A stretch of DNA of 64,000 nucleotides from an uncultured Bacilli bacterium (GTDB taxonomy: Bacteria; Bacillota_I; Bacilli_A; RF39; UBA660): the NCBI GenBank assembly GCA_947589735.1, contig CANQCR010000001.1, forward strand, positions 95,809 to 159,808, read 5' to 3'. Positions 1 through 64,000 of this stretch are shown piece after piece (position 1 is the first letter of the stretch; each line of letters begins with the position of its first letter). The position numbers were made by a program, and so were the translations under genes. The notes beneath the pieces are model-generated. The model had not been told where the DNA came from, did no database searches, and was given only the letters and a program-made list of their open reading frames with translations.

Positions 1-888
1 GATAAGAGATTGGGGATGTTCAATACGGACACCCATCGCAAAAGGTTTAGCTTCCATATGAAGATAATTATATAACATTTTAATTGTATCTCTAGCACTA
101 TGACCTAAAGCTAAAACTAAAATATCTGTAGCCATCCATTCGTTATGATTTACTTCTATCTCCTTTATTTTACCATCAATTACTTTAATATCGGTAAGAC
201 AAGTATTATATCTTATCTCACCACCATTTTTAATAATCTCTTCCCTCATACCTTTTACAATTTCACATAGCTTATCCGTTCCAATATGAGGTTTATTTTG
301 ATAGGCAATTTTAGCGTCAGCGCCATATTTAATAAAGGTATCAAAAATGAGATTACGTCTAAAATGACTATCTTTAATTCTAGAAAGAAGTTTACCATCA
401 GAAAATGTTCCGGCTCCCCCTTCACCAAATTGAACATTAGATTCGGTATTTAATGTGCCGTTATTCCAGAAGTTAGTAACATCGATAAGGCGTTCTTCAA
501 CTTTCTTACCGCGTTCGATAACGAGTGGGTTGTAACCATATTTTGAAAGAAGATAAGCACAAAATAATCCCGCCGGGCCCATTCCGACAATAACCGGATG
601 GTGGGTTAAAGTTTTCTTACCCACGACACTAAATACATATTCTTCTTTAGGCGCTAAAAGAACACTCGCACCTTTACTTCTTTTAAGTATTTCTTTTTCA
701 TTAAGAGCTTCAACATCAACGGTATAGACATAAACTAGTTTAGGTTTATGTCTAGCATCTAAAGATTCGTTTTTTATTTCATATCTTATAATATCTGCTT
801 CTTTAATTTTAAGTAGCTGAACTAGATGCTTTTTAATAGAACGAGTACCTTCTTCATAAGGTATTTTAATATCTTTTACTCTAATCAT
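1..888 (-). CDS. FAD-dependent oxidoreductase (COG2509-like), 3' end truncated by the window edge
   Basis: Not in the ORF track because it runs off the edge. Manual translation from ATG 888 gives MIRVKDIKIP...VIVGMGPAGLFCAY (GxGxxG), ERGKKV, NVQFGEGGAGTFSDGKL and PHIGTDKL. Overlaps the stop of the upstream gene. Confidence 0.85.
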   Translation of the reverse strand, partial: MIRVKDIKIPYEEGTRSIKKHLVQLLKIKEADIIRYEIKNESLDARHKPKLVYVYTVDVEALNEKEILKRSKGASVLLAPKEEYVFSVVGKKTLTHHPVIVGMGPAGLFCAYLLSKYGYNPLVIERGKKVEERLIDVTNFWNNGTLNTESNVQFGEGGAGTFSDGKLLSRIKDSHFRRNLIFDTFIKYGADAKIAYQNKPHIGTDKLCEIVKGMREEIIKNGGEIRYNTCLTDIKVIDGKIKEIEVNHNEWMATDILVLALGHSARDTIKMLYNYLHMEAKPFAMGVRIEHPQSLI

Positions 889-2092
889 GATATCCTCTTA
901 TACTTTTAGCAGCTAAGATAGCGCTAAGCCATACGAAGCCTAAATTATAGCCACCACACACGCCATCAACATCTAACATTTCACCGATTATATACAAGTC
1001 TTTTTGCTTTAAAGATTCCATTGTTAAAATGTTGATTTCATCTAAACTAACCCCACCGGAGCATACCTGAGCCGTATTAAAATCAGCATAGCCGGTAATT
1101 GGAACTTCAAAGCTTGTTAAATCATCGATGAGACTGTTTTTCTTTGAAGGCGTTAAAGTTGCATAAAAGCTATCATAACTAATCTTATTCTTCTTTAATA
1201 TGATATTACTAAGTTTATAATTGATTAGACTATCAAAGAAAGAAGAAATATTAAGATATGGTAGTTTATCACTTCTTTCATCAAGATAAGTTTTAGCGTC
1301 ATCGATAAAAGGTAGAAAATTAAGAATAACTTTAACATCTTTTTTATTAGTTAACTCTCTAATAGCTACACTACTTAAATTAAAAATAGGAATACCACTA
1401 ATGCCATTATCCGTAAGTTGTACTTCGCCACTTTCTTCTTGAAGTAAATTGTTACCGACATATAAGCTTGCTTTAGCATCAAGACGCACACCAGCCCAAT
1501 CTCTTAAATAAGGTAAGTTTGTAAAAAGAGGTGTCAAAGCTGGTAAAGGATTAATAAGGTGATGAAAAGGCTTAACTAAATTATAGCCATCACCATTAGA
1601 TCCTGTTTTAGGATAAGCTTTAGAACCGGTAGCAATAACAACCTTATCGGCTTCATACACGCCATCAGAGGTTTCTACATAAAACTTATCTTCATAGCGA
1701 ATATTTAAAACGGCAACGTCAGTTTTGATAACAACGCCACATGATATAGCTGCATTTAATAACGATTCTAAAACACTGACGGCTTGATTTGATCTAGGGT
1801 AATAATAACCCTTTTGAATTTTAGGGACAAGACCGATATCATCTAGAAAAGTTAAAACTTCTGCTTTATTTTTTTCTGTAATTATATCACCTAATAATTC
1901 TTTCTTTTTCGCGTGATAATAATTTACATCAAAATCTTCATTGAAGTAGTTGCACCTGCCATTACCGGTTAATAATAATTTTTTCCCGCAACGTGCATTT
2001 TTTTCTAAAATAGTAACTTCATTAGTATTATCTTTAGCTTTTATAGCGCAAGCAAGACCACTAGCTCCCCCACCAATAATAATTATTTTCAT
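881..2092 (-). CDS. HI0933/BaiN-family flavoprotein (NAD(P)/FAD-dependent oxidoreductase)
   Basis: IIIGGGASG, GKKLLLTGNGRCN, ATGSKAYPKTGSNGDGY, GEMLDVDGVCGGYNL. Start moved to ATG 2092, behind an AGGAGG RBS. Confidence 0.9.
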   Translation of the reverse strand: MKIIIIGGGASGLACAIKAKDNTNEVTILEKNARCGKKLLLTGNGRCNYFNEDFDVNYYHAKKKELLGDIITEKNKAEVLTFLDDIGLVPKIQKGYYYPRSNQAVSVLESLLNAAISCGVVIKTDVAVLNIRYEDKFYVETSDGVYEADKVVIATGSKAYPKTGSNGDGYNLVKPFHHLINPLPALTPLFTNLPYLRDWAGVRLDAKASLYVGNNLLQEESGEVQLTDNGISGIPIFNLSSVAIRELTNKKDVKVILNFLPFIDDAKTYLDERSDKLPYLNISSFFDSLINYKLSNIILKKNKISYDSFYATLTPSKKNSLIDDLTSFEVPITGYADFNTAQVCSGGVSLDEINILTMESLKQKDLYIIGEMLDVDGVCGGYNLGFVWLSAILAAKSIRGYHD

Positions 2093-2105
2093 TTTATCCT
2101 CCTTT

Positions 2106-4103
2106 TTATTCATAAATATATTGTTTTGAAGTATCATCATAATTATGTAGATATTCATTATCATAATTATAATCATTATACTCTTCATCTTCCATTTGAT
2201 AAAACCTCGTATGAACTAAGACAATCGGTAATGATAACTTTTTAGCCATCATTAAATCAAATGGGGTAATAACATCATAACAATATAGACACGATGGCTC
2301 TAAAAATGGATATCTCTTATAGACCGCGGAATCAAAGATACTATCACTTACTTCTTGATATAAAATCTCATTATATCTTCTTGTATGTTCGATTAGGTAT
2401 GCGGCCAAATAGATATCATTTATTTTATAAGTACCCGTACTATGATTAGAATATATTGAATAAGAATCAGCGTGATAAATATGAGCAATTCTCTTAGGAT
2501 CAAGATAATTGAATCCATAAGCGACATATTTTCTAACGGGACGAATGGTTGTTAATTTTTTACTGCTCACTAAAGATAGTGAATGTCCCGGTGGGATATG
2601 AGCGTCTATCGCATCATTAAAAAAGCGATGTGATTGGTTAAAAGGATGAAGGGCATCCTCGTCCCCTCTTTCTTCCCGCGTGACATGAACATAAAGATAG
2701 AACTCTTCACCTTTAAGATCGTAAATAGGGACATCTCCTTCAATGCGGGGTGTTAATAAATCTAGTCTTAACGTTTTTTGATTCATATCTTGATAAGCTA
2801 ATTCTTTAGCCATCTGATAATCATCATAAAAGTTTAAAACTAAATCTGGCGCTAATGCAAGAGAATGATAGAAGTTAACTTGGTCTTCTTTTTTCATATG
2901 CGGTAGATTGATAATATGATAATAAATCTCTAAACGTTTTTTAAAAGAGGTTAAGTCTTCTTTAGAAAGTGGAATAGCATCAAAAGAATAGGCATCATAA
3001 AACTGCATCATCATTTTTAAATTAGCTAAAAAATTATAAGGAATATCTTTAAAATAACGATCAATTAAAATAGGGCCAAGTATTTGCGCTAAAGAGACCT
3101 CACTAAAAGAAGATAATTCTAATGCATCAACACAAGTATCATCATACCTATCTCTTTTTTGTTCTAACTTTTCTGGATTAAAAGTTGGGGGTATTTCTTT
3201 TAAAGCATCTTTTACCTTTAAAAGTTCATCATACGTGTCATATCCGTTATCACTTAAATATACTAAAGCATTATATCTATGTGTTAAATTAATATATGAT
3301 GATTGCTCATAAGGAGATGTTAACACCCGCTCTAACACCATCCGGTATTTATTAATATCAGGAATTGTACTAATCTTTTCAATAAATAAAGAGTTAAAAG
3401 ATAAACTATCAGGAATAATTACAGAACTATCTATTAATCTTAAAATATCATCTAAAGGTAAATTAGCAAAATAACTTGTAAAAGGCTCTTTCCTAATTAA
3501 AAAGGAAATGGCCGTATTGGATAAATAATCAAAAATGTTAAGGTCTTGAGTTAGCCTGTAAAATTCATATATACCAATATTTTTAATTACTTCTATTTGA
3601 GCTTGCTCACCTAAATATTTAATTTTAATTATCTCTTTAGGAGATGATGATGAAATATAATCAAACAAGTTTTTTGCCCAAGTAAAAGACATATCATCAA
3701 TAAGACCATTTACATCATCTAAATGGTTAACAATATAAGGTAAATAGGATGTATCTTTTAAAGATATGCTTAAAAAATCATTATGACTTAATAAAATACT
3801 TGTTAAAATAACCCGGCGATACGGATGTTTATCGATACATTCTAAAAAAGATGCATTGAAAAAAAGAGCAATATCTTCTACCATCATATTATCTAGTAAC
3901 AAGCTTAATAAAGATGATGGATTATAAAGAGCAACTTTCAAATTTAAAGCCTCTTCTTTAACACTTAAACTTGTAAAAAAGCGCTGACGCTCGGCTGGCG
4001 CTAAAGAGGATAAAAAAGCTTTAGGATCTTTTTTAAAAGTTTCTAAAGAAGATATATTTATATCCTGTTTTGGTTTTGTTTCTAAAGTTGTATTCGTTTT
4101 CAT
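2106..4103 (-). CDS. Hypothetical 665-aa protein; helical N-terminal region, C-terminal candidate ADP-ribosyltransferase-like domain
   Basis: Long ORF with AGGAG RBS before ATG 4103. C-terminal LYVH...SLS...YGF...YNEI motif order. The function is speculative. Confidence 0.6.
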   Translation of the reverse strand: MKTNTTLETKPKQDINISSLETFKKDPKAFLSSLAPAERQRFFTSLSVKEEALNLKVALYNPSSLLSLLLDNMMVEDIALFFNASFLECIDKHPYRRVILTSILLSHNDFLSISLKDTSYLPYIVNHLDDVNGLIDDMSFTWAKNLFDYISSSSPKEIIKIKYLGEQAQIEVIKNIGIYEFYRLTQDLNIFDYLSNTAISFLIRKEPFTSYFANLPLDDILRLIDSSVIIPDSLSFNSLFIEKISTIPDINKYRMVLERVLTSPYEQSSYINLTHRYNALVYLSDNGYDTYDELLKVKDALKEIPPTFNPEKLEQKRDRYDDTCVDALELSSFSEVSLAQILGPILIDRYFKDIPYNFLANLKMMMQFYDAYSFDAIPLSKEDLTSFKKRLEIYYHIINLPHMKKEDQVNFYHSLALAPDLVLNFYDDYQMAKELAYQDMNQKTLRLDLLTPRIEGDVPIYDLKGEEFYLYVHVTREERGDEDALHPFNQSHRFFNDAIDAHIPPGHSLSLVSSKKLTTIRPVRKYVAYGFNYLDPKRIAHIYHADSYSIYSNHSTGTYKINDIYLAAYLIEHTRRYNEILYQEVSDSIFDSAVYKRYPFLEPSCLYCYDVITPFDLMMAKKLSLPIVLVHTRFYQMEDEEYNDYNYDNEYLHNYDDTSKQYIYE

Positions 4104-4159
4104 AGTTTCTCCTTTTTGTAGTATAACACAAAAAGAAAAAAAGTGATATAAAATCACTT

Positions 4160-6715
4160 TTAGATGTTGAAATTATCAAGGAAATCATCAATCGTCATAA
4201 TTCTTTCATCAACACTTTTTAAAGATACTTCTTTAGGTGCCTCTTCTTTCACTTCTTCTAGAGGTTCTTTAGCCTTTTCTTTTTTGATATTAGGATTTTC
4301 TAATTCCCGACCTATAAAGACATCTAATAAAGCCTGTTTTGTAAATTGTGTTCCGGTACTATAACGATCAGCAATTGGTAATTCCGTTATCTTTAATTCT
4401 TTAAAGTCATCTTTCGTCTTATAAACTAACAGTTGATGATGATTAATAATAAAGGCTTTAAAAATATAATATGGATTAGTCTTAACATCCCGAACGACTA
4501 ATACACCTTTACGACCTCTACTCGTTTGTTCAAACTCACTTAGTTTAACTCTTTTACCTGTTCCTTTAGAAGTTATAATGGTAAGCATATCTTCATCAGT
4601 ATACGTACTAGCACTAACGACAGCATCATTTTTTAAACCGATAGCTTTAACGCCCGCACTTCTTAAACCGGTTATAGGTACTTCACTTAATTTATATTTC
4701 AAGCCATAACCATTATGGGTTGTAATAAAGACGTCATCACCATCATTAGGATCAACACTAATAACATAATCACCATCTTTTAATTTCATACACGTAATTG
4801 GTTTTGTATAGCGTTGAACTTTAAACTCAGCTAATGATGTTCTTTTAACCATACCATTAGCGGTAAAGATTGTAATCGTCTTCTTTTCATCAAACTTAAC
4901 AACGGGATAAGCAAAGATAATTTCTTCATCCGCGCTTAGTTTAATAATATTACTGATATGTTTACCTAAATCTTTCCATTTTAAATCAGGAATCTCATAG
5001 ACAGGGACATACAAATAATTACCTAAATTAGTAAATAGTAAGATTGTATCCATTGTATTTAATTGATATAACCCTAGTAAATAATCGCCTTCTTTTAGCG
5101 TTGTTCTTTCATCAGAAGCCGAATAACTTCTTAAAGAAACTCTTTTAACATAGCCTTCCCTACTAACAGCAACAACACAATCTTCTTTTGGAATCATTTG
5201 GGTAGCATCAATTTTAATCTCGGTTATTTCATCTTTTATTTCTGTTATACGTGGTGTGGCATACTCTTGTTTAATCTTTCTTAATTCTTCTTTCATAACA
5301 CTCTTTAAGCGTTCTTCATTAGATAAGATTTCTTCTAAACCTTTGATAATTAATTGAAGATTTTTATATTCTTCTTCTGAGACGGTAACATCCGTATTGG
5401 TCAGGCGATATAATTGTAAGTTAACAATAGCTTCAGCTTGCTCTTTAGTAAAAGCATATTCTTTAACTAAATTATCAACAGCGTCACCTTTGTTTTTACT
5501 TTTACGAATCGTTTTAATAACTTCATCTAATATATCTAAAGCTTTAATCAAACCTTCAACGATATGCATTCTAGCTTTAGCATGTTCTAAATCAAAGCGT
5601 GTTCTTCTCGTGATAACCTCTTTTTGATGCCGAATATAAGCATCTAAAATATCCAAGACTCCGACAACCATCGGACGACGATTAACAATTGCAATCGCGT
5701 TATAAGAATAATTAATTTGTAATTCCGTATTCTTAAAAAGATAATTTAAGATGGTATCAACTTTCGCATCTTTTTTAAGATCTAAGACGATTCTAACTGC
5801 TTCCTCACGGTCAGACTCATCACGGACTTCAATTAAACCATCGATTTTTTTATCATAGATAAAATCAGCTATCTTTTTAACTAAATCTCTTTTATTTACT
5901 TCAAAAGGAATATTGTGGATAATAACTTGTTTTTTACCCTTATCTTCAACCACTTCATATTTAGAACGAACGACAATTCGTCCCCGACCAGAAGATAAGG
6001 CCTCTCTTATTTCTTTTACCCCTTCAACAATGCCACCAGTTGGAAAATCAGGCCCCTTGATGATATCTAAAATTGTTTCAAGGTGACAATTTGGTGAATC
6101 AATCCGTTTAATGGTCGCATCGATTACTTCCCCTAAATTATGGGGAGGAATCTCCGTTGCATATCCAGCACTGATGCCTTTAGCGCCATTAACTAATAGA
6201 TTAGGATATTTGGCTGGTAAGACCGTTGGTTCATACAAAGTATCATCGAAGTTAGGGGCCCACTCAATCGTATCTTTATCGATATCTTTTAATAGCTCAC
6301 CACTAATTTTTGATAACCGAGCTTCCGTATAACGATAAGCAGCCGGACCATCACCATCCATGGAACCATTATTACCATGCATATCGATGTAGCAAACATT
6401 TTGCTTCCACCACTGACTCATATGAACTAAGGCTTCATAAATACTAGAATCACCATGAGGATGATAATGCCCCATAACATTACCAACAGCGGTTGCTGAC
6501 TTTTTATGAGGACGATCATAAGTGTTATGATCTCTAAACATCGCATATAAAATACGACGTTGAACGGGTTTTAAACCATCACGAACATCAGGGATAGCGC
6601 GGTTTTGAATAATGTCTTTAGCGTATTGACCAAAGCGTTCACCCATAATCTCTTCTAAAGTATAATCATAAATTTTGCCTAGTACTACTTCGGTTTCATC
6701 TTGTTTCTTCTTCAT
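4160..6715 (-). CDS. parC: DNA topoisomerase IV subunit A
   Basis: RAIPDVRDGLKPVQRRILY, YHPHGDSSIY, AAYRYTEARL, C-terminal pinwheel repeats; directly follows parE. Confidence 0.92.
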   Translation of the reverse strand: MKKKQDETEVVLGKIYDYTLEEIMGERFGQYAKDIIQNRAIPDVRDGLKPVQRRILYAMFRDHNTYDRPHKKSATAVGNVMGHYHPHGDSSIYEALVHMSQWWKQNVCYIDMHGNNGSMDGDGPAAYRYTEARLSKISGELLKDIDKDTIEWAPNFDDTLYEPTVLPAKYPNLLVNGAKGISAGYATEIPPHNLGEVIDATIKRIDSPNCHLETILDIIKGPDFPTGGIVEGVKEIREALSSGRGRIVVRSKYEVVEDKGKKQVIIHNIPFEVNKRDLVKKIADFIYDKKIDGLIEVRDESDREEAVRIVLDLKKDAKVDTILNYLFKNTELQINYSYNAIAIVNRRPMVVGVLDILDAYIRHQKEVITRRTRFDLEHAKARMHIVEGLIKALDILDEVIKTIRKSKNKGDAVDNLVKEYAFTKEQAEAIVNLQLYRLTNTDVTVSEEEYKNLQLIIKGLEEILSNEERLKSVMKEELRKIKQEYATPRITEIKDEITEIKIDATQMIPKEDCVVAVSREGYVKRVSLRSYSASDERTTLKEGDYLLGLYQLNTMDTILLFTNLGNYLYVPVYEIPDLKWKDLGKHISNIIKLSADEEIIFAYPVVKFDEKKTITIFTANGMVKRTSLAEFKVQRYTKPITCMKLKDGDYVISVDPNDGDDVFITTHNGYGLKYKLSEVPITGLRSAGVKAIGLKNDAVVSASTYTDEDMLTIITSKGTGKRVKLSEFEQTSRGRKGVLVVRDVKTNPYYIFKAFIINHHQLLVYKTKDDFKELKITELPIADRYSTGTQFTKQALLDVFIGRELENPNIKKEKAKEPLEEVKEEAPKEVSLKSVDERIMTIDDFLDNFNI

Positions 6716-6723
6716 AGTTCCTC

Positions 6724-8634
6724 CTAATCAATTTTATAATTATCCTCTAAAGAGAACTCGACATTCTCTTCAATCCAAGCCTTTCTTGGGTCAACTTTAT
6801 CACCCATTAAAACGGACACTCTTTTCTCAGCTAAAGCAGCATCATTGATACTTACTTTAATTAGGCTACGGGTTTTAGGATCCATTGTTGTCTCCCATAG
6901 TTGCACGGCATCCATCTCACCTAAACCTTTATAACGCTGTGTTTTTGTAGGCTTTCCTTTATATTTTTCTAATAATAGGCGTCTATCTTCTTCCGTCCAA
7001 GCATACTCGCCTTCTTTGCCGCATTCAATCTTGTATAATGGTGGCATCGCTATATAAAGATGTCCGGTTTCAATAAGCGGTTTCATATAACGATAAAAGA
7101 AAGTAAGCAATAAGATTTGAATATGTGAGCCATCGACATCGGCATCAGTCATAATAATGATTTTATCATAATTGCTATCTTTAATATCAAAATCGCTTCC
7201 GGCGCCAGCCCCAATCGCATGAATCATCGTATTGATTTCTTCATTTTTATAAGCTTCTTCTAAACTAGCTTTTTCTGTATTTAAAACTTTACCACGTAAA
7301 GGTAAAATAGCTTGATATTTACGGTCCCGTCCTGTTTTCGCACTACCGCCAGCGGAATCTCCCTCAACTAAGAATAATTCGTTAATAGCGGGATTCTTTG
7401 ATTGAGCCGGGGTTAATTTACCACTAATAAGACGTTCTTTTTTACCCTTATCTTTACCATTACGAGCTTCATCACGAGCTTTCCTTGCAGCCTCCCTAAC
7501 ATTTTTGCTTTTAACAATTTTCTCCAAAATCTTTGTTGCAACTTCTTTATTCTCCTCAAGGAAAAATTGCAATTTCTCAGTCACAATACTTTCAACGACG
7601 GTTCTTGCACTTGGAGTACCTAACTTTGATTTTGTTTGGCCTTCAAATTGTAAAAGATTTTCGGGTATTTTTAAACTGATAACAGCTGTTAAACCCTCTC
7701 TTGTATCCGGTCCTTCTAAGTTTTTATCCTTGGCCTTTAAAAAGCCATTACTTCTAGCATAGTCATTAAAAACTTTCGTAAGAGCCGTTTTAAAACCAAC
7801 TTCATGGGAACCACCATCAATCGTTTTAACATTGTTAACAAAAGAGACAATATTCTCATTATAAGTTTGCGTATATTGAAAAGCAATAGCTACTTCAATC
7901 TTATCTTTAAGGCCATTAAAGGTTACAACTTTATGAAGACAATCACGATCATCATTAATATATTCAACAAAAGATTGTAAGCCATTATCATAGTGAAAGG
8001 TCTCACTCTTCTTATCTTCTTCATCAATAATTTCAACCGTTAATCCCTTAAGCAAAAAGGCACTTTCTTGCATTCTTTCACAAATGGTTGTAAAAGAAAA
8101 ATTCGTTGTTGAAAAGATTTCATCATCAGGCATAAAACGGACTTTCGTTCCTGTTTTACTCGTTTTATCACCACGGGTTAATTTCTTATCAACCTTGCCA
8201 CCATCTTTAAAAGAGATAAACCATTCATAACCATCTCTTTTAATGGTAACTTCCATCCATTTAGATAAAGCATTAACAACCGATGCACCAACACCGTGCA
8301 AACCACCAGAAACGGAATAACCGCTACTTTCAAATTTACCACCAGCATGAAGCATCGTATAGATTACCTCTGGCGTGTCTTTTCCCGTCGCATGTTTACC
8401 AACTGGCACACCACGACCTTCATCTTCAACACTGACACTATGATCAGCATGTAAGATTATTCTAATTCTATTACCATAACCATTAATAACTTCATCAATA
8501 GAGTTATCAACAATCTCCCAAACTAAATGGTGTAAACCCTTCTTATCGGTCGAACCGATATACATACCAGGCCTTTTTCTTACGGCTTCTAAGCCCTCTA
8601 ATACTTTAATTGATGATTCATCATATTTTGCCAT
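6724..8634 (-). CDS. parE: DNA topoisomerase IV subunit B
   Basis: GLEAVRKRPGMYIG, EIVDNSIDE, VEGDSAGGSAK, MTDADVDG; C-terminal LMGDKVDPRKAWIEENVEF is ParE-type. Confidence 0.92.
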   Translation of the reverse strand: MAKYDESSIKVLEGLEAVRKRPGMYIGSTDKKGLHHLVWEIVDNSIDEVINGYGNRIRIILHADHSVSVEDEGRGVPVGKHATGKDTPEVIYTMLHAGGKFESSGYSVSGGLHGVGASVVNALSKWMEVTIKRDGYEWFISFKDGGKVDKKLTRGDKTSKTGTKVRFMPDDEIFSTTNFSFTTICERMQESAFLLKGLTVEIIDEEDKKSETFHYDNGLQSFVEYINDDRDCLHKVVTFNGLKDKIEVAIAFQYTQTYNENIVSFVNNVKTIDGGSHEVGFKTALTKVFNDYARSNGFLKAKDKNLEGPDTREGLTAVISLKIPENLLQFEGQTKSKLGTPSARTVVESIVTEKLQFFLEENKEVATKILEKIVKSKNVREAARKARDEARNGKDKGKKERLISGKLTPAQSKNPAINELFLVEGDSAGGSAKTGRDRKYQAILPLRGKVLNTEKASLEEAYKNEEINTMIHAIGAGAGSDFDIKDSNYDKIIIMTDADVDGSHIQILLLTFFYRYMKPLIETGHLYIAMPPLYKIECGKEGEYAWTEEDRRLLLEKYKGKPTKTQRYKGLGEMDAVQLWETTMDPKTRSLIKVSINDAALAEKRVSVLMGDKVDPRKAWIEENVEFSLEDNYKID

Positions 8635-8716
8635 ATTACCACCTTAAACATTATATCAAAAAAAAGACTTCTTGACAAACAATTAGCCTTTTTTCCTTAT
8701 TTTTCCTTACCAAAAA

Positions 8717-11254
8717 CTACTTTGGTAACAAATCTTTTAACTCGGTTAAGAGACTTAGTGCTTCCATTGGGGTTGTATTCATCGGATCAATTTCTTTAAG
8801 ACGTTCTTCAACTTTTGATGATGTATTTAAAATAAGATCATCAAGTGGTAGAGCCTCTTGAACTTTAATATCTCTTTTGGCTTCTTTAGCCTCATATACT
8901 TTTAAAATAGTTGAAGCCCGGTTAATAAGCTTAGATGGTAAAGATGCTAATTTAGCAACATGAATACCATAACTCTTATCAACGCTACCTTCTTCTATCT
9001 TATGAAGGAAAGTAATCTCACCATTCTCTTCATGAGCTGCGACATGAATATTTTTAAGATTTTCTAAAGTATCTTCCAAATCCGTTAATTCATGGTAGTG
9101 AGTTGAAAACAAAGTCTTACATTTGATATGGTCATGAATATATTCAATGATAGCTTGCGCTAAGGCCATACCATCAAAAGTAGCTGTACCTCTTCCTAAT
9201 TCATCAAATAAAACTAAACTATTACTTGTAGCATTACTAATAGCATAGTTAGCTTCTTTCATCTCCACCATAAAGGTTGACTCGCCACTAACCAAGTCAT
9301 CACTAGCGCCAATTCTTGTATATATCGCATCAAAGATAGGTAAAATAGCTTCTTTAGCAGGAACGAAACAACCGATTTGGGCCATAATAACCGTTATCGC
9401 TAGTTGCCGCATATAAGTACTTTTACCAGCCATATTAGGTCCCGTAATAAGTTCGATATTGGTCTTTTTATCCATAATGATATCATTACATACATATTCA
9501 CTATCCAAGACTTTTTCCACAACCGCATGGCGATTAGCTGTTAAATAGATTTCTCTTTCATCAGTTATGGTTGGTCTTATGTAATTATTTTCTTCACTAA
9601 CGGTTGCAAAAGACTGTAAGACATCAATCTCACTAATCGTTCTAGATATCGCTTGAAGTCTTGGTATATATGCTTTTACTTTTTCTCTGATATCTGTAAA
9701 TAAATTATATTCTAATTCAATAATGCGCTCTTCAGCATTAAGAATTAAAGCTTCCTTTTCTTTTAAAATCGGACTGATATAACGTTCACAGTTACTTAAG
9801 GTTTGCTTTCTTTCATACCCATATTCTTCTTTAACTTGACTAGTAGCGCCTTTGGATACTTCAATATAGTAGCCAAAAACTTTATTGTAGCCAACTCTTA
9901 GATTTTTTATTCCTGTCCTTTCCCTTTCGGAAGCTTCGAACTTAGCAACAAAGTCTTTACCACCCTTACGAAGTGATTTTAATTCATCAAGTTCACTATT
10001 ATATCCTTCTTTAATTAAGTATCCTTCTTTTAAACCAACGGGAGGATTCTCATAGATACTTTGTTCTAATAAGTTATACAAATCATCTAGCGTTTCAATA
10101 TTTTGATATTTTAAGGCTGATAAAATAACGCTAATATCAGGTAAAACCTTAAGACTTGATTTTAACTGTAGTAAGTCTCTAGCATTCGCATTACCAAAAG
10201 CAACCCGGCCTGATAATCTTTCTAAATCATATACTTCATACAATAGATTTTTTAAGTCTTCTCTTAAGATAAACTCTTTCATTAAAGATTCGACAATGTC
10301 ATAACGAGCATTAATTTCATCTTTATTGATAAGTGGATTTTCAATATAACTTTTAAGCATTCTCGCACCCATCGCGGTTTTGGTTTTATCTAAAACCCAA
10401 ATAAGTGAATAGTTACGTTGTTTTAATCTTAAGGTCTCCGTAAGTTCAAGATTCCTTTTGGTATGAATATCCATCTTTAAGACATTTTTATTTTCTTTAA
10501 CAATTGCCTTTTGAATATGGGATAAAGAACGCATTTGTGTTTTCGTTATATAAGCTAGTAGATGTTTAATAACTCTTACTAAGCGTTCATCTTGAATATC
10601 TTCATAGACATAAGGATATGATGTTTCTTCTTCATCGGTACTGATACTGATGACAATCTTAAATTGATTTTTTAGAATATTGGTAATACTACTATCTAAC
10701 TTCGTATCGGTAACAATTTCTTTTAAATCTAAAGAGACAATTTCACTTACTAAGTTACTAGCATTATGACTTAATAAAGTAGCATAAAGAATACCTGTCG
10801 TTATATCCATATAACTTAAGGCATAAGCATTGCCAACATCGATAACACTACCAATATAGTTGAAATCATTTTCGGGTAAAGATTCACCTAACGTCATCGT
10901 CCCTTTACTGATAATTTGAATAAGGCCACGATCAACAAGCCCCTTAGCTAAAGCGGGATCTTCTAATTGTTCACATATTCCTACTTTATATCCTTTGTCA
11001 ACTAATTTTTCGATATAGACATTAACAGCATGATGTGGCACACCACACATTGGGACTCTTTCTTCTAACCCGGCACTTCTTCCTGTTAAAGTAAGTTCCA
11101 GTTCTCGTGATACCATAACGGCATCTTCAAAGAACACTTCATAGAAGTCACCTAAACGAAACAAAATAATAACATCGGGATTAGATTTTTTAATATCAAT
11201 ATATTGTCGCATCATCGGCGTAATTTTATTTAAATCAACATCCGCCATCTTCAT
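8717..11254 (-). CDS. mutS: DNA mismatch repair protein MutS
   Basis: TPMMRQY, FRLGDFYEVF, ITGPNMAGKSTYMRQ, DELGRGT, FSTHYHEL. Confidence 0.95.
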   Translation of the reverse strand: MKMADVDLNKITPMMRQYIDIKKSNPDVIILFRLGDFYEVFFEDAVMVSRELELTLTGRSAGLEERVPMCGVPHHAVNVYIEKLVDKGYKVGICEQLEDPALAKGLVDRGLIQIISKGTMTLGESLPENDFNYIGSVIDVGNAYALSYMDITTGILYATLLSHNASNLVSEIVSLDLKEIVTDTKLDSSITNILKNQFKIVISISTDEEETSYPYVYEDIQDERLVRVIKHLLAYITKTQMRSLSHIQKAIVKENKNVLKMDIHTKRNLELTETLRLKQRNYSLIWVLDKTKTAMGARMLKSYIENPLINKDEINARYDIVESLMKEFILREDLKNLLYEVYDLERLSGRVAFGNANARDLLQLKSSLKVLPDISVILSALKYQNIETLDDLYNLLEQSIYENPPVGLKEGYLIKEGYNSELDELKSLRKGGKDFVAKFEASERERTGIKNLRVGYNKVFGYYIEVSKGATSQVKEEYGYERKQTLSNCERYISPILKEKEALILNAEERIIELEYNLFTDIREKVKAYIPRLQAISRTISEIDVLQSFATVSEENNYIRPTITDEREIYLTANRHAVVEKVLDSEYVCNDIIMDKKTNIELITGPNMAGKSTYMRQLAITVIMAQIGCFVPAKEAILPIFDAIYTRIGASDDLVSGESTFMVEMKEANYAISNATSNSLVLFDELGRGTATFDGMALAQAIIEYIHDHIKCKTLFSTHYHELTDLEDTLENLKNIHVAAHEENGEITFLHKIEEGSVDKSYGIHVAKLASLPSKLINRASTILKVYEAKEAKRDIKVQEALPLDDLILNTSSKVEERLKEIDPMNTTPMEALSLLTELKDLLPK

Positions 11255-11297
11255 ACTACCACCAATGTTTATTTTAACACAAAAAATAGACAAAAGT

Positions 11298-12329
11298 CTA
11301 TTTTTTCATTATCTTATCCTCCAAGTATTTTAGTGCATCTTCAAATGTTTCAACCTTAACAATATCGATGCCGTAGCCTTTTTCTTTCTTTAATTTCATT
11401 GCCTCATCATAGTTTTCAAAAGCGGGAGCGAAAAAGACATCAGCTTTATCTTTAACAGCTCCTTTTAATTTATATTCAATGCCACCAACGGCGCCGACAT
11501 TACCATCCGTATCAAGGGTGCCGGTTCCCGCAATTGTCTTGCCACCGGTTATATCATCTTTAACAAGACTATTATAAACGGCTAAAGAAATCATGAGGCC
11601 CCCACTTGGACCATACTCAAGGTCATTAAAAGTAAAATCATACTCAGGATCTGTTTCTAATTCATATTCAACACCGATTTGAACACCAATTACGGGTTGA
11701 TCATCCTCGCCCGTATAAACTATTTTTCTTGTATACTCTTGGCCATCATTGATAACTTTAACTGTTGAAGTATCACCAATTTTCTTTTTAGCAATAAAAG
11801 TACCTAATTCATCATAATTATTTACTTCAAAATCATCAATCGTAATTATTTGATCCCCAACTTCAAGGTCACTATTACTATCTTCAAACTTATAGATAAC
11901 GTAACATTTCTCGTTTTTTATTTCCACCTTTTTATCAGCTTTCTGATAGGCATACATAATAGCCGTCGTGTAAGACTGATGCATTAGAATACTCTGCCTT
12001 ATTAAATCGGTTTCATAAGTTAGAGTTCCAACATTAGCATCAGATTTAGGATTAATCGTCCAATCAGGATGTAATTTGGCCATAATAAGGACAGGAATAG
12101 TCCCTCTTAGCTCACTGACATAAGTTAAATTGATAGTTCCTTTCGCTTTATAAGCATCATCAACTTTAACTTTATCATTAATATTATCTAGGCCACCAGG
12201 TCTATCAACATAATAGGGAAACTCATAAAAGCAAACAAAAAAAGTTACAATTAAAACAAGAGCATTAATAAAAATAGCTTTTAAAGGTATATACTTATCT
12301 TTTTCCGTTATATCTTCATTATCTTTCAT
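11298..12329 (-). CDS. Membrane-anchored PDZ-domain Lon-like (S16) protease, YlbL/SepM family
   Basis: N-terminal TM, PDZ-like LEVGDQIITID, GPSGGL (catalytic Ser), IAGTGTL, VGGIEYK (catalytic Lys). Confidence 0.85.
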   Translation of the reverse strand: MKDNEDITEKDKYIPLKAIFINALVLIVTFFVCFYEFPYYVDRPGGLDNINDKVKVDDAYKAKGTINLTYVSELRGTIPVLIMAKLHPDWTINPKSDANVGTLTYETDLIRQSILMHQSYTTAIMYAYQKADKKVEIKNEKCYVIYKFEDSNSDLEVGDQIITIDDFEVNNYDELGTFIAKKKIGDTSTVKVINDGQEYTRKIVYTGEDDQPVIGVQIGVEYELETDPEYDFTFNDLEYGPSGGLMISLAVYNSLVKDDITGGKTIAGTGTLDTDGNVGAVGGIEYKLKGAVKDKADVFFAPAFENYDEAMKLKKEKGYGIDIVKVETFEDALKYLEDKIMKK

Positions 12330-12409
12330 AAATCACTACCCTTTAAAATAATAGCATATTTCTAAAAAAAAATATAGCCATCAAAAGGCTATATTTAATT
12401 ATTTCTATT

Positions 12410-13903
12410 TTATAGTTTTAATGTAAATACATTATCATCATAATCATAATACTCAGCCACTTCATTAGATTCAGCTGCAGGTTCTGGTTCTGGGGCTGGT
12501 TCTGAGTATGTCTCAGCTGGTGCTGAATATGTTTCTACTGCTGGAGCTGGAGCTGGTGCCGCAGGAGCTGAATATGTCTCAGTTGCTTGAGCTGCTGCTG
12601 GTGCCGCAGGTGCTGAATATGTTTCTGCTGCTGGAGCTGGTTCAGAGTATGTTTCTACAGGTGTAGACTCAATACTAGCTTCAACATCACCGGTCGTTGT
12701 AACATTATCACTTGTAACAGTAACTGTTCCGGCTGATGGTAACTCTTCAATTACAGAATCTACTTCACTAGCTTCAGTAACAGTATCTTGTGTTTCAGAA
12801 TAATCATCAAATGCTTCATCTACATAAGATTCAGTTGTTTCTTCAACTATTTCAGATTGAGCCTCTGGTGCAGCCTCATTTTGAACGACATTTCCAGGAA
12901 TCTCTTCTGGATGGGCAGCATACCAGTTATCATGAGCCTTTTGAGACTCCCACAATCCACCATCATATGGGCTAGTATAACCTTCAAAATCATCTTGTTG
13001 TTGTTCCTCTTGTGGTGTTGAAGTTTCTTGGTCAGATCCCAAATCTTCTTCATCTTGAGTTAAAGTATCATCGTTTGTAGGAATTTCTTCTGGATGCTCA
13101 GCATACCACGCATCATGTTCAGCTTGAGTCCTCCACAACTGTCCATCATATGGACTACGATATTCGCCATCAGTAGTCTCGTCCTTCTTTTCAGCGTCTA
13201 CCCATGAGTTAAGATCTTCTTCAGATTCATAATAATCGCCATTTTCATCTTGTGGTAAATCAAGATCTGGTTCCTCTGGTAGTGGAGTAACATCAGGTTC
13301 AGGAGTTACAACAATATCACCATCACCTGTACCATAGTCATTATCTTCTTCATCGATTACACCTTGCATTGTTTCAAGGTAGGCTTCTTTGCTTGTCCAA
13401 ACACTTCCATCTGGAGCAGTATAAAGTCCTAGTGATGCAGCATATTGTTCTTGAGTCATACCATCATCTGGAATGAACTCTTTTTCAACATAATAGTTAC
13501 CTGGGTCACCATTACTTCCATCATACCAATTGCCAGAGCCACCAGTATAACTACCAGATGTACCACTATAAGTAACACTATCGGAAGCACCTAAATCTGG
13601 TTCCTCTTCTTCATTAACCAAATCCACGTTTTCAACACCTAATTGATCAGCTAAAAACTCATATTGGGATTCAGGTGTTTCCTCTTCTGGAACAATATCA
13701 ACATATGCTGTTTGTGGTGGAGTAAGTTGTGAAGCGTCCTCTTTCGTATCATCTTTTTGACCACAACCGGCTAAAAGAGTTGCGATAAGAACAGCTGTAA
13801 TACTTCCTTGCGCAAGATCAGCTTTAAGCTTACCAGTTTGTAAACGCCATTTTCTACCCAAAGTTTTTTTGATACTTTTCATATTTCTATATAAAAATTT
13901 CAT
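12410..13903 (-). CDS. Highly acidic putative lipoprotein with internal repeats
   Basis: Lipobox LAGC, RBS GGGGAG, repeated YxSPYDGxLW module, C-terminal ETYS(A/E)PA repeats; TTGACA/TATTAT promoter upstream. Confidence 0.7.
   Translation of the reverse strand: MKFLYRNMKSIKKTLGRKWRLQTGKLKADLAQGSITAVLIATLLAGCGQKDDTKEDASQLTPPQTAYVDIVPEEETPESQYEFLADQLGVENVDLVNEEEEPDLGASDSVTYSGTSGSYTGGSGNWYDGSNGDPGNYYVEKEFIPDDGMTQEQYAASLGLYTAPDGSVWTSKEAYLETMQGVIDEEDNDYGTGDGDIVVTPEPDVTPLPEEPDLDLPQDENGDYYESEEDLNSWVDAEKKDETTDGEYRSPYDGQLWRTQAEHDAWYAEHPEEIPTNDDTLTQDEEDLGSDQETSTPQEEQQQDDFEGYTSPYDGGLWESQKAHDNWYAAHPEEIPGNVVQNEAAPEAQSEIVEETTESYVDEAFDDYSETQDTVTEASEVDSVIEELPSAGTVTVTSDNVTTTGDVEASIESTPVETYSEPAPAAETYSAPAAPAAAQATETYSAPAAPAPAPAVETYSAPAETYSEPAPEPEPAAESNEVAEYYDYDDNVFTLKL
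12478..12665 (-). repeat. Imperfect coding tandem repeats (ETYS[AE]PA[AP]PA)
   Basis: Recurring gctgaatatgtttc / ggagctgg units; five ETYS motifs in the protein. Confidence 0.8.
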
Positions 13904-13993
13904 AATAACTCCCCTTTCTTTATGAGATGTTGCCTATAATAGCACTTTTTTTGGGTTTTGTCAATTTCAAAATTCTTTTAAATATAATTAATT

Positions 13994-14860
13994 ATGGTAA
14001 GAAAAATTAGTTTAATCATCATCATAATTTTAACAGTTCTCATTTTTAGAAATTATCCAACCATTAGAGATAACATCATCATGTCATGCGAACTATTTCT
14101 AAATCGAATTTTTCCATCACTCTTTCCTATGTTTATTATATCATCTATTCTCATAAATCTCAATTTTATTTTTTATATTAAGTTAATTTTCCATAATTTA
14201 CTGACGAAATTATTTAAAATTGATGAAAATACAACCTTTATTTTTCTTATGAGTATCATATCTGGTTGTCCTAGTAATGCGAAAATAGCGAAAGAAATGT
14301 ATGAAGATGAAATGATTGATAGAAACGCCGTTCAAAAAGTTATCCTCTTTTCGCATTTTACTAATCCCCTTTTTGTTATCAGTATGGTTAAGTACCATCC
14401 ATATTTAGTTCTTTTTGCGCATTATTTTAGTAACATCATCATCGGATTTAGTGTAAGGAAAAAATATATTAGTGAAAAAAGGCAGCATCCTCTTTCCTAT
14501 CAAAAAAAGCCTTTTGGTGAAATATTAACGACTTCAATTAATAATGCTATGACAACCCTTTTATTTATTTTAGGAACAATTGTTACCTTTTATATCATCA
14601 CATCTATCATTAATCATCCCATCGCTAGTCTTTTTATAGAAATATCACAAGGACTAAATTATTTAAATAGTCTTTCTTTAAGTATCAAAGCCCAAACTAT
14701 TTTATCAGGAGTATTATTATCCTTTGGGGGCTGGTGTATTCATTTTCAAGTATATGGTATTTTAAGTAATTTAAAAATTAAATATCTTCCCTACCTTTTA
14801 GCTAGAATAGCCCAAGCTTTACTAACCGCCGTTATTATTTTATTGTTTATTCCTAAATAA
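13994..14860 (+). CDS. ylbJ: Sporulation integral membrane protein YlbJ-like
   Basis: FPSLFPMFIIS, SIISGCPSNAK, NPLF, FIEISQG, SFGGWCIHFQV; multiple TM helices. Confidence 0.8.
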   Translation: MVRKISLIIIIILTVLIFRNYPTIRDNIIMSCELFLNRIFPSLFPMFIISSILINLNFIFYIKLIFHNLLTKLFKIDENTTFIFLMSIISGCPSNAKIAKEMYEDEMIDRNAVQKVILFSHFTNPLFVISMVKYHPYLVLFAHYFSNIIIGFSVRKKYISEKRQHPLSYQKKPFGEILTTSINNAMTTLLFILGTIVTFYIITSIINHPIASLFIEISQGLNYLNSLSLSIKAQTILSGVLLSFGGWCIHFQVYGILSNLKIKYLPYLLARIAQALLTAVIILLFIPK

Positions 14861-14904
14861 ACATTTTAGATTATTGTCATATAATATTTTAGTAAGGAGG
14901 CAGC

Positions 14905-15198
14905 ATGAATTTCTATAACCCTTATTTATATTCTATGCCCGTTGAGGCAGCCGCACCAAGTTTACTGAGTAGATTTAGTTTTTCATCGCTTATTAATGGC
15001 GCTAGTAGAACTTTAAATCTTGTCAATCAAGCTATTCCCGTTGTTAAACAAATGTCACCGATGATGAAAAACTTAAAAACGATGTTTAACGTTATGAATG
15101 AGTTTAAAAAAGCGGATATTGAAAATAGTATTCAAAGTATTGAAGAAGCCAATAATATTGTAAGAACCTCTAGTGACGGTCCTACTTTCTTCATCTAA
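14905..15198 (+). CDS. YqfQ/VrrA-family small protein
   Basis: SRTLNLVNQAIPVVKQMSPMMKN, C-terminal GPTFF; TAAGGAGG RBS; CATATAAT -10 upstream. Confidence 0.65.
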   Translation: MNFYNPYLYSMPVEAAAPSLLSRFSFSSLINGASRTLNLVNQAIPVVKQMSPMMKNLKTMFNVMNEFKKADIENSIQSIEEANNIVRTSSDGPTFFI

Positions 15199-15215
15199 AA
15201 AAGGAAAAGATATGT

Positions 15216-15860
15216 TTAATCTTTTCCTTTTTCAATTAATTTTTCTAGCTTGTTAATTTCTTTTTGATTTTTAAAACGAACCCGAAAAGAACTATTATCT
15301 AATTCTTTTTTAATATTAATAAGTTTTTCTAATTCATAAAGCAAATAAGTATGATCTTCACGAACGATAGGTCCATACTGATAATCTAACTTGGAATATT
15401 TTCTTTTTCCACGTTCAAAAAGAATAATGACATATCCTTTATCATAGTCGTTGATAAACTTTTCATCAGTTATAATAAAACCTAAAGAAACAACAAAACG
15501 TCTTAACTCTTCTAAATGATTATGCGTAGCAATAACTAAGTGATCACTTAATTTCTTACCCGTTAAAATCTTTTTTATCGTAGCCGTTCCCATTCCCGCT
15601 AAAACGATATAATCATCTTTTTCTAAAGGGATATTATCTAGTCCATTACTAACGATAGTTTTAACATTGGACTTATACTTTTGAATATTTAAATTGGCTC
15701 CTGAAATAGCTTTTTCATTAACATCACTAGCTAGACAAGTACAATCTTTTTCATTAGAAAGATAGATGGATAAAAGAGCATGATCGCAACCTACATCAAT
15801 AACATGACTATGACTTGGAATCATATCCGCAATCGTTTTTAATCTTTTAGATATATGCAC
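15216..15860 (-). CDS. trmK: tRNA (adenine22-N1)-methyltransferase
   Basis: SKRL, DVGCDHALL, VSNGL, IVLAGMG; canonical position after rpoD. Confidence 0.88.
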   Translation of the reverse strand: MHISKRLKTIADMIPSHSHVIDVGCDHALLSIYLSNEKDCTCLASDVNEKAISGANLNIQKYKSNVKTIVSNGLDNIPLEKDDYIVLAGMGTATIKKILTGKKLSDHLVIATHNHLEELRRFVVSLGFIITDEKFINDYDKGYVIILFERGKRKYSKLDYQYGPIVREDHTYLLYELEKLINIKKELDNSSFRVRFKNQKEINKLEKLIEKGKD

Positions 15861-16939
15861 TATTCACCTATATAATCACGCAATTTACGGCTTCTTGATG
15901 GATGACGTAATTTACGTAAAGCTTTAGCTTCAATTTGACGAATACGTTCCCTAGTTACTCCAAACATCTGACCTACTTCTTCAAGCGTTCTTGGTTTACC
16001 ATCTTCAAGGCCAAAACGCAAGCGAACAACTTTTTCTTCTCTTTCCGTTAACGTCTCTAAAACTTGGCTTATCTCATCTTTTAACATTTCATTAGTAGCG
16101 TATTCTTCTGGACTTAAACTACGTTCATCTTTGATAAAGTCCCCTAGATGAGAGTCATCTTCTTCACCGATTGGCGTTTCCAAACTAACAGGATCTTGAC
16201 TAATTTTATAAATCTCACGAATCTTATCAACGCTAGTATTCATCTTTTTAGCTAATTCCTCTTCCGTTGGTTCCCGGTTTAATTCAAGCGTTAATTGTCG
16301 TTGAACACGCGCTAATTTGTTAATTGTTTCAACCATATGAACAGGAACTCGGATGGTTCTTGCTTGATCGGCTATAGCTCTTGTAATCGCCTGACGAATC
16401 CACCATGTCGCATAAGTTGAAAACTTATAACCTTTTGATACATCAAACTTATCAACGGCTTTCATAAGACCAATATTACCTTCTTGAATTAAATCCAAAA
16501 AAAGCATACCTCGGCCAACATATCTTTTAGCAATACTAACAACTAAACGAAGGTTAGCTTCAGCTAAAGTATTTTTGGCTTCATTATCACCAGCCATAAT
16601 CTTGTCAGCTAAAGCTGATTCTTCTTCAAGCGTCAATAATTTAATTTGACCAATCTCTTTTAAATACATCCGAACCGGATCATTGATAGTTAAATCTTTG
16701 GTTAGAGTTGAATCATCAAGTAATAACTTATCGCCTTCACCTTCCGTATCATCTTCCTCAGAAACAATGGCAATATTATTTTGACTAAAAGTATTATATA
16801 AATCATCTAGTGAATCAGAATCAAGTTCTAGTCCTTTTAAAGATTTAGCTAACGCTTCATAGGTAATAAATCCTTTTTCCTTACCTTGTTTTACTAATTC
16901 TTCTTTTCTTTCATCAAATGTTTTAATTTCATCAATCAT
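15860..16939 (-). CDS. rpoD: Primary sigma factor SigA/RpoD
   Basis: [62 protein letters not shown]; start set at ATG 16939 behind AAGGAG. Confidence 0.97.
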
Positions 16940-18671
16940 TTTCTTCACTCCTTAATTTATCGGCAATCAATTTATTACCTAAAGCTAATTTCGCATCATA
17001 ATCGATAGCTTGATACAATTGTTGTTGATATTTACTACGTTCTTCTTTTTGACTTTCCATTTGAATATTTTTTATATAATCATCAATCGCATTAGGGCTA
17101 AAGGAAGATGAATCTAACACCTCAATTTCCCCTAGTGTTTTAAGCAAATCATCATCACCCGTTAATTCGGTCATCAAATCAGCGATAGCAATATAACCAT
17201 ACTTTTTATAAAAAGCACTTATTTGAAAAGCTAGGCTACGATAATTTTTATCGGGAATATATAAATGACTCTTATCATACTTTTTAATGACATCAATATC
17301 TTTTAACATATAATAAATAAGAGCATTTAAAGATTCCTTGTAACGACGATTCTTGGGGGATACTTTCTTTGGTGTTGGAAGCTTCAAATCTTTCGTGGGC
17401 GTTAGTTTAGCTAGAATCGTCTCTTTATCAAGACCTGATTCTTTAACTAAACGATTGATTGTTACACTTCTTAAAATATCATCATCAATCGCGTTAATCT
17501 CTGATATCATCGCATTAACATAATTAGCAAGGCCTTCGGCCGTACTTAGATTCGTCTCACTTTTAATTAAAAGGGCTTTAAACTCCATAACATCATAGGC
17601 TTTATCTAATAATTCTTGAAACTTATCTTTGCCCTCTTTTGAAATAAACTCATCCGGATCTTCATCATTAGGGATTCTTACAATTTTAGGATTAATTCCA
17701 ACTTTTTGTAATTCACTAATCGCCAGCTTAGTAGCTTTTAAGCCAGCCGCATCACCATCAAAGCATAAAATAACATTAGATGACAAACGTTTAATAAGAT
17801 TGCTCTGAGATGAGCCAAAAGCTGTTCCTAAGGTCGCTACAACATTATTAATACCAACGCTATAAGCACGAATAACATCCATTGGTCCTTCCATGATAAT
17901 AATTTCTTTTTTAGCACGAGCAGCATCTTTAGCACGATGATAATTATATAGGAAATCACGCTTTTTAAAGATATCTGTCTCTTTGGAGTTAACATATTTA
18001 TTAGTTATATCGCCTTCATAGGCTCGTCCATTATAACCAATTACGTGGCCATAAATATCATGCAAAGGAAACATAATACGGTGACGATATATGTCATACA
18101 AGCCATCGTCATTGGCATTAGCAAGACCACTTTTTAAAATGTCTTTATCCGTAAAACCTTTCTTTTCTAAAAGTTTAACTAACATATTATAATCATCTAA
18201 AGAAAGGCCAATATCAAAAGTCTTTATCGCATCATCAGTGATATCTCGCTTTGTTAAATAATCACGCGCGCTAGCACCTTCTTTAGTTTTTAAATTATTT
18301 TGATAAAACTTTTGACTAAGTTCATACATTTCATATAAGTTTTTATTTTTATTATTGGCTAAATAATCATCATTAGGTTTTATATCAAGTGTAACCCCAC
18401 ACATATCAGCACACTTTTTAACAGCTTCAAGAAAAGATATATGTTCAAAGTTTTGAATAAAATGAAACACATTACCGGTAGCGCCACAAGAAAAGCATGT
18501 ATATATTTGTTTTTCTTTAGAAACACTCATACTTGGTGAATGATCATCATGAAAAGGACATACACCAAAATAATTTTTACCACGCATAGAAAGAGGTACA
18601 TAACTTGAAATGACTTCAACGATGTCAACTTTATTTTTTATTTCATTAATTAAAGTATTATCAAGTCGCAT
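16932..18671 (-). CDS. dnaG: DNA primase
   Basis: CPFH..C..C zinc finger, [25 protein letters not shown] / [12 protein letters not shown]. Confidence 0.96.
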
Positions 18672-18857
18672 AGCATCACTTCCTAAAATAACATTTCCAA
18701 TAATAATATACGATGAAAATGAATCATTTCCTTTTTTTAAACACTATTTTTTTACATTTTTTGAAAATTAGGAGTATATTTTTCCCAAATTAGTCCATAT
18801 TATAACACATTTTTTAAAAAATGGATAAAAAAGAGAACTATAAAAGTTCTCCATCTA

Positions 18858-18944
18858 TATAAAAACGCTAATACGCGATTAGCGTACGCTAAAATTAGGC
18901 TAATGTTAAAAATAATTATCTATTTTTAATATATCCTAATCTTT
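18858..18944 (-). ncRNA. Candidate structured small RNA in the comEC-dnaG intergenic region
   Basis: Long imperfect hairpin (18891-18944) followed by a perfect 8-bp hairpin with a U-tract; CATATAAT -10 just upstream; no ORF. Confidence 0.35.
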
Positions 18945-18978
18945 CATATTATATGCATTATTAAGTTTATAGTGCAGT

Positions 18979-21042
18979 TTAATTCATACTATTTTTATAA
19001 TAAAAAGATTTTTTATTTAAAACTATTTCGATTCCGCCATCTTGATCCGTTCGAAGAATTTTTGATTTTTTTAAAATGTTTAAAACGCTTTCCTTAGGAT
19101 GATTATAGCGATTATTTAGCCCAACACTTATAATGGCATAACAAGGATTTATAGCGCTAACGAAGGATGATGAGGTTGATGTATCTGAACCATGATGTCC
19201 CACCTTTAAAAAGGTAATATTATTTAAATTATATTTTTTTATAATATCAATTTCCCTATTAACTCCAGCATCACCCATAAACAAAAAAGAATAACGACCT
19301 ACCTTAAAATAAATGACATTAGAATTATCGTTCTCATTATCATATAACCCGGTATTTAAAAAGATAAGCTGGTAAGATTTTTTCTTAATTGTTTTCGCAC
19401 CCTTAAAATAATTTATTTTAGCTTGCTTTAAATTATCAATTAAGCCTCGTTCTAATAAGTTATCTTCACCTTGATTAAAAATGACATTAGCAACCTTAAA
19501 ATGCTTAACTAAATATTCCATCCCACCAATATGATCATAATCACCATGGGTTAAGATAACATAATCTAATTTATGAACACCCAAAGCTTTTAAAGTGGGT
19601 ATCGTAATATATTCACTTACATTATAAGTATTATCACGTGATAACTTATTAGCGCAATCAATTAAAATGTTTCCTCCGTTATGTGGAAGTCTAATTAGAG
19701 TTGTATCGCCTTGTCCTACATTTAAAATATTAATAATAACGCTCGTATTTAGATAACTAAAATGATAATGAATAAAAACTAAAGAAACAAGGATTAACCA
19801 AGAATGATATTTTTTTCTAATAAGACCTTGGATGACAAAATAGATGACTATATAATAAATTAACATTGCCCACAAGGACATATGACATAAGGGTATATTT
19901 ATAGCGTATCTACTAGTTAAAAGTGATAATTTTTCCATAAAAGTAATTACAAAGTTAAAAAGTCCTGCTAAAGGAGGAAAAACAAAATATAGGAGAGTCA
20001 AAGGAAAGACAATAAAAGAAATAAGGGGAATAAAGATAATATTTAAAAATGGCGTTAAAAGATTAAGTGAAAAATAACTATTAACAACTAAAGGTATACT
20101 CGCAAGAAATGAGATTAAAGATGTCATTAAAACTTTAAGAAAATAATTATGATACTGACTAGCAATATAACCAAAACGAATTAAGCTATACGATATCGTA
20201 TAACTAAAAAGGAAACCATTATTATAGATAAAATAAGGATTATAAATAATGTTAACGCTAAAAAGATATAACAAAAGATAATCGGTTTTAATGCCTAATT
20301 TAAATTGCTTATTTAAAAGGCATAGTATAAATAGTAAAACAGCTCTAATAATTGATGGATTATAACTAGTTAAATCCATATATAAAAGAAGGAAAAGCAT
20401 AGTTATTACATTAATAATATTATCCTTTTTAAAAAACTTATGTAAGATAAAATAAATAATAGCTACAAGGAGAGTCACATGCATACCGGATGTAGCAAAT
20501 AAATGACTAATACCATTTACCTTATAACTATTTTTAACTTCCTCAGATATTAAACTATTCTCACCTAAAATAAAAGTTTTTAAATAAGCAATTTGTTCTT
20601 TATCATTTAGATAGTGGATAATTTTATTTTTAATTTTATAGCGTAAAGAGGTATTTTTCTTAATCACGTCTATTTGAAGTGGTTCCATTAAATAATTTAC
20701 TTTTTGACTTCGAAGATAGTTTTGATAATTAAATAAGTAAAAGTTTTCTTGCCCCTCAGGATAGGTTAAATTACCTTGAACTTTAATATTATCCCCTACT
20801 TCAAGGGTGGGAAAAGATGACGCATTTACATAATAACGTATTAAAACATCATCGACCATAAGCGTTATACGATCATCACTACTAGTCATTTTTCTAATTG
20901 TTCCAGTAATGGAAGTATCAGACAATTGATAATCTGTTTTAAAAATATCATTATGAATGATAATGCTTGCGTAAATAATAGATAAAGCAAGGAAAGAATA
21001 AACAAAATATTTAGACGCCAACGCGATCTTTAATTTTTTCAT
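18979..21042 (-). CDS. comEC: Competence DNA uptake channel ComEC
   Basis: GISHLFATSGMHV, metallo-beta-lactamase motifs NVGQGD, LTHGDYDHIGG, LKVGHHGS, YNHP. Confidence 0.93.
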   Translation of the reverse strand: MKKLKIALASKYFVYSFLALSIIYASIIIHNDIFKTDYQLSDTSITGTIRKMTSSDDRITLMVDDVLIRYYVNASSFPTLEVGDNIKVQGNLTYPEGQENFYLFNYQNYLRSQKVNYLMEPLQIDVIKKNTSLRYKIKNKIIHYLNDKEQIAYLKTFILGENSLISEEVKNSYKVNGISHLFATSGMHVTLLVAIIYFILHKFFKKDNIINVITMLFLLLYMDLTSYNPSIIRAVLLFILCLLNKQFKLGIKTDYLLLYLFSVNIIYNPYFIYNNGFLFSYTISYSLIRFGYIASQYHNYFLKVLMTSLISFLASIPLVVNSYFSLNLLTPFLNIIFIPLISFIVFPLTLLYFVFPPLAGLFNFVITFMEKLSLLTSRYAINIPLCHMSLWAMLIYYIVIYFVIQGLIRKKYHSWLILVSLVFIHYHFSYLNTSVIINILNVGQGDTTLIRLPHNGGNILIDCANKLSRDNTYNVSEYITIPTLKALGVHKLDYVILTHGDYDHIGGMEYLVKHFKVANVIFNQGEDNLLERGLIDNLKQAKINYFKGAKTIKKKSYQLIFLNTGLYDNENDNSNVIYFKVGRYSFLFMGDAGVNREIDIIKKYNLNNITFLKVGHHGSDTSTSSSFVSAINPCYAIISVGLNNRYNHPKESVLNILKKSKILRTDQDGGIEIVLNKKSFYYKNSMN

Positions 21043-21661
21043 ACACGGATGATCCAATACCACTTACATTCATAATATCTTCGGGTGTTTTAAAATTACC
21101 GTTCGTCTTTCGATATTCGATAATGCTTTTTGCCTTACTCTCACCAATGCCATCTAAAGTCATTAATTCTTCAAGAGTGGCCGTATTAATATTAACAACT
21201 CCATTTGTTTTCTCATTAGTGTTATCCTTAGAATTATTTAGACAAGTTGTATTATCTAGAGTTGGACAGTTACATGAACTAATCATATATTTAGAAGACG
21301 ATTGTTCTAATTTAAACTCTTTAATTTCATCTTTAGTATAGACCCATATAACCATCTCATCAGTTACTTTCGCACTTAAATTAATATAATTAGTATTAGC
21401 TGTTTTCTTTAAACCCCCAGCTAAGGCGATAACATCATTAACCCTTTTATCGGAATCGACTTCATAAACGCCTGGTTTATTAACCGCCCCTTTAATGTCA
21501 ACTTTATATTTACTAATCTCTTTCGTTTCTTCTTTTATCGTTGGTTCGGTTACTTCTTCTAAAGACTCTACTTCTTCACTCGCCTTAGGCTCTTCATTAA
21601 AAAGAAAGGCTATCCCTCCGATAACTAAAATTAAAAGGCCAATAATAATTTTATTTTTCAT
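21011..21661 (-). CDS. comEA: Competence DNA-binding protein ComEA
   Basis: TM, VDIKGAVNKPGVY (SLBB), VNINTAT..LDGIGESKA (HhH). Confidence 0.93.
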   Translation of the reverse strand: MKNKIIIGLLILVIGGIAFLFNEEPKASEEVESLEEVTEPTIKEETKEISKYKVDIKGAVNKPGVYEVDSDKRVNDVIALAGGLKKTANTNYINLSAKVTDEMVIWVYTKDEIKEFKLEQSSSKYMISSCNCPTLDNTTCLNNSKDNTNEKTNGVVNINTATLEELMTLDGIGESKAKSIIEYRKTNGNFKTPEDIMNVSGIGSSVYEKIKDRVGV

Positions 21662-21763
21662 ATTTCACCCCCCTATTAAATTATTATTGAAAAGATATCG
21701 CTTTCCTTTTTCTTTTTAATAAAAAATGCGATATAATTAAAATAAGATACTAAGGAGGATTAT

Positions 21764-23536
21764 ATGTGTGGAATCATCGGAATTAAAAGTAGCGATAATG
21801 ACGTTATCAAAAAGACACTTAATTGTCTTCATCACCTAGAATATCGAGGTTATGACTCATCAGGAATTGCTTACCTCGATCACGATAAAATTAAAATTAT
21901 CAAAAAGAAAGGTCGCATCAGCGACTTAGAAGAAAAAATAGATTTTTCTTGTGAAACTAATTTAGCGATTGCGCACACCAGATGGGCCACTAATGGGAAA
22001 GCAAATGATACTAATGCGCATCCACATCATATGGGTCAGGTTACCCTCGTTCATAATGGTATTATTGAAAATGCCGCCATCTTAAAAAAAGAATTAGAAA
22101 AGAAAAATTACCATTTTAAATCAGATACCGATACGGAAGTCATAGCGGCCCTTTTAGATGATATGGTTAACCAAACACATGATAAAATGGAAGCTTTAAA
22201 GGAACTTAAAACAAAATTAGTAGGAAGTTATGCCTTAGGAATACTTTTTGATAATGATGATGCATTATACGCTGTTAAAAAAGATAGCCCCCTTATTTTA
22301 GGACTAGATACTAATAGTTATTTTATCGCTTCAGATGTTCCGGCTATTTTAGATTATACAAATAAATATATTGTGTTAGAAGATAATGATATCGTTAAAA
22401 TCGATACTACATATCATATCTACCCAGAGCAAGCATCAAGAAAAATACATCACTTTACTTCTTCTTATAGTTTAGATGATAAAGATGGATTCGCTCATTA
22501 CATGTTAAAAGAAATTAACGAACAACCAGGAATTATCTATCACCTTCTATCAAAATATCTAAAAAATGATTTAATCGATCTTCCTGATTTAACAATTTAT
22601 CAACAAATTGATATCGTTGGGTGTGGTTCTGCATATCACACCGCCCTTGTTGCTAAAACACTTTTTGAAGAATATAGCGATACCAAAGTTTCAGCCTATG
22701 TTGCTAGTGAATATCGCTATCAAAAAAACTTTTATAGTTCAAATAGTATTGTTATTTTTATCTCTCAATCAGGTGAAACAGCCGATACGCTAGCTTGTGT
22801 TAGACAAGTTAAAGAAAAAGGGATACCTTCTTTAGCCATTGTCAATACCATATCATCTAGTATTGCTAGAGAATGTGATAATGTTATCTATCTAGAAGCT
22901 GGTCCAGAAATAGCGGTAGCAACAACGAAAGCTTATACAGCTCAAATAACCATTTTATCACTTCTCGCTTTAAAAATATCCTACCAAAAAGGATTAATAA
23001 CTAACTTAGATTCCATAAAAAAAGACATACGTCATATCAAAGAGGTACTTATCCATCTTATTAATGATATTAACTATATTAAGATTGCTAAAAAGATTTA
23101 TCAAAGACGGGATATCTTCTTTATCGGGCGACTAATCGACTATGCTATAGCTCTAGAGGGTTCTTTAAAATTAAAAGAAATATCCTATATTCATAGTGAA
23201 ACATACCCGGCTGGTGAATTAAAACATGGAACCATTTCTTTAATTGAAGATGGTAGTCCCGTTATTTCGGTTATAACTTATGATAAAATAATTGATAAAA
23301 CCATTAGTAATATTGAGGAAGTAAAAGCAAGGGGTGCTTATAATATTGTCTTAACTAATCAAAACATTACTTCCAAAGCCTTTGATTATGTTATCCAAAT
23401 TCCTAAAGTTAATGCTTTTCTTAATCCCATTATAACGATTATTCCTTTACAACTACTAGCCTATTACGTCGCAAGATTAAATGGTTGTGATATTGATAAA
23501 CCACGTAATCTAGCTAAATCAGTAACAGTTGAATAA
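21764..23536 (+). CDS. glmS: Glutamine--fructose-6-phosphate aminotransferase
   Basis: MCGIIG, LEYRGYDSSG, HTRWAT, SQSGETAD, PRNLAKSVTVE. Confidence 0.97.
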   Translation: MCGIIGIKSSDNDVIKKTLNCLHHLEYRGYDSSGIAYLDHDKIKIIKKKGRISDLEEKIDFSCETNLAIAHTRWATNGKANDTNAHPHHMGQVTLVHNGIIENAAILKKELEKKNYHFKSDTDTEVIAALLDDMVNQTHDKMEALKELKTKLVGSYALGILFDNDDALYAVKKDSPLILGLDTNSYFIASDVPAILDYTNKYIVLEDNDIVKIDTTYHIYPEQASRKIHHFTSSYSLDDKDGFAHYMLKEINEQPGIIYHLLSKYLKNDLIDLPDLTIYQQIDIVGCGSAYHTALVAKTLFEEYSDTKVSAYVASEYRYQKNFYSSNSIVIFISQSGETADTLACVRQVKEKGIPSLAIVNTISSSIARECDNVIYLEAGPEIAVATTKAYTAQITILSLLALKISYQKGLITNLDSIKKDIRHIKEVLIHLINDINYIKIAKKIYQRRDIFFIGRLIDYAIALEGSLKLKEISYIHSETYPAGELKHGTISLIEDGSPVISVITYDKIIDKTISNIEEVKARGAYNIVLTNQNITSKAFDYVIQIPKVNAFLNPIITIIPLQLLAYYVARLNGCDIDKPRNLAKSVTVE

Positions 23537-23564
23537 AAAAAGAAATACGTAAAATGTATTTCTT

Positions 23565-24374
23565 TTATTTTTTCTCACGCTTAATTAGCTTAGCATGTAA
23601 AACAATTTTATCAGTATCATTATGACAAGTTGATAATGTAATAATTTTATCATTAGCTGTTAAGTTAACTTTATAATTATAGACACTTCTATTTTTTAAT
23701 TTATTTAGAAAAGCTAAATATTCTTCATCATCACTAAAATCAATTTGTAAATAATCATTCGTCGTTTTAATGCGATAAGTACTAAAGACTTGCCACAAAG
23801 TATTTTCCGTTTCAGTTGATATTTTAACAATATGGTTATCTTTGTTAGAATACCAACTCTTTTTAACTGTTTCTCGTAAAGAGCCAAACATTGTTTTATT
23901 AACTCGACCATGACCATAAAGAATGGTATTTTTATCATAATCTTTTTTATTATTACGGTAATCCATAAAGATCCAGCCCGCTGTATTATACGTACGATCG
24001 AATTGGTGCGTTAAATAATATTTGTTATCTTTCGTTTGAACAAAAGGATAATTGACATTGGTACCGGCTACTTGAATCCAACCGACAACTTCTTTATTCT
24101 TTTTTTTAAGCTCACTGAAATCGACATCAATTAAGTTAACCTTAATGTAATCCCAATAGGGATCGGCCTTATCTTTAACAGGATTAACAACTTCCGTCGC
24201 TAGCGTATCCTCTTTTTCGTAAACTTCCGTATCTTGTTCAATCTCTTCAGTTTGATCTTCAATCTTTTGGTTTTCTTTTTCCCATGTTAGAATATGCCAT
24301 CCTGAATATACTAGTAAGAACAAACAAGCACATACATCAAAGAAAAAAACTATTTTAGCTATTTTCTTTTTCAT
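23565..24374 (-). CDS. Class B sortase
   Basis: N-terminal TM, VGWIQVAGTNVNYPFVQ, NTILYGH, ITLSTC; the canonical Arg position reads K (DKIVLHAK). Confidence 0.85.
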   Translation of the reverse strand: MKKKIAKIVFFFDVCACLFLLVYSGWHILTWEKENQKIEDQTEEIEQDTEVYEKEDTLATEVVNPVKDKADPYWDYIKVNLIDVDFSELKKKNKEVVGWIQVAGTNVNYPFVQTKDNKYYLTHQFDRTYNTAGWIFMDYRNNKKDYDKNTILYGHGRVNKTMFGSLRETVKKSWYSNKDNHIVKISTETENTLWQVFSTYRIKTTNDYLQIDFSDDEEYLAFLNKLKNRSVYNYKVNLTANDKIITLSTCHNDTDKIVLHAKLIKREKK

Positions 24375-24389
24375 AAGTCACCTCTTTAG

Positions 24390-26792
24390 TTATTTTTTCT
24401 TATCGTCGGTTGTTTTATGCGTTTTATTTTCTAGATTAACAACTAACTCACCATCAACTTCGTCGCCACTTTTAATACTCTGACTAACAACATATCCATA
24501 ACCATTAATAGTAAGTGGAATATGAGCCATATCGGCATACTTGATAACTTCACTTCGTGCCCAATTTTTCATATTTGGCATCAGATTATTTTCACCATTA
24601 GTTAATAGGAAAACTTTATCGCCCGTTAAAACCGTCGCCTTCGCTTTTGGGTATTGGTCAATTACTTTATCACCATCACCGATTAAAATAACCTTTAAGC
24701 CATCTTTTTCTAGTTCGTTTTTAACACTTATCGTATTAGAACTTGTATAAGACGCTAAAGAATATTTTTGGATGTTAACATCTTCTTCCGTATCAGTAAA
24801 CATATTACGATATTTAGCAACATTTTTTAAAACATCAACGACATATGGATAAGTTACATAAGACAAGTATGTCCTTGGTTTTTTAATCGCTGTATATATG
24901 ATAATTTCGGGGTCTTCAAACGGAAACATTCCCGCAAAAGATACAATATAATTACTATTACCGGTTAAGTATTTACCATTTTCAGCAATCTGAGCAGTAC
25001 CTGTTTTACCGATGACATGGAAGTTTTTAATATTGTAATAACGACCAGTGGCGTGTTTAAAATTGACATTATCATACATCAATTGTTTAACAGTTGCAAC
25101 TGCTTCACTACTTGCAACCCGGTCCGTTACTTCGGTTTTGGTTTCAGTGACCTCACCCGTATTACGATCAACAACCTTTTTAATGATGTGTGGTTTTACA
25201 ATATGGCCATCATTTGCAATAATGCTTAAGGCTTGAAGTTGTTGAATAGCCGTTGTTGTTAGGCCCTGACCAAAACTAACACTTAACCAATCGACATCGA
25301 CATTTTCATTAAATTTAACCGTACCGGCTAATTCTTGACTAAGTTCAATACCGGTTTTGGCACCAAAGCCATAAGATTTAAGACAAGCTTTTAATTTTGA
25401 TGGCGTTAAATAATCCTGAGCAACATGAATGGCTCCAACGTTACTAGAATAAGTAAAACCTAGATTATAAGAAATATTACCCCAACCATTTTTATTCCAG
25501 TCATTAACTTTCGTATCACCTATTTTAATAGAACCCGATCTATACTTTTTCTCACCATCATAATTGCCAGTATCAGCCGCACATAAATAAGTATAAATCT
25601 TCATAACACTACCAGGTTCATATCCATAGGAAACAAGGGGATTTTGGTAACTCATATCGCTAGATAAACTATTAGGATCAAAACTAGGACTAGTAGCGCT
25701 ACCTAAAATCTCCCCGGTTTTGGCATCCATAACCGCCATGATCATCCATTCTGAACCCCAGTCTTTAACTTCTTCTTTAACAGCTGTTTCAAGGAAACGT
25801 TGAATATTTGAATCAATCGTTAGATAAACATCCTTACCATCAATGGGTTCCACTCTTTCTTCTGGCGTATCGGGAATGCGGTAACCAGATGGATCTCTTT
25901 GATAAGTTAAACTACCATTCGTACCACGCAATTCGGAATTGAACTTACTTTCAATTCCCAACTCCCCTTCGGTTACTATATCAGTTCTAGTTGATACATC
26001 ATTTTTAACGACATTTAAAATACCTCTAACTAAAGGCGCACCCGTTTCTGCTACCGAAAGTTGATAAAAAGTACTACCAACTTTAATAGCCTTAATTGTT
26101 GCTCCATTATCTGCAACAATATCTTCATTATAGATAGTTAGTTTAACATCTTTATAACGACTATAATAACTAGAATAATAATCTTTCAAATCAAAATCTT
26201 CTTTTAACTTAAGATTGATTCGTGGATATTCTCTTGCATAACCAATGATATATGAAGCAAATTGACCATTAGGATAAAAACGTTTCGTCGATTCAATAAA
26301 ATCAATACCCGGTAGGTCTAAGTTTTCAATTTCAATTTTCTTTAATTCGGTTAATTTTGATCCATAAATACCAAACTCAACTTGGTATAAGTTTTGGTTT
26401 AAACGTTCTAAGATATAATCATATGGAGCATCTAAAACTTCAGATAATTTTTGAGCCGTCATTTCTTTGTTAACAACGTGATGCGGATTATTTATATTCG
26501 TTGTTTTAGATGGGCTTAAATAAGCGATTAAGGTATAAGATGTAACGGTCGTCGCTAAAATATTTTCTTCACTATCATAGATTGTTCCACGATTAGCAAT
26601 TAAATCAGTTGAAACCGTTGTTCGACTAGCCGCGATTTGTTTTAAATCATCGCCATATACCTTTGGTGATAAACTGATATAGGCAAACTGAACTAAAAGC
26701 GCAAATAAAAAAAACAAATAAACAAGAAGTACGCGTTTTGGTACTATCCAGTTACGAGTAACCGTCATACTTTTCTTCCTTATTCGTTTCAT
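24390..26792 (-). CDS. pbpB: Class B penicillin-binding protein (PBP2B/FtsI-type) with PASTA domains
   Basis: RGTIYD, RFYPNG, EPGSVMK (SxxK), SSN, KTGTAQ, two PASTA domains; follows ftsL. Confidence 0.88.
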   Translation of the reverse strand: MKRIRKKSMTVTRNWIVPKRVLLVYLFFLFALLVQFAYISLSPKVYGDDLKQIAASRTTVSTDLIANRGTIYDSEENILATTVTSYTLIAYLSPSKTTNINNPHHVVNKEMTAQKLSEVLDAPYDYILERLNQNLYQVEFGIYGSKLTELKKIEIENLDLPGIDFIESTKRFYPNGQFASYIIGYAREYPRINLKLKEDFDLKDYYSSYYSRYKDVKLTIYNEDIVADNGATIKAIKVGSTFYQLSVAETGAPLVRGILNVVKNDVSTRTDIVTEGELGIESKFNSELRGTNGSLTYQRDPSGYRIPDTPEERVEPIDGKDVYLTIDSNIQRFLETAVKEEVKDWGSEWMIMAVMDAKTGEILGSATSPSFDPNSLSSDMSYQNPLVSYGYEPGSVMKIYTYLCAADTGNYDGEKKYRSGSIKIGDTKVNDWNKNGWGNISYNLGFTYSSNVGAIHVAQDYLTPSKLKACLKSYGFGAKTGIELSQELAGTVKFNENVDVDWLSVSFGQGLTTTAIQQLQALSIIANDGHIVKPHIIKKVVDRNTGEVTETKTEVTDRVASSEAVATVKQLMYDNVNFKHATGRYYNIKNFHVIGKTGTAQIAENGKYLTGNSNYIVSFAGMFPFEDPEIIIYTAIKKPRTYLSYVTYPYVVDVLKNVAKYRNMFTDTEEDVNIQKYSLASYTSSNTISVKNELEKDGLKVILIGDGDKVIDQYPKAKATVLTGDKVFLLTNGENNLMPNMKNWARSEVIKYADMAHIPLTINGYGYVVSQSIKSGDEVDGELVVNLENKTHKTTDDKKK

Positions 26793-26820
26793 ACTATCAC
26801 CATTTTAATTATAACATAGT

Positions 26821-27114
26821 TTATTTATTAATAACAACAATATTTTTATTGTTATAAGCTAGTCCCATATCGGCAATTGCCGCACTAACATTATTGTAAG
26901 AAGTAAGTTCATTTAACTGCATTGTAAGTGATTCATTTTTCTTCTCTTGATTTTCAATTCGATATTCAATCTTTTCAATATTAAGTTTCGTATTACTAAT
27001 CTGAGCGCCAAAGAAGATTTGGATAGCAAATAGCCCTACAACACACATAATCATAATAAACATTAGAAACTTTTCTTCGCGATTAAATTTAGCTTTTCTT
27101 TTAGGTTTCTTCAT
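26821..27114 (-). CDS. ftsL: Cell division protein FtsL
   Basis: Basic N-terminus, single TM, coiled coil, A..MGL end; lies between rsmH and pbp. Confidence 0.8.
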   Translation of the reverse strand: MKKPKRKAKFNREEKFLMFIMIMCVVGLFAIQIFFGAQISNTKLNIEKIEYRIENQEKKNESLTMQLNELTSYNNVSAAIADMGLAYNNKNIVVINK

Positions 27115-27115
27115 C

Positions 27116-28024
27116 CTATCTAATCCTCTCTATCACTCTTAACTTCGCACTTCGCGCTCTTGGATTTTTATTTACTTCTTCCAAAGAAGGCTCTAACACC
27201 TTAACCATTTTATATTTGCTTTGATACTCTAATGGAACAACGGGTAAATCTTTTAATTCCGGATTTACTTTCGTAACCTTATTAAAGACGTCTTTGCATA
27301 CTTTATCTTCAAGTGAATGAAAACTTATGACGCATATTCTTCCCCCAACTTTAAGGAGGTCTAAAGCATCCGTCAAACTTTTTTCCAAGACATTTAACTC
27401 ATCATTAACTTCAATTCTAATAGCTTGAAAAACTTTCCTGGCCGGATGCTTCTCACGACGATATTTCAAAGGAACATTATTTTTGATGACTTCGGCAAGT
27501 TCCAAAGTCGTCGTTATGGGACGAGATGCGATGATGCCTTTGGCAATCATCGGCGCAAACTTCTCCTCTCCATATTTATAAAAAATGTTAACTAACTCTT
27601 CATATGAATAATTATTTACGACTTCATAGGCGCTCAAAGGATTATCTTGATTCATCCGCATATCTAATTTGGCATCGCGATGAAAACTAAATCCTCTTTC
27701 ATCTTCATCTAGTTGCGGACTAGAAACACCTAAATCATATAAAATACCATCAACTTCGCTAACACCTCTATTAGCTAACTCATCTTTGAGATAGCAGAAA
27801 TTACTATTAATAATTTCATAGTTAGAAGCAATTTTATCTAAACGCTTTAAACTATAATTGATAGCTTCTTTATCTTGATCAAATGCATATAAGCATCCCT
27901 CGGGAATAAGTTTTAATATTTCACTACTATGACCACCATAGCCTAAAGTACAATCGACGATAAGACTATCTTCTTTAAGATTTAAATATTTTAAACATTC
28001 CTCTAATAGAACACTGATGTGCAT
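27116..28024 (-). CDS. rsmH: 16S rRNA m4C1402 methyltransferase
   Basis: HISVLL, DCTLGYGGHS, DLGVSSPQLD, FQAIRIEVNDEL, ISFHSLED, NPRARSAKLR. Confidence 0.96.
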   Translation of the reverse strand: MHISVLLEECLKYLNLKEDSLIVDCTLGYGGHSSEILKLIPEGCLYAFDQDKEAINYSLKRLDKIASNYEIINSNFCYLKDELANRGVSEVDGILYDLGVSSPQLDEDERGFSFHRDAKLDMRMNQDNPLSAYEVVNNYSYEELVNIFYKYGEEKFAPMIAKGIIASRPITTTLELAEVIKNNVPLKYRREKHPARKVFQAIRIEVNDELNVLEKSLTDALDLLKVGGRICVISFHSLEDKVCKDVFNKVTKVNPELKDLPVVPLEYQSKYKMVKVLEPSLEEVNKNPRARSAKLRVIERIR

Positions 28025-28032
28025 ATATCCCC

Positions 28033-28455
28033 CTAAATCGTAAATAGTGTATCAGCGATATCTGATAATTTATTTTCGTTTTCATTGATAAAGATATCCC
28101 ATTCTTCTTTACTCCATATTTCCAAACGTTCATCAACACCAATGATTAAACAATCTTTTTCTAATTTAGCATATTCTACTAATGGTGATGGAATATTAAC
28201 TCTACCTTGGGCATCAATCTCGCAGTTGATTGCTCCGGATAAGAAGATACGCATGAAATAGCGTTTATCACGTGTATCCGGAATATCTTTGTATTTAGCA
28301 ATAATTAATTCCCAGTTCTTTTTTGGATAGACATAAAGGCATCCTTCCAAGCCTCTTGTCATATAAAAATCACTGCCTAATTCGTCGCGGAGTTTAGAAG
28401 GAATAATGATTCTACCCTTACTATCGATTGTATGTCGATACTCACCCATAAACAT
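28033..28455 (-). CDS. mraZ: dcw transcriptional repressor MraZ
   Basis: MFMGEY.H.IDSKGR, DAQGRVNIP, RLEIW. Confidence 0.95.
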   Translation of the reverse strand: MFMGEYRHTIDSKGRIIIPSKLRDELGSDFYMTRGLEGCLYVYPKKNWELIIAKYKDIPDTRDKRYFMRIFLSGAINCEIDAQGRVNIPSPLVEYAKLEKDCLIIGVDERLEIWSKEEWDIFINENENKLSDIADTLFTI

Positions 28456-28464
28456 AGAAATCAC

Positions 28465-28498
28465 CCACTTTGCTCCACTTTATTCCACCTATCACCAC
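28465..28498 (-). promoter_or_regulatory. MraZ-binding boxes: four GTGG repeats with 10-bp period
   Basis: CCAC on the + strand at 28465, 28475, 28485 and 28495, directly upstream of mraZ. Confidence 0.85.
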
Positions 28499-28589
28499 TA
28501 TTGTATAATAAAAACTCCCCCTTTGTAAATAGTTTTTACCATCTTTTTAAAATTTTGTGTCAAATATGTAAAAAAAGAGGTCGCCCTCT

Positions 28590-28742
28590 TTATATAATAT
28601 ATGACCCAACAATGATTGCTAAAAGAATGTATAAAACGATAACAAGAACGAAACTAGATACACCCCCATTATAGTTACTACCCTTCTTTACGCAATTGGT
28701 TTCGGTCACTTCTCTTTTTTTGGTGCATTCGTTGCAAGACAT
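28590..28742 (-). CDS. YjcZ/SscA-family small sporulation membrane peptide (50 aa)
   Basis: Manual translation MSCNECTKKREVTETNCVKKGSNYNGGVSSFVLVIVLYILLAIIVGSYII; AAGGAGG RBS. Confidence 0.8.
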   Translation of the reverse strand: MSCNECTKKREVTETNCVKKGSNYNGGVSSFVLVIVLYILLAIIVGSYII

Positions 28743-28753
28743 ATGCTACCTCC

Positions 28754-28840
28754 TTAAATCCAAGCTCCAAGTATAATTATTAAAAGAATAAATAATACTA
28801 AAACGATTGCTGCTGAAGATACTGAAGAATTACAATTCAT
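28754..28840 (-). CDS. YjcZ/SscA-family small sporulation membrane peptide (28 aa)
   Basis: Manual translation MNCNSSVSSAAIVLVLFILLIIILGAWI (LFILLIII signature); AAGGAGG RBS; CAC-16-CATAAAAT upstream. Confidence 0.8.
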   Translation of the reverse strand: MNCNSSVSSAAIVLVLFILLIIILGAWI

Positions 28841-28961
28841 AAAAAACATTCCTCCTTTTTGTCTTTTCAAAACTATTTTATGAAGTTTTGATGAATATGT
28901 GATTAAATGATTGAATTTTGTTTAAATATTTGTTATTATAACTTTAGAAAGGATTGATATA

Positions 28962-29954
28962 GTGAAAAGAGCATTATGCGCATTAGCTGTATTTACAACT
29001 TTACTTGCAACAGCTTGTGGTAATCCTAAAATCAAAAATGGTGAAGAGATTGTCGCTCAGATCAATGGTAAAAAGTATACAGCCGATGAACTATACGAAG
29101 AATTAAAAGGGCAATATGGCTATAGTACAGTAATTAACTGGATTGATAAAGAAATAGCTGATAATGAAGTAGAAACGACTGAGGAAGCTGAACAATATGC
29201 TGAAGAAGGTCTTGAGTTCTATTCACAATATGCATCAATGTATGGAATGAGTCTTATCGATTTTGTTACATCTCAAGTTGGTATGACCGGTGTGTCTAAT
29301 GAAGAAGATGTTAAAAATGCCATTATTGATCAATATAAAATGAATCAAGCTATTGAAAATGTGGTTGCTGGCAAAGTATCAAAGAAAGAGGTTCAAGACT
29401 ATTATGATGAGAACTATAAAACTGTTTATACTTATCATGAAATCTTAATTTCTAACGACGATGACGCTGATGATAAAATTGATAGTATTAAAAAAGAATT
29501 AAAGAATAAAAGTGGTGATGAGTTAGTTGAGGCTTTCAAAGAACAAGCTAAGAAAAACTCTGTTGCCACTGACGCAGCTGATGGCGGACTTGTTTCTAAA
29601 GCTACCAAAAATAACGTTCCTGATAAAGTATGGAGCGAATTAAAAGATATGGATGATAATGAATACACAACGACGCCAATTGAGACTGATAGTGGTATTT
29701 ATTTCATCTTAAGAATATCTAAAGCTAAAGGTCAAGATCTTGAAAAAGTTGATGACGAAATTAGACATCTAATCGCTAATGATAAGTTAAATGCTGATGA
29801 GTTCTTACGTTATGACATCTTAACGGAATTACGTAACAAATATAAAATTGTTTTCATTGATAATGATATGAAAACTTCATATAATAATTTCTTAAATGAT
29901 ATTGATAACGCTAAAAAAGAAGCTAGTAATTCTAACTCAAATAGTGAAGAATAA
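28962..29954 (+). CDS. prsA: PrsA-like foldase lipoprotein
   Basis: Lipobox ATAC, ITxxELY-like YTADELYEELK, parvulin-like AKKNS..DGG..PIETDSG. Confidence 0.75.
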   Translation: MKRALCALAVFTTLLATACGNPKIKNGEEIVAQINGKKYTADELYEELKGQYGYSTVINWIDKEIADNEVETTEEAEQYAEEGLEFYSQYASMYGMSLIDFVTSQVGMTGVSNEEDVKNAIIDQYKMNQAIENVVAGKVSKKEVQDYYDENYKTVYTYHEILISNDDDADDKIDSIKKELKNKSGDELVEAFKEQAKKNSVATDAADGGLVSKATKNNVPDKVWSELKDMDDNEYTTTPIETDSGIYFILRISKAKGQDLEKVDDEIRHLIANDKLNADEFLRYDILTELRNKYKIVFIDNDMKTSYNNFLNDIDNAKKEASNSNSNSEE

Positions 29955-29961
29955 AGAGAGT

Positions 29962-30735
29962 TTAAAACTCTCTTTTTTGATTGACATAATTATTAATAGC
30001 GTTGATATCAAATCCTTTAGCATATAACTTTTGTTTAATTTTATTATATAAATCATTCCCTTGATGCTTATGTGATAACTTGGCATATAATTTATCATAT
30101 TCTAAAGCTAAAGTGTCCGTATCGGAAATATCAATATTATCTAAAATACTTAAGACTAAGTCCCGACTATATCCAAGATTAACCATATCTAAAACAATTT
30201 TTTGTTTTAATTGATAAGCTGATGTATGATGATTCCCCTTTACTTTTTTATTAATTAATTTTTCAGCATTTTCTTTAACAACGTCGTCATCAATCTTCGC
30301 TACTTCTTCTTCAATAATATCTTCCGCTATTTCTTCACTTCGAAGAGCGCTCTTAATCTTATCTGGCCCTTCATTTCTTAAATAAATAGCATCCGATATA
30401 TAAGCTCTAGCATAATTTTGGTTATTTAAAAGACCAATCTTTTGAAGATGCGCAATAATCTTTTCCTCATCTTGACGCTTTAAATCAAAGCGAGCTAGAT
30501 ATTCTTCCATTTCTCTAATACTACGATTGCGTCTTAAAAGATGATTTAAAGCTTTGTTATAGGCATCATAATATGCATTATCCTTCATAATTTGATCATA
30601 AACTTCGTCATCGATGTCTTTTTTATATAATAAATTATTTTTAAGTAAGACATCATCATAAGTCGTTATAACTTCATCATCAATTGTAATTTTATATTTG
30701 CCACTTTTAGTTTTTTTGATTTCATTTATATGCAT
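29962..30735 (-). CDS. recX: Regulatory protein RecX
   Basis: AL..L.RRNRSIREM, GLLNNQNYA, GPDKIK, KLYAKGF. Confidence 0.85.
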   Translation of the reverse strand: MHINEIKKTKSGKYKITIDDEVITTYDDVLLKNNLLYKKDIDDEVYDQIMKDNAYYDAYNKALNHLLRRNRSIREMEEYLARFDLKRQDEEKIIAHLQKIGLLNNQNYARAYISDAIYLRNEGPDKIKSALRSEEIAEDIIEEEVAKIDDDVVKENAEKLINKKVKGNHHTSAYQLKQKIVLDMVNLGYSRDLVLSILDNIDISDTDTLALEYDKLYAKLSHKHQGNDLYNKIKQKLYAKGFDINAINNYVNQKREF

Positions 30736-30796
30736 ACTATCACCATCTTCATTATATCAAACATTAGTTTGCTTATCAAGATAAAAAAAGAAGAGA

Positions 30797-32833
30797 TTAC
30801 TTCTCTTCTTCATTCATTAACTCTTTGTTTGTCCGCATATCAAGTGTTGCTTCATTAATCGCATCATCAATTGTCTTAATCGCATCACTTATAATACTAT
30901 AACCAATAGCCGCCCCAAAGCCATGACTCAAATTTTTAAACTCACGGTTTAACTTGCGGATGTAACTAACAGCTTGTTTTTCATCATATTCAACCATATA
31001 GATTAAGAACTCATTACCATCAGTTCTAATAATTTCGGTATTCGCCATCTGCGTTTGGATTAAAATATTAGCGGCTTCCGTAATAACTTTATCCCCTTCC
31101 TCACGGCCAAAGGAATCATTGATGTAAGCAATATTGTTTAGATCTACAACAACGATAATCTGTGGATAAATCTCCGAATCATCCCATTTTTCAACATTAT
31201 CATTCAAATAGGTTCGGTTCTTTAAAGAAGTTAAGCTATCGATATATTTTAATTTTTCATCCTTACTTAAAGCTTTCTTCTTATGCTTAAAGATATATTT
31301 AAAGAACTTTTTAATACGGCCAAAGCATTGAACAATAATAATTAAAGATAAAATGATAACAGCAATAAATAAAAATACATTTAAGCCCTCATATTCATAG
31401 GCATTCGCATAACCCATATCAATGACATCATTAGGATTGATATATTCTAAGTAGAAATTAAATAAATCCATAAAAGTCTTATTATCTTTATTAACAACAA
31501 ATCCATAATTTAAAACGTCATCAGCAATATATGCGATGTGGAAATTATTTAACTTCCTTGTTTTATAATATTCATAACTGCCTAATTCCATAGCGATAAT
31601 TTTATTTTTACCAAGCTTACCTTTATCAAATAAATCTTGATAATTATCATAACTTTTAACTTTTAATTTATTATCTAGTAACCATTTTTCAATCTTGCTA
31701 TCCTTAATAGTTAAAATTTCTTTATCCTTTAAAGAATTAAGATTATTAATCGTTAAATGACCACTATTATGTGTTAAAAAGACAAGTGTCATCTGAATTG
31801 GTTTAACCGTTACAGAATCATCATCATGGAAAGATGTACTATCAAAGTAAAAATCAATTTTCTTATCTTTTAAAGCTTCCTCTAGATCACTTAAACTATG
31901 ATAAAAAGAAGCATACTCCATATCGATATTAGCAAATAAAGCAAAATCTTTAATAATAAAATAATTTGTACCTGTTAAAACGCGATGTGACGTATTATCA
32001 TATATACCCATATTAGTATAACCATAGCGATATATTTTAGCATTCAAATTACTTAATTCTTTTTCTGATATATTTAAAGCTTTGACATAAGCCGATAATA
32101 AATTAGCATAATATGCTTGTGGTATTTTTTCCCGGTTAAACTTATGATACTCCTTAGTGATAATGCTTTTTAATTCCTTATCGCCTTTAAGACGAAGAGC
32201 ATAATATATTTTCATATCATACATCTGGTATGAAAAATGATACTTATTCGTTAAAACATCGTTTAAATAAATAGATTTTAAACCGATAAAGGCATCAATG
32301 ACACCTGTATTCATAGCTTCTAACATAGATGCCTTATCTTCAAACTTAACATAAGTTAAGCCATCAGTTCCAAGGCTTGCAATAATATCTTCGGCATCAT
32401 CAGGTAGATAACCAATTTTTAAATTTTCTAAGTCCAAAACTGATGAATAAATCGTATTATCTTTCGTAATAACAGCATAATTATCTTCTAAGATGAGGGT
32501 ATCATCATCAGTAAGTTTATCGGTTAAAACAATCCCGTAATCACCAGTATAATCACTATCTATTGTATAGGCGATAGGATTGACTGTAAGACCGGTATTA
32601 TCTTTAAAATAATCGATGAAATCAAAGAATAATCCTTCGCCCGCTAAAGTTAAAGAAGCTATATCGCTTGGCATATATAAATCGATATTCATCTTTTTGT
32701 TTTCATTTAAATATTTTTGTTCTGATGGTGTATAGGCGTATTCATCTTTGGAATTAGAAAAATAATAAACTGACCCACCTATTAGCGATGCTAATAAAAT
32801 AACACCAATAATTATTAATATTCTTCTTTTCAT
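30797..32833 (-). CDS. Membrane sensor with tandem extracellular solute-binding-like domains and a degenerate GGDEF domain
   Basis: Two TM segments; two PBP-like repeats (DLENLKIGY, SLKDKEIL); DSLTSLKNR, INDSFG..GD, RTDGNEF. Confidence 0.75.
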   Translation of the reverse strand: MKRRILIIIGVILLASLIGGSVYYFSNSKDEYAYTPSEQKYLNENKKMNIDLYMPSDIASLTLAGEGLFFDFIDYFKDNTGLTVNPIAYTIDSDYTGDYGIVLTDKLTDDDTLILEDNYAVITKDNTIYSSVLDLENLKIGYLPDDAEDIIASLGTDGLTYVKFEDKASMLEAMNTGVIDAFIGLKSIYLNDVLTNKYHFSYQMYDMKIYYALRLKGDKELKSIITKEYHKFNREKIPQAYYANLLSAYVKALNISEKELSNLNAKIYRYGYTNMGIYDNTSHRVLTGTNYFIIKDFALFANIDMEYASFYHSLSDLEEALKDKKIDFYFDSTSFHDDDSVTVKPIQMTLVFLTHNSGHLTINNLNSLKDKEILTIKDSKIEKWLLDNKLKVKSYDNYQDLFDKGKLGKNKIIAMELGSYEYYKTRKLNNFHIAYIADDVLNYGFVVNKDNKTFMDLFNFYLEYINPNDVIDMGYANAYEYEGLNVFLFIAVIILSLIIIVQCFGRIKKFFKYIFKHKKKALSKDEKLKYIDSLTSLKNRTYLNDNVEKWDDSEIYPQIIVVVDLNNIAYINDSFGREEGDKVITEAANILIQTQMANTEIIRTDGNEFLIYMVEYDEKQAVSYIRKLNREFKNLSHGFGAAIGYSIISDAIKTIDDAINEATLDMRTNKELMNEEEK

Positions 32834-32844
32834 ATAACTCCTAA

Positions 32845-33327
32845 CTACCAAACAAAGTCATCATTACTAACGCCATCAATTTCCTTATGATGGGTTCCAA
32901 TTTGTGGATAATTTTCGCTTTCTTCATGATCAGATTTAATCATTAACTGAAGATCATAATATTTCTTTTCTTCATCGGTAAAAACGCCAAGAATCTCTTT
33001 GCCCATTTTCTTAACATCATTAAAATTAGTACCATCAGCGACTTCAATAATAATGTCAACTAAGTTACATTTAACTTCAAAAGTTTTAAACTTATAACCT
33101 TCATAATTTTTAACAATATCTTTAATGGTATCTTCACGGTTAGATTCAATTGGATGATTAACCGTTATCTCACATCGATCCCCATAAACACTTTCCTTAG
33201 TGTTAGGTATTAAATAACTAATAATACGATATGAAAATATAATAAACGCTATTAAAATAACAAGGATTATACCTAAGATAATACATTTCTTTTTATGTTT
33301 TTTAAAAAAACTTTTCACTTTATCCAT
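32845..33327 (-). CDS. Hypothetical membrane-anchored exported protein
   Basis: Basic N-terminus plus TM; GAGGTG RBS; likely co-transcribed with the GGDEF gene. Confidence 0.6.
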   Translation of the reverse strand: MDKVKSFFKKHKKKCIILGIILVILIAFIIFSYRIISYLIPNTKESVYGDRCEITVNHPIESNREDTIKDIVKNYEGYKFKTFEVKCNLVDIIIEVADGTNFNDVKKMGKEILGVFTDEEKKYYDLQLMIKSDHEESENYPQIGTHHKEIDGVSNDDFVW

Positions 33328-33361
33328 AAAAGCACCTCACTAACATTATACAATATTTTGG

Positions 33362-34399
33362 TTAGTAAATAAATATATCAGTTGATGTTTCTCCCTCTTC
33401 CTTTACAATATAGGCTTTCACTTCATTAATAGCTTTTACTTCGGTAACCACTTTAATATCCTTAAAATAATTAGCCATATTTTCACTTAAAAACTGACTA
33501 ATATATAAAAGTTCACCATAACTATAATAGCTTTTAGTAATTGTAATATCTAATTTAGATAAGTGATTACCACTATAATATCCTAGTCCTGATACATACA
33601 TTGTTTTATCATAGCTATACATTTTATTTGTAAAGTTTTTAAAACTATTATAATTTTTAGAATCTAATTTTTTAACACTTTCGTTATTCATATAATAATT
33701 TTTTTGATCTAAGTATTCAAATGTTAAATCATTATTACTAGTAACACCATAATATAAGTAGTTACCACTCGTATTAGATTCAGGACTAGCTTCCACATAT
33801 AAAGCTACCATAATAGGAATATTATCTAAAGAAAAGTTCTCCCTTAAATATTTAACTAATTCCCCAGCTTTAGCCTTACCGATATCTATAACTTTATTTT
33901 GATTTATCGTAACGTAATTACCACTACTACCATATCCTTGATAAGGATTTAGAATTAAACCTAAGCTAATTCCCTTAATCTTACCTTCATTATCTAAGAA
34001 GTTTTTTTCATAAATACCTACAACGACTGTCGGTTTAATCTTTTTCCCACTAATCGTCATATCCGCGATGTTATTTAAATTATCCCGATTAAGAAGTGTC
34101 CGTAAACGTGTTTCAGATAAATATTGGCCCTCTTGATAATAATTTTCATCAACCGGAAAAACATTAGAAGAGATTTGAATTAAGTCTTTTTCAACTTTAT
34201 TAATGTCATAATCAACAACATTACTACTAACCACGTAATTATTGCCAACCCCTTTTTTATATGGCATATAAATTGTATAGTAGTCATCATTATACCTAAA
34301 AGAATAAGTATTGTCTGATGGCTCTTCTACTTCTTTTTTAGAGCAACCAACTATGGCAATAATTGATAGTAACAAAAATAATATTTTTCTTTTCTTCAT
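33362..34399 (-). CDS. CamS-family (pheromone precursor) lipoprotein
   Basis: Lipobox IVGC, YYQEGQYL, IYEKNF, GISLGLILN, IPIMVALY. Confidence 0.8.
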   Translation of the reverse strand: MKKRKILFLLLSIIAIVGCSKKEVEEPSDNTYSFRYNDDYYTIYMPYKKGVGNNYVVSSNVVDYDINKVEKDLIQISSNVFPVDENYYQEGQYLSETRLRTLLNRDNLNNIADMTISGKKIKPTVVVGIYEKNFLDNEGKIKGISLGLILNPYQGYGSSGNYVTINQNKVIDIGKAKAGELVKYLRENFSLDNIPIMVALYVEASPESNTSGNYLYYGVTSNNDLTFEYLDQKNYYMNNESVKKLDSKNYNSFKNFTNKMYSYDKTMYVSGLGYYSGNHLSKLDITITKSYYSYGELLYISQFLSENMANYFKDIKVVTEVKAINEVKAYIVKEEGETSTDIFIY

Positions 34400-34435
34400 A
34401 CATCAACAAAAAGGAAGCTTACACTTCCCCTTTAT

Positions 34436-34876
34436 TTACCCTTCACTAACTTCTTTAGCCTTTTCTTCTTTTTCTAGGCGATTAAGAACATCTCTTGTTA
34501 CCATAGCTGCTTTTTCTTTGATAGTCGCTACTGTATTTTCCATAACTGGTGTACCTTTACTAACGACATACTTCATCAATTCATCTGCCTTATCATTAAC
34601 TAATTTAGCTTTTTCTTTCGCATATTTTAAAACTTTTTCTTTATCTAAATCAGCTAATGCTTCTTTTATTTCTTCAACTTTATCTTCGATGTATTTTTTT
34701 ACATCATCAGCTTTTAAATTCTTAGCTTTCTCTAATAATTCATCAAACTTAGCTTTTAATTCAGCTCTTGTTTCTTCACCAGATTTAGGAGCGAATAAAA
34801 CTCCTAATCCGGCACCGATAGCCGCACCGGCTATAAAGGCACCAACTCTTTTTCCTTTTCCTTCACTTTTACTCAT
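34436..34876 (-). CDS. YtxH-domain protein
   Basis: FIAGAAIGAGLGVLFAPKSGEETR. Confidence 0.85.
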   Translation of the reverse strand: MSKSEGKGKRVGAFIAGAAIGAGLGVLFAPKSGEETRAELKAKFDELLEKAKNLKADDVKKYIEDKVEEIKEALADLDKEKVLKYAKEKAKLVNDKADELMKYVVSKGTPVMENTVATIKEKAAMVTRDVLNRLEKEEKAKEVSEG

Positions 34877-35153
34877 CGTCTTCGTTACCTCTCTTTCTTC
34901 TAAATACAAAATTAATAGCGTTACTTATACTACTAATAACTTTATCACTGATACTGGATGCATAATCGGTTGTTCGATCGATAATATCAAACAAACCATC
35001 AACCTTAATCATCTTTCTATTAACATCATCTAAAATTATGTCGACGCGATTCAAAGTCTTAATTAATCTTATGATTAACACAATTAAGAATATTACTAAT
35101 ATAATTAATGAAATGTAAAGCAAAATTGGTAATAATTGTTCTAAATCAATCAC
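34869..35153 (-). CDS. DUF948/YtxG-like membrane protein
   Basis: N-terminal TM plus KTL.RVD..LDDV coiled coil; immediately upstream of the YtxH gene. Confidence 0.7.
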   Translation of the reverse strand: MIDLEQLLPILLYISLIILVIFLIVLIIRLIKTLNRVDIILDDVNRKMIKVDGLFDIIDRTTDYASSISDKVISSISNAINFVFRRKRGNEDDE

Positions 35154-36109
35154 TCTTCTTTCCCCTCCTCATACATTGAATCAATTAAGTTAAATAATTC
35201 ATTTTCGGTTAAAGGTTCGTCATCAGTTTCCTCTTTTTGATGCTTACGTTCAACTTTTTCTTTCTTAGCATTAAAAGATTCCTTTTTCAAAAGTAAATTA
35301 TCTAATTCTTTAGTTAAATCCATTGTTATTTCTTCTAACTCACGAATATTTTTTTCTTGTTCGTTAACCGTCTTTGTAAGTTCTGCTGTATCCTCTAAGC
35401 CAACAGGATGACCTTGTTCTTGTTCTAATTCATCGAACAAATCAACTTCTTCTTTAGCTTCATGGCGCATTTCTGGTTCACCTTCGTCATACATCGTTTC
35501 TTCAAGTTCATTTTCAAGCGTACCATAAGCTTTACTACGAACTTCATCAAAACGATCTTGAACCATACCATCGCTAACGACGGTTGGTTGAACATCTTTC
35601 CTTTCAACGATATCGTCTTTAGAATAGTTTTTATCTAGGATACCATAAATTGGCGAAATAATTGGCGTTGGTTTAAACGTTGATTTTTCTTTCGTTAAAA
35701 GAGTGGGACTTGTATAAGTGCCTGTATAGTGTCCACTATATGGAGCTTTCTTTTCTTCTCTTTTAGGTTGAGGAGGAACTTCTACACGTTCTTCTGTGGG
35801 TTTGACACTGCGGCGTGGACGTTCCGGTTCTAAGTCAGCGAAATCTTTTTCTGTAAAGAAGACTGGTGACTTTAATTCTTCCTCTTTAGGTTCCTCTTTT
35901 GGCTTTTTCGAAGACAAGTCTTCAAACTCGGCTGTAACGTCTTCATAGCGATCTTGTTTTTCTTCTACTTCCACTTTCTCACGACGTCGTTCAGCAGGTT
36001 TTTCCTTTGGTTCGTGTTTTATTTGTTCAACCCTAACTTCTTCTTCTATTTCTTCTTCATCATCAGCTGGTTCTGTAAAAATCTCTTTAAATTTATCAAG
36101 TAATCCCAT
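35150..36109 (-). CDS. Acidic protein resembling the SftA N-terminal region, without a motor domain
   Basis: MGLLDKFKEIF amphipathic start, FKPTPIISPIYG motif, synteny with ytxG/ytxH. Confidence 0.5.
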   Translation of the reverse strand: MGLLDKFKEIFTEPADDEEEIEEEVRVEQIKHEPKEKPAERRREKVEVEEKQDRYEDVTAEFEDLSSKKPKEEPKEEELKSPVFFTEKDFADLEPERPRRSVKPTEERVEVPPQPKREEKKAPYSGHYTGTYTSPTLLTKEKSTFKPTPIISPIYGILDKNYSKDDIVERKDVQPTVVSDGMVQDRFDEVRSKAYGTLENELEETMYDEGEPEMRHEAKEEVDLFDELEQEQGHPVGLEDTAELTKTVNEQEKNIRELEEITMDLTKELDNLLLKKESFNAKKEKVERKHQKEETDDEPLTENELFNLIDSMYEEGKEE

Positions 36110-36131
36110 AATTCACCATTCCTTTTTGCAA

Positions 36132-36731
36132 CTAATCAAATACCTCTATTCCAGCATTATTGGTATCTTTTTTGTTTTTAAACTTGTCATATTTTTCTTC
36201 ACGATTATTTAGTTTCGCATCTTCAATCGTCAGTTTTATGACATCGGGGTTAAATTGAATCGTTGATAAGATATAAGCTGCATTCAAAACCGCATCATTA
36301 ATATCTTCTTTTGGTACAACCGATTCAATATGAGCGTAGTTATAGACAAAATTAATATAATATAAATCATCCTTAGTTGTTATTTCAAGATAGCCCTCAT
36401 ATTTAAAATCATCCGATAACTTCCTAGAGTAATAAAGATTAGGGTCCTCTTCATATTCAATAGGTATTTTATTATAATAACTAACCGTGTCAACGTATAA
36501 ATAATAATTATTGCCATCAGAATACAATTTATCATTTAATTCGTCGGTATCGATATAAGTAACCCCCCGTGGAACATAATATTTATATCCTCTTCCAACA
36601 CGGTTATAAAGATTATTATCTTTAGATAAGATAACATCAACAATGACATCAATGCTACTTGTGTCAATCCTAACTACACTACATCCTGCCATAAGCATAA
36701 CGATTAGGAAACATAGTACCATCTTTTTCAT
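36132..36731 (-). CDS. Hypothetical lipoprotein
   Basis: Lipobox MAGC; GAGGT RBS. Confidence 0.65.
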   Translation of the reverse strand: MKKMVLCFLIVMLMAGCSVVRIDTSSIDVIVDVILSKDNNLYNRVGRGYKYYVPRGVTYIDTDELNDKLYSDGNNYYLYVDTVSYYNKIPIEYEEDPNLYYSRKLSDDFKYEGYLEITTKDDLYYINFVYNYAHIESVVPKEDINDAVLNAAYILSTIQFNPDVIKLTIEDAKLNNREEKYDKFKNKKDTNNAGIEVFD

Positions 36732-36796
36732 ATCTACCTCACAATCACATTATACCAAAAAATAGGAATTATTTCTATTATTTTAGTAAATATCCA

Positions 36797-37435
36797 TTAT
36801 TTTACGCTTTTATAGACAGTTACTTTATAAATAGGGTTTCCTAAAGCGTGAAACTTTTCTTCATATTCGGTGGCAATATTATCTGTCACATCATCAGCAT
36901 AAAGATCTAGTGATAAAAAAGATATATGGTAGCCATAATCCGTAAAAGACTTAAGTGAATAAGTAAATAAGTCCCGGTTATCGGTTTTAAACTCAATTAC
37001 TTTATCATCTTTAAAAAGTTGATCATAACGACGTAAAAACTTCTCACTTGTAAGGCGCCTGCTGGTATGCCGTTCTTTAGGCCAAGGATCAGAAAAATTA
37101 AGATAGATTTTACTAATCTCATGATCAAAGACTTTTTCAATATCACAGGCATCCATTCGAATCAAACGTAAATTAGGTATATCTTCATCATCAAGTTTTT
37201 CTAATGCTCTTACGATAACACTATCAAACTTTTCAATGCCAATATAATTAATATTGGGGTGGGCAAGCGCCATCTTTTTAATAAACTTCCCCTTCCCAGT
37301 TCCAATTTCAATATGGATAGGTTGGTGGGTAGGAAACACTTCATTAAAATGCCCCCGATATCGTTCATAATCTAAAATTATATATTTAGAAGATGCGATT
37401 TTTTCTTTCGCACCTTTAACGTTTCGAAGTCGCAT
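36797..37435 (-). CDS. trmB: tRNA (guanine-N7)-methyltransferase
   Basis: MRLRN, IEIGTGKG, LNFSDPWPK..H..RRLT, FKTDN, TEYEEKF. Confidence 0.95.
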   Translation of the reverse strand: MRLRNVKGAKEKIASSKYIILDYERYRGHFNEVFPTHQPIHIEIGTGKGKFIKKMALAHPNINYIGIEKFDSVIVRALEKLDDEDIPNLRLIRMDACDIEKVFDHEISKIYLNFSDPWPKERHTSRRLTSEKFLRRYDQLFKDDKVIEFKTDNRDLFTYSLKSFTDYGYHISFLSLDLYADDVTDNIATEYEEKFHALGNPIYKVTVYKSVK

Positions 37436-37532
37436 TTTATCACCAATTTCATTATACCATAATGATTTAATTATGAACAAGTGTCAACAATTTAGACGAT
37501 TATCATATAATGAAATAGACTAAGGAGGTTTT

Positions 37533-37817
37533 ATGAAGAAAGATCGCAATTGTGGTGGGATGTATCAAGGATACGCTAATGCCATCCCCGTTATGGGAAG
37601 TCCGGTGATGATGCCACCTATAGGAAATGCCTATATGCCAAATCAAGTACCTTATCAAGGACAACAAACCTACACCCAACCATATAACAGTATTGAAAAA
37701 GAATTAAATGACATTCATGAACAAATTAATAGTCTTTCTAATCGAGTTAGTAAATTAGAAAGCAAAGGAGCAACCTATAACACAAAATATAGTGATTCCA
37801 ATTATTATATGTTATAA
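37533..37817 (+). CDS. Hypothetical P/M/Q/Y-rich small protein, possibly spore-coat associated
   Basis: TAAGGAGG RBS, low-complexity N-terminus plus coiled coil, CATATAAT -10; upstream of sspI. Confidence 0.55.
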   Translation: MKKDRNCGGMYQGYANAIPVMGSPVMMPPIGNAYMPNQVPYQGQQTYTQPYNSIEKELNDIHEQINSLSNRVSKLESKGATYNTKYSDSNYYML

Positions 37818-37840
37818 AATATCGTAATTTTTCCATACTA
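37811..37840 (+). promoter_or_regulatory. SigG-type forespore promoter for sspI
   Basis: GTTATA-17-CATACTA. Confidence 0.6.
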
Positions 37841-37858
37841 TTTCTAGGAGATGATGAA

Positions 37859-38062
37859 ATGAACATAAGCATTAGACAGAGTATTAAAGAAAACTTTAAA
37901 GATAGTAGTGAAGATGATATCAAAGAAGCTATTGAATCTTCCAAAAGTGATCAAGAAGAATTAACCCTACCCGGATTAGGGGTCTTCTTTGAAATACTAT
38001 GGAATAATAGTAGTTTAGATGAACAAAGGAAAATTGTGGATACAATAAAAAAGAACATTTAG
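37859..38062 (+). CDS. sspI: Small acid-soluble spore protein SspI
   Basis: IRQSI..N, EELTLPGLGVFFEILW signature. Confidence 0.88.
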   Translation: MNISIRQSIKENFKDSSEDDIKEAIESSKSDQEELTLPGLGVFFEILWNNSSLDEQRKIVDTIKKNI

Positions 38063-38088
38063 TTCTTTTTTGATGAAAGAATCAAGTC

Positions 38089-39459
38089 TTAGAACTTGAT
38101 TCTTTTGTTTATATAGTCAACTAATTCATCAACCTTAACAACTTCTTGAGCCATTGTATCGCGGTCTCTTACGGTAACCGTATTGTCATTTAAGGTATTA
38201 TCATCAACAGTAACACAGAATGGTGTTCCGGCGATATCTTGACGACGATAACGTTTACCAATTGATGCCGTCTCATCATAGATAGTCGTAAACTCTTTAG
38301 CTAGCATATCATATAATTCGTTAGCTTTCTCACTATGAAGTTTCTTATTAAGTGGGAAGATAGCTACTTTATATGGTGCTAAAAATGGATGAATCTTCAT
38401 AACTTCACGTGTCTCACCATTTTCTAATTCTTCCTCACAGTAAGCATTATCTAAAATAGCTAGCGCTAAACGATCAGCTCCGACAGTTGATTCAATGATA
38501 TATGGGATAAACTTTTCATTGGTCGTAGGATCTAGATATTCTTGGGATACACCAGAATATTCTTGGTGACGTGATAAGTCATAATCCGTTCTATTGTGGG
38601 TACCATTAATCTCACCCCAACCAAAACAGAAATCATATTCAATATCACAAGCTTCTTTAGCATAATGCGCTAACTTTTCATGATCATGATATCTTAGCTT
38701 TTCTTCAGGTAATCCTAAATCCATAAAGAATTTTTTAGCATATTCTTTGAAATAAGCATATAAGTCACTATCTGTACCCTCTTTACAGAAAGTTTGATAT
38801 TCCATTTGTTCAAACTCAATCGTTCTAAAAGTAAAGTTACCTGGTGTTATCTCATTACGGAAAGCTTTACCTACTTGACCAATACTAAATGGTAATTTTG
38901 TTCGCATTGATCTTTGAACATTTAAGAAATTGACATACTCACCTTGAGCATTTTCTGGTCTTAGGTAAACTTTATTTTTGCCATCTTCCGTAACACCACG
39001 ATGCGTTTCAAACATCAAATTGAATTGTCTAATATCAGTATAATCACTCTCACCACAGTTTGGGCAAGGAACTTTATGTTCCTTAACATAAGCCATCATT
39101 TCATCTTGACTCATACCATCAGCATGAGCATCAGGATCAAAATCATTGATTAAATTATCAACACGATGTCTTACTTTACAGTGCTTACAATCGATTAATG
39201 GGTCTGAGAAACTAGCTACGTGTCCACTTGCTTCCCATACTCTTGGATGCATAAGAATAGCGGCATCAACTTCATAGGCATTAGCTCTTTCTTGAATAAA
39301 ACGCTTCCGCCAAGCATCCTTAATATTATTTTTTAAACGACTTCCCAAAGGTCCATAGTCCCAAGTATTGGCAAGTCCACCATATATTTCACTTCCTTGA
39401 AATATAAAACCATATGTTTTACAAATGTTAACTAATTTGTCCATTGTTAATTTTTCCAT
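38089..39459 (-). CDS. glyS: Glycine--tRNA ligase (alpha2 homodimeric type)
   Basis: EIYGG..WDYGPLG, VWEASGH, YLRPENAQG, FRNEITPGNFTFR, SIGKRYRRQD; start at ATG 39459 behind AGGTGA. Confidence 0.95.
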   Translation of the reverse strand: MEKLTMDKLVNICKTYGFIFQGSEIYGGLANTWDYGPLGSRLKNNIKDAWRKRFIQERANAYEVDAAILMHPRVWEASGHVASFSDPLIDCKHCKVRHRVDNLINDFDPDAHADGMSQDEMMAYVKEHKVPCPNCGESDYTDIRQFNLMFETHRGVTEDGKNKVYLRPENAQGEYVNFLNVQRSMRTKLPFSIGQVGKAFRNEITPGNFTFRTIEFEQMEYQTFCKEGTDSDLYAYFKEYAKKFFMDLGLPEEKLRYHDHEKLAHYAKEACDIEYDFCFGWGEINGTHNRTDYDLSRHQEYSGVSQEYLDPTTNEKFIPYIIESTVGADRLALAILDNAYCEEELENGETREVMKIHPFLAPYKVAIFPLNKKLHSEKANELYDMLAKEFTTIYDETASIGKRYRRQDIAGTPFCVTVDDNTLNDNTVTVRDRDTMAQEVVKVDELVDYINKRIKF

Positions 39460-39513
39460 CTTTTTTCTCACCTTTCTATTAATTATTTCATCACTAATAT
39501 GATCACGTTATAA

Positions 39514-39633
39514 ATAAAAAAACTCCTAGAATGTATAGGGACGAAATATTCCGCGGTTCCACCCTACTTATTCTAGAAGAATCTCTTTATAGTATATTGC
39601 TCGAGGTTGCCAAGCCCGTCATCACAGCGATTA
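39514..39633 (-). ncRNA. T-box riboswitch (Gly), ultra-short form
   Basis: AGGGUGGAACCGCG...UUCGUCCCU antiterminator, terminator with U-tract, GGC specifier candidate, upstream of glyS. Confidence 0.85.
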
Positions 39634-39638
39634 ACTAG

Positions 39639-39667
39639 ATTTTAATACAAAGAATTAATTTTGTCAA
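39639..39667 (-). promoter_or_regulatory. SigA promoter for the glyS leader
   Basis: TTGACA-17-TAAAAT. Confidence 0.8.
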
Positions 39668-39674
39668 TAGGTAA

Positions 39675-40463
39675 TTATCTTTTTAACAAAGACATTACTT
39701 TAGCCTTAGCTTCAATCGTTTCAATATCCCCTTCAATACTTAAAGAGTGACCATGACTAGTAGCCATAAAAGTATTGTTATTATATTTTACATCATCAAA
39801 CATTCCATACATTTTAGCAAACACATCAATAAGAGTTAATATGTTAGCGATATCTTTAGGATCAGCTCCTTTTTCGGAATCTGTATCGGCGTAATAATAT
39901 AGACTATTTTTAGGCGCACGAGGTAAGACACTTTTCTCGCGGTCAAAATAAACAACCCGGCCTGGTTCCGTATAAGGTGTTGTATCAAAAGATATCAACA
40001 TATGATTTGTCTTACCCTTCATAAGTTTAGCTTTAGCAAATGTTAAAACGTCAACTTTACTGCGTTCATCTAAACTTGTAATCGTTCTTTTGAAGAAATC
40101 CATCGCACTATCAAGAAAATGAATCTCTAAATCACCAGCCCGAAAAGTATGACAAAAATCATGGGTTCTTTGAAAAGTTCTTGGTAAGTTTAGTGTTGTC
40201 GTTTTAATTGATGTTGTAATAGGTTCACTCCCAATATGAGCCACCATTAATTTATCGATGAACTCCGGATAAGAAGATGCAAAAGCATCAAGTAAAAAAC
40301 GTTTTGTCTTTTCATCAAATCCACTTTTCGCATTCCCTATCGTTTTAAAATGTAATTCTAGTTTTGATAACATTTCGCCATCTTTTTCCTTGTTCCGGGA
40401 AGTCACTATTAAATATTCTAATTTATTATTTAAAACCGTTGTTAAAAATTCTTCTCTTTTCAT
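39675..40463 (-). CDS. Hypothetical protein, paralog of the upstream neighbour
   Basis: About 262-aa ORF; shares LEYL, LP..F/Y.R..D.C and LID.F...YG.F with 40471-41256. Confidence 0.65.
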   Translation of the reverse strand: MKREEFLTTVLNNKLEYLIVTSRNKEKDGEMLSKLELHFKTIGNAKSGFDEKTKRFLLDAFASSYPEFIDKLMVAHIGSEPITTSIKTTTLNLPRTFQRTHDFCHTFRAGDLEIHFLDSAMDFFKRTITSLDERSKVDVLTFAKAKLMKGKTNHMLISFDTTPYTEPGRVVYFDREKSVLPRAPKNSLYYYADTDSEKGADPKDIANILTLIDVFAKMYGMFDDVKYNNNTFMATSHGHSLSIEGDIETIEAKAKVMSLLKR

Positions 40464-40470
40464 CATATAC

Positions 40471-41256
40471 CTACTTTCCTCGACCTAACGATAAAACTTT
40501 TTGATAAAGAGGATTCTCTTCACTAACCCCATCTAAGACAATTTTCTTTCCATATTCGTTACCAGCTTCAATCCACTTTTTTTCAAGAGTGTACCAATTA
40601 AATGGTCCATAAGTATCCCCAAATGTGTCAATAAGTTTAGAAGCATTTTCATTATCTAATTTAAGATTAGTTCCATAAATAGCATATTCAAGGGTTGCGG
40701 GACCGACATTATGATAAGTTGTTTGAAAAGGTTCACGTACACCAATCGTATGTCCTTTAATACTACTAACAACATCGTGATAGCCAATACTTAAAATACC
40801 AACATTATGACCATTGATAAGGAGTGTCCCATATCTTAAGGCATCACTTATGCTTTGACGATAAAGTCTTAAAATAATTTTCCGCATTCTTTGAATAGCT
40901 AAATCAGTAACATAAAGGGTAAACTGTTTCGTTTTAATTCTAATACACTGATCATAGAATCTAGCATAACGACTAGGTAAAAGTCTGGCATCACCTTCAA
41001 TCGCTTCCGTAATTAAATTGTTACCAAGATTGACATCAATTAATTCACTTAAAAAGTTTCTAGCGCCATCTTGATATTTATCCATTAAGCGTTCCGTATC
41101 CGTAAGAGGTAGTTTTTCAGCTGTATCTTTAAACGCATAATTGAAAGTAAAGCGTGTTCCTTCTTTGCCACGATAACGTTCGTCTTTCGCTTTAATCATT
41201 AAATATTCTAAAGGTAATGATGTTAAATGTTCTAATTTTTCTTCTTTTGTACTCAT
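40471..41256 (-). CDS. Hypothetical protein, paralog of the downstream neighbour
   Basis: 261-aa ORF, AGGAGG RBS, TTGACA-18-TAAAAT promoter. Confidence 0.65.
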   Translation of the reverse strand: MSTKEEKLEHLTSLPLEYLMIKAKDERYRGKEGTRFTFNYAFKDTAEKLPLTDTERLMDKYQDGARNFLSELIDVNLGNNLITEAIEGDARLLPSRYARFYDQCIRIKTKQFTLYVTDLAIQRMRKIILRLYRQSISDALRYGTLLINGHNVGILSIGYHDVVSSIKGHTIGVREPFQTTYHNVGPATLEYAIYGTNLKLDNENASKLIDTFGDTYGPFNWYTLEKKWIEAGNEYGKKIVLDGVSEENPLYQKVLSLGRGK

Positions 41257-41325
41257 AAAACCCTCCTAATATTTTTGCGTGTGTACTTTGATTTTAATAC
41301 AAAAAAAAGATTGTTGTCAATCTTT

Positions 41326-42060
41326 TTAAATGTTTTTTAAACTATTTAGGAAACTCTTGCTTTTTAAATATAGCCCCGTATATCTTTCATAATAATTATT
41401 TAAAAAATCATTAATCTCACTAGTCGCTTCCGGGCTCACATCAATATTATCAATTTTATTGATATCAACATAGTAATACATTCTAATAAGTTTAATTGCT
41501 TTACTAGAAATGAGGGGTTCGGTTGTTCTACAATTAGCGCAAACATATCCCCCACGATCGCTTGATAAAGTAACAATATTATCTGTACTGCCACAATCGA
41601 CACAACGATCTAAAACCGGTAAGACACCTAAATTATCTAGATATTTAAGTTCTAAAATATTTGTTATAACAGCTGGGCTAAACCCTTCTTCAATCTTTGA
41701 TAAACTAGCGATTAAAAGATCAAAAACATCTTCATCACGTCCATGTCTAACCACCTGGGTGGCTAAATCCGTTAAATAGCTGGCATAACTGATAAGTTCA
41801 ATATCTTTTTTTATGTTGGTAAAATTATTAATGACACTAACATCTGATAAAATGGATAACTTATCTTTTTTATAGTAAACATTAAAAGTACCATAAGTAA
41901 GTTTACCGGATACACTTCTTAAAGGACTTTTTAAAGAACGTCCACCTTTAACCATTAACCCGATAATGCCATAATCTCTTGTCAGTAAATTAACAATTTT
42001 ACTTGTCTCACCATAATTTTGTTCACTTATAACGATACCATCAATTTTTTCAAGCATCAT
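41326..42060 (-). CDS. recO: DNA repair protein RecO
   Basis: YGETSKIV..LT...G, C..C / C..C zinc finger, YYERYTG..LKS. Confidence 0.92.
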   Translation of the reverse strand: MMLEKIDGIVISEQNYGETSKIVNLLTRDYGIIGLMVKGGRSLKSPLRSVSGKLTYGTFNVYYKKDKLSILSDVSVINNFTNIKKDIELISYASYLTDLATQVVRHGRDEDVFDLLIASLSKIEEGFSPAVITNILELKYLDNLGVLPVLDRCVDCGSTDNIVTLSSDRGGYVCANCRTTEPLISSKAIKLIRMYYYVDINKIDNIDVSPEATSEINDFLNNYYERYTGLYLKSKSFLNSLKNI

Positions 42061-42280
42061 CGTCAACTTCTTCAAAGCGATATTTTTGTTTTACATCAGG
42101 ATATTTTTCATGATCCACGGGCGAGGTAAACATATCATAAGGACGAACCCAAACTTCATCAGATCCTTGATGACGATAGATAACCATTTTTTCTAGGGTT
42201 TCTGAATGCTTACCAACCGCAATAACTTCCATAATGTCACCCTTAAAATGACGATACTTTTTTCCTGCTTTTACTTCCAT
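42050..42280 (-). CDS. DUF1653-family protein
   Basis: YRHFKG, HSETLE.MVIY, WVRPYDMF, KYP...QKYRF. Confidence 0.88.
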   Translation of the reverse strand: MEVKAGKKYRHFKGDIMEVIAVGKHSETLEKMVIYRHQGSDEVWVRPYDMFTSPVDHEKYPDVKQKYRFEEVDDDA

Positions 42281-42282
42281 TA

Positions 42283-42537
42283 TTATTCTCCTATCTTGAT
42301 GTAATCATCAACTTCTTCAAAACGATACTTTTGAACATATTCGGCATCCTCGTTTAAAGCATTAAATAACTCATATGGACGAACCCAAACCGTTCGTTTC
42401 GGACCCAAAGTCTCATAAACAACAATTTGCTTTGGCCCATCTTCATCAGATGAAGTCGAATCATTAGCAATACAAATAACGCGGTAATAATTACCACTAA
42501 CATGCCGATATATCTTTCCAACAATTATATCTCTCAT
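42283..42537 (-). CDS. DUF1653-family protein (divergent second copy)
   Basis: YRHVSGNYY, VVYE, WVRPYELF, QKYRFEEV. Confidence 0.8.
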   Translation of the reverse strand: MRDIIVGKIYRHVSGNYYRVICIANDSTSSDEDGPKQIVVYETLGPKRTVWVRPYELFNALNEDAEYVQKYRFEEVDDYIKIGE

Positions 42538-42546
42538 AATCTACTC

Positions 42547-42663
42547 CTACATATCAACGTTGTTATTTGCCTCATTAGAATGATTTCTTATATATTCTTT
42601 ATATTTTAAATAATATTCAATTTTTCCTGTATGGATAAATAAATCCCAAAGTAGTTCCTTCAT
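42547..42663 (-). CDS. yqzL: YqzL-family small protein (38 aa)
   Basis: Manual translation MKELLWDLFIHTGKIEYYLKYKE...; W..F..TG.I..YL signature; era-yqzL-recO synteny. Confidence 0.75.
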   Translation of the reverse strand: MKELLWDLFIHTGKIEYYLKYKEYIRNHSNEANNNVDM

Positions 42664-42701
42664 CGTATCACCTACTATATATTGATACGTTTTTCTTTAT
42701 T

Positions 42702-43586
42702 TTATACTTCAAAATCATTAAAGCCATATTCGGTTAAGTATTTTTCTTTATCCCGCCAATCTTTAACAGTTTTAACTAAAAGATTAAGATAAACTTTTTT
42801 GTGAAGTAATTCTTCTAAATCACCTCTAGCTCTAATGCCAATTTTCTTAATCATTTGACCTTGATGACCGATGATAATCTTCTTTAAAGATTCCCTGTCA
42901 ACAATAATATCAATGTAGATGGTATAACTAGTTTTACCAACCTCAACGGCTGTTGTTTGACACGTAAGCGAATGGGGAACTTCTTCTTCCGTTAAATCCA
43001 TAACTTTTTCTCTTACTATTTCAGCCATAATAAACTCTAAAGATTTATTTGTTACATCATCTTTACCATAATAGGCAACCTCATCCGGTAGATAATTTTT
43101 TAAGACTTTAATTAATTCTTTAACATTATCATTCTTTAAAGATGATAAAGGAACAATTTCTTCAAAAGGATATAAATCTTTATACTCTAAAATTTTTTTT
43201 AGGATATCCTCTTTTTTCATCTTATCAACTTTATTGATTACTAAAATAGTTGGCTTTGACACTTCCTTTAACTTATCTAAAACGAACATATCACCTTTAC
43301 CAAGTGGTTTATCATCAACTAAGAAAAGTAAAATATCAGCATCTTCCATACTATAATAAGCTTCTTTGTTTAGAGTTTGTCCCAGCTTATTAGTTGGCTT
43401 ATGAATGCCCGGTGTATCAATAAAAACAATTTGACTATCATCGTCATTATAAATACCTTGAATAATATTTCTTGTTGTTTGCGGTTTAGATGTTGTAATC
43501 GCTACTTTCGTTCCAACAATAGTATTGATAAGCGTACTTTTACCAACATTAGGTCGTCCGATAAGTCCTACAAAACCACTTCGCAT
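42702..43586 (-). CDS. era: GTPase Era
   Basis: GRPNVGKST, KPQTTR, DTPG, NKVD, IIIG..G..IK KH domain. Confidence 0.97.
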   Translation of the reverse strand: MRSGFVGLIGRPNVGKSTLINTIVGTKVAITTSKPQTTRNIIQGIYNDDDSQIVFIDTPGIHKPTNKLGQTLNKEAYYSMEDADILLFLVDDKPLGKGDMFVLDKLKEVSKPTILVINKVDKMKKEDILKKILEYKDLYPFEEIVPLSSLKNDNVKELIKVLKNYLPDEVAYYGKDDVTNKSLEFIMAEIVREKVMDLTEEEVPHSLTCQTTAVEVGKTSYTIYIDIIVDRESLKKIIIGHQGQMIKKIGIRARGDLEELLHKKVYLNLLVKTVKDWRDKEKYLTEYGFNDFEV

Positions 43587-43972
43587 TAATTTAGAGCCTC
43601 TTCATTAAAAGGATATGGACATAATTCGCCGACCGTATGAACTTCTTCTTCCCCTTTTGGATTCATACAAATGACTTTGGCGTCAGTATCAAAAAGCTCT
43701 CCGATAACAGCTCGGCATACAAAGCAAGGCATGCCAATAATATCACTATCACACATTACATAAAGATGTGAAAAATCACCCTTTTTATAGCCGGCACTAA
43801 CAGCACCTAAAATAGCGCTACGTTCCGCGCAGATTGTCGCACCATATGAGGCATTCTCAACATTAACACCTCGAAACTCTGTCCCATCTTTCATAACCGC
43901 AATAGCAGCAACCCGAAAATGCGAATATGGTGAATAACTATTTTCTAATAACTTAACTAATTTTTCTTGCAT
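43586..43972 (-). CDS. cdd: Cytidine deaminase
   Basis: YSPYSHF, NVENASYG.TICAE, PCFVCR. Confidence 0.93.
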   Translation of the reverse strand: MQEKLVKLLENSYSPYSHFRVAAIAVMKDGTEFRGVNVENASYGATICAERSAILGAVSAGYKKGDFSHLYVMCDSDIIGMPCFVCRAVIGELFDTDAKVICMNPKGEEEVHTVGELCPYPFNEEALN

Positions 43973-43980
43973 AAATCCTC

Positions 43981-44406
43981 CTACATTCCTAGTAAAGTCA
44001 TAATCTTTGGTACATAAATAATGCACATAGCAATAACTAAAGCAATGGAGATAGAAAATGTTGCCGCACTGGCACTATCTTTAGCTACTTTAACTAATTT
44101 GTTATAGCTAGGTGAGACTAAATCACACACAGCTTCAATAGCTGTATTTAGTAATTCAATCGCTAACATCACAAGTAGGATAAAGATAATAAGAAGCCAC
44201 TCAACCGGTGTTAGATTCATTGAAAGGCTACCTAGAATAATAACAACCGCAACAATTAGATGGAGAATAGCGCTTCTTTCATAACGATAAAAATTGATAT
44301 ACCCTTCCATCGAATATTTGCAAACATTAAAGATAGCTTTGATACTGAAATCTCTTTGAGGATGATCATAATCTTTATTAACGACAACTTTATCTTTTGA
44401 TTCCAT
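43981..44406 (-). CDS. dgkA: Prokaryotic diacylglycerol/undecaprenol kinase
   Basis: ELLNTAIEAVCD, AKDSASAA; ybeY-dgkA-cdd-era synteny. Confidence 0.9.
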   Translation of the reverse strand: MESKDKVVVNKDYDHPQRDFSIKAIFNVCKYSMEGYINFYRYERSAILHLIVAVVIILGSLSMNLTPVEWLLIIFILLVMLAIELLNTAIEAVCDLVSPSYNKLVKVAKDSASAATFSISIALVIAMCIIYVPKIMTLLGM

Positions 44407-44836
44407 AACTCTCTAAAACCCTTTCTTGAAGTGTAAACATTTCTTTTTCTTCTTCGTCATTCATATGATCATAACCTAAAAGATGAAGAATTCCGTGAAT
44501 TGTTAAAAAGCATAACTCTCTTAAAAGTGAATGACCATAAGCACTGGCTTGCTCTTTAGCTTTATCAATGGAAATATAAATATCACCTAAAACTCTTTCC
44601 TCTAAAGGAATAAATGTATCATCATCTTCTAAAGCAAACGAGATAACATCAGTGGGTCTATCGACACCACGATACTCTTTATTTAAGGTGTGTATTTCAT
44701 CATTATTAACAATAATAACATTAAACACCACTTTATCTAATTTTAGATAATCTAGTGCATAATCAATAAACTTTTGAACCTCTTCTAATTCCGGTATTTC
44801 ATCATCAACTTTTTTAATTAATTCAACTGCATTCAT
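44390..44836 (-). CDS. ybeY: rRNA maturation RNase YbeY
   Basis: LN.EYRG.D.PTDVISF, HGILHLLGYDH. Confidence 0.96.
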   Translation of the reverse strand: MNAVELIKKVDDEIPELEEVQKFIDYALDYLKLDKVVFNVIIVNNDEIHTLNKEYRGVDRPTDVISFALEDDDTFIPLEERVLGDIYISIDKAKEQASAYGHSLLRELCFLTIHGILHLLGYDHMNDEEEKEMFTLQERVLESYGIKR

Positions 44837-44895
44837 AATAAACCTCTAAATCAATTTCATTATATCTTTTTTATATCGAAAAAGCAAACAAACGC

Positions 44896-45411
44896 CTACT
44901 TAGATGAAAAATGATAGCCTATCGCAAACACACCATAGCCGATAGCCCCACCAATTAAGTTTAAAAGGACATCATCAATATCAAAAACCCGGCCAATTTG
45001 CGTTTGTAATAGTTCAATGGAAAGAGATACAATCAAGGTAATTAATAAAATCCAATGAAGACGTGTCTTTCTTAAAAGATAAGCTGTAAAAAAGCCAAAA
45101 GGTACAAACATCAAAGAATTACCAACAACATTTTTAAAAAACAAGCTACTACCAATCGGATAACGAAACATCTCTTTAAAAGGAATTATGTTAAAAGTCG
45201 ATATCCCTTTGCCATCAATATCCTGAAATGTTACCACGTAAAATAAACACATCATATAGATGACGAAAATAAACATAAATATTTCATGATGAATAACAAC
45301 TTTTTGTTTTGTTTTACATAAATAGGCTATCCTTAAAACAATCATCATAATACTACATACTACAATCATTGGCCATATTTGGGAAAACACACCCTCAATA
45401 AATCGATGCAT
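44896..45411 (-). CDS. VanZ-family membrane protein
   Basis: NIIPF, GN.LMFVPFG, IELLQ...GRVFDIDDVLLN..G. Confidence 0.88.
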   Translation of the reverse strand: MHRFIEGVFSQIWPMIVVCSIMMIVLRIAYLCKTKQKVVIHHEIFMFIFVIYMMCLFYVVTFQDIDGKGISTFNIIPFKEMFRYPIGSSLFFKNVVGNSLMFVPFGFFTAYLLRKTRLHWILLITLIVSLSIELLQTQIGRVFDIDDVLLNLIGGAIGYGVFAIGYHFSSK

Positions 45412-46593
45412 CTATTCAACTTCTTTCATTTCTTCTATCGCAACATAATCGCTAATATCTTCATAAACACTAAAGAAGACATCCATCTCAACGCCTGATG
45501 GAATTATTTTACTATCAATAACGTGATGCGAAATAATATATTCATCTTCCTTTAGGGTTTGACGCATCTTTTCATAAGCAAGATTAATAGCCTGAAGTTT
45601 TACTTCTTCGACCACACCCATACCAGATTTAATAATTACTTCTTCTTGTTTTTCTTTTACCAAACTAATTGGCAAAACGTCACTTTTTAATAGTACTACT
45701 TCTTCCCTTATTTTATCATTAAATGGATGAAAATTAAATAATTCAAGCCGATTATTAAATAATTTGACACTATAAACTGTCTTACTTTTACCCGTCTTTT
45801 CCTCTTCATAATAATTAAAAGGATATTTAACTTTCGTCTGGTACCACACTTCTCCGTAAACTTTTCCTGTTGCCGCCACTGTCTTTTTATACTCATCATT
45901 TAAATAAATATAACCACTAATTATAATATCGCCCTTTTTAACATAAGCATACTTATTTTTAATAATTTGACCATCTTTGGCATAGATATCTCTAATAATA
46001 GCGTTCTTTTTAGCGACGACGTGTTGATACTTAGCTTCTTTTTTTTCTTGGGATACAATTCGGGGTTCGAAACGAACAACATAGCGTGTTCCAACCGTTT
46101 CAATTTCCAACCACTCAATCTCATCGTGATACAGCTTAAGGATGTTTTCTTTAACATTTTGTAAATAGGTATAGTCTTTCTTAAAATGATACTTAGAAAG
46201 ATCATATTGTTTTAAAGTTTTCATAAGACGCGTACGCATATCGTTATCATTAGTAATTATTTTAACGTCAAAAATCATATGACTTAAAATAACTACTACC
46301 ATTATAGCTATGAAAACCGTTATTAGCACATGCCAATATTTTAAAATCTGCCTTCTTTTTTCTTCTATTCCTAAATAACGAATAACTTTTAACTCATAAA
46401 TCGTATTTAACGCTAGCAATTTATCAAAATCAGCATAATTGATAATTATCTCATAACGATGCGGATTAATTTTTTTGACGTCTAATAAAGCAATTTTATT
46501 TTTGTGAATACGCAAAATAAAACGTTCAATATTATTACCATCAATCCTTATACATACTTTGCTCTTCATAACATCGATAACATTGTTTTTCAT
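45412..46593 (-). CDS. yqfD: Sporulation protein YqfD
   Basis: IERF, single TM, IEWL.I...GT, VAKKNAII, VKKGDIIISG, A.G.V.GEVWY. Confidence 0.88.
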   Translation of the reverse strand: MKNNVIDVMKSKVCIRIDGNNIERFILRIHKNKIALLDVKKINPHRYEIIINYADFDKLLALNTIYELKVIRYLGIEEKRRQILKYWHVLITVFIAIMVVVILSHMIFDVKIITNDNDMRTRLMKTLKQYDLSKYHFKKDYTYLQNVKENILKLYHDEIEWLEIETVGTRYVVRFEPRIVSQEKKEAKYQHVVAKKNAIIRDIYAKDGQIIKNKYAYVKKGDIIISGYIYLNDEYKKTVAATGKVYGEVWYQTKVKYPFNYYEEEKTGKSKTVYSVKLFNNRLELFNFHPFNDKIREEVVLLKSDVLPISLVKEKQEEVIIKSGMGVVEEVKLQAINLAYEKMRQTLKEDEYIISHHVIDSKIIPSGVEMDVFFSVYEDISDYVAIEEMKEVE

Positions 46594-46596
46594 AAA

Positions 46597-46821
46597 TCAC
46601 CTAAATTCGATACTTTTAACTTCTCCTTTAATTAATAACTCATCATCTAATAGTTTAGAAATAATTAAATCTTTACCGCTAATCCTAATATTGCCACCTT
46701 CATATTTTAAAGTAATCGCATCATCACTAAAAGAAATAATCTCAAGATAATTGACAATATCTAGAGTATTATTTTTTAAAGTCAGAGAAAAACGATGATC
46801 AAAGATATATTCTCGGATCAA
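46597..46821 (-). CDS. yqfC: YabP/YqfC-family sporulation protein
   Basis: I.NY..I..F, G.I.I.G.DL.I..L, I.G.V..I.F; directly upstream of yqfD. Confidence 0.8.
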   Translation of the reverse strand: MIREYIFDHRFSLTLKNNTLDIVNYLEIISFSDDAITLKYEGGNIRISGKDLIISKLLDDELLIKGEVKSIEFR

Positions 46822-46872
46822 ACTATCACCTATTTAAATATATTCATATCCATAAAAAAAAGGACTATGTCC

Positions 46873-47223
46873 TTAATCACGAGCTTTAAAAATAAGACCA
46901 AATACAAAGGAAAAAACAATCGCGCTAACGATACCAGCCGAGGTAAGGTCAAACATCCCCGTAAAAAGGCCCATCACACCAAAATTACTTACAGTATCCA
47001 TCGTTCCGTGAATGAGTAAATGGCCAAAACTAGTTATAGGAACAAGAGCTCCCCCACCACACCATAAAACAAACTTATCATAAATATCAAAGGCATCCAA
47101 AAGAGACCCTAAAACGACAAACAAGCTCGTTATATGACCTGGTGTTAGCTTTGTATTATCAAGAATTATTTGACCAATAAGGCAAACGACGCCAGCGAAA
47201 AGAAAAGCATTAAAGTATATCAT
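46873..47223 (-). CDS. spoVAE: Stage V sporulation protein AE (SpoVAEb type)
   Basis: AFL.AG..CLIGQ, KLTPGHI, GALVPITSFG, TSAGI. Confidence 0.9.
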   Translation of the reverse strand: MIYFNAFLFAGVVCLIGQIILDNTKLTPGHITSLFVVLGSLLDAFDIYDKFVLWCGGGALVPITSFGHLLIHGTMDTVSNFGVMGLFTGMFDLTSAGIVSAIVFSFVFGLIFKARD

Positions 47224-48208
47224 CCGTTACCTCCAAACTAATGGCATGACTAATACTTGGAATAGATAATTTTTGATTGACCATCGCTGGAGATAATAAG
47301 GCACCGGTCGCTACTAATAAAACCCGGGTAATTTTACCTTCCAGCATTTTTTTATAAACATAACTATTAAAAACAAGAGGCATACAAGCCGGTCCACTAC
47401 CACCTGCAAAAACCGGTTGATGATTTAGGTCATAAATCATACACGCGGTATCATCATAATTATCTAACTCCATATTATATTCACTTTTCATATAGTCAAC
47501 CAATATTCTTTTACCATAAATACCTAGGTCCCCTGTTAAAATTAAATCATAATAATTAGGTTCTCTTTTTAATGATGTCAAATGATCATAAATCGTACTA
47601 GCCGCACTAGGAGCCATAACCGCTCCCATATTCATCGAATCAGTTATTCCTAAATCGATAACCCGACCAATCGTCGCACTTTCTACTTTTATCTGACTAG
47701 GTTTAGTTGAAATGAGAAAGCTAGCCGCACCCGTTGTCGTAAAAGTTGAGGTCTTTCTTTTAGGCCCACCATATTCAACTGGTTGCCGGAATTGTTTTTC
47801 AGCGCCATTGGTGTGTGATGAGGTTGAAATAAGACAGTTTCTAATTTCATCTTTATCAACCATATTGCTACCGATAATAAGTCCTAAAACGCTCGTTGAA
47901 CAGGCTGAATAAATACCAATTAATGGTATTCCAATCGATGCACTCGCATAATTAGTTGAAACAATTTGATTAAGTAAATCACCCGAAATATGTAAATCAA
48001 TATCGTTTCTTAACTTATTCGTTTTATATAAAACCATATCAACACTATCAACAAGCATTCGACACTCCGCCTGTTCCCATGTCTTTGTTCCACAATAAAA
48101 GTCATTATAAACTTTATCATAATAGCGACCAAATGGTCCTTTACTCTCATATGGTCCAGCAATGGTACTTACTTCATTTAAATAGACATTACTATATTTA
48201 AAAGTCAT
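47210..48208 (-). CDS. spoVAD: Stage V sporulation protein AD
   Basis: WEQAE, GDLLNQ, YSACST, EKQFR.P.EYG, TGDLG, GGSGPAC, ATGALLSP. Confidence 0.93.
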   Translation of the reverse strand: MTFKYSNVYLNEVSTIAGPYESKGPFGRYYDKVYNDFYCGTKTWEQAECRMLVDSVDMVLYKTNKLRNDIDLHISGDLLNQIVSTNYASASIGIPLIGIYSACSTSVLGLIIGSNMVDKDEIRNCLISTSSHTNGAEKQFRQPVEYGGPKRKTSTFTTTGAASFLISTKPSQIKVESATIGRVIDLGITDSMNMGAVMAPSAASTIYDHLTSLKREPNYYDLILTGDLGIYGKRILVDYMKSEYNMELDNYDDTACMIYDLNHQPVFAGGSGPACMPLVFNSYVYKKMLEGKITRVLLVATGALLSPAMVNQKLSIPSISHAISLEVTDDIL

Positions 48209-48209
48209 C

Positions 48210-48650
48210 TTAGCCTCCCATAATTAAATAGCGAAGTAACCCAAAAAAATAGGCACTTACTACCCCACACATAATAACCGTTCCGGCAAGTTTAAACATA
48301 TTAGCGCCCATTCCGGTAACGATACCCTCTTTTTTATATTCTAAAGTAGCGCTCATCATCGAATGTGCAAAACCAGTAATGGGTATAATTAACCCACAAC
48401 GCGCAAAAGATACCATCTTATCAAAAAATCCTAAGCAAGTTAAAAAACACCCTAGAAAAACTAAAGTAATAATCATAATCGTACTTGCTTCTTTCGTTGG
48501 AATACTAAATAGATAACTATAGATATCTACTAAAAATTGACCTAAAACACCAACGAGCCCACCGACGATAAAGGCAATTAAACCATTATACAAGCGATTC
48601 TCTTTCGGGCAATGTTTATCGACCAATGCTTTATATTTATTTTTATCCAT
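48210..48650 (-). CDS. spoVAC: Stage V sporulation protein AC
   Basis: AFIVGG....GQ, IPITGFAHS, EYKKEG...G.GANMFKLAG.V. Confidence 0.92.
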   Translation of the reverse strand: MDKNKYKALVDKHCPKENRLYNGLIAFIVGGLVGVLGQFLVDIYSYLFSIPTKEASTIMIITLVFLGCFLTCLGFFDKMVSFARCGLIIPITGFAHSMMSATLEYKKEGIVTGMGANMFKLAGTVIMCGVVSAYFFGLLRYLIMGG

Positions 48651-48666
48651 AAATGCCTCCTATTTC

Positions 48667-48696
48667 TATTATGATTTAGACAAGCTCTTTTTATAC
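48667..48696 (-). promoter_or_regulatory. SigG-type promoter for spoVA
   Basis: GTATA-18-CATAATA, matching the forespore SigG consensus; spoVA is a known SigG target. Confidence 0.75.
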
Positions 48697-48745
48697 TTTT
48701 AAAAACATTTATGTAATTATATGTTATAATGGTTAGGGTGAGAAA

Positions 48746-49318
48746 ATGATTGAACATATAAAAGAACTAACTAAAATGTATGAAGTCACTAAGGAAGAAA
48801 AAGTAGATAGCATAAAAGCCGCTTTTTTAGCAATTGAAACTAATAAATACTATCTAAGTAATGGTGAGGTTATCACAAGAGACGTCTTAATCAAACCGGT
48901 TGACCGCGCAGCTATTATCATCCCGAGGACAAAAGATGGTAAATACGTTATGGTTATGCAAACAAGAGTAGCCACGAAAAACAAAGTTGCTGTTGAATTT
49001 CCGGCCGGACTTATTGAAAATGATGAAGATATCGTTAAAGGTATGAAACGCGAATTAAAAGAAGAAACTGGCTATGAAACGGATAAAGTTGATTTACTGA
49101 TGGAATATTACTCGGATACTGGCGCAACTAAAACAACAGTAACTTTAGGATTTGCTGATAACTGTAAAAAAGTTAGTGATCAAAAGTTAGATGAAGATGA
49201 GTTTGTTTCCTTTTTTGAAGTAACAGTTGAAGAAATGGAAGAACTTATTAAAGAAGGATTAATTGTTGATGGCAATACTATGTTTAGTATTGAACTAATT
49301 AAGAATAGATACCAATAG
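48746..49318 (+). CDS. Nudix hydrolase, ADP-ribose pyrophosphatase-like
   Basis: EFPAGLIE...KRELKEETG Nudix box; LDEDEF. Confidence 0.85.
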   Translation: MIEHIKELTKMYEVTKEEKVDSIKAAFLAIETNKYYLSNGEVITRDVLIKPVDRAAIIIPRTKDGKYVMVMQTRVATKNKVAVEFPAGLIENDEDIVKGMKRELKEETGYETDKVDLLMEYYSDTGATKTTVTLGFADNCKKVSDQKLDEDEFVSFFEVTVEEMEELIKEGLIVDGNTMFSIELIKNRYQ

Positions 49319-49378
49319 TATCTATTTTTATTGCCTTTTAAAGTTTTTTTAACTATAATACTTACCACAGGTGATTAG

Positions 49379-50089
49379 ATGAGCATCGAAATAAATCATA
49401 GTTATCCACCAAATGACATTGAAGATATGGAAGCTAAATTATCCTTATTAGATTTATATGATAATTTTCTTCATAATCCTTTACCTAACGCATTAAATGA
49501 GGATGAATTCATTAGATTTTCTAGCAAGGGAAAATGGATTAGCCAAGATGATAAGTCATATCAACTAATTTGTGAAAGAAAGAGGGAGCTAAGATACCGC
49601 GTATCAGAAAAAGGTAAGTTTTACTTTAATATCTGTCCCTTTCATAATAGTCAATATGAAACTTATGACTTTATGATCGATCCTAAGACCAATCAATTTT
49701 ATTGTTATGGGTGTCATAAGAAAGGTTCTGTTTTTTCATTTATCCAAAATGCTTACCATCTAACACCATTAGAGACAGTTCAAGTAATAAAGCAAATTAT
49801 AACATCCAACCAAAGTAATCCTAATAGGATTATACCAACCAATCATTATTCCCCTAAAGTTATAGCTATCTTTAAACATCTAACGACAAGAGAAAATAGT
49901 TCTATATATTTTGATTATGCTCAAAAGAGGATTAAAGAGTTAAATATAAAAATAGATAACTACCTTCACTTCTTGATGGGTAAGCATAAATTATATCCCC
50001 TTTCTGATGACAAAATAATCAAGATAGCAAATAGACTTTGTGTTAGCAAACAATTAGTAAAAAAACATTTAAACAATTTTCAAGGATAA
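49379..50089 (+). CDS. Stand-alone CHC2 (primase-type) zinc-finger protein
   Basis: CPFH...F.CYGC...G.VFSFI; no TOPRIM; possible C-terminal HTH. Confidence 0.7.
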   Translation: MSIEINHSYPPNDIEDMEAKLSLLDLYDNFLHNPLPNALNEDEFIRFSSKGKWISQDDKSYQLICERKRELRYRVSEKGKFYFNICPFHNSQYETYDFMIDPKTNQFYCYGCHKKGSVFSFIQNAYHLTPLETVQVIKQIITSNQSNPNRIIPTNHYSPKVIAIFKHLTTRENSSIYFDYAQKRIKELNIKIDNYLHFLMGKHKLYPLSDDKIIKIANRLCVSKQLVKKHLNNFQG

Positions 50090-50148
50090 AATAAAAATAC
50101 TTTATTTTTTCTTTTTTTTATGTTATAATCCTAGATGTATGACAAATT

Positions 50149-50224
50149 GTCTCCTTAGCTCAGTTGGTAGAGCAACAGACTCTTAATCTGTGGGTCTAGG
50201 GTTCGAGCCCCTAAGGGGACACCA
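50149..50224 (+). tRNA. tRNA-Lys(CUU)
   Basis: Full cloverleaf; anticodon arm ACAGA-CT-CTT-AA-TCTGT, TTCGA T-loop, encoded CCA. Confidence 0.95.
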
Positions 50225-50341
50225 TATTTTGATAACGAAGCCTTGTATTATAAGGCTTTTATTGTTTTTAAAGGGAAAAGTCGCCGTTTTTATCATAAAA
50301 ATGTAAATATAAATTGCGATAATTTTAATCAATATTTGACA

Positions 50342-50368
50342 AAAACAAGACCAAAACAAGACCAAAAC
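50342..50368. repeat. 11-bp direct repeat (AAAACAAGACC x2 plus partial copy) downstream of tRNA-Lys
   Basis: aaaacaagacc aaaacaagacc aaaac seen directly. Confidence 0.75.
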
Positions 50369-50477
50369 TAAATACCATTAATTACGGTCAAACAATAAAG
50401 CCAGTCATTTTTTTGACTAGCTCATTAAATGTATAAAAAACTAGTTCAAGTCAACTAGTTTTTTTAGCGCTTTTTTA

Positions 50478-51317
50478 TCAGTTCTTTTTGAGTTTGCCAG
50501 CTTTTAGTAAGTTTAATAACTTGGTATTTTGACTAGCTGTTCCCCGGTAATCCACAATACCATTATCTTTAGCAATAACTTTACGATTATCAAATGAACT
50601 ATCAACGCCGATACTTTTTAAGGCATCAACTAAAGATGGACCATCATAATCCGGGATATCATAGTATTCATCTTCTTTAATGAAACCATTTAATCCCCGA
50701 TCCAACATTATTTTAGGATAGTCTTTATAGGCATAATCTTTATCACAATCAACTCCGGCAATCTCCCTACTCTTTCCACCAGCAAATTGCCACATACCAC
50801 CTTTAGGAAAACGGGGACGAATACTTGACCAATCAGCTACCCATTTATCATAACGCTCTAACTCTTTTGTTTCAATATAATTACGAAACCAATTAACTGA
50901 AGCATAGATAATAACGTAATAACCTTTATCTTCTAAATATTCAGAGAAGCCTTTAATCGCATCAGTTATCGCTCTTTTACCAGCCGGACGTTGATAGATA
51001 TTATCTTCAACATCAATGGCAATCGGATAAGCAAACTTTTTACCTCTTAGACATGTCTCATACATAAATCTCGCTTCATCACGGCCTCGTTCATAACTGG
51101 TTGCTCTAGAATACCAATAGGCTCCAACTGGTATACCTACTTCGCTAGCATGACGATAATTTTCTTCAAATCTAGGATCGATATTTTTAGATACACCATT
51201 ATCTCTTCCGGTATAACCAGCTCTTAAGATAGCAAAGCGAACACCCTCTTCTTTAGCTAAACGAAAATTAAAGTCACCTTGAAACTCAGATATATCTACG
51301 CCAAATGTCTGATTCAT
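50478..51317 (-). CDS. GH25 lysozyme/muramidase with endolysin-like C-terminal domain
   Basis: GVDISEFQG, GAYWYS, AIDVE, WVADW, WQF; C-terminal SLVDALK..G.DSSF..R...A...GI..Y.GTA.QN..LL. Confidence 0.88.
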   Translation of the reverse strand: MNQTFGVDISEFQGDFNFRLAKEEGVRFAILRAGYTGRDNGVSKNIDPRFEENYRHASEVGIPVGAYWYSRATSYERGRDEARFMYETCLRGKKFAYPIAIDVEDNIYQRPAGKRAITDAIKGFSEYLEDKGYYVIIYASVNWFRNYIETKELERYDKWVADWSSIRPRFPKGGMWQFAGGKSREIAGVDCDKDYAYKDYPKIMLDRGLNGFIKEDEYYDIPDYDGPSLVDALKSIGVDSSFDNRKVIAKDNGIVDYRGTASQNTKLLNLLKAGKLKKN

Positions 51318-51437
51318 AATAACCTCCTTTCAACTTATCATATTCAAATATAGTAAGCCTACGAAGTTATAAGACACAAAAAAAGACACTACAATGTCTT
51401 TTATAAAAAATTAAACCCATAGGTTAATTTACATAAT

Positions 51438-51513
51438 TGGTGACCCGTACGGGATTTGAACCCATAAATGCATGCGTGAAAGGCATGTGTGTTAACCGTT
51501 TCACCAACGGGCC
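51438..51513 (-). tRNA. tRNA-Glu(UUC)
   Basis: Cloverleaf; CATGC-CT-TTC-AC-GCATG; CCA end. Confidence 0.95.
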
Positions 51514-51517
51514 ATAA

Positions 51518-51594
<77 letters not shown>

Positions 51595-51733
51595 AATTAA
51601 CAAACTTTTGTCAATGACTATTCAAGTATACCCTATTTTTAAACTTTTGGCAATACCTTTTAGTCATTTTTTTAGATTTACTTTATGAAAAAGATTATCT
51701 AATATAACAAAAAAAGATTTTAAATCAAAATCT

Positions 51734-52264
51734 TTATATTTGGTTTCCAAACTCTACCGTTGGATCAAAAGTATAATTTCCTTTATATTTTTTAATATCG
51801 CGTCCACTCGCTGCCATAATCGCTAAAAAGTCAATTTGTTTAGGACTATAATTAGGGTCAGCTAGTAAGCTTATATCAACTTCCATCTTATGCGCTACGA
51901 CTAATGACTTTAATTGATCAATGGTATACTTATAAGGATCAACCATCGGTAAATTATCCTTTACATATTGTTCATAATAATTTGTTACTTCAGGACTATA
52001 GCCATCACTTCGATGATCATTAATAGGCTCCATTTCGGCTATTGATGGCATCTCTTCATAAAGAACGACTTCTTCCCCATTCTCATTTTTATAGACAACT
52101 TTTAAAGGTGGCGCTACATAATCAGTTACTTTCGTATCACCAATCAAATTTTTTCTTGCCATCTCATAAGCATCAGCATAAGATAATTCAGGTTTTTCCT
52201 TCATTAAATTAAGTGCCACACTACGGATATCATCAACTAATTCAATATTATGTTTATTTGCCAT
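51734..52264 (-). CDS. Hypothetical protein
   Basis: AGGAG RBS before MANKHN; C-terminal QL....VDISLLADPNYS.KQI segment. Confidence 0.55.
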   Translation of the reverse strand: MANKHNIELVDDIRSVALNLMKEKPELSYADAYEMARKNLIGDTKVTDYVAPPLKVVYKNENGEEVVLYEEMPSIAEMEPINDHRSDGYSPEVTNYYEQYVKDNLPMVDPYKYTIDQLKSLVVAHKMEVDISLLADPNYSPKQIDFLAIMAASGRDIKKYKGNYTFDPTVEFGNQI

Positions 52265-52268
52265 ATCT

Positions 52269-52721
52269 CTACTCCTTATAATTACATTTACCACAACATT
52301 TCATACTAATAGGAATGATGCGGTTACAACCAGGACACTTTTTAATATGTGCCATATTATGTTCATAAAAACAATCTTTATGGCGGTATAAATAGATAAG
52401 ATTAGGAATAAACCATACCAAAATACCAACCACAAAGGCAATTACCATAACCATTAGATTAGGGGCATTGCGATATATCTCATAACTCATAATTAATAAG
52501 ACATACACCATAAGTAAGTAATACGCGGGTTTCTTTCTTTTAAATGCAAAGAGGAAAGTCACCACACTAAAAAGAAAAATAATGATAGTTAAAATAAGAT
52601 TTAAAATATCTATTTTATGCATTAATAACTTAGATATTGTTAGTGTCGATGTAAGAATATAAAAAGGGATTAGAACAATTGTCAAAAAATCTAACCAAAT
52701 TGTTGATTTTATTTTCTTCAT
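52269..52721 (-). CDS. Four-TM membrane protein with C-terminal zinc ribbon
   Basis: Hydrophobic helices; CPGC...CCGKC. Confidence 0.6.
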   Translation of the reverse strand: MKKIKSTIWLDFLTIVLIPFYILTSTLTISKLLMHKIDILNLILTIIIFLFSVVTFLFAFKRKKPAYYLLMVYVLLIMSYEIYRNAPNLMVMVIAFVVGILVWFIPNLIYLYRHKDCFYEHNMAHIKKCPGCNRIIPISMKCCGKCNYKE

Positions 52722-52785
52722 CGTATCACCCTATTCTTAAATTAGTATAACACAATTTTAACAAAAGAAAAAGAACTTATCGTTC

Positions 52786-53499
52786 TTATATATTAACATT
52801 ATGATATACTTGTTGAACATCTTCAACGGTATCAAGTAAAGCTAATAGTTTATTAAATGTTTCAAGATCATCACCCGTTAAGTCCATTTTATCTTTAGCA
52901 ATCCAAGTTATTTCATCAATATCAAAGTCAACAGTTGGAAGTTTTGCTTCAATAGCTTTTTTAATATCATATAAATCGGTTGGTTTTCCGTATACTAAAA
53001 CGCATTCGTCTTCAACTTCAATATCATCGATATCAACGCCAGCTTCAATTAAAGCTTCAAGGGTATCTTCTTCGGATAGACCTTTAAAACCAACAACACA
53101 GACATTATCATACATATAACTAACACTATTCATAGCTCCTAGTTTGGTATGTGTCTTATTGATGACAGCTCTAATATCACTAACAGTTCTATTTAAATTA
53201 TCCGTAAGACAATCAACAATTAAAGTTGAACCACCTGGTCCAAATATTTCATATTTGGTGTTTTCATATGATTCATCCGCACCACTATTAACTTTATCAA
53301 TAGCTCTTTTAATAATATCAGCTGGAACTTGATCTTTTTTAGCCTTTTCAACTAATCTTTTAAGTGACGCATTTGCATCTAAACTTGTTCCACCCATCTT
53401 GGCAGCTTGATAAATTTCCCGAGCGTACATTGAATATAATTTTCCTTTAGCTGCACCATTCTTTTGCTTACTAGCAGCTATATTAGGGTATCTTCCCAT
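52786..53499 (-). CDS. yebC: YebC/PmpR-family protein
   Basis: IKRAIDK, YE..GPGG, CLTDN.NRT, EDVQ.VYHN. Confidence 0.93.
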   Translation of the reverse strand: MGRYPNIAASKQKNGAAKGKLYSMYAREIYQAAKMGGTSLDANASLKRLVEKAKKDQVPADIIKRAIDKVNSGADESYENTKYEIFGPGGSTLIVDCLTDNLNRTVSDIRAVINKTHTKLGAMNSVSYMYDNVCVVGFKGLSEEDTLEALIEAGVDIDDIEVEDECVLVYGKPTDLYDIKKAIEAKLPTVDFDIDEITWIAKDKMDLTGDDLETFNKLLALLDTVEDVQQVYHNVNI

Positions 53500-53556
53500 A
53501 AAGCACCTCTTTCTCGTTTTATTTTAACATACTAATTCATCTTTAACAACCACTAA

Positions 53557-54225
53557 TTAATGATTACCATCTTGAGCTTTCTTTAAAGCTTCTTTAGCCG
53601 CTAATTGTTCAGCTTCTTTCTTACTTTTAGCAACGCCTACGCCGTAGACGATATCATCAATCTTAACAGCGATTTCAAACGTTTTATCATGAGCTGGACC
53701 CGACTCCTTTACAAGTTCATAATTAAGGCTTTTACGATCCGTTTGAACAAACTCTTGTAAAACCGATTTATAGTCCTCAACTAAATCAACCTTATGATCT
53801 TTAATTAAAGGTATCACACGTTCATAGATAAATCCTCTTACAACTTCAAAACCACAATCTAAAAACATCGCACCAACAAATGATTCAAAAATATCGGCCA
53901 CAATCGTTTTATTGTGTCTACCATCACGTTCTTCTTCGCCTTTACCTAATTTTAAATAGGCATTTAAACCTAGTAAAGATGAATATTCATATAAAGCATT
54001 CTCACAAACATAACTGCTTCTTAACTTGGTCATTTTACCTTCAGCATAATCTGTTACCTTGTATAAATATTCACTGATAATAAGTTCTAAAACAGCGTCG
54101 CCTAAATATTCTAAACGCTCATAACTTTCTGTTTTCATTTCATTAGCATATGAAGTATGTGTAAAAGCTTGTTCATATAGCTCTATTTTATGATATGGAA
54201 TACCTAAATCTTTTAGTATCTGCAT
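53557..54225 (-). CDS. rnc: Ribonuclease III
   Basis: AFTHTSY, ERLEYLGDAVL, ADIFESFVGA, dsRBD DYKS.LQE..GPAH..SKKEAEQ.AA. Confidence 0.96.
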   Translation of the reverse strand: MQILKDLGIPYHKIELYEQAFTHTSYANEMKTESYERLEYLGDAVLELIISEYLYKVTDYAEGKMTKLRSSYVCENALYEYSSLLGLNAYLKLGKGEEERDGRHNKTIVADIFESFVGAMFLDCGFEVVRGFIYERVIPLIKDHKVDLVEDYKSVLQEFVQTDRKSLNYELVKESGPAHDKTFEIAVKIDDIVYGVGVAKSKKEAEQLAAKEALKKAQDGNH

Positions 54226-54330
54226 AGTTCCTCCTTTCACAAGAATTATATCAAAAAAAATTGGGAAGCACAACCGCGGGTGGGGTTTATTTTTTAGTTA
54301 ACTTCTAGTATAATGATAGTGGTGTTTCTA

Positions 54331-54561
54331 ATGAAATATGTATTAATTAAATTAATAAAATGGTATCAATTAATGCCGATTTCTTGGCATAACTATTGTA
54401 GACATATTCCAACATGTTCTAATTATGCCATTGAAGCAATTGAATATTATGGCGCCTTCAAGGGTTCTATTTTAGCGCTAAAGCGTATTTTAAGATGTAA
54501 CCCTTTAGGAACATCAGGGTATGATCCCCTTATAAAGGAGAAATGTAATGAAAAAGTTTAA
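54331..54561 (+). CDS. yidD: Membrane protein insertion efficiency factor YidD
   Basis: [15 protein letters not shown]...G, RILRCNP...GYDP. Confidence 0.92.
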
Positions 54562-55411
54562 AATATTATTAACGCTCATCCTCATCATTTTCTTAAGTGG
54601 CTGTTTTGGCAATACTTCGATGGTCGATATTGAAATTAAAACAACCGCCTACCCAATCGAATATGTAACCGAAAGACTATATGGCGAGTATTCTAATATA
54701 ACAAGTCTTTATCCTAATGGCATGGATCCGGGATACGTTGTTAGTGATAAATTGTTAAATGATTATAGTAGCGCTAACTTATTTATTTTTAATAGTAGTG
54801 AGAATAACGAAAATGATTATATGTATAAGATGTCTAAAAAAAATAAAGGCTTAAAAATCATTAATGCGACAAGAGGACTTCCTAATACATATGGTATGGA
54901 AGAATTATGGCTTGACCCTATTAATCTTTTAACAATTGCGAATAACATTAAAAAAGGTTTTGAAGAGTATACTAATACAGCTTATGTCTTAGAACATATC
55001 AATAGTGAATATGATAAATTGAAAGTTGAACTTATCCAGTTAAATGCCGATTATGATGAGATGGCGGAACGGGCTAATAACAAAACCATCATCGTCGGAA
55101 GTGATCTTTTCTTATATCTTAAAAAATATGGCCTTGATGTCATCTCCCTTGAAGATAATGAGAATCTAACTAAAAAAACGATTCATGATGCGACCGATTT
55201 AGTCAAAAATAAACAAATTAAAACGATTTATATCCCTAAAGGGACTGAGGCCAATAGCTATATTAATGACTTAAAGAAAAATTATGGCGTTGATGTTGTT
55301 GAACTAGATACACTATATACCTTAACGGAACAAGATCGTAAAGATAATAAAGATTATATGAGTATTATGTATAACAACTTAGAACTATTAAAACTTCAAT
55401 TATACAATTAA
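54548..55411 (+). CDS. ZnuA/AdcA-like (cluster A-I) solute-binding lipoprotein with degenerate metal site
   Basis: Lipobox [36 protein letters not shown]. Confidence 0.75.
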
Positions 55412-55418
55412 AGACGAG

Positions 55419-56597
55419 TTAACCTCGTCTTTTCTTTTTCTTCTTTCTTTTATGGGATAACCATAAGCCCATTATAAATAATAATACTATTAAAGCTATT
55501 CCCAAATAAATTAAATAGTATGGAGGAATAACAATAATCATCGCTGGTGTGACTAAAACATCTTCTTTATATAGTACCTCATCACCACAGGAAACGGTAA
55601 AAGTACCTAACTTATCCCCTACTTTCATCTCCTTAGTGATAGCTCGAAGGCCATCGTAATTTTCTTTAAAATCACAGTTAACTCTCATATACTTCACGAT
55701 ATCTTCTTTAATACTAACAGGATAAGAGATAACTTCATCATTAATTAGCGTAATATCTGTAATATTCGTATCTTTCTTTAAAACGAGACGCTCATCAAAA
55801 TTATTAAAATAATAGGTATATATCTCTTTAGCATCGTTATAATGATTATTCGGGTTATTATAAGGAGCACCTAAAGTAACTAATAAGTAACTTACATTAT
55901 TATGATGCGCAGTACTAGCAAAGCATAAACCAGCATCATAAGTAAACCCTGTCTTACTACCATCAATAAGACCTTTAACAATCTTAGATGTAGCTTTAGA
56001 TGCCTTAAAGGTATGTTTACCATTCGAAGTTATATATTCACTAGCTGTAAATATTGCTTTAAAAGTTTCATTTTGTAAAGCCACCTTTAGAAGCTCGGCA
56101 ACATCTTTAGCTGTTGAATAATTATTAGGGTTATCTAAGCCAACCGGATTAGCAAAACTTGTATTCGTAAGGCCTAATTCTTTTGCTTTAGCATTCATGG
56201 CTTTCGCAAAATTATCAATACTTCCCGCTGTACTGATGGCTAGAGCTTGGGCAGCCTCCGCACCAGATGGCAATAATAAGCCATATAATAAGTCCCGATA
56301 TGTGACTTTTTCTCCTAAAGTAAACCCGGCTTGATAGGCATTCTCTTCCCTTAAGGTCTTATACATATCGCTAGTCATTGTAACTTTAGCATCCAAGTCT
56401 TCAATATAATCTAATGATACTAAAGCCGTCATTATTTTAGTAAGACTTGCAATCGGTACGACATCTTCTTCATTTAAAGCGTATATAACACTATCATCAT
56501 TCATATTGTATAAGATAACATTTTTAGATTTTATATCAAGAGCCCAAGTGAAAGTTGGCCATAGAAGTAATAATATTAATAAACTAATCTTTTTCAT
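55419..56597 (-). CDS. D-alanyl-D-alanine carboxypeptidase (S11), C-terminally membrane-anchored
   Basis: ASLTKIMT (SxxK), PSGA in place of SxN, F.NPVGL, KTGFT..AG, C-terminal TM with basic tail. Confidence 0.88.
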   Translation of the reverse strand: MKKISLLILLLLWPTFTWALDIKSKNVILYNMNDDSVIYALNEEDVVPIASLTKIMTALVSLDYIEDLDAKVTMTSDMYKTLREENAYQAGFTLGEKVTYRDLLYGLLLPSGAEAAQALAISTAGSIDNFAKAMNAKAKELGLTNTSFANPVGLDNPNNYSTAKDVAELLKVALQNETFKAIFTASEYITSNGKHTFKASKATSKIVKGLIDGSKTGFTYDAGLCFASTAHHNNVSYLLVTLGAPYNNPNNHYNDAKEIYTYYFNNFDERLVLKKDTNITDITLINDEVISYPVSIKEDIVKYMRVNCDFKENYDGLRAITKEMKVGDKLGTFTVSCGDEVLYKEDVLVTPAMIIVIPPYYLIYLGIALIVLLFIMGLWLSHKRKKKKKRRG

Positions 56598-56913
56598 TTA
56601 TATTCCTCATCATATCATATTGTTTGTATAAATATTGAACACCATTTTCAAGCTTGAAATAATGCCGGACATAAGGTATTAAAAAAGCCATCAAAATTAG
56701 AGCAATAAAACGAAAAACCATAACTTTAAGAGAGACGATTAAACTGATAAATAATAGGATAGCATATGTTAAAGTTACAAAAAGATGAATTAAACGTTCG
56801 TGCTGAAAAAACTGAATCTTAATTAAATGTTCCTTAATTACTTCATCATCAATATGATAGTTTCTTATTTTATCATCAATTAAAGCAATATAATCATATA
56901 AATACTTTCGCAT
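56584..56913 (-). CDS. Conserved hypothetical two-TM protein
   Basis: FFQHERLIHL.VT, PY..HY..LEN.VQ; overlaps the dac start. Confidence 0.65.
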   Translation of the reverse strand: MRKYLYDYIALIDDKIRNYHIDDEVIKEHLIKIQFFQHERLIHLFVTLTYAILLFISLIVSLKVMVFRFIALILMAFLIPYVRHYFKLENGVQYLYKQYDMMRNINEKD

Positions 56914-56984
56914 CTTATCACCACTCTTATTATACTAAAAATTAATACAAATAAAAAGCCTTGAAACAGGGCTTATTATCTTAA

Positions 56985-57077
56985 TGGCGGAGCAGGCGAG
57001 ATTTGAACTCGCGCACCAGTTTCCCGGTCTACACCCTTAGCAGGGGCGCCTCTTCAGCCGAACTTGAGTACTACTCC
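56985..57077 (-). tRNA. tRNA-Ser(GCU)
   Basis: Cloverleaf with long variable arm; CGCCC-CT-GCT-AA-GGGTG; G73 and CCA. Confidence 0.93.
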
Positions 57078-57138
57078 ATAACCGCTACAAACTAATTCTA
57101 TCATAAAAAAAATCTCTTTTCAAGATTTTTTTATGTTT

Positions 57139-57771
57139 TTATGCAATAAGTTGATGCTTTAATTTTTCAAGGACTTTGTGTTCTTTTCTAGAAACTTGAA
57201 CCTGACTCATACCAAGAATAGAAGCAACCTCCGTTTGGGTCATATCTTCCATATAACGTTTACTTATTAAGTCTAATTCTTCATAGCTTAATTTATTTAG
57301 TTCTTCCTTAAGATCTAAAGCGTCATATTCATCAAGGCCACTATCTACTTGCATCTCATCAATATCTAGTAAAGTACTTGTACTATTTAAAGCTTCAGCA
57401 ACTTGCCATTCATCAATTTCCAAAAACTCAGCTAACTCTTTGATGGTTGGCTTTCGCATTAAGTGTTGTGTTAAATAGGTATTAACTCTTTCAACTTCTG
57501 CATATAACCGCGATATTCCCCGGCTTACTTTAACACCTTTATCCTCCCTTACTAATTTCTTCATCTCACCTAAAATGTATGTATAGGCATATGTTGAAAA
57601 CTTTGTCATTGCCTTATCATCATAATTATGGTAAGCATTAATAAGACCAATACATCCAACTTGAAATAAATCTTCTTTGTTGGGATAATTCTTAAAATAT
57701 CGCATAACCGCATATATCAATTTTTCGTATTCTAATATGAGTTCTTCCAATTTATCAGTCTTATCGCACAT
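57139..57771 (-). CDS. sigF: Forespore sigma factor, SigF-like, short N-terminus (start uncertain: ATG 57771 or TTG 57750)
   Basis: EDLFQVGCIGL, KFSTYA...I.GE, KVSR, TQTEVA..LGMSQVQVSR; follows a STAS gene. Confidence 0.75.
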   Translation of the reverse strand: MCDKTDKLEELILEYEKLIYAVMRYFKNYPNKEDLFQVGCIGLINAYHNYDDKAMTKFSTYAYTYILGEMKKLVREDKGVKVSRGISRLYAEVERVNTYLTQHLMRKPTIKELAEFLEIDEWQVAEALNSTSTLLDIDEMQVDSGLDEYDALDLKEELNKLSYEELDLISKRYMEDMTQTEVASILGMSQVQVSRKEHKVLEKLKHQLIA

Positions 57772-58073
57772 AATTCATTACTGATCTCTTCAATATGACT
57801 AGTTAAGTTTTTCTTAACATCATCATTAAGACCACAGATAAAGCTCACCCCCTTTCTCCTCTTTACTAAATCGTGCCAATGAATAAGTGAAGAGATAGCC
57901 GTATTATCAAGTTCTACTACTTCTTCTAAATTGAAAACAATATTATTAAAACCCATATTACCAACAATATTGTTTAAATCTTCATCAATACATTTAATGG
58001 TATATTTATTTAAACTGCCAATAAAACGGATAAATAAAACTTGTTCACGGTATTCGATATTATATGTAAACAT
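57732..58073 (-). CDS. spoIIAA: SpoIIAA-like STAS anti-anti-sigma protein (degenerate)
   Basis: VLFIRF.G.L, IVFNLE.V..LD, ICGL, SNEL.A; GGAGG RBS; overlaps the sigF start. Confidence 0.7.
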   Translation of the reverse strand: MFTYNIEYREQVLFIRFIGSLNKYTIKCIDEDLNNIVGNMGFNNIVFNLEEVVELDNTAISSLIHWHDLVKRRKGVSFICGLNDDVKKNLTSHIEEISNELCAIRLINWKNSY

Positions 58074-58120
58074 TATTACCTCCAACTATTTTAACTATAT
58101 TCCTCTTTCCTATCCCATTT

Positions 58121-58127
58121 TGTCGAA
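58121..58127 (+). promoter_or_regulatory. Spo0A box (0A box)
   Basis: Perfect TGTCGAA about 50 bp upstream of spoIIAA, a classical Spo0A target. Confidence 0.65.
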
Positions 58128-58169
58128 TAAAAAAAAATAATATAGTATTTCTACTATATTATTATTGAT

Positions 58170-59834
58170 TTAATCACTATTTCCTTTTATAAAAGTTAAA
58201 TAACGCTCTTTTACACGCTCTTCACCAAGAAGATGCATTAACTCATAAAGGTCCGGTGTCATTGACCGGCTTGTTAAGGCAACTCTTAAAACCATACTAA
58301 TATCACCGACATGGCCTTTATAAGCATCAGGATTCTCTTTATATTGTTTTACTTCTTTAGCATAACCTAATTCTTCGGATAAATCTTTAAGACGGTTAAA
58401 CCACGTCTCTTTATCATCTTCGGCGTGATAATATTTGTTAAGATATAAATCTAAGATATGATTGATTTCATCTTTATCTTGAATCGTTTTAAAATCATAA
58501 TCGGTGACATTTTGATATAACTCATCAAACATATACCAGATTTGGGATTTAATCATACTAAAGCATGAATAGTCTTTTCGAGGTTTCTTTTGTTCTCTTT
58601 CAATATTGAATAGTTTTGCCGCATAATCAGCATGACGCTCTAAGATAGTTGCAAACTCTTCGTCATATTCTTTAGCCCATTTTAAAGTACCTTCATATAC
58701 TTCACTAGCTTTTAGATAACTGATATAATTTTTAGAAATATTATATAGTTTATCAACATCAAATAATGAACCACTACCGGATACTTTTTTAAAATCAAAT
58801 TTAAAATCATCTAAACCCTTTTCTTTATTAGCATCATACCATTGTTCAAAGTTCGTATTAGCAATCGTCATCAAATATAACTTAACAGCTGGAACAGGTA
58901 TACCTTTTTCATGATAAAAGCTAACGGCAGCTTCAGGGTCCTTTCTTTTACTAAGTTTTCTTTTCTTACCATCCTCTTCTTTCATAATTGGAGATAGATG
59001 TGCATATTTAGGAGCCTTGAAACCTAAAGATGAAAATAATTGGACATGAATAGGCAAAGAACTAATCCATTCATCACCTCTAATAACGTGGGTTGTTCGC
59101 ATCAAATGATCATCGATAGCGTGCGCAAAATGATAAGTAGGAAGACCATCAGATTTTAAGATGACAATATCAAGATCGTTTTCCGGAAACTCGATATCCC
59201 CTTTAACAAGATCGTGAACTTTAATCTTATTATCAAAAGACCCTGGTGATTTAAAACGAATGATATATGGTTCCCCATTTGAAACTTTTTCCTTAATCTC
59301 TTCATTTGTTAAACGCCGGCATTTAGCATATCTTCCGTAATAACCGATTCTCTGTTTACGTTTTTCTTGAATTTGCCTTGTTTCTTCAATCTCTTCAGGT
59401 GAACAAAAGCAAGGATAAGCTAGCCCCTCTTCAATTAAATGCTTAACATAAGCTTGATAGATATCTCGTCTTTTACTTTGGGTATAAGGGCCATAAGCCC
59501 CTTTTTCTTCTGTCTCACTTAACATTCCTTCATCAATCGTTATATCAAAATTATTTAAATCATTAATAATTCCGGTAACACCATTTTCGACTTCTCTTTT
59601 TTGATCGGTATCTTCAATACGAAGATAGAAAACACCATTAGAATCATTAGCGGCTTTTTTCTCAATAAAAGACGCAAATAATGACCCCATATGAACAAAT
59701 CCCGTTGGGGATGGCGCAAAACGGGTTACCACAGCCCCTTCCGGTAAATCTCTTTCCGGATATTTTTCTTCATAATAGCTAACATCACTATCAACATTAG
59801 GTAATAATAAATCAGCTAACTCTTTATTGGTCAT
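58170..59834 (-). CDS. gltX: Glutamate--tRNA ligase
   Basis: TRFAPSPTGFVHMG, LRIEDTD, AYPCFC, PTYHFAHAIDDH, RGDEW, KLSKR. Confidence 0.95.
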   Translation of the reverse strand: MTNKELADLLLPNVDSDVSYYEEKYPERDLPEGAVVTRFAPSPTGFVHMGSLFASFIEKKAANDSNGVFYLRIEDTDQKREVENGVTGIINDLNNFDITIDEGMLSETEEKGAYGPYTQSKRRDIYQAYVKHLIEEGLAYPCFCSPEEIEETRQIQEKRKQRIGYYGRYAKCRRLTNEEIKEKVSNGEPYIIRFKSPGSFDNKIKVHDLVKGDIEFPENDLDIVILKSDGLPTYHFAHAIDDHLMRTTHVIRGDEWISSLPIHVQLFSSLGFKAPKYAHLSPIMKEEDGKKRKLSKRKDPEAAVSFYHEKGIPVPAVKLYLMTIANTNFEQWYDANKEKGLDDFKFDFKKVSGSGSLFDVDKLYNISKNYISYLKASEVYEGTLKWAKEYDEEFATILERHADYAAKLFNIEREQKKPRKDYSCFSMIKSQIWYMFDELYQNVTDYDFKTIQDKDEINHILDLYLNKYYHAEDDKETWFNRLKDLSEELGYAKEVKQYKENPDAYKGHVGDISMVLRVALTSRSMTPDLYELMHLLGEERVKERYLTFIKGNSD

Positions 59835-59915
59835 ATAAAACACCTCTTTTTCATTCTATCATAATTAAATATATTTAACAAGAAAAAAGGTTGGATATCC
59901 CCCAACCTTTAGTAT

Positions 59916-60752
59916 TTATTTAACCGGTGCATTAATCTGTAATTTAGCACTCTCTTTAGCCGCCTCATAAACTTGTTGTAGTCCAACTATGCCGACATAT
60001 TCACTACTACGATCCATAAGAGTACTAAGGGACAATTTTTGCTTGAAACTCTCCTCCTTAGCAGGTGACCATTCCTGATGAGCCGCCACTAAAGCTATAT
60101 CTTTTAAAGCTTCAGGAAAAGTATTATTTGGTGTATTAACTTTACCTGGCCTTGCTAGGAAGCTAGAGTTTAATAAATCCATTATATTCTTAACACGTGG
60201 CGTACTAGATAACTCATCCTCATCAGCATCTAATAAACTTTTATATACCGCTTCCGTATCATTATTAAAGTAAGCTTCAAACATTGTATCAACACCAATG
60301 ATATCACTAATTAAATTAGCAGCCAGAAGTTCTTCTTCATAATCACAAGCACCTTCATTACCAACTAAAGTATTAGCAAGCATCTCGGTAAAGCCCATAT
60401 TAAGAGCACACAAGCTATCATTTTGATTAAATCCATAGTAATTATCTGATGCGGAAATAACGCCTAGTAAACCTTTCATCATTAGATGATGAGGATCACA
60501 TCTCTCTTCTAGGTCTTTCGCACTCAAAAGAATCTCATTACCACGAGCATCATAAGAAACTGGACCGCGTTGTTCGTGTAATGTACTTTTACCCACTTTT
60601 AAATCTTTTATTCTTGCATTTAAAGTATCCAAACTAACAGATGGAAACTGTTGATGGAAAATGGTAATTAAGTGGAAGAGCTCATCTTTAACCTCTGGTG
60701 TCATATTTTGATTTGAATCTAGGCTTTTTTTGATCTCATCTAGGTTAACCAT
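59916..60752 (-). CDS. Hypothetical protein, zincin-like fold with no HExxH
   Basis: Y....NEI.L, then HLMMKGLLGVIS, then GF...ALNMGFTEMLA, YEEE. Confidence 0.5.
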   Translation of the reverse strand: MVNLDEIKKSLDSNQNMTPEVKDELFHLITIFHQQFPSVSLDTLNARIKDLKVGKSTLHEQRGPVSYDARGNEILLSAKDLEERCDPHHLMMKGLLGVISASDNYYGFNQNDSLCALNMGFTEMLANTLVGNEGACDYEEELLAANLISDIIGVDTMFEAYFNNDTEAVYKSLLDADEDELSSTPRVKNIMDLLNSSFLARPGKVNTPNNTFPEALKDIALVAAHQEWSPAKEESFKQKLSLSTLMDRSSEYVGIVGLQQVYEAAKESAKLQINAPVK

Positions 60753-60791
60753 TTACTATCACCTTCATCTAATTATCATTATACCATAAAA

Positions 60792-63002
60792 TTAATTTTT
60801 GGAATAGTTTTTGCAAATTTTTTTTCTTTTTTTGAACTTCTTCAAAATATTTTTAATTTGTCTTGCCCCATATTCTTGATAATTCACATCTCGCACAATT
60901 CCCATTATTTCCTTGTTTTTCAAGGGCTTATCCGGGTTTTGCTCCTTTACAATTTCTTTAATTATTTTGATGATATCTTTTTCACTTAACATTTTTAAAG
61001 TGATAATTTCATCAATACGATTAATAAACGATACTGTAAAGTATTCATTTAGTTGACTGTTAACTTGACTATCATCAAAACCCATCTTTTTTTCATTTTC
61101 AATATTCGAAGTCATCAAAATAATCGTATGATTAAAATGGATAATACTTCCTTTAGCGTCCTTTAACTCACCGTTATCTAAGATTTGAAAGAAAAGATTT
61201 AAAACTGCTTTATTAGCGCGTTCAACTTCATCTAAAAGGATAACCGTAAAAGGATATTCTTTGATTTGATTAAATAAATAATTATTATCGTCATAACCAA
61301 CATAACCTGGTGGGGCACCAATTAACTTACTAACACTATGTTCCTCACTATATTCACTCATATCTAATCTTAAAAGATGCGGATAAATGGATTTAGCAAA
61401 GGTTAACGCTAATGACGTCTTACCAATCCCCGATGGCCCATTCAATAAAGCACTAAAAGGTTTATCACTATCTAAACTACTAAAGTAAGCATTAACAAGT
61501 TTTTGAATAGCTTCTTCTTGACCGATTACCTGATGATTTAAAGTATTGATAAGCTCTTTCGCATTAAACTTATTAGAAAGTTCATAGATGGGAACACTTA
61601 CCTTACTACTTAAAACATCATATAAATCTTTTTTCGTAACTATCTGACTATTTTTTAGTGTTAAATCTAATTCTAATTCATTTAACATACCCGTTAAAGC
61701 ATTTTCCTCTTGCTTATATTTAAGAGCATCTTTAAACTTATTATTTAAGATACACTCCTTTTTCTTATCCATAACTTTTGTAAGTTCTTTAGATAGTTCA
61801 TTATATTTGATCATCTGGGGATTTTCTTTTAAGTTGGCATGGGCACATACCTCATCTAAGATATCAATGGTCTTATCCGGATTTTTATAATTATAAATAT
61901 ATTTATCAGTTAAGTTTATTAATAAATCCAACAAGTCTTTTTTGATTGTCACATGATGATAACGCTCATAGATAGGCTTTAATTTCATCATAATATCTCT
62001 TACTTCATCTAAAGATGGTTCATTAATTATAACTTTCTTAAACCTTCGCTCTAATGCCTTATCTTTTTCAATATACTTTTTATATTCATCTAAAGTTGTC
62101 GCCCCAATACATTTAATACTGCCACGCGCTAAAGCCGGTTTAAAAATATTCGAAGCATCAATAGCGCCTTCAGCTCCCCCGGCGCCAACAATGGTGTGAA
62201 CTTCATCAATGAAAAGAATGATATCGTCATCACTTTCAACTTCTTTAATAATTTTATTAATCTTCTCTTCAAACTCACCCCGATATTTCGTTCCCGCCAC
62301 AACTGATGACATATCTAAATTAATAATACGTTTGTTTTTTAATTTACTAGGAACGTCACCTCGCATAATCATTTTGCTAATCTCTTCAATAATAGCTGTC
62401 TTCCCGACCCCAGCTTCTCCAATTAAAATCGGGTTACTTTTGTTTTTCCGAACTAATATTTCAATAATCTCTTTAATCTCTTTATCACGGCCAATAACGG
62501 GATCAAAATGTTTATTAATGTTAACGTCTGTAAAATCGACCCCAATATCAGCAAGCAAGCTCTTCTTTTTCTTACCTTTTTTAGGTAGGGTGAAAACAAA
62601 CTCGGCATATATTTTATCGAGATCAAGAGGCATATCATCTAAAACCCGGTTAGCAATCCCATCACCTTCTTCAATTAAAGCTATAAACAAGTTTTCAATC
62701 GTTACTTCCCCACTCGTCTCATTACTTATATCAATAGCATTATCAAATATATCTCTTACAACCGGTGTATATAAGACCCATTCGGCCTTTTCTTTTCCTA
62801 TTCCTACTAGTTTAATAACCCGTTCCCGGTAATTTTTATAAGTAATATTATATTTCTTTAGAGCTTTACTAACACTATTATTATCATTTAAAATTCCTAA
62901 AAGAAGATGTTCCGACCCTAAATAAGGATGATTTAAATTAAACATTTCTTCTTTCGCCCGGGATATAACTCTTTTAGTATCTTCTGCAAAATTGTTAAAC
63001 AT
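60792..63002 (-). CDS. clpC: ATP-dependent Clp protease ATP-binding subunit (ClpC-like)
   Basis: Clp-[44 protein letters not shown] loop. Confidence 0.88.
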
Positions 63003-63060
63003 AGATCCTCCTTATACATTCTATGTTTATAATGTGTATAAATTAGCTAATTTAAACAAC

Positions 63061-63090
63061 AAAAAAATACTGACTAGTCATAGTCAGTAT
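63061..63090 (-). terminator. Intrinsic terminator overlapping the cse60 stop
   Basis: ATACTGACTA-tgac-TAGTCAGTAT perfect 10-bp stem followed by a T-tract. Confidence 0.75.
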
Positions 63091-63253
63091 CATCATATGT
63101 AATTAAAGCTGAATAACAATATATCTGATCTTCAGAAAACATTGCGACAGCGACTTGATATTTAATATCAACAATATTTTTATCTTTGATAAAATCATTA
63201 ATTGCATCTTCTAAATCTTTTTCGTGTTCTTCATCAAATATTTTAACGTGCAT
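63074..63253 (-). CDS. cse60: Sporulation protein Cse60 family (59 aa)
   Basis: Manual translation MHVKIFDEEHEKDLEDAINDFI...IVDIKYQVA...QIYCYSALITY. Confidence 0.85.
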   Translation of the reverse strand: MHVKIFDEEHEKDLEDAINDFIKDKNIVDIKYQVAVAMFSEDQIYCYSALITYDDTDYD

Positions 63254-63300
63254 ACCATCACCAGTTAAATTATAACACTACCGATAGTATATTTTGTCGA

Positions 63301-63999
63301 TTAATATTTACGATCACGAGAAGTAAATGATTTACCTAAAGCTGGAAAGTTAACAACCTTTCGTGGATTAATCTGTTTAGAAATGAATCCACTATATGAT
63401 TTATATGTTGTTCCCCAGTTACCAGTGGAAATAGTAAAGTGATTATGGCTTCCGGTTGAACAATGATCCCATGTCTCATATTTTGGGCTACCACCAACGT
63501 GACCAATAACCGTCGTTGATGAAACGGTTTGACCAACCTTAACTTTAATATCAGCTAAATGATAATAACCAGTCGTATACTTTTTACCATTAACTAAATG
63601 GTTAATATAGACCATATTACCGCCGCAGCTTTGCTTTTTAAAGACAGCAGCAACAACGCCATTAGCAGAAGAATATACTTTAGCGCCATGTGTAGCTGAC
63701 ATATCAACACCATAATGGAAATCACTTGTCCACTTACCATTTAATTTATAAGTACGCTTACCATAGTTACTAGAAACTCGTCCAGATACAACTGACCGAT
63801 AAAAAGCCGTATCGGGTGGTAATTTACCAGCCAAGCAATCATCTAATAATTCATCTAACTTACACTTATAAGTATTTTCATAAATATCAATTAATTTCTT
63901 TTGGTTTTTAATTTCATCTTCAATAGAAACAGCACCTTCAAGAGTTTTAGTTAAAGTTGCCTGATTTTGCTTTACTTGTTCCTCTAACTCTTTTTCTTT
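63301..63999 (-). CDS. Coiled-coil plus M23 peptidase (murein hydrolase/activator), 5' end truncated by the window edge
   Basis: The frame stays open to the window edge; H.GVD, YYHL, STGSHNHF M23 motifs. Confidence 0.85.
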   Translation of the reverse strand, partial: KEKELEEQVKQNQATLTKTLEGAVSIEDEIKNQKKLIDIYENTYKCKLDELLDDCLAGKLPPDTAFYRSVVSGRVSSNYGKRTYKLNGKWTSDFHYGVDMSATHGAKVYSSANGVVAAVFKKQSCGGNMVYINHLVNGKKYTTGYYHLADIKVKVGQTVSSTTVIGHVGGSPKYETWDHCSTGSHNHFTISTGNWGTTYKSYSGFISKQINPRKVVNFPALGKSFTSRDRKY

Positions 64000-64000
64000 A

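Follow-up and report, generated by a model that had tools for sequence, protein, structure and literature searches.

A candidate stripped-down glycine T-box leader upstream of glyS in a family of uncultured gut Bacilli

Described T-box classes and the glyS leader

To our knowledge, all glycine T-boxes lack Stem II. T-boxes with an ultrashort Stem I were reportedly first described, for ileS, by Sherwood et al. in 2015. The portions of PMC10482949 on which we draw set out the classes of T-boxes, including the Class II glycine leaders and the Class III ultrashort ileS leaders, and state that pairing between Specifier and anticodon needs reinforcement, which comes from the elbow platform of Stem I, from the S-turn of Stem II or from the two together. 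In the portions of PMC7583486 used here, the elbow platform is described as essential in transcriptional T-boxes, in which binding must be fast, truncated Stem I's are reported to scarcely bind tRNA without Stem II, and an antiterminator devoid of Stem III showed no appreciable tRNA binding. The RRRxG-Stem III-AA motif is defined in the same portions.

The window analyzed in this study, i.e., the whole 64,000-nt stretch of DNA from an uncultured Bacilli bacterium, carries, between a promoter-like site and glyS, a leader about 117 nt long on its minus strand (39516-39632), with the T-box sequence about 65 nt after the inferred start. On the basis of sequence comparisons, we interpret it as a T-box of stripped-down architecture that works as a transcription attenuator responding to tRNA-Gly, and assign this reading a probability of roughly 0.78. 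The features of the locus are as follows:

39639-39667, minus strand: promoter-like site, with TTGACA (39667-39662), a 17-nt spacer and TAAAAT (39644-39639); 11/12 consensus match, position conserved in relatives
39598-39626, minus strand: ultrashort Stem I (29 nt), with a 3-bp C-stem, a GA (K-turn-like) motif, a 3-bp helix and an 8-nt apical loop
39624-39626 and 39598-39600, minus strand: C-stem, U39626-G-U39624 with G39600-C-A39598
39621-39623, minus strand: GAU bulge
39619-39620 and 39601-39602, minus strand: GA (39620-39619) opposite GA (39602-39601)
39618 and 39603, minus strand: C39618/C39603 mismatch
39615-39617 and 39604-39606, minus strand: Stem I helix, G39617-G39615 with C39606-U39604 (comparative helix GGG/CCU)
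39607-39614, minus strand: apical loop CUUGGCAA (C39614-A39607)
39609-39611, minus strand: Specifier GGC (Gly), with U39612 before and A39608 after
39583-39597, minus strand: single-stranded linker with conserved WAUAUA, ending in the purine string AAGAG (RRRxG) before Stem III
39570-39582, minus strand: Stem III (AUUCU-UCU-AGAAU), then AA; -1.2 kcal/mol
39536-39566, minus strand: T-box element, with helix A1 (UAGGG/CCCUA), bulge UGGAACC (39561-39555) and helix A2 with a basal G-U pair
39516-39532, minus strand: terminator 3′ strand AUUCUAGGAG (39532-39523), pairing with 39579-39570, followed by U7 (39522-39516)
38089-39471, minus strand: glyS, dimeric-type glycine--tRNA ligase (NCBIfam NF003211, 625.5 bits; Pfam)

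A reading of the sequence alone had proposed this promoter with a transcription start near 39632, and the position of the -10 hexamer indeed points to such a start. The site alone is not significant, as three promoter-like sites were found in 1 kb vs. 4.2 expected; the evidence lies in its position, conserved among relatives, and not in the hexamer match by itself. A promoter match of at least 9/12 was present in 92 of 100 relatives (88 nt examined), and in 51 of these 92 leaders the -10 hexamer ends 13-15 nt before GAUGA. These counts, together with upstream genes that differ among genera, make it unlikely that the true start lies far upstream and gives a full Stem I, a possibility raised in the same reading. 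The idea that the upstream ORF conceals a full Stem I was also considered and rejected: the alignment that Rfam forces there has low posterior, and the upstream DNA holds recO, ORFs of unknown families or other genes, depending on the genus.

The downstream gene was identified as glyS, as had been proposed. Its longest ORF begins with GTG at 39471, while the ATG at 39459, which follows AAAGGTGAG, appears to be the likelier start. In relatives, GlyRS is encoded at most 700 nt downstream of the leader in 86 of 100 cases. At the 18 loci checked for the first downstream ORF, a gene other than glyS comes first; one fully read locus has the order leader-proS-ORF-glyS, and in 11 genomes of the same genus an ORF separates the leader from the downstream glyS, at a distance of about 0.8-0.9 kb.

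Comparison of the leader with known classes

The leader resembles Class II T-boxes (glyQS of Bacillus subtilis and Geobacillus kaustophilus) in having a Gly Specifier followed by a purine, a K-turn at the Stem I base, a single-stranded linker in place of Stem II, a UGGA discriminator for U73 and a hairpin followed by a U-run, predicted here to control GlyRS. A normal Class II member (G080/L170) occurs in the same family. The long Stem I, the AG bulge and the distal double T-loop platform on the tRNA elbow, given as Class II traits in the portions of the literature consulted, are all missing here. Moreover, the Specifier of Class II leaders lies in an internal loop, whereas here it occupies an apical loop, and the S-turn GAA that precedes the usual glycine Specifier (PMC11404447, section 5) is replaced by U. 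The 5′ strand of the terminator also differs, being formed by the 3′ strands of A1/A2 in Class II and by Stem III in the window.

With Class III ileS leaders (Nocardia farcinica, Mycobacterium) it shares, as far as the consulted portions describe them, a short Stem I, the lack of an elbow platform and a Specifier in a small apical loop. Yet, Class III leaders need Stem II, the S-turn of which clamps the codon-anticodon helix, and a IIA/B pseudoknot (PMC10482949 and PMC7583486, same portions), both absent here. In these accounts Class III is translational, isoleucine-specific and actinobacterial, whereas the present leader has a terminator with U7, a glycine Specifier and a Bacilli host lineage.

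Family RF00230 gave no match at its gathering score in the whole window. A permissive search returned 47.1 bits (E 3e-9) vs. the cut-off of 93, and the posterior was high in the T-box/antiterminator half (flank of Stem III, T-box sequence and A1/A2) but nowhere else, so that the 3′ partial match anticipated from the sequence was all that was obtained; the short hairpin was treated as an insertion and Stem I was forced, at low posterior, into the upstream ORF. The leader is like the family in its UGGN-ACC bulge between A1 and A2, with N fitting the discriminator base, in a Specifier that fits the regulated amino acid and is followed by a purine, and in having glyS in the downstream operon; it is unlike the family in its score and in a terminator not built from the A1/A2 3′ strands. 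None of the 16 short leaders scanned reached the Rfam cut-off, nor did three of the four long-form glycine leaders in the scan. As these leaders score below the cut-off, regulation of glyS in this large gut lineage has probably been missed by annotation that relies on it.

The sequence-only reading had further suggested that the elbow platform and Stem II are absent while a terminator is kept, and this was borne out. The Rfam alignment detects no Stem I here and does so in L170, no sequence between Stem I and Stem III is able to form Stem II or IIA/B, and a hairpin with a U-run is present. In L170, the Rfam alignment places the flanks that the short form also has, GCGAUGA...GAGC, at the base of Stem I. 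The linker (15-16 nt) matches that of long-form relatives in length. A mutual-information scan gave covarying pairs only within the modelled helices or as direct extensions of them, and involvement of the WAUAUA linker in extra tertiary pairs was therefore rejected. The discriminator purine string reads AAGAG-AUUCUUCUAGAAU-AA, which fits RRRxG-Stem III-AA.

Conservation of the leader and alternative readings

In relatives, the proximal helix of Stem I has 3-5 bp and the loop 7-8 nt. Helix pairs covary (GC76/AU21 and GC75/AU12/UA5/CG2/UG3), as does the third C-stem pair (UA57/AU34/GC2), and mutual information agrees; 79 distinct Stem I helix sequences were counted among 125 parsed leaders. Within Stem I, conservation is highest in the K-turn-like motif. 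By calculation, the 3-bp helix contributes -1.1 kcal/mol; the 51-nt 5′ part, folded in isolation, does not surpass shuffled sequences (z -0.41; 59/200 as good), and in its minimum-energy fold GCUUGG pairs with UCGAGC, burying GGC. L7Ae homologues bind T-box K-turns in Bacillus. The conserved K-turn-like motif, below a helix too short for stability alone, would thus suit a functional T-box in which an L7Ae-type K-turn-binding protein or another factor replaces the lost RNA contacts, either stabilizing Stem I or bridging it to the tRNA. We consider such a helper unlikely, and a family-wide protein cofactor encoded next to the leader was rejected: the two adjoining ORFs of unknown family have homologues at just 12 of 129 loci, all in the same genus.

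A marginally stable Stem I hairpin would also be expected of a vestigial T-box, in which Stem I was deleted and tRNA sensing lost, leaving a constitutive leaky terminator or some other regulation; the statement that the elbow platform is essential for transcriptional T-boxes (PMC7583486, in the portions used) points the same way. The distribution of the leader bears on this reading. A model (R1) built from 10 relatives matched, at E≤1e-9, 108 of the 151 genomes of the order, all in family f1 (f1 107/149; f2 0/1), which comprises uncultured gut Bacilli with genomes of about 1 Mb and keeps the leader across more than 100 genera. In a class-wide sample, 12 of 13 f1 genomes and 2 of 137 genomes outside f1 were matched; both outside matches scored about 50 bits and neither is a short form. 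Base pairing over 100 leaders reached 95.7% of cells vs. 82.1% for shuffles and 40-52% for slid partners, and 23 of 25 pairs show changes on both sides. The top 20 of the mutual-information ranking includes 14 model pairs and four helix extensions. A1 (99.8% paired) and A2 (98.2%) both carry compensatory changes, and the bulge UGGAACC is present in 100/100 aligned leaders. The A2 base pair is G-U in 87 of 100, G-C in eight and A-U in five. Stem III, paired in 92.1% of cells, is almost invariant and hence has no support from covariation; its hairpin is absent in two leaders (L145 and L152), which the switch proposed below leaves unexplained.

Loss of the T-box does occur in the family. Among the 149 sampled f1 genomes 42 have no strong R1 match, and in none of the ten R1-negative genomes that were read was a real T-box found within 1.4 kb of glyS: seven had no motif, two had chance motifs inside coding sequence, and one had a decayed leader missed by the motif search. 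In the glyS leader of genome G193, Stem I is lost and the bulge reads CAGAAUC. A dead element, however, would not keep U-GGN in 129/129 leaders together with the bulge and the basal G-U at the frequencies given above, nor would compensatory changes have arisen in 23 of 25 pairs over a range of more than 100 genera, and the one clearly decayed leader (L289) lost exactly those features. We therefore hold a vestigial element to be very unlikely.

In one family member (G080, leader L170, 65.8 bits) Stem I is still full-length: the alignment covers it with high posterior, the flanks are the same and the Stem II positions are deleted. The short form therefore looks like a deletion derivative of the full-length one. 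All of the other 11 strong T-box matches in the window's genome match Rfam at full length. T-boxes that combine a short Stem I with another amino acid were sought among 20 secondary R1 matches from other genomes of the family and rejected, as these are 3′ parts of other leaders, most with Stem I distal-loop motifs upstream; judging from N-terminal sequences, they precede what we take to be IleRS-, PheRS-, HisRS-like and other genes. For one of them, L321, the Rfam alignment gives no Stem I.

The triplet GGC at 39611-39609, followed by A, lies exactly where the sequence-only reading had put it, and is preceded by U. The loop was also correctly placed there; its proposed sequence, GCUUGGCAA, includes the last G of the helix and gives way to CUUGGCAA. 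That the triplet is a glycine codon was confirmed in all 129 leaders collected (125 parsed by pattern and four read by eye), which are all distinct and all carry U-GGN in the loop: GGA in 95, GGC in 30, GGU in two and GGG in two, i.e., the third position varies and GG is invariant. The following base is A in 128 leaders, L149 alone having U; 125/125 parsed leaders have both the preceding U and the following A, although the search pattern itself demanded that A. In the long-form relative, the homologous counterpart of the loop is the 3′ side of the Specifier loop.

The UGGA of the bulge had been proposed to fit U73 of tRNA-Gly. The window's genome encodes a tRNA-Gly(GCC) with U73 and two tRNA-Gly(UCC), one of them with U73, and UGGA matches the former and this one of the latter. 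A tRNA-Gly(GCC) was detected in 11 of 14 genomes with a GGC leader vs. 45 of 94 with a GGA leader, and all 20 of the 20 matches fetched were identified as GCC by ARAGORN. At E≤1e-8 the gene was not found in three of the 14 GGC-type genomes, with completeness of 64, 93, and 94%. The association of Specifier type with tRNA content is in the expected direction but weak, as the genomes are related and incomplete. That the conserved loop is no Specifier at all but has some other role, and that the discriminator alone senses any uncharged U73 tRNA, would accommodate the mere 3-5 or so possible anticodon-loop pairs and the lack of a second Stem I contact, but is highly improbable given an invariant GG beside a third base that takes all four values, the flanking U and pattern-imposed A, the homology of the loop and the failure of an antiterminator without Stem III to bind appreciable tRNA (PMC7583486, same portions).

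Terminator and proposed switch

The 5′ strand of the terminator (39579-39570) is the Stem III region, and its helix encloses A1/A2. All 10 pairs of the base helix show changes on both sides, in agreement with mutual information. The calculated fold energy is -19.6 kcal/mol for the terminator form vs. -8.8 kcal/mol for Stem III with A1 and A2. A conventional terminator using the A1/A2 3′ strands would, by eye, consist of only a 4 bp hairpin (CCUA/UAGG).

Beyond the anatomy, conservation, covariation, gene context and matching tRNA genes described above, we infer binding of tRNA, discrimination between charged and uncharged tRNA, and competition of Stem III with the terminator. As a tRNA-Gly-responsive attenuator, the leader would act as follows. 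The RNA would start a few bases before the K-turn-like motif, all that in an ordinary glycine T-box lies beyond the Specifier loop, including the double T-loop elbow platform, having presumably been lost. The anticodon of tRNA-Gly would pair with GGC, the flanking U and A could pair or stack with A37 and U33, and the UCCA end of tRNA-Gly, when uncharged, would base-pair with UGGA. In the default state, the downstream repeat of the Stem III 5′ strand would invade Stem III, giving a 10-bp helix under A1/A2 with U7 directly after it, and transcription would stop. Uncharged tRNA would instead lock Stem III, the purine string and A1/A2 together, and the locked Stem III would resist unzipping, allowing glyS to be transcribed. 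Considering the published need for the elbow platform, or for Stem II where Stem I is truncated (PMC7583486, in the portions consulted), the affinity for tRNA may be too low unless something else helps.

We regard it as an even bet that the leader represents a fifth T-box architecture, which would be widespread and transcriptional, lack both platform and Stem II, hold the tRNA by anticodon and NCCA contacts and have a terminator that competes with Stem III. The invariant U and A possibly extend the contact to 4-5 pairs, like a loop-loop kissing complex, and tRNA binding would protect Stem III rather than an "antiterminator". In a non-exhaustive survey of partly accessible sources, we found no published description of a transcriptional T-box lacking platform and Stem II, while TBDB mentions leaders with a truncated Stem I; a Stem III-based terminator was likewise not found in the portions of the literature searched, also non-exhaustively. 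The reinforcement rule is challenged by a leader that has neither platform nor Stem II and yet is clearly maintained by selection in more than 100 genera; its 117 nt offer a natural minimal system in which to ask what tRNA capture during transcription requires. If confirmed, a terminator based on Stem III would mean that the discriminator itself can switch, and a minimal tRNA-sensing module is attractive for engineering.

For 26 top-scoring T-boxes of other families, a script classified 21 terminators as conventional and five as enclosing. By eye, one of these five is a real enclosing terminator (L271), and the other four are early U-runs.

The glyS leader and its Rfam score

No T-box in the window reached the Rfam gathering score. 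In a permissive Rfam search, the glyS leader scored 47.1 bits (cut-off 93; E 3e-9), with high posterior confined to the discriminator half, namely the T-box sequence, helices A1/A2 and the flank of Stem III; the short hairpin was aligned as an insertion, and the Stem I placement forced on the upstream ORF had low posterior. A 3′ partial match of this kind is what the sequence-only reading had anticipated. Elsewhere in the source genome (1.44 Mb, 26 contigs), 11 T-box matches score 76-141 bits and align over the full model; eight of these exceed the cut-off. There is one further weak match (14.6 bits). Ordinary T-boxes are thus in use in this organism, and it is the glyS leader that departs from them. 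This leader, about 117 nt long, lies on the minus strand downstream of a promoter-like site; the leader and its surroundings are composed as follows:

41326-42075: recO, upstream of the leader
39667-39662 and 39644-39639, minus: promoter-like site, TTGACA and TAAAAT with a 17-nt spacer (11/12 hexamer match)
39626-39624 with 39600-39598, minus: base of Stem I, a 3-bp stem (UGU with GCA) read from the sequence
Above the basal stem: GA/K-turn-like motif, a GAU bulge with GA opposite GA
Between this motif and the upper helix: C/C mismatch
39617-39615 with 39606-39604, minus: upper helix of Stem I, 3 bp (GGG with CCU)
39611-39609, minus: GGC in the 8-nt apical loop CUUGGCAA
After Stem I: linker of 15-16 nt with AAGAG at its end
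39582-39570, minus: Stem III (AUUCU-UCU-AGAAU), AA next
T-box element: helix A1 (UAGGG/CCCUA) and helix A2, whose basal pair is G-U, with the bulge UGGAACC (39561-39555) between them
39532-39523, minus: terminator 3′ strand AUUCUAGGAG, U-run directly after
39522-39516, minus: U7 run at the 3′ end of the leader, ~45-55 nt upstream of glyS
38089-39471, minus: glyS ORF, glycine--tRNA ligase (NF003211, 625.5 bits; Pfam tRNA-synt_2b and HGTP_anticodon)

The sequence confirms a short T-box leader with GGC in the apical loop and a terminator-like hairpin with a U-run before glyS, with neither Stem II nor the platform, the distal double T-loop part of Stem I that grips the tRNA elbow. Two minus-strand ORFs (39675-40466 and 40471-41256; 263 and 261 aa) lie between recO and the leader. 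They are diverged paralogues (23% identity) with no family match in Pfam or NCBIfam. One ORF of this type sits between leader and glyS in same-genus genomes, and a search for homologues was positive at only 12 of 129 loci.

Distribution and origin of the short form

GlyRS was present in all 41 related genomes, and we read the 300 nt upstream of it at 30 loci. A short leader of the same type was found at 11 loci, and three, in genomes of other families, had glycine T-boxes with a long Stem I. At the remaining 16 there was nothing directly upstream of GlyRS: in 11, from the same genus, the short leader stood farther upstream, ~0.8-0.9 kb from glyS and beyond an intervening ORF, one had a leader variant with an insertion in A2, and four gave no leader match. 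Named records carrying a close GlyRS were metagenome-assembled genomes, labeled uncultured Bacilli, Tenericutes, Mollicutes or Erysipelotrichaceae. Among them are Candidatus Faecimonas, Onthousia and Faecenecus, the first two placed by NCBI in Bacilli incertae sedis.

A covariance model (R1) built from 10 short leaders matched 149 of 151 family genomes (one per genus) at E ≤ 1e-3, a count that includes 3′ halves of other T-boxes. At E ≤ 1e-9 it matched 108 of the 151 genomes of the order, all in the host's family, f1 (107/149; other family 0/1). In the class sample, 12 of 13 f1 genomes were matched vs. only 2 of 137 outside f1. Of these two matches, one proved to be a glycine T-box of the long form, and the other, with UGGU in its bulge, stands before a presumably TyrRS-like ORF.

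One f1 member (G080) has a normal full-length glycine T-box (L170, 1436-1593; Rfam 65.8 bits); the alignment has high posterior over Stem I, the AG bulge and the distal loop, and shows deletions at the Stem II positions. The flanking sequences of L170, AAAGCGAUGACG ... AAGAGCGAUUA, recur in short leaders such as L035. As these flanks are nearly identical, the short form looks like a deletion product that lost everything above the Specifier loop, whereby an internal loop became a hairpin loop; L170 likely pictures the ancestral state. We also read 1.4 kb upstream of glyS in ten family genomes without a model match, and none had a real T-box there. Seven lacked the motif, two had chance motif matches within coding sequence, and one (G193) had a decayed leader, L289, unflagged by the motif search. 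L289 retains the promoter, a Stem III-like region, the hairpin and the U-run; its Stem I is gone and its bulge reads CAGAAUC instead of UGGAACC. Set beside the conserved leaders, L289 illustrates lost function. In L321 (G079, 920-1041, minus), whose bulge reads UGGC and which precedes a gene that we take to be HisRS-like, Rfam deleted all 92 Stem I positions and aligned the remaining hairpin to Stem II; this leader may represent a second, different kind of truncated T-box, or one in decay.

Covariation, Specifier and tRNA-Gly

We collected 129 leaders, no two identical: 100 in alignment A2 and 29 of the 32 rows of alignment A3 (L030, L041 and L043, long-form or partial, were left out). Standard pairs filled 95.7% of A2 cells vs. 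82.1% in shuffles and 40-52% with slid partners, and both sides had changed at 23 of 25 pairs, figures that tilt toward the structure because the alignment was fitted to the model. The structure is still backed by the slid controls and, independently, by a mutual-information scan, whose top 20 column pairs comprise 14 model pairs, four direct helix extensions and two adjacent-column pairs. Inner pair 1 of the Stem I helix is GC 76 or AU 21, inner pair 2 is GC 75, AU 12, UA 5, CG 2 or UG 3, and the third C-stem pair is UA 57, AU 34 or GC 2. The Stem I helix has 79 distinct sequences among 125 parsed leaders. WAUAUA in the linker (39583-39597 and equivalent A2 columns) is strongly conserved and not present in the long-form relatives read; no covarying partner for it was found in A2.

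The proposal that the apical GGC is a glycine Specifier is supported by all 129 leaders, whose Stem I loops invariably carry U-GGN. The 125 parsed leaders have GGA (92), GGC (29), GGU (2) or GGG (2), and four unparsed by the script were read by eye as GGA (three) and GGC (one); a one-per-genus subset of 112 gave GGA 94, GGC 14, GGG 2 and GGU 2. A glycine codon predicts just this pattern, GG fixed and the third base free. U precedes the triplet in 125/125 parsed leaders, and A follows it in 125/125, as the search pattern required; the unparsed L149 has U after GGA. In A2, the bulge is UGGAACC in 100/100 leaders, and the basal pair of helix A2 is G-U in 87, G-C in 8 and A-U in 5.

Among the 39 tRNA genes of the source genome, tRNA-Gly(GCC) and one tRNA-Gly(UCC) carry U73, so that UGGA pairs with U73-C-C-A, as had been suggested. 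A second tRNA-Gly(UCC), outside the window (contig C6 of the source genome, 80108-80181, minus) and with an AU-rich acceptor stem, has C73 and would not match the bulge. The anticodon loop of tRNA-Gly(GCC), UUGCCAA, is complementary to the Specifier loop UUGGCAA over seven positions; as relatives conserve only U, GGN and A, we infer that general contacts would number at most ~5. A tRNA-Gly(GCC) was detectable in 11 of 14 GGC-type vs. 45 of 94 GGA-type genomes, a weakly supportive trend given that the genomes are related and incomplete.

In a promoter scan of 88 nt per leader (80 nt of upstream sequence and 8 nt at the start of the model), 92 of 100 leaders had a match of at least 9/12, where we estimate ~0.2 such matches by chance in a stretch that size. 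In 51 of the 92, a distance of 13-15 nt (mode 14) separates the end of the -10 hexamer from the G of GAUGA. This conserved position predicts a start a few nucleotides before the C-stem, which would leave no space for a longer Stem I.

GlyRS follows within 700 nt in 86 of 100 leaders. At 18 loci read, the first downstream ORF is another gene: unknown-family ORFs (~230-260 aa), ProRS or, as we presume from motifs, a LOG-like protein of ~180 aa or a protein of ~290 aa. In G083 (L251, 218-3766) a short glycine leader precedes a proS-ORF-glyS operon, which would put prolyl-tRNA synthetase under tRNA-Gly control there; in G123 (L074) a ProRS-like ORF likewise comes first.

Comparison with known classes and the terminator

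PMC10482949 lists four T-box classes: Class I, in which a long Stem I carries the platform and Stem II is present; Class II, for glycine, with a long Stem I and platform, without Stem II; Class III, mostly translational, with a short Stem I, the Specifier in its apical loop and Stem II required; and an intermediate Class IV. The leader shares a Class III-type Stem I, yet unlike Class III it lacks Stem II and is predicted to control transcription; it shares the lack of Stem II with Class II, but not the long Stem I and platform. This combination falls outside all four classes. Its discriminator, Specifier and K-turn still make the leader a T-box, and the purine string, Stem III and AA conform to the discriminator motif in PMC7583486. 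According to the same sources, tRNA binding is reinforced by platform, Stem II or both (PMC10482949), the platform is generally required in transcriptional T-boxes, and truncated Stem I's without Stem II hardly bind tRNA (PMC7583486). A full-text literature search returned no description of a transcriptional T-box lacking both platform and Stem II. Conservation within f1, covariation and the all-GGN Specifier support the minimal T-box reading, and we consider the leader a probable functional tRNA-Gly-sensing attenuator with minimal architecture (probability roughly 0.8).

A textbook-style hairpin using the A1 3′ strand would have only 4 bp. Instead, predicted folds pair CUUCUAGAAU (39579-39570, the Stem III loop and 3′ half) with the strand at 39532-39523, giving a helix directly before the U-run that encloses A1/A2. 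All 10 of its pairs show compensatory changes, several high in the mutual-information scan, and by nearest-neighbour calculation the terminator form has the lower energy (-19.6 kcal/mol vs. -8.8 for Stem III, A1 and A2). In PMC7583486 the only terminators described use the A1 and A2 3′ strands, and an antiterminator without Stem III is reported to bind no tRNA appreciably. Because the antiterminator, on that account, needs Stem III to bind tRNA, two mutually exclusive states can be envisaged: the terminator strand would unzip Stem III and stop transcription, or bound tRNA would hold Stem III shut. L145 and L152, which have no Stem III, are at odds with such a switch. That the leader both dispenses with any third contact or helper and uses a Stem III-based switch is, in our estimation, evenly poised.

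An enclosing terminator was also seen in five of nine other T-boxes classified in the source genome (L002, L004, L007, L009, L011), the remaining four being conventional, and by eye in 20/20 secondary model matches from other family genomes (L314-L333), a count biased by the model containing the enclosing helix. In other families of the class, it was clear in only one (L271) of 26 T-boxes with top scores. The two strands of the enclosing terminator are the Stem III region's 3′ half and, downstream, a repeat of the 5′ strand of that region; it occurs in many family T-boxes for several amino acids, with normal Stem I.

What the first reader, a model, noticed from the sequence alone, without database searches (positions are those of the whole stretch)
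57139..58127. spoIIA operon without the anti-sigma kinase: non-phosphorylatable SpoIIAA overlapping sigF
Seen: 0A box, then a STAS gene overlapping a SigF-like gene, leaving no room for spoIIAB. In the STAS protein the phospho-acceptor motif MDSSGLG reads LDNTAIS (Asn at the Ser58 position), GELDHH reads GSLNKY, and GRYK reads HWHD. The sigma factor lacks the usual N-terminal extension. Known: AA-AB-sigF is among the most conserved sporulation operons, and forespore-specific SigF activation depends on AB phosphorylating AA-Ser58 and SpoIIE reversing it. Inference: concerted loss of AB and its target residues points to a rewired, partner-switch-independent way of controlling SigF, possibly with the STAS protein acting directly on the sigma factor.
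Basis: partly seen in the sequence, partly recalled or inferred. Interest (0 to 1): 0.75.

Follow-up and report, generated by a model that had tools for sequence, protein, structure and literature searches.

The report
Sigma-F operon without its kinase
An uncultured small-genome gut bacterium and its whole family keep the first spore-specific sigma factor and its small helper protein but have lost the kinase and the phosphatase that normally switch that sigma factor on, so this textbook developmental switch must work differently here.

Summary
A STAS gene (57732-58073, minus strand) runs straight into a 210-aa sigma gene (57139-57771), downstream of a Spo0A box (58121-58127). Synteny in relatives (dacF / STAS / sigma / spoVAC-AD-AE) and a tree place the pair as orthologues of spoIIAA and sigF.

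SpoIIAB and SpoIIE were not found in this 95%-complete genome. They were also not found in any of 36 other genomes of its family or in one genome of the sister family. Seven genomes of other families in the same class have both.

The phospho-acceptor serine is Asn here and is Ser in 0 of 50 relatives. All 7 kinase-linked homologues keep DSSG.

Spo0A, SigH, SigE with SpoIIGA, SigG, SigK, SpoIIR, SpoIID, SpoIVA and spoVA are present, so sporulation looks retained.

The STAS protein is under purifying selection, yet it was deleted in 4 of 65 loci. What it now does, and how sigma-F is restrained, is unknown. A direct STAS-sigma contact is untested.

One paper (PMC10868615) already lists spoIIAB and spoIIE as largely missing in order RF39. 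This scan has reported the same operon type in at least five other genomes. I class it as a new variant of a known kind.

The parts
58121..58127 (.). Spo0A box. It reads TGTCGAA on the + strand, so it is inverted relative to the operon, and lies 54 nt upstream of the STAS start.
   Evidence: A box at 50-65 nt upstream is present in 42 of 50 related loci; the other 8 carry one-mismatch variants.
58079..58083 (-). GGAGG ribosome-binding site, 5 nt before the ATG of the STAS gene.
   Evidence: Read from the sequence.
57732..58073 (-). SpoIIAA-orthologous STAS protein, 113 aa, without a phospho-acceptor serine (Asn57). The longest ORF extends to 58085.
   Evidence: Pfam STAS. Alignment to solved SpoIIAA. 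AlphaFold2 pLDDT 91.6, with best Foldseek matches to SpoIIAA 1TIL_B and 1TH8_B, TM 0.83-0.85. Synteny. dN/dS below 1.
57139..57771 (-). Sigma-F orthologue, 210 aa, overlapping the end of the STAS gene by 40 nt.
   Evidence: NCBIfam best hit SigF. PDB best hit 1L0O_C sigma-F, E 7e-29. Tree: clade with the kinase-linked SigF of G042, support 96/87. spoVA lies downstream in relatives.
46873..48650 (-). spoVAC, spoVAD and spoVAE. This operon directly follows sigF in other genera and in canonical operons; here it is displaced about 8.5 kb downstream.
   Evidence: Pfam SpoVAC_SpoVAEB and SpoVAD. Compare.

Best explanation
This is the spoIIA operon of a reduced-genome, uncultured gut lineage of class Bacilli, probably order RF39. 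The anti-sigma kinase gene spoIIAB was deleted once, in the common ancestor of the family and its sister family. spoIIE was lost as well.

Shown here:
- spoIIAA (STAS) and sigF orthologues remain, adjacent or overlapping, behind a conserved Spo0A box.
- The STAS protein has lost the phospho-acceptor serine and the other motifs kept in kinase-linked homologues, but it keeps the fold and is under purifying selection.
- The rest of the sporulation cascade is present.

Inferred:
- Sigma-F is made when Spo0A~P rises and is no longer held by the SpoIIAA/SpoIIAB/SpoIIE partner switch.
- Its activity is set mainly by synthesis.
- It still drives spoIIR, and so SpoIIGA and sigma-E.
- The STAS protein is a dispensable, phosphorylation-independent modulator whose partner is unknown.
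For: Identity by synteny:
- Canonical relatives G042 and G050 have dacF-spoIIAA(DSSG)-spoIIAB-sigF-spoVAC-AD-AE.
- Kinase-less G037, G027, G028 and L102 have STAS-sigma-spoVAC-AD-AE, and G023 has dac-STAS-sigma.
- The gap between STAS and sigma is -40 to +21 nt in kinase-less loci, against 347-473 nt in the 7 canonical loci.

Identity by tree (38 rows):
- The kinase-less sigmas form one clade (94/85).
- That clade is sister to the kinase-linked SigF of G042 (96/87, starred).
- SigG forms a separate starred clade.

Loss of the switch:
- SpoIIAB over the cut-off: 0 of 37 family genomes including this one, 0 of 1 in the sister family, 7 of 23 in other families.
- SpoIIE matches covering from 320 to all of the model's 764 positions occur in exactly the same 7 genomes.
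- In the own genome, the HATPase_c_2 hits lie only in 465-aa and 652-aa histidine kinases.
- The only PP2C is a 256-aa Stp1-like protein.
- tblastn with AB of G042 and G050 and with SpoIIE of G042 found nothing better than E 0.03.

Serine and selection:
- The acceptor position is Ser in 0 of 50 kinase-less homologues; DSSG is kept in 7 of 7 kinase-linked ones.
- STAS dN/dS in close pairs, with sigma in brackets: L087-L098 0.02 (0.09); L090-L093 0.04 (0.04); L043-L047 0.15 (0.03); L034-L039 0.26 (0.15).

Sporulation kept:
- Spo0A 261 bits, above its cut-off.
- SigG-, SigE-, SigK- and SigH-like sigmas.
- SpoIIGA next to sigE.
- SpoIIR in this genome and in 35 of 36 family genomes.
- SpoIVA 707 bits, SpoIID 335 bits, and spoVA, yqfC and yqfD in the window.

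Promoters:
- The 0A box is conserved in 42 of 50 loci.
- By eye, a G[TA]ATAAA box followed about 18 nt later by CAATATA-like bases stands upstream of spoIIR in roughly 14 of the 21 upstream regions. That this resembles the forespore promoter consensus is recalled.
Against: - All genomes are MAGs, 75-97% complete, and nobody has seen spores of this lineage.
- A non-homologous anti-sigma factor cannot be excluded by family searches.
- In Bacillus subtilis, loss of spoIIAB is known to give unrestrained, harmful sigma-F activity (recalled). A cell with no restraint at all would therefore be unexpected.
- Strong purifying selection on the STAS protein in some clades (dN/dS 0.02-0.1) fits a real partner better than a merely optional modulator.
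- The backbone of the tree joining the SigF subclades and SigG is unresolved.
- The sigma and STAS proteins score far below NCBIfam's equivalog cut-offs.
- The RF39 label rests on matching a published gene pattern and on an earlier scan note, not on a taxonomy call.
Confidence: 0.8

Rival explanations
1. The STAS protein has itself become the regulator. It binds sigma-F directly and stoichiometrically, as an anti-sigma factor or a holder, without phosphorylation, replacing the three-protein switch with one protein.
For: - The two genes are adjacent or overlapping in 60 of 65 loci and share one Spo0A-box promoter.
- STAS is under purifying selection although its known partners are gone.
- Non-phosphorylated STAS proteins that act by direct binding exist; MlaB chains appear among the fold matches.
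Against: - The STAS gene was cleanly deleted in 4 of 65 loci (G017, G019, G033, L112) while sigma stayed. The sigma branches of two of them, G017 and G019, are not long: 0.16 and 0.30.
- No STAS protein is known to bind a sigma factor directly (recalled).
- In the window's own subclade the STAS is the most relaxed: dN/dS 0.10-0.36, and the DxxG glycine is lost.
Confidence: 0.2
2. Non-orthologous displacement. An unrelated, still unrecognised anti-sigma-F factor replaced SpoIIAB, and the STAS protein antagonises it without phosphorylation.
For: - Purifying selection on STAS.
- D56 and G59 of the DxxG motif and the core are kept, while the motifs that all 7 kinase-linked homologues keep (GELD, DSSG, GRY) changed.
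- Unrestrained sigma-F is harmful in model species (recalled).
Against: - No candidate was found.
- Fin (PF10955) is over its cut-off in 0 of 61 genomes.
- The 109-aa membrane protein downstream of sigma occurs in only 3 genera, 18 of 61 genomes.
- No conserved extra gene sits in the operon.
Confidence: 0.2
3. The lineage no longer makes spores. The pair is a decaying remnant, or a sigma factor reused for something other than forespore gene expression.
For: - Small host-associated genomes; STAS lost four times.
- One family member (G026) lacks both the sigma and SpoIIR.
- G019 has lost both the STAS gene and the 0A box.
Against: - Sigma is kept in 36 of 36 family genomes, with dN/dS 0.03-0.15 in close pairs.
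- Spo0A, SpoIIR, SpoIIGA-SigE, SigG, SigK, SpoIID, SpoIVA, spoVA and YqfD are all intact.
- The 0A box is conserved.
Confidence: 0.1
4. SpoIIAB and SpoIIE exist but were missed because the genomes are incomplete metagenome bins.
For: This genome is 95% complete in 26 contigs, and the sigG gene lies at a contig end.
Against: - 0 of 38 genomes of the two families have either gene, while the same searches found both in 7 other genomes.
- In the operon itself there is no room for spoIIAB.
Confidence: 0.02

Closest known systems
spoIIA operon (spoIIAA-spoIIAB-sigF) with SpoIIE, of Bacillus and Clostridia
   Same: Orthologous STAS and sigma genes, a Spo0A box upstream, dacF and spoVA neighbours in relatives, and spoIIR, SpoIIGA and sigma-E kept downstream in the pathway.
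   Different: There is no SpoIIAB and no SpoIIE, and no acceptor serine: DSSG reads DNTA here and DxxG in relatives. The genes abut or overlap, and the STAS gene is dispensable in some species.
Published gene inventory of order RF39 (PMC10868615, section 21 read in full)
   Same: [quoted passage not shown] This matches the gene pattern found here.
   Different: It is a presence/absence list based on KEGG orthologues. It says nothing about the retained STAS gene, the lost serine, the operon structure, the 0A box or the secondary STAS losses. I did not see its supplementary tables.
RsbV-RsbW-SigB partner switch
   Same: A STAS antagonist and a group-3 sigma factor of the SigB/F/G subfamily.
   Different: There is no RsbW or RsbU. 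The neighbours are sporulation genes, and the best family hit and the tree position are SigF, not SigB.
Non-phosphorylated STAS proteins that act by direct binding, such as MlaB with MlaF
   Same: A small single-domain STAS protein without a working phospho-switch. MlaB appears among the structural matches.
   Different: The matches are weaker (TM 0.58-0.60), the genomic context is unrelated, and no ABC ATPase partner lies nearby.

Membership tests
SpoIIAA/SpoIIAB/sigma-F partner switch | STAS-fold antagonist encoded upstream of sigF | tested here: met
   Pfam STAS E 5.6e-11. AF2 model pLDDT 91.6, with best fold matches to SpoIIAA at TM 0.83-0.85.
SpoIIAA/SpoIIAB/sigma-F partner switch | Phosphorylatable serine in the DSSG motif of the antagonist | tested here: not met
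   Asn in the window. Ser in 0 of 50 kinase-less homologues; DSSG in 7 of 7 kinase-linked ones.
SpoIIAA/SpoIIAB/sigma-F partner switch | SpoIIAB-type GHKL kinase / anti-sigma factor | tested here: not met
   TIGR01925 and PF13581 hit only long histidine kinases. tblastn found nothing. 0 of 38 genomes of the two families have it.
SpoIIAA/SpoIIAB/sigma-F partner switch | SpoIIE membrane PP2C phosphatase | tested here: not met
   TIGR02865 gave no match. The only PP2C is Stp1-like. 0 of 38 genomes of the two families have it.
Sigma-F (SigF) orthologue group | Orthology by tree and gene order | tested here: met
   Starred clade with the kinase-linked SigF of G042; SigG forms a separate clade. spoVA or dacF are neighbours in relatives.
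Sigma-F (SigF) orthologue group | Score over the NCBIfam equivalog cut-off (TIGR02885, 321 bits) | tested here: not met
   164.8 bits. The protein is divergent and about 25-45 aa shorter than the model species' protein.
Sigma-F (SigF) orthologue group | Directs forespore-type promoters | tested here: inconclusive
   A G[TA]ATAAA box followed by a CAATATA-like -10 stands upstream of spoIIR in roughly 14 of the 21 upstream regions, read by eye against a recalled consensus.
Spo0A-controlled early sporulation operon | 0A box in the promoter region | tested here: met
   TGTCGAA at 58121-58127. Conserved position in 42 of 50 loci, against 0.07 expected. Binding was not tested.
RsbV/RsbW/SigB | RsbW kinase and a SigB-type sigma factor | tested here: not met
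   No HATPase_c_2 protein. SigB model 106.8 bits, below SigF at 164.8 bits.

The most novel reading that the evidence does not exclude
A whole order of predicted spore-formers activates sigma-F with no kinase, no phosphatase and no phosphorylation. Either the SpoIIAA-like STAS protein now binds sigma-F or a new partner directly, giving a one-protein replacement of the three-protein switch, or forespore-specific gene expression is achieved without any post-translational hold on sigma-F.
Probability: 0.3. Interest if true: 0.85.

Novelty: new variant of a known kind. Interest (0 to 1): 0.62.

Why it matters
Two comparative surveys list spoIIAA, spoIIAB, sigF and spoIIE among the genes kept by spore-formers. 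[quoted passage not shown] Even the 1.5-Mb Candidatus Arthromitus keeps them (PMC3533761).

A large gut lineage that keeps sigma-F, SpoIIR and the later cascade but lacks the switch is a natural experiment. It shows which parts of cell-specific sigma-F activation are dispensable and what a STAS protein can do without its kinase.

It also bears on sporulation predictions from marker-gene lists: these bacteria would be misjudged.

Tried and rejected
- Complex prediction of STAS with sigma, using alignments A1 and A2. Scores were 0.01 and 0.01 against a mark of 0.32, and the tool's verdict was 'no answer'. I do not count this for or against binding.
- RNA evidence: no RNA holder was listed for 56900-58200, so no reads were laid.
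- Fin-type anti-sigma-F (PF10955): 0 of 61 genomes over the cut-off.
- The 109-aa membrane protein downstream of sigma as a possible kinase replacement: found in only 18 of 61 genomes, in 3 genera. Rejected as a lineage-wide factor.
- A second STAS-like ORF of 79 aa on contig C24 as a hidden canonical SpoIIAA. It is truncated, has DNV at the motif, has no kinase or sigma beside it, and is patchy in relatives.
- The SigG-like gene at the end of contig C12 as a hidden second sigF. It scores as SigG (357 bits on NF006071) and lies in the SigG clade.
- SigB-type stress sigma reading: rejected on family scores, neighbours and tree.
- The first dN/dS script timed out and was rewritten.
- Literature searches for an earlier description. 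Only PMC10868615 mentions the absence. PMC11536998 holds none of the terms spoIIAB, spoIIE or spoIIAA.

Full report
**What is there.** On the minus strand the gene order is as follows:
- glutamyl-tRNA synthetase, 58170-59843
- STAS gene, 57732-58085 as the longest ORF
- sigma gene, 57139-57771
- tRNA-Ser(GCT), 56985-57077
- a 109-aa membrane protein, 56584-56913
- a D-Ala-D-Ala carboxypeptidase, 55419-56597

The STAS gene most likely starts at the ATG at 58073. That start has GGAGG five nt upstream and gives 113 aa. The sigma ORF overlaps the STAS ORF by 40 nt, or by 19 nt if it starts at the TTG of codon 8, where some relatives start. Between the synthetase gene and the STAS gene I read, by eye, an AT-rich hairpin with a T-run at 58128-58159. 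The motif TGTCGAA follows at 58121-58127.

**The motif claims hold.** HMMER aligns the STAS protein with solved SpoIIAA chains 1TH8_B (E 2e-6), 1TID_B and 1AUZ_A. In that alignment DSSGLG pairs with DNTAIS, GELDHH with GSLNKY and GRYK with HWHD. The Asn sits at the position that is Ser in 1TH8 and Ala in 1TID. I take that position to be the phospho-acceptor from recall. An AlphaFold2 model built on 50 homologues has mean pLDDT 91.6. Its best Foldseek matches are SpoIIAA chains 1TIL_B and 1TH8_B, with TM 0.83-0.85 and rmsd 1.9 Å.

The sigma protein's best NCBIfam model is SigF: 164.8 bits against a cut-off of 321. The SigG models score 126 and 113 bits, and SigB scores 107. Its best solved relative is the sigma-F of 1L0O, E 7e-29.

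**The genome.** The window lies in a 1.44-Mb assembly of 26 contigs, 31% G+C, estimated 95% complete.
- SpoIIAB (TIGR01925) and HATPase_c_2 (PF13581) match only the ATPase domains of open frames of 391-760 aa, none above a cut-off.
- SpoIIE (TIGR02865) has no match.
- The single PP2C is a 256-aa Stp1-like protein.
- tblastn with SpoIIAB of the two nearest canonical relatives and with SpoIIE of one found nothing better than E 0.03.

The sporulation programme is otherwise present:
- Spo0A, 261 bits against a cut-off of 200.
- SigG-like, SigE-like, SigK-like and SigH-like sigmas.
- SpoIIGA directly upstream of sigE.
- SpoIIR, SpoIVA at 707 bits and SpoIID at 335 bits.
- In the window itself: spoVAC, spoVAD, spoVAE, a YabP-family gene and yqfD.

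**Relatives.** I searched 61 genomes: this one, 36 others of its family in 18 genera, one of a sister family in the same order, and 23 of other families of the class.
- The short sigma is in 36 of 36 family genomes by the E-value tally. In G026, however, the hit is the primary sigma, not this one.
- SpoIIAB is over its cut-off in 0 of 37 family genomes including this one, 0 of 1 in the sister family, and 7 of 23 in other families.
- SpoIIE matches of 126-409 bits, covering from 320 to all of the model's 764 positions, occur in exactly the same seven genomes. None reaches the curated cut-off of 490.8. Three further genomes have PP2C-only matches. Nothing was found in the 38 genomes of the order.
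- SpoIIR is in 35 of 36 family genomes and in the sister family.

One of the seven canonical genomes, G042, is only 0.9 Mb. Genome reduction alone therefore does not explain the loss.

**Orthology.** G042 and G050 carry dacF, spoIIAA (FMDSSG), spoIIAB, sigF, spoVAC, spoVAD and spoVAE in a row. In kinase-less genomes:
- G037 (sister family) has a dac gene nearby, then STAS-sigma-spoVAC-AD-AE.
- G027, G028 and L102 have STAS-sigma followed by spoVA.
- G023 has dac-STAS-sigma.

The distance from the STAS stop to the sigma start is -40 to +21 nt in kinase-less loci. For L102, where the longest sigma ORF is over-extended, I used the aligned start. The distance is 347-473 nt in the seven canonical loci, where spoIIAB fills it.

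A maximum-likelihood tree of 38 sigmas puts all 21 kinase-less sigmas in one clade (support 94/85). That clade is sister to the kinase-linked SigF of G042 (96/87, starred). The eight SigG form a separate starred clade (96/84). The deeper order of the SigF subclades and SigG is unresolved, and three SigF rows have long branches. I conclude that spoIIAB was deleted once, between orthologous spoIIAA and sigF.

In the window's genus the operon has moved next to gltX, and spoVA now lies about 8.5 kb downstream.

**State of the STAS protein.** I examined 73 kinase-less loci, which hold 65 different sigma sequences.
- 60 loci have an intact STAS ORF just upstream.
- One (L086) has an intact STAS frame but no ATG, GTG or TTG at the aligned start.
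- Four have lost the gene. G017 keeps a 9-codon remnant and L112 a 5-codon remnant. In G033 the 0A box now sits directly before sigma. G019 has lost the box as well.

I aligned 50 of the 60 STAS proteins, leaving out ten as near-duplicates or because of long N-terminal ORF extensions. In that alignment the Asp before the acceptor position is kept in 49 of 50 and the Gly three residues on in 41 of 50. The acceptor column itself holds no Ser; it reads I, L, M, N, C, K, T (4), R, Y, D, H, V or E. The next column has 6 Ser and 1 Thr. All seven kinase-linked proteins read DSSG, and also keep the GELD and GRY motifs.

The window's own subclade is the most diverged, having lost the Gly too.

dN/dS (NG86, 34 loci, 310 pairs with sigma dS of 0.05-1.5) has a median of 0.34 for STAS and 0.26 for sigma. 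At those distances dS is close to saturation, so the close pairs say more:

| Pair | STAS | Sigma |
|---|---|---|
| L087-L098 | 0.02 | 0.09 |
| L090-L093 | 0.04 | 0.04 |
| L048-L050 | 0.13 | 0.04 |
| L043-L047 | 0.15 | 0.03 |
| L034-L039 | 0.26 | 0.15 |

The protein is therefore functional. It is more relaxed in the window's genus, and it is not indispensable.

**Promoters.** A perfect TGTCGAA or its complement lies 50-65 nt upstream of the aligned STAS start in 42 of the 50 aligned loci. The other eight carry one-mismatch variants. The background is 0.07 TGNCGAA-type boxes per 220 nt in the same loci. In the window's subclade the box is inverted.

I read 21 spoIIR upstream regions: this genome, 18 family genomes, G037 and G042. 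By eye, roughly 14 show a G[TA]ATAAA box and, about 18 nt further on, CAATATA-like bases. This resembles the forespore-type promoters I recall for sigma-F and sigma-G. It is a lead, not a test.

**How it most likely works.** The following points are shown:
- The operon is the spoIIA orthologue.
- It is still behind a Spo0A box.
- The kinase, the phosphatase and the acceptor serine are gone.
- The downstream signalling genes remain.

The following points are inferred:
- Sigma-F is produced at the onset of sporulation and is not held by a phosphorylation-driven partner switch.
- It still turns on spoIIR.
- The STAS protein has a phosphorylation-independent, non-essential role.

Whether that role is direct binding to sigma-F, antagonism of an unknown new anti-sigma factor, or something else cannot be decided here. 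No candidate replacement was found: there is no Fin, and the downstream membrane protein is confined to three genera.

**Comparison with what is known.** Two comparative papers, of which I saw passages only, list spoIIAA, spoIIAB, sigF and spoIIE as kept by spore-formers of all lineages (PMC3533761; preprint 10.1101/2022.02.25.481979). [quoted passage not shown] It also reports that RF39 has spoIIGA and other genes, and predicts spore formation with different regulation. The gene pattern here fits RF39: spoIIGA and spoIID present, spoIIAB and spoIIE absent. It does not fit that paper's descriptions of ML615J-28 or RFN20. I did not obtain a taxonomic name for this genome. Related records are labelled only as uncultured Bacilli, Tenericutes, Erysipelotrichaceae or Mycoplasmatota MAGs from gut samples.

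The bare absence is therefore in print. The following I found in no paper (searches; term look-up):
- the retained serine-less STAS gene
- the clean deletion between spoIIAA and sigF
- the conserved 0A box
- the repeated secondary losses of the STAS gene

This scan has reported the same kinase-less operon in at least five other genomes.

**Verdict.** The feature is real and lineage-wide, and it departs from a module regarded as universal in spore-formers. I class it as a new variant of a known kind. The mechanism is open.

Noticed in passing
G000 contig C24:2697-2936 (outside the window); locus L144: A second, truncated STAS-like ORF of 79 aa. Its best family hit is spoIIAA at 26 bits, and it reads DNV at the motif. 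It sits beside MurT/GatD-like genes and a thioredoxin reductase-like gene (named by eye from the sequences). Similar 72-98-aa ORFs occur in 7 other family genomes, including G033, which has lost the STAS gene at sigF.
   Followed up: partly
G000 contig C3:76589-81997 (outside the window): An 1802-aa ORF with an RpoD-like core and a very long tail. Earlier notes of this scan already describe it (e1-1098323, e1-1098324).
   Followed up: no
window 56584-56913 (-): A 109-aa protein with predicted membrane helices and no Pfam or NCBIfam hit. It lies just downstream of sigF and tRNA-Ser. It is conserved in 18 of 61 genomes, in only three genera of the family.
   Followed up: partly
window 45412-48650 (-): spoVAC-spoVAD-spoVAE followed by a YabP-family gene and yqfD. 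In other genera spoVA directly follows sigF; here about 8.5 kb of genes has come between them, including rnc, yebC, a GH25 lysozyme and dac.
   Followed up: partly
G000 contig C5, upstream of 69997 (spoIIR); loci L150-L169: A conserved G[TA]ATAAA box followed about 18 nt later by CAATATA-like bases lies before spoIIR in roughly 14 of the 21 upstream regions. It looks like a forespore-type promoter.
   Followed up: partly
locus L041 (G019) and locus L042 (G017): Two species of the window's own genus have deleted the STAS gene. G017 keeps the promoter and a 9-codon remnant. G019 has lost the 0A box too, so sigF there must be transcribed differently.
   Followed up: partly
window 59916-60752 (-): A 278-aa protein between a ClpC-like ATPase gene and gltX, with no Pfam or NCBIfam match at E <= 0.01.
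   Followed up: no
window 14905-15198 (+): A 97-aa ORF with a weak YqfQ-like Pfam match (31.5 bits). YqfQ is a family of small Bacillus proteins of unknown role (recalled).
   Followed up: no
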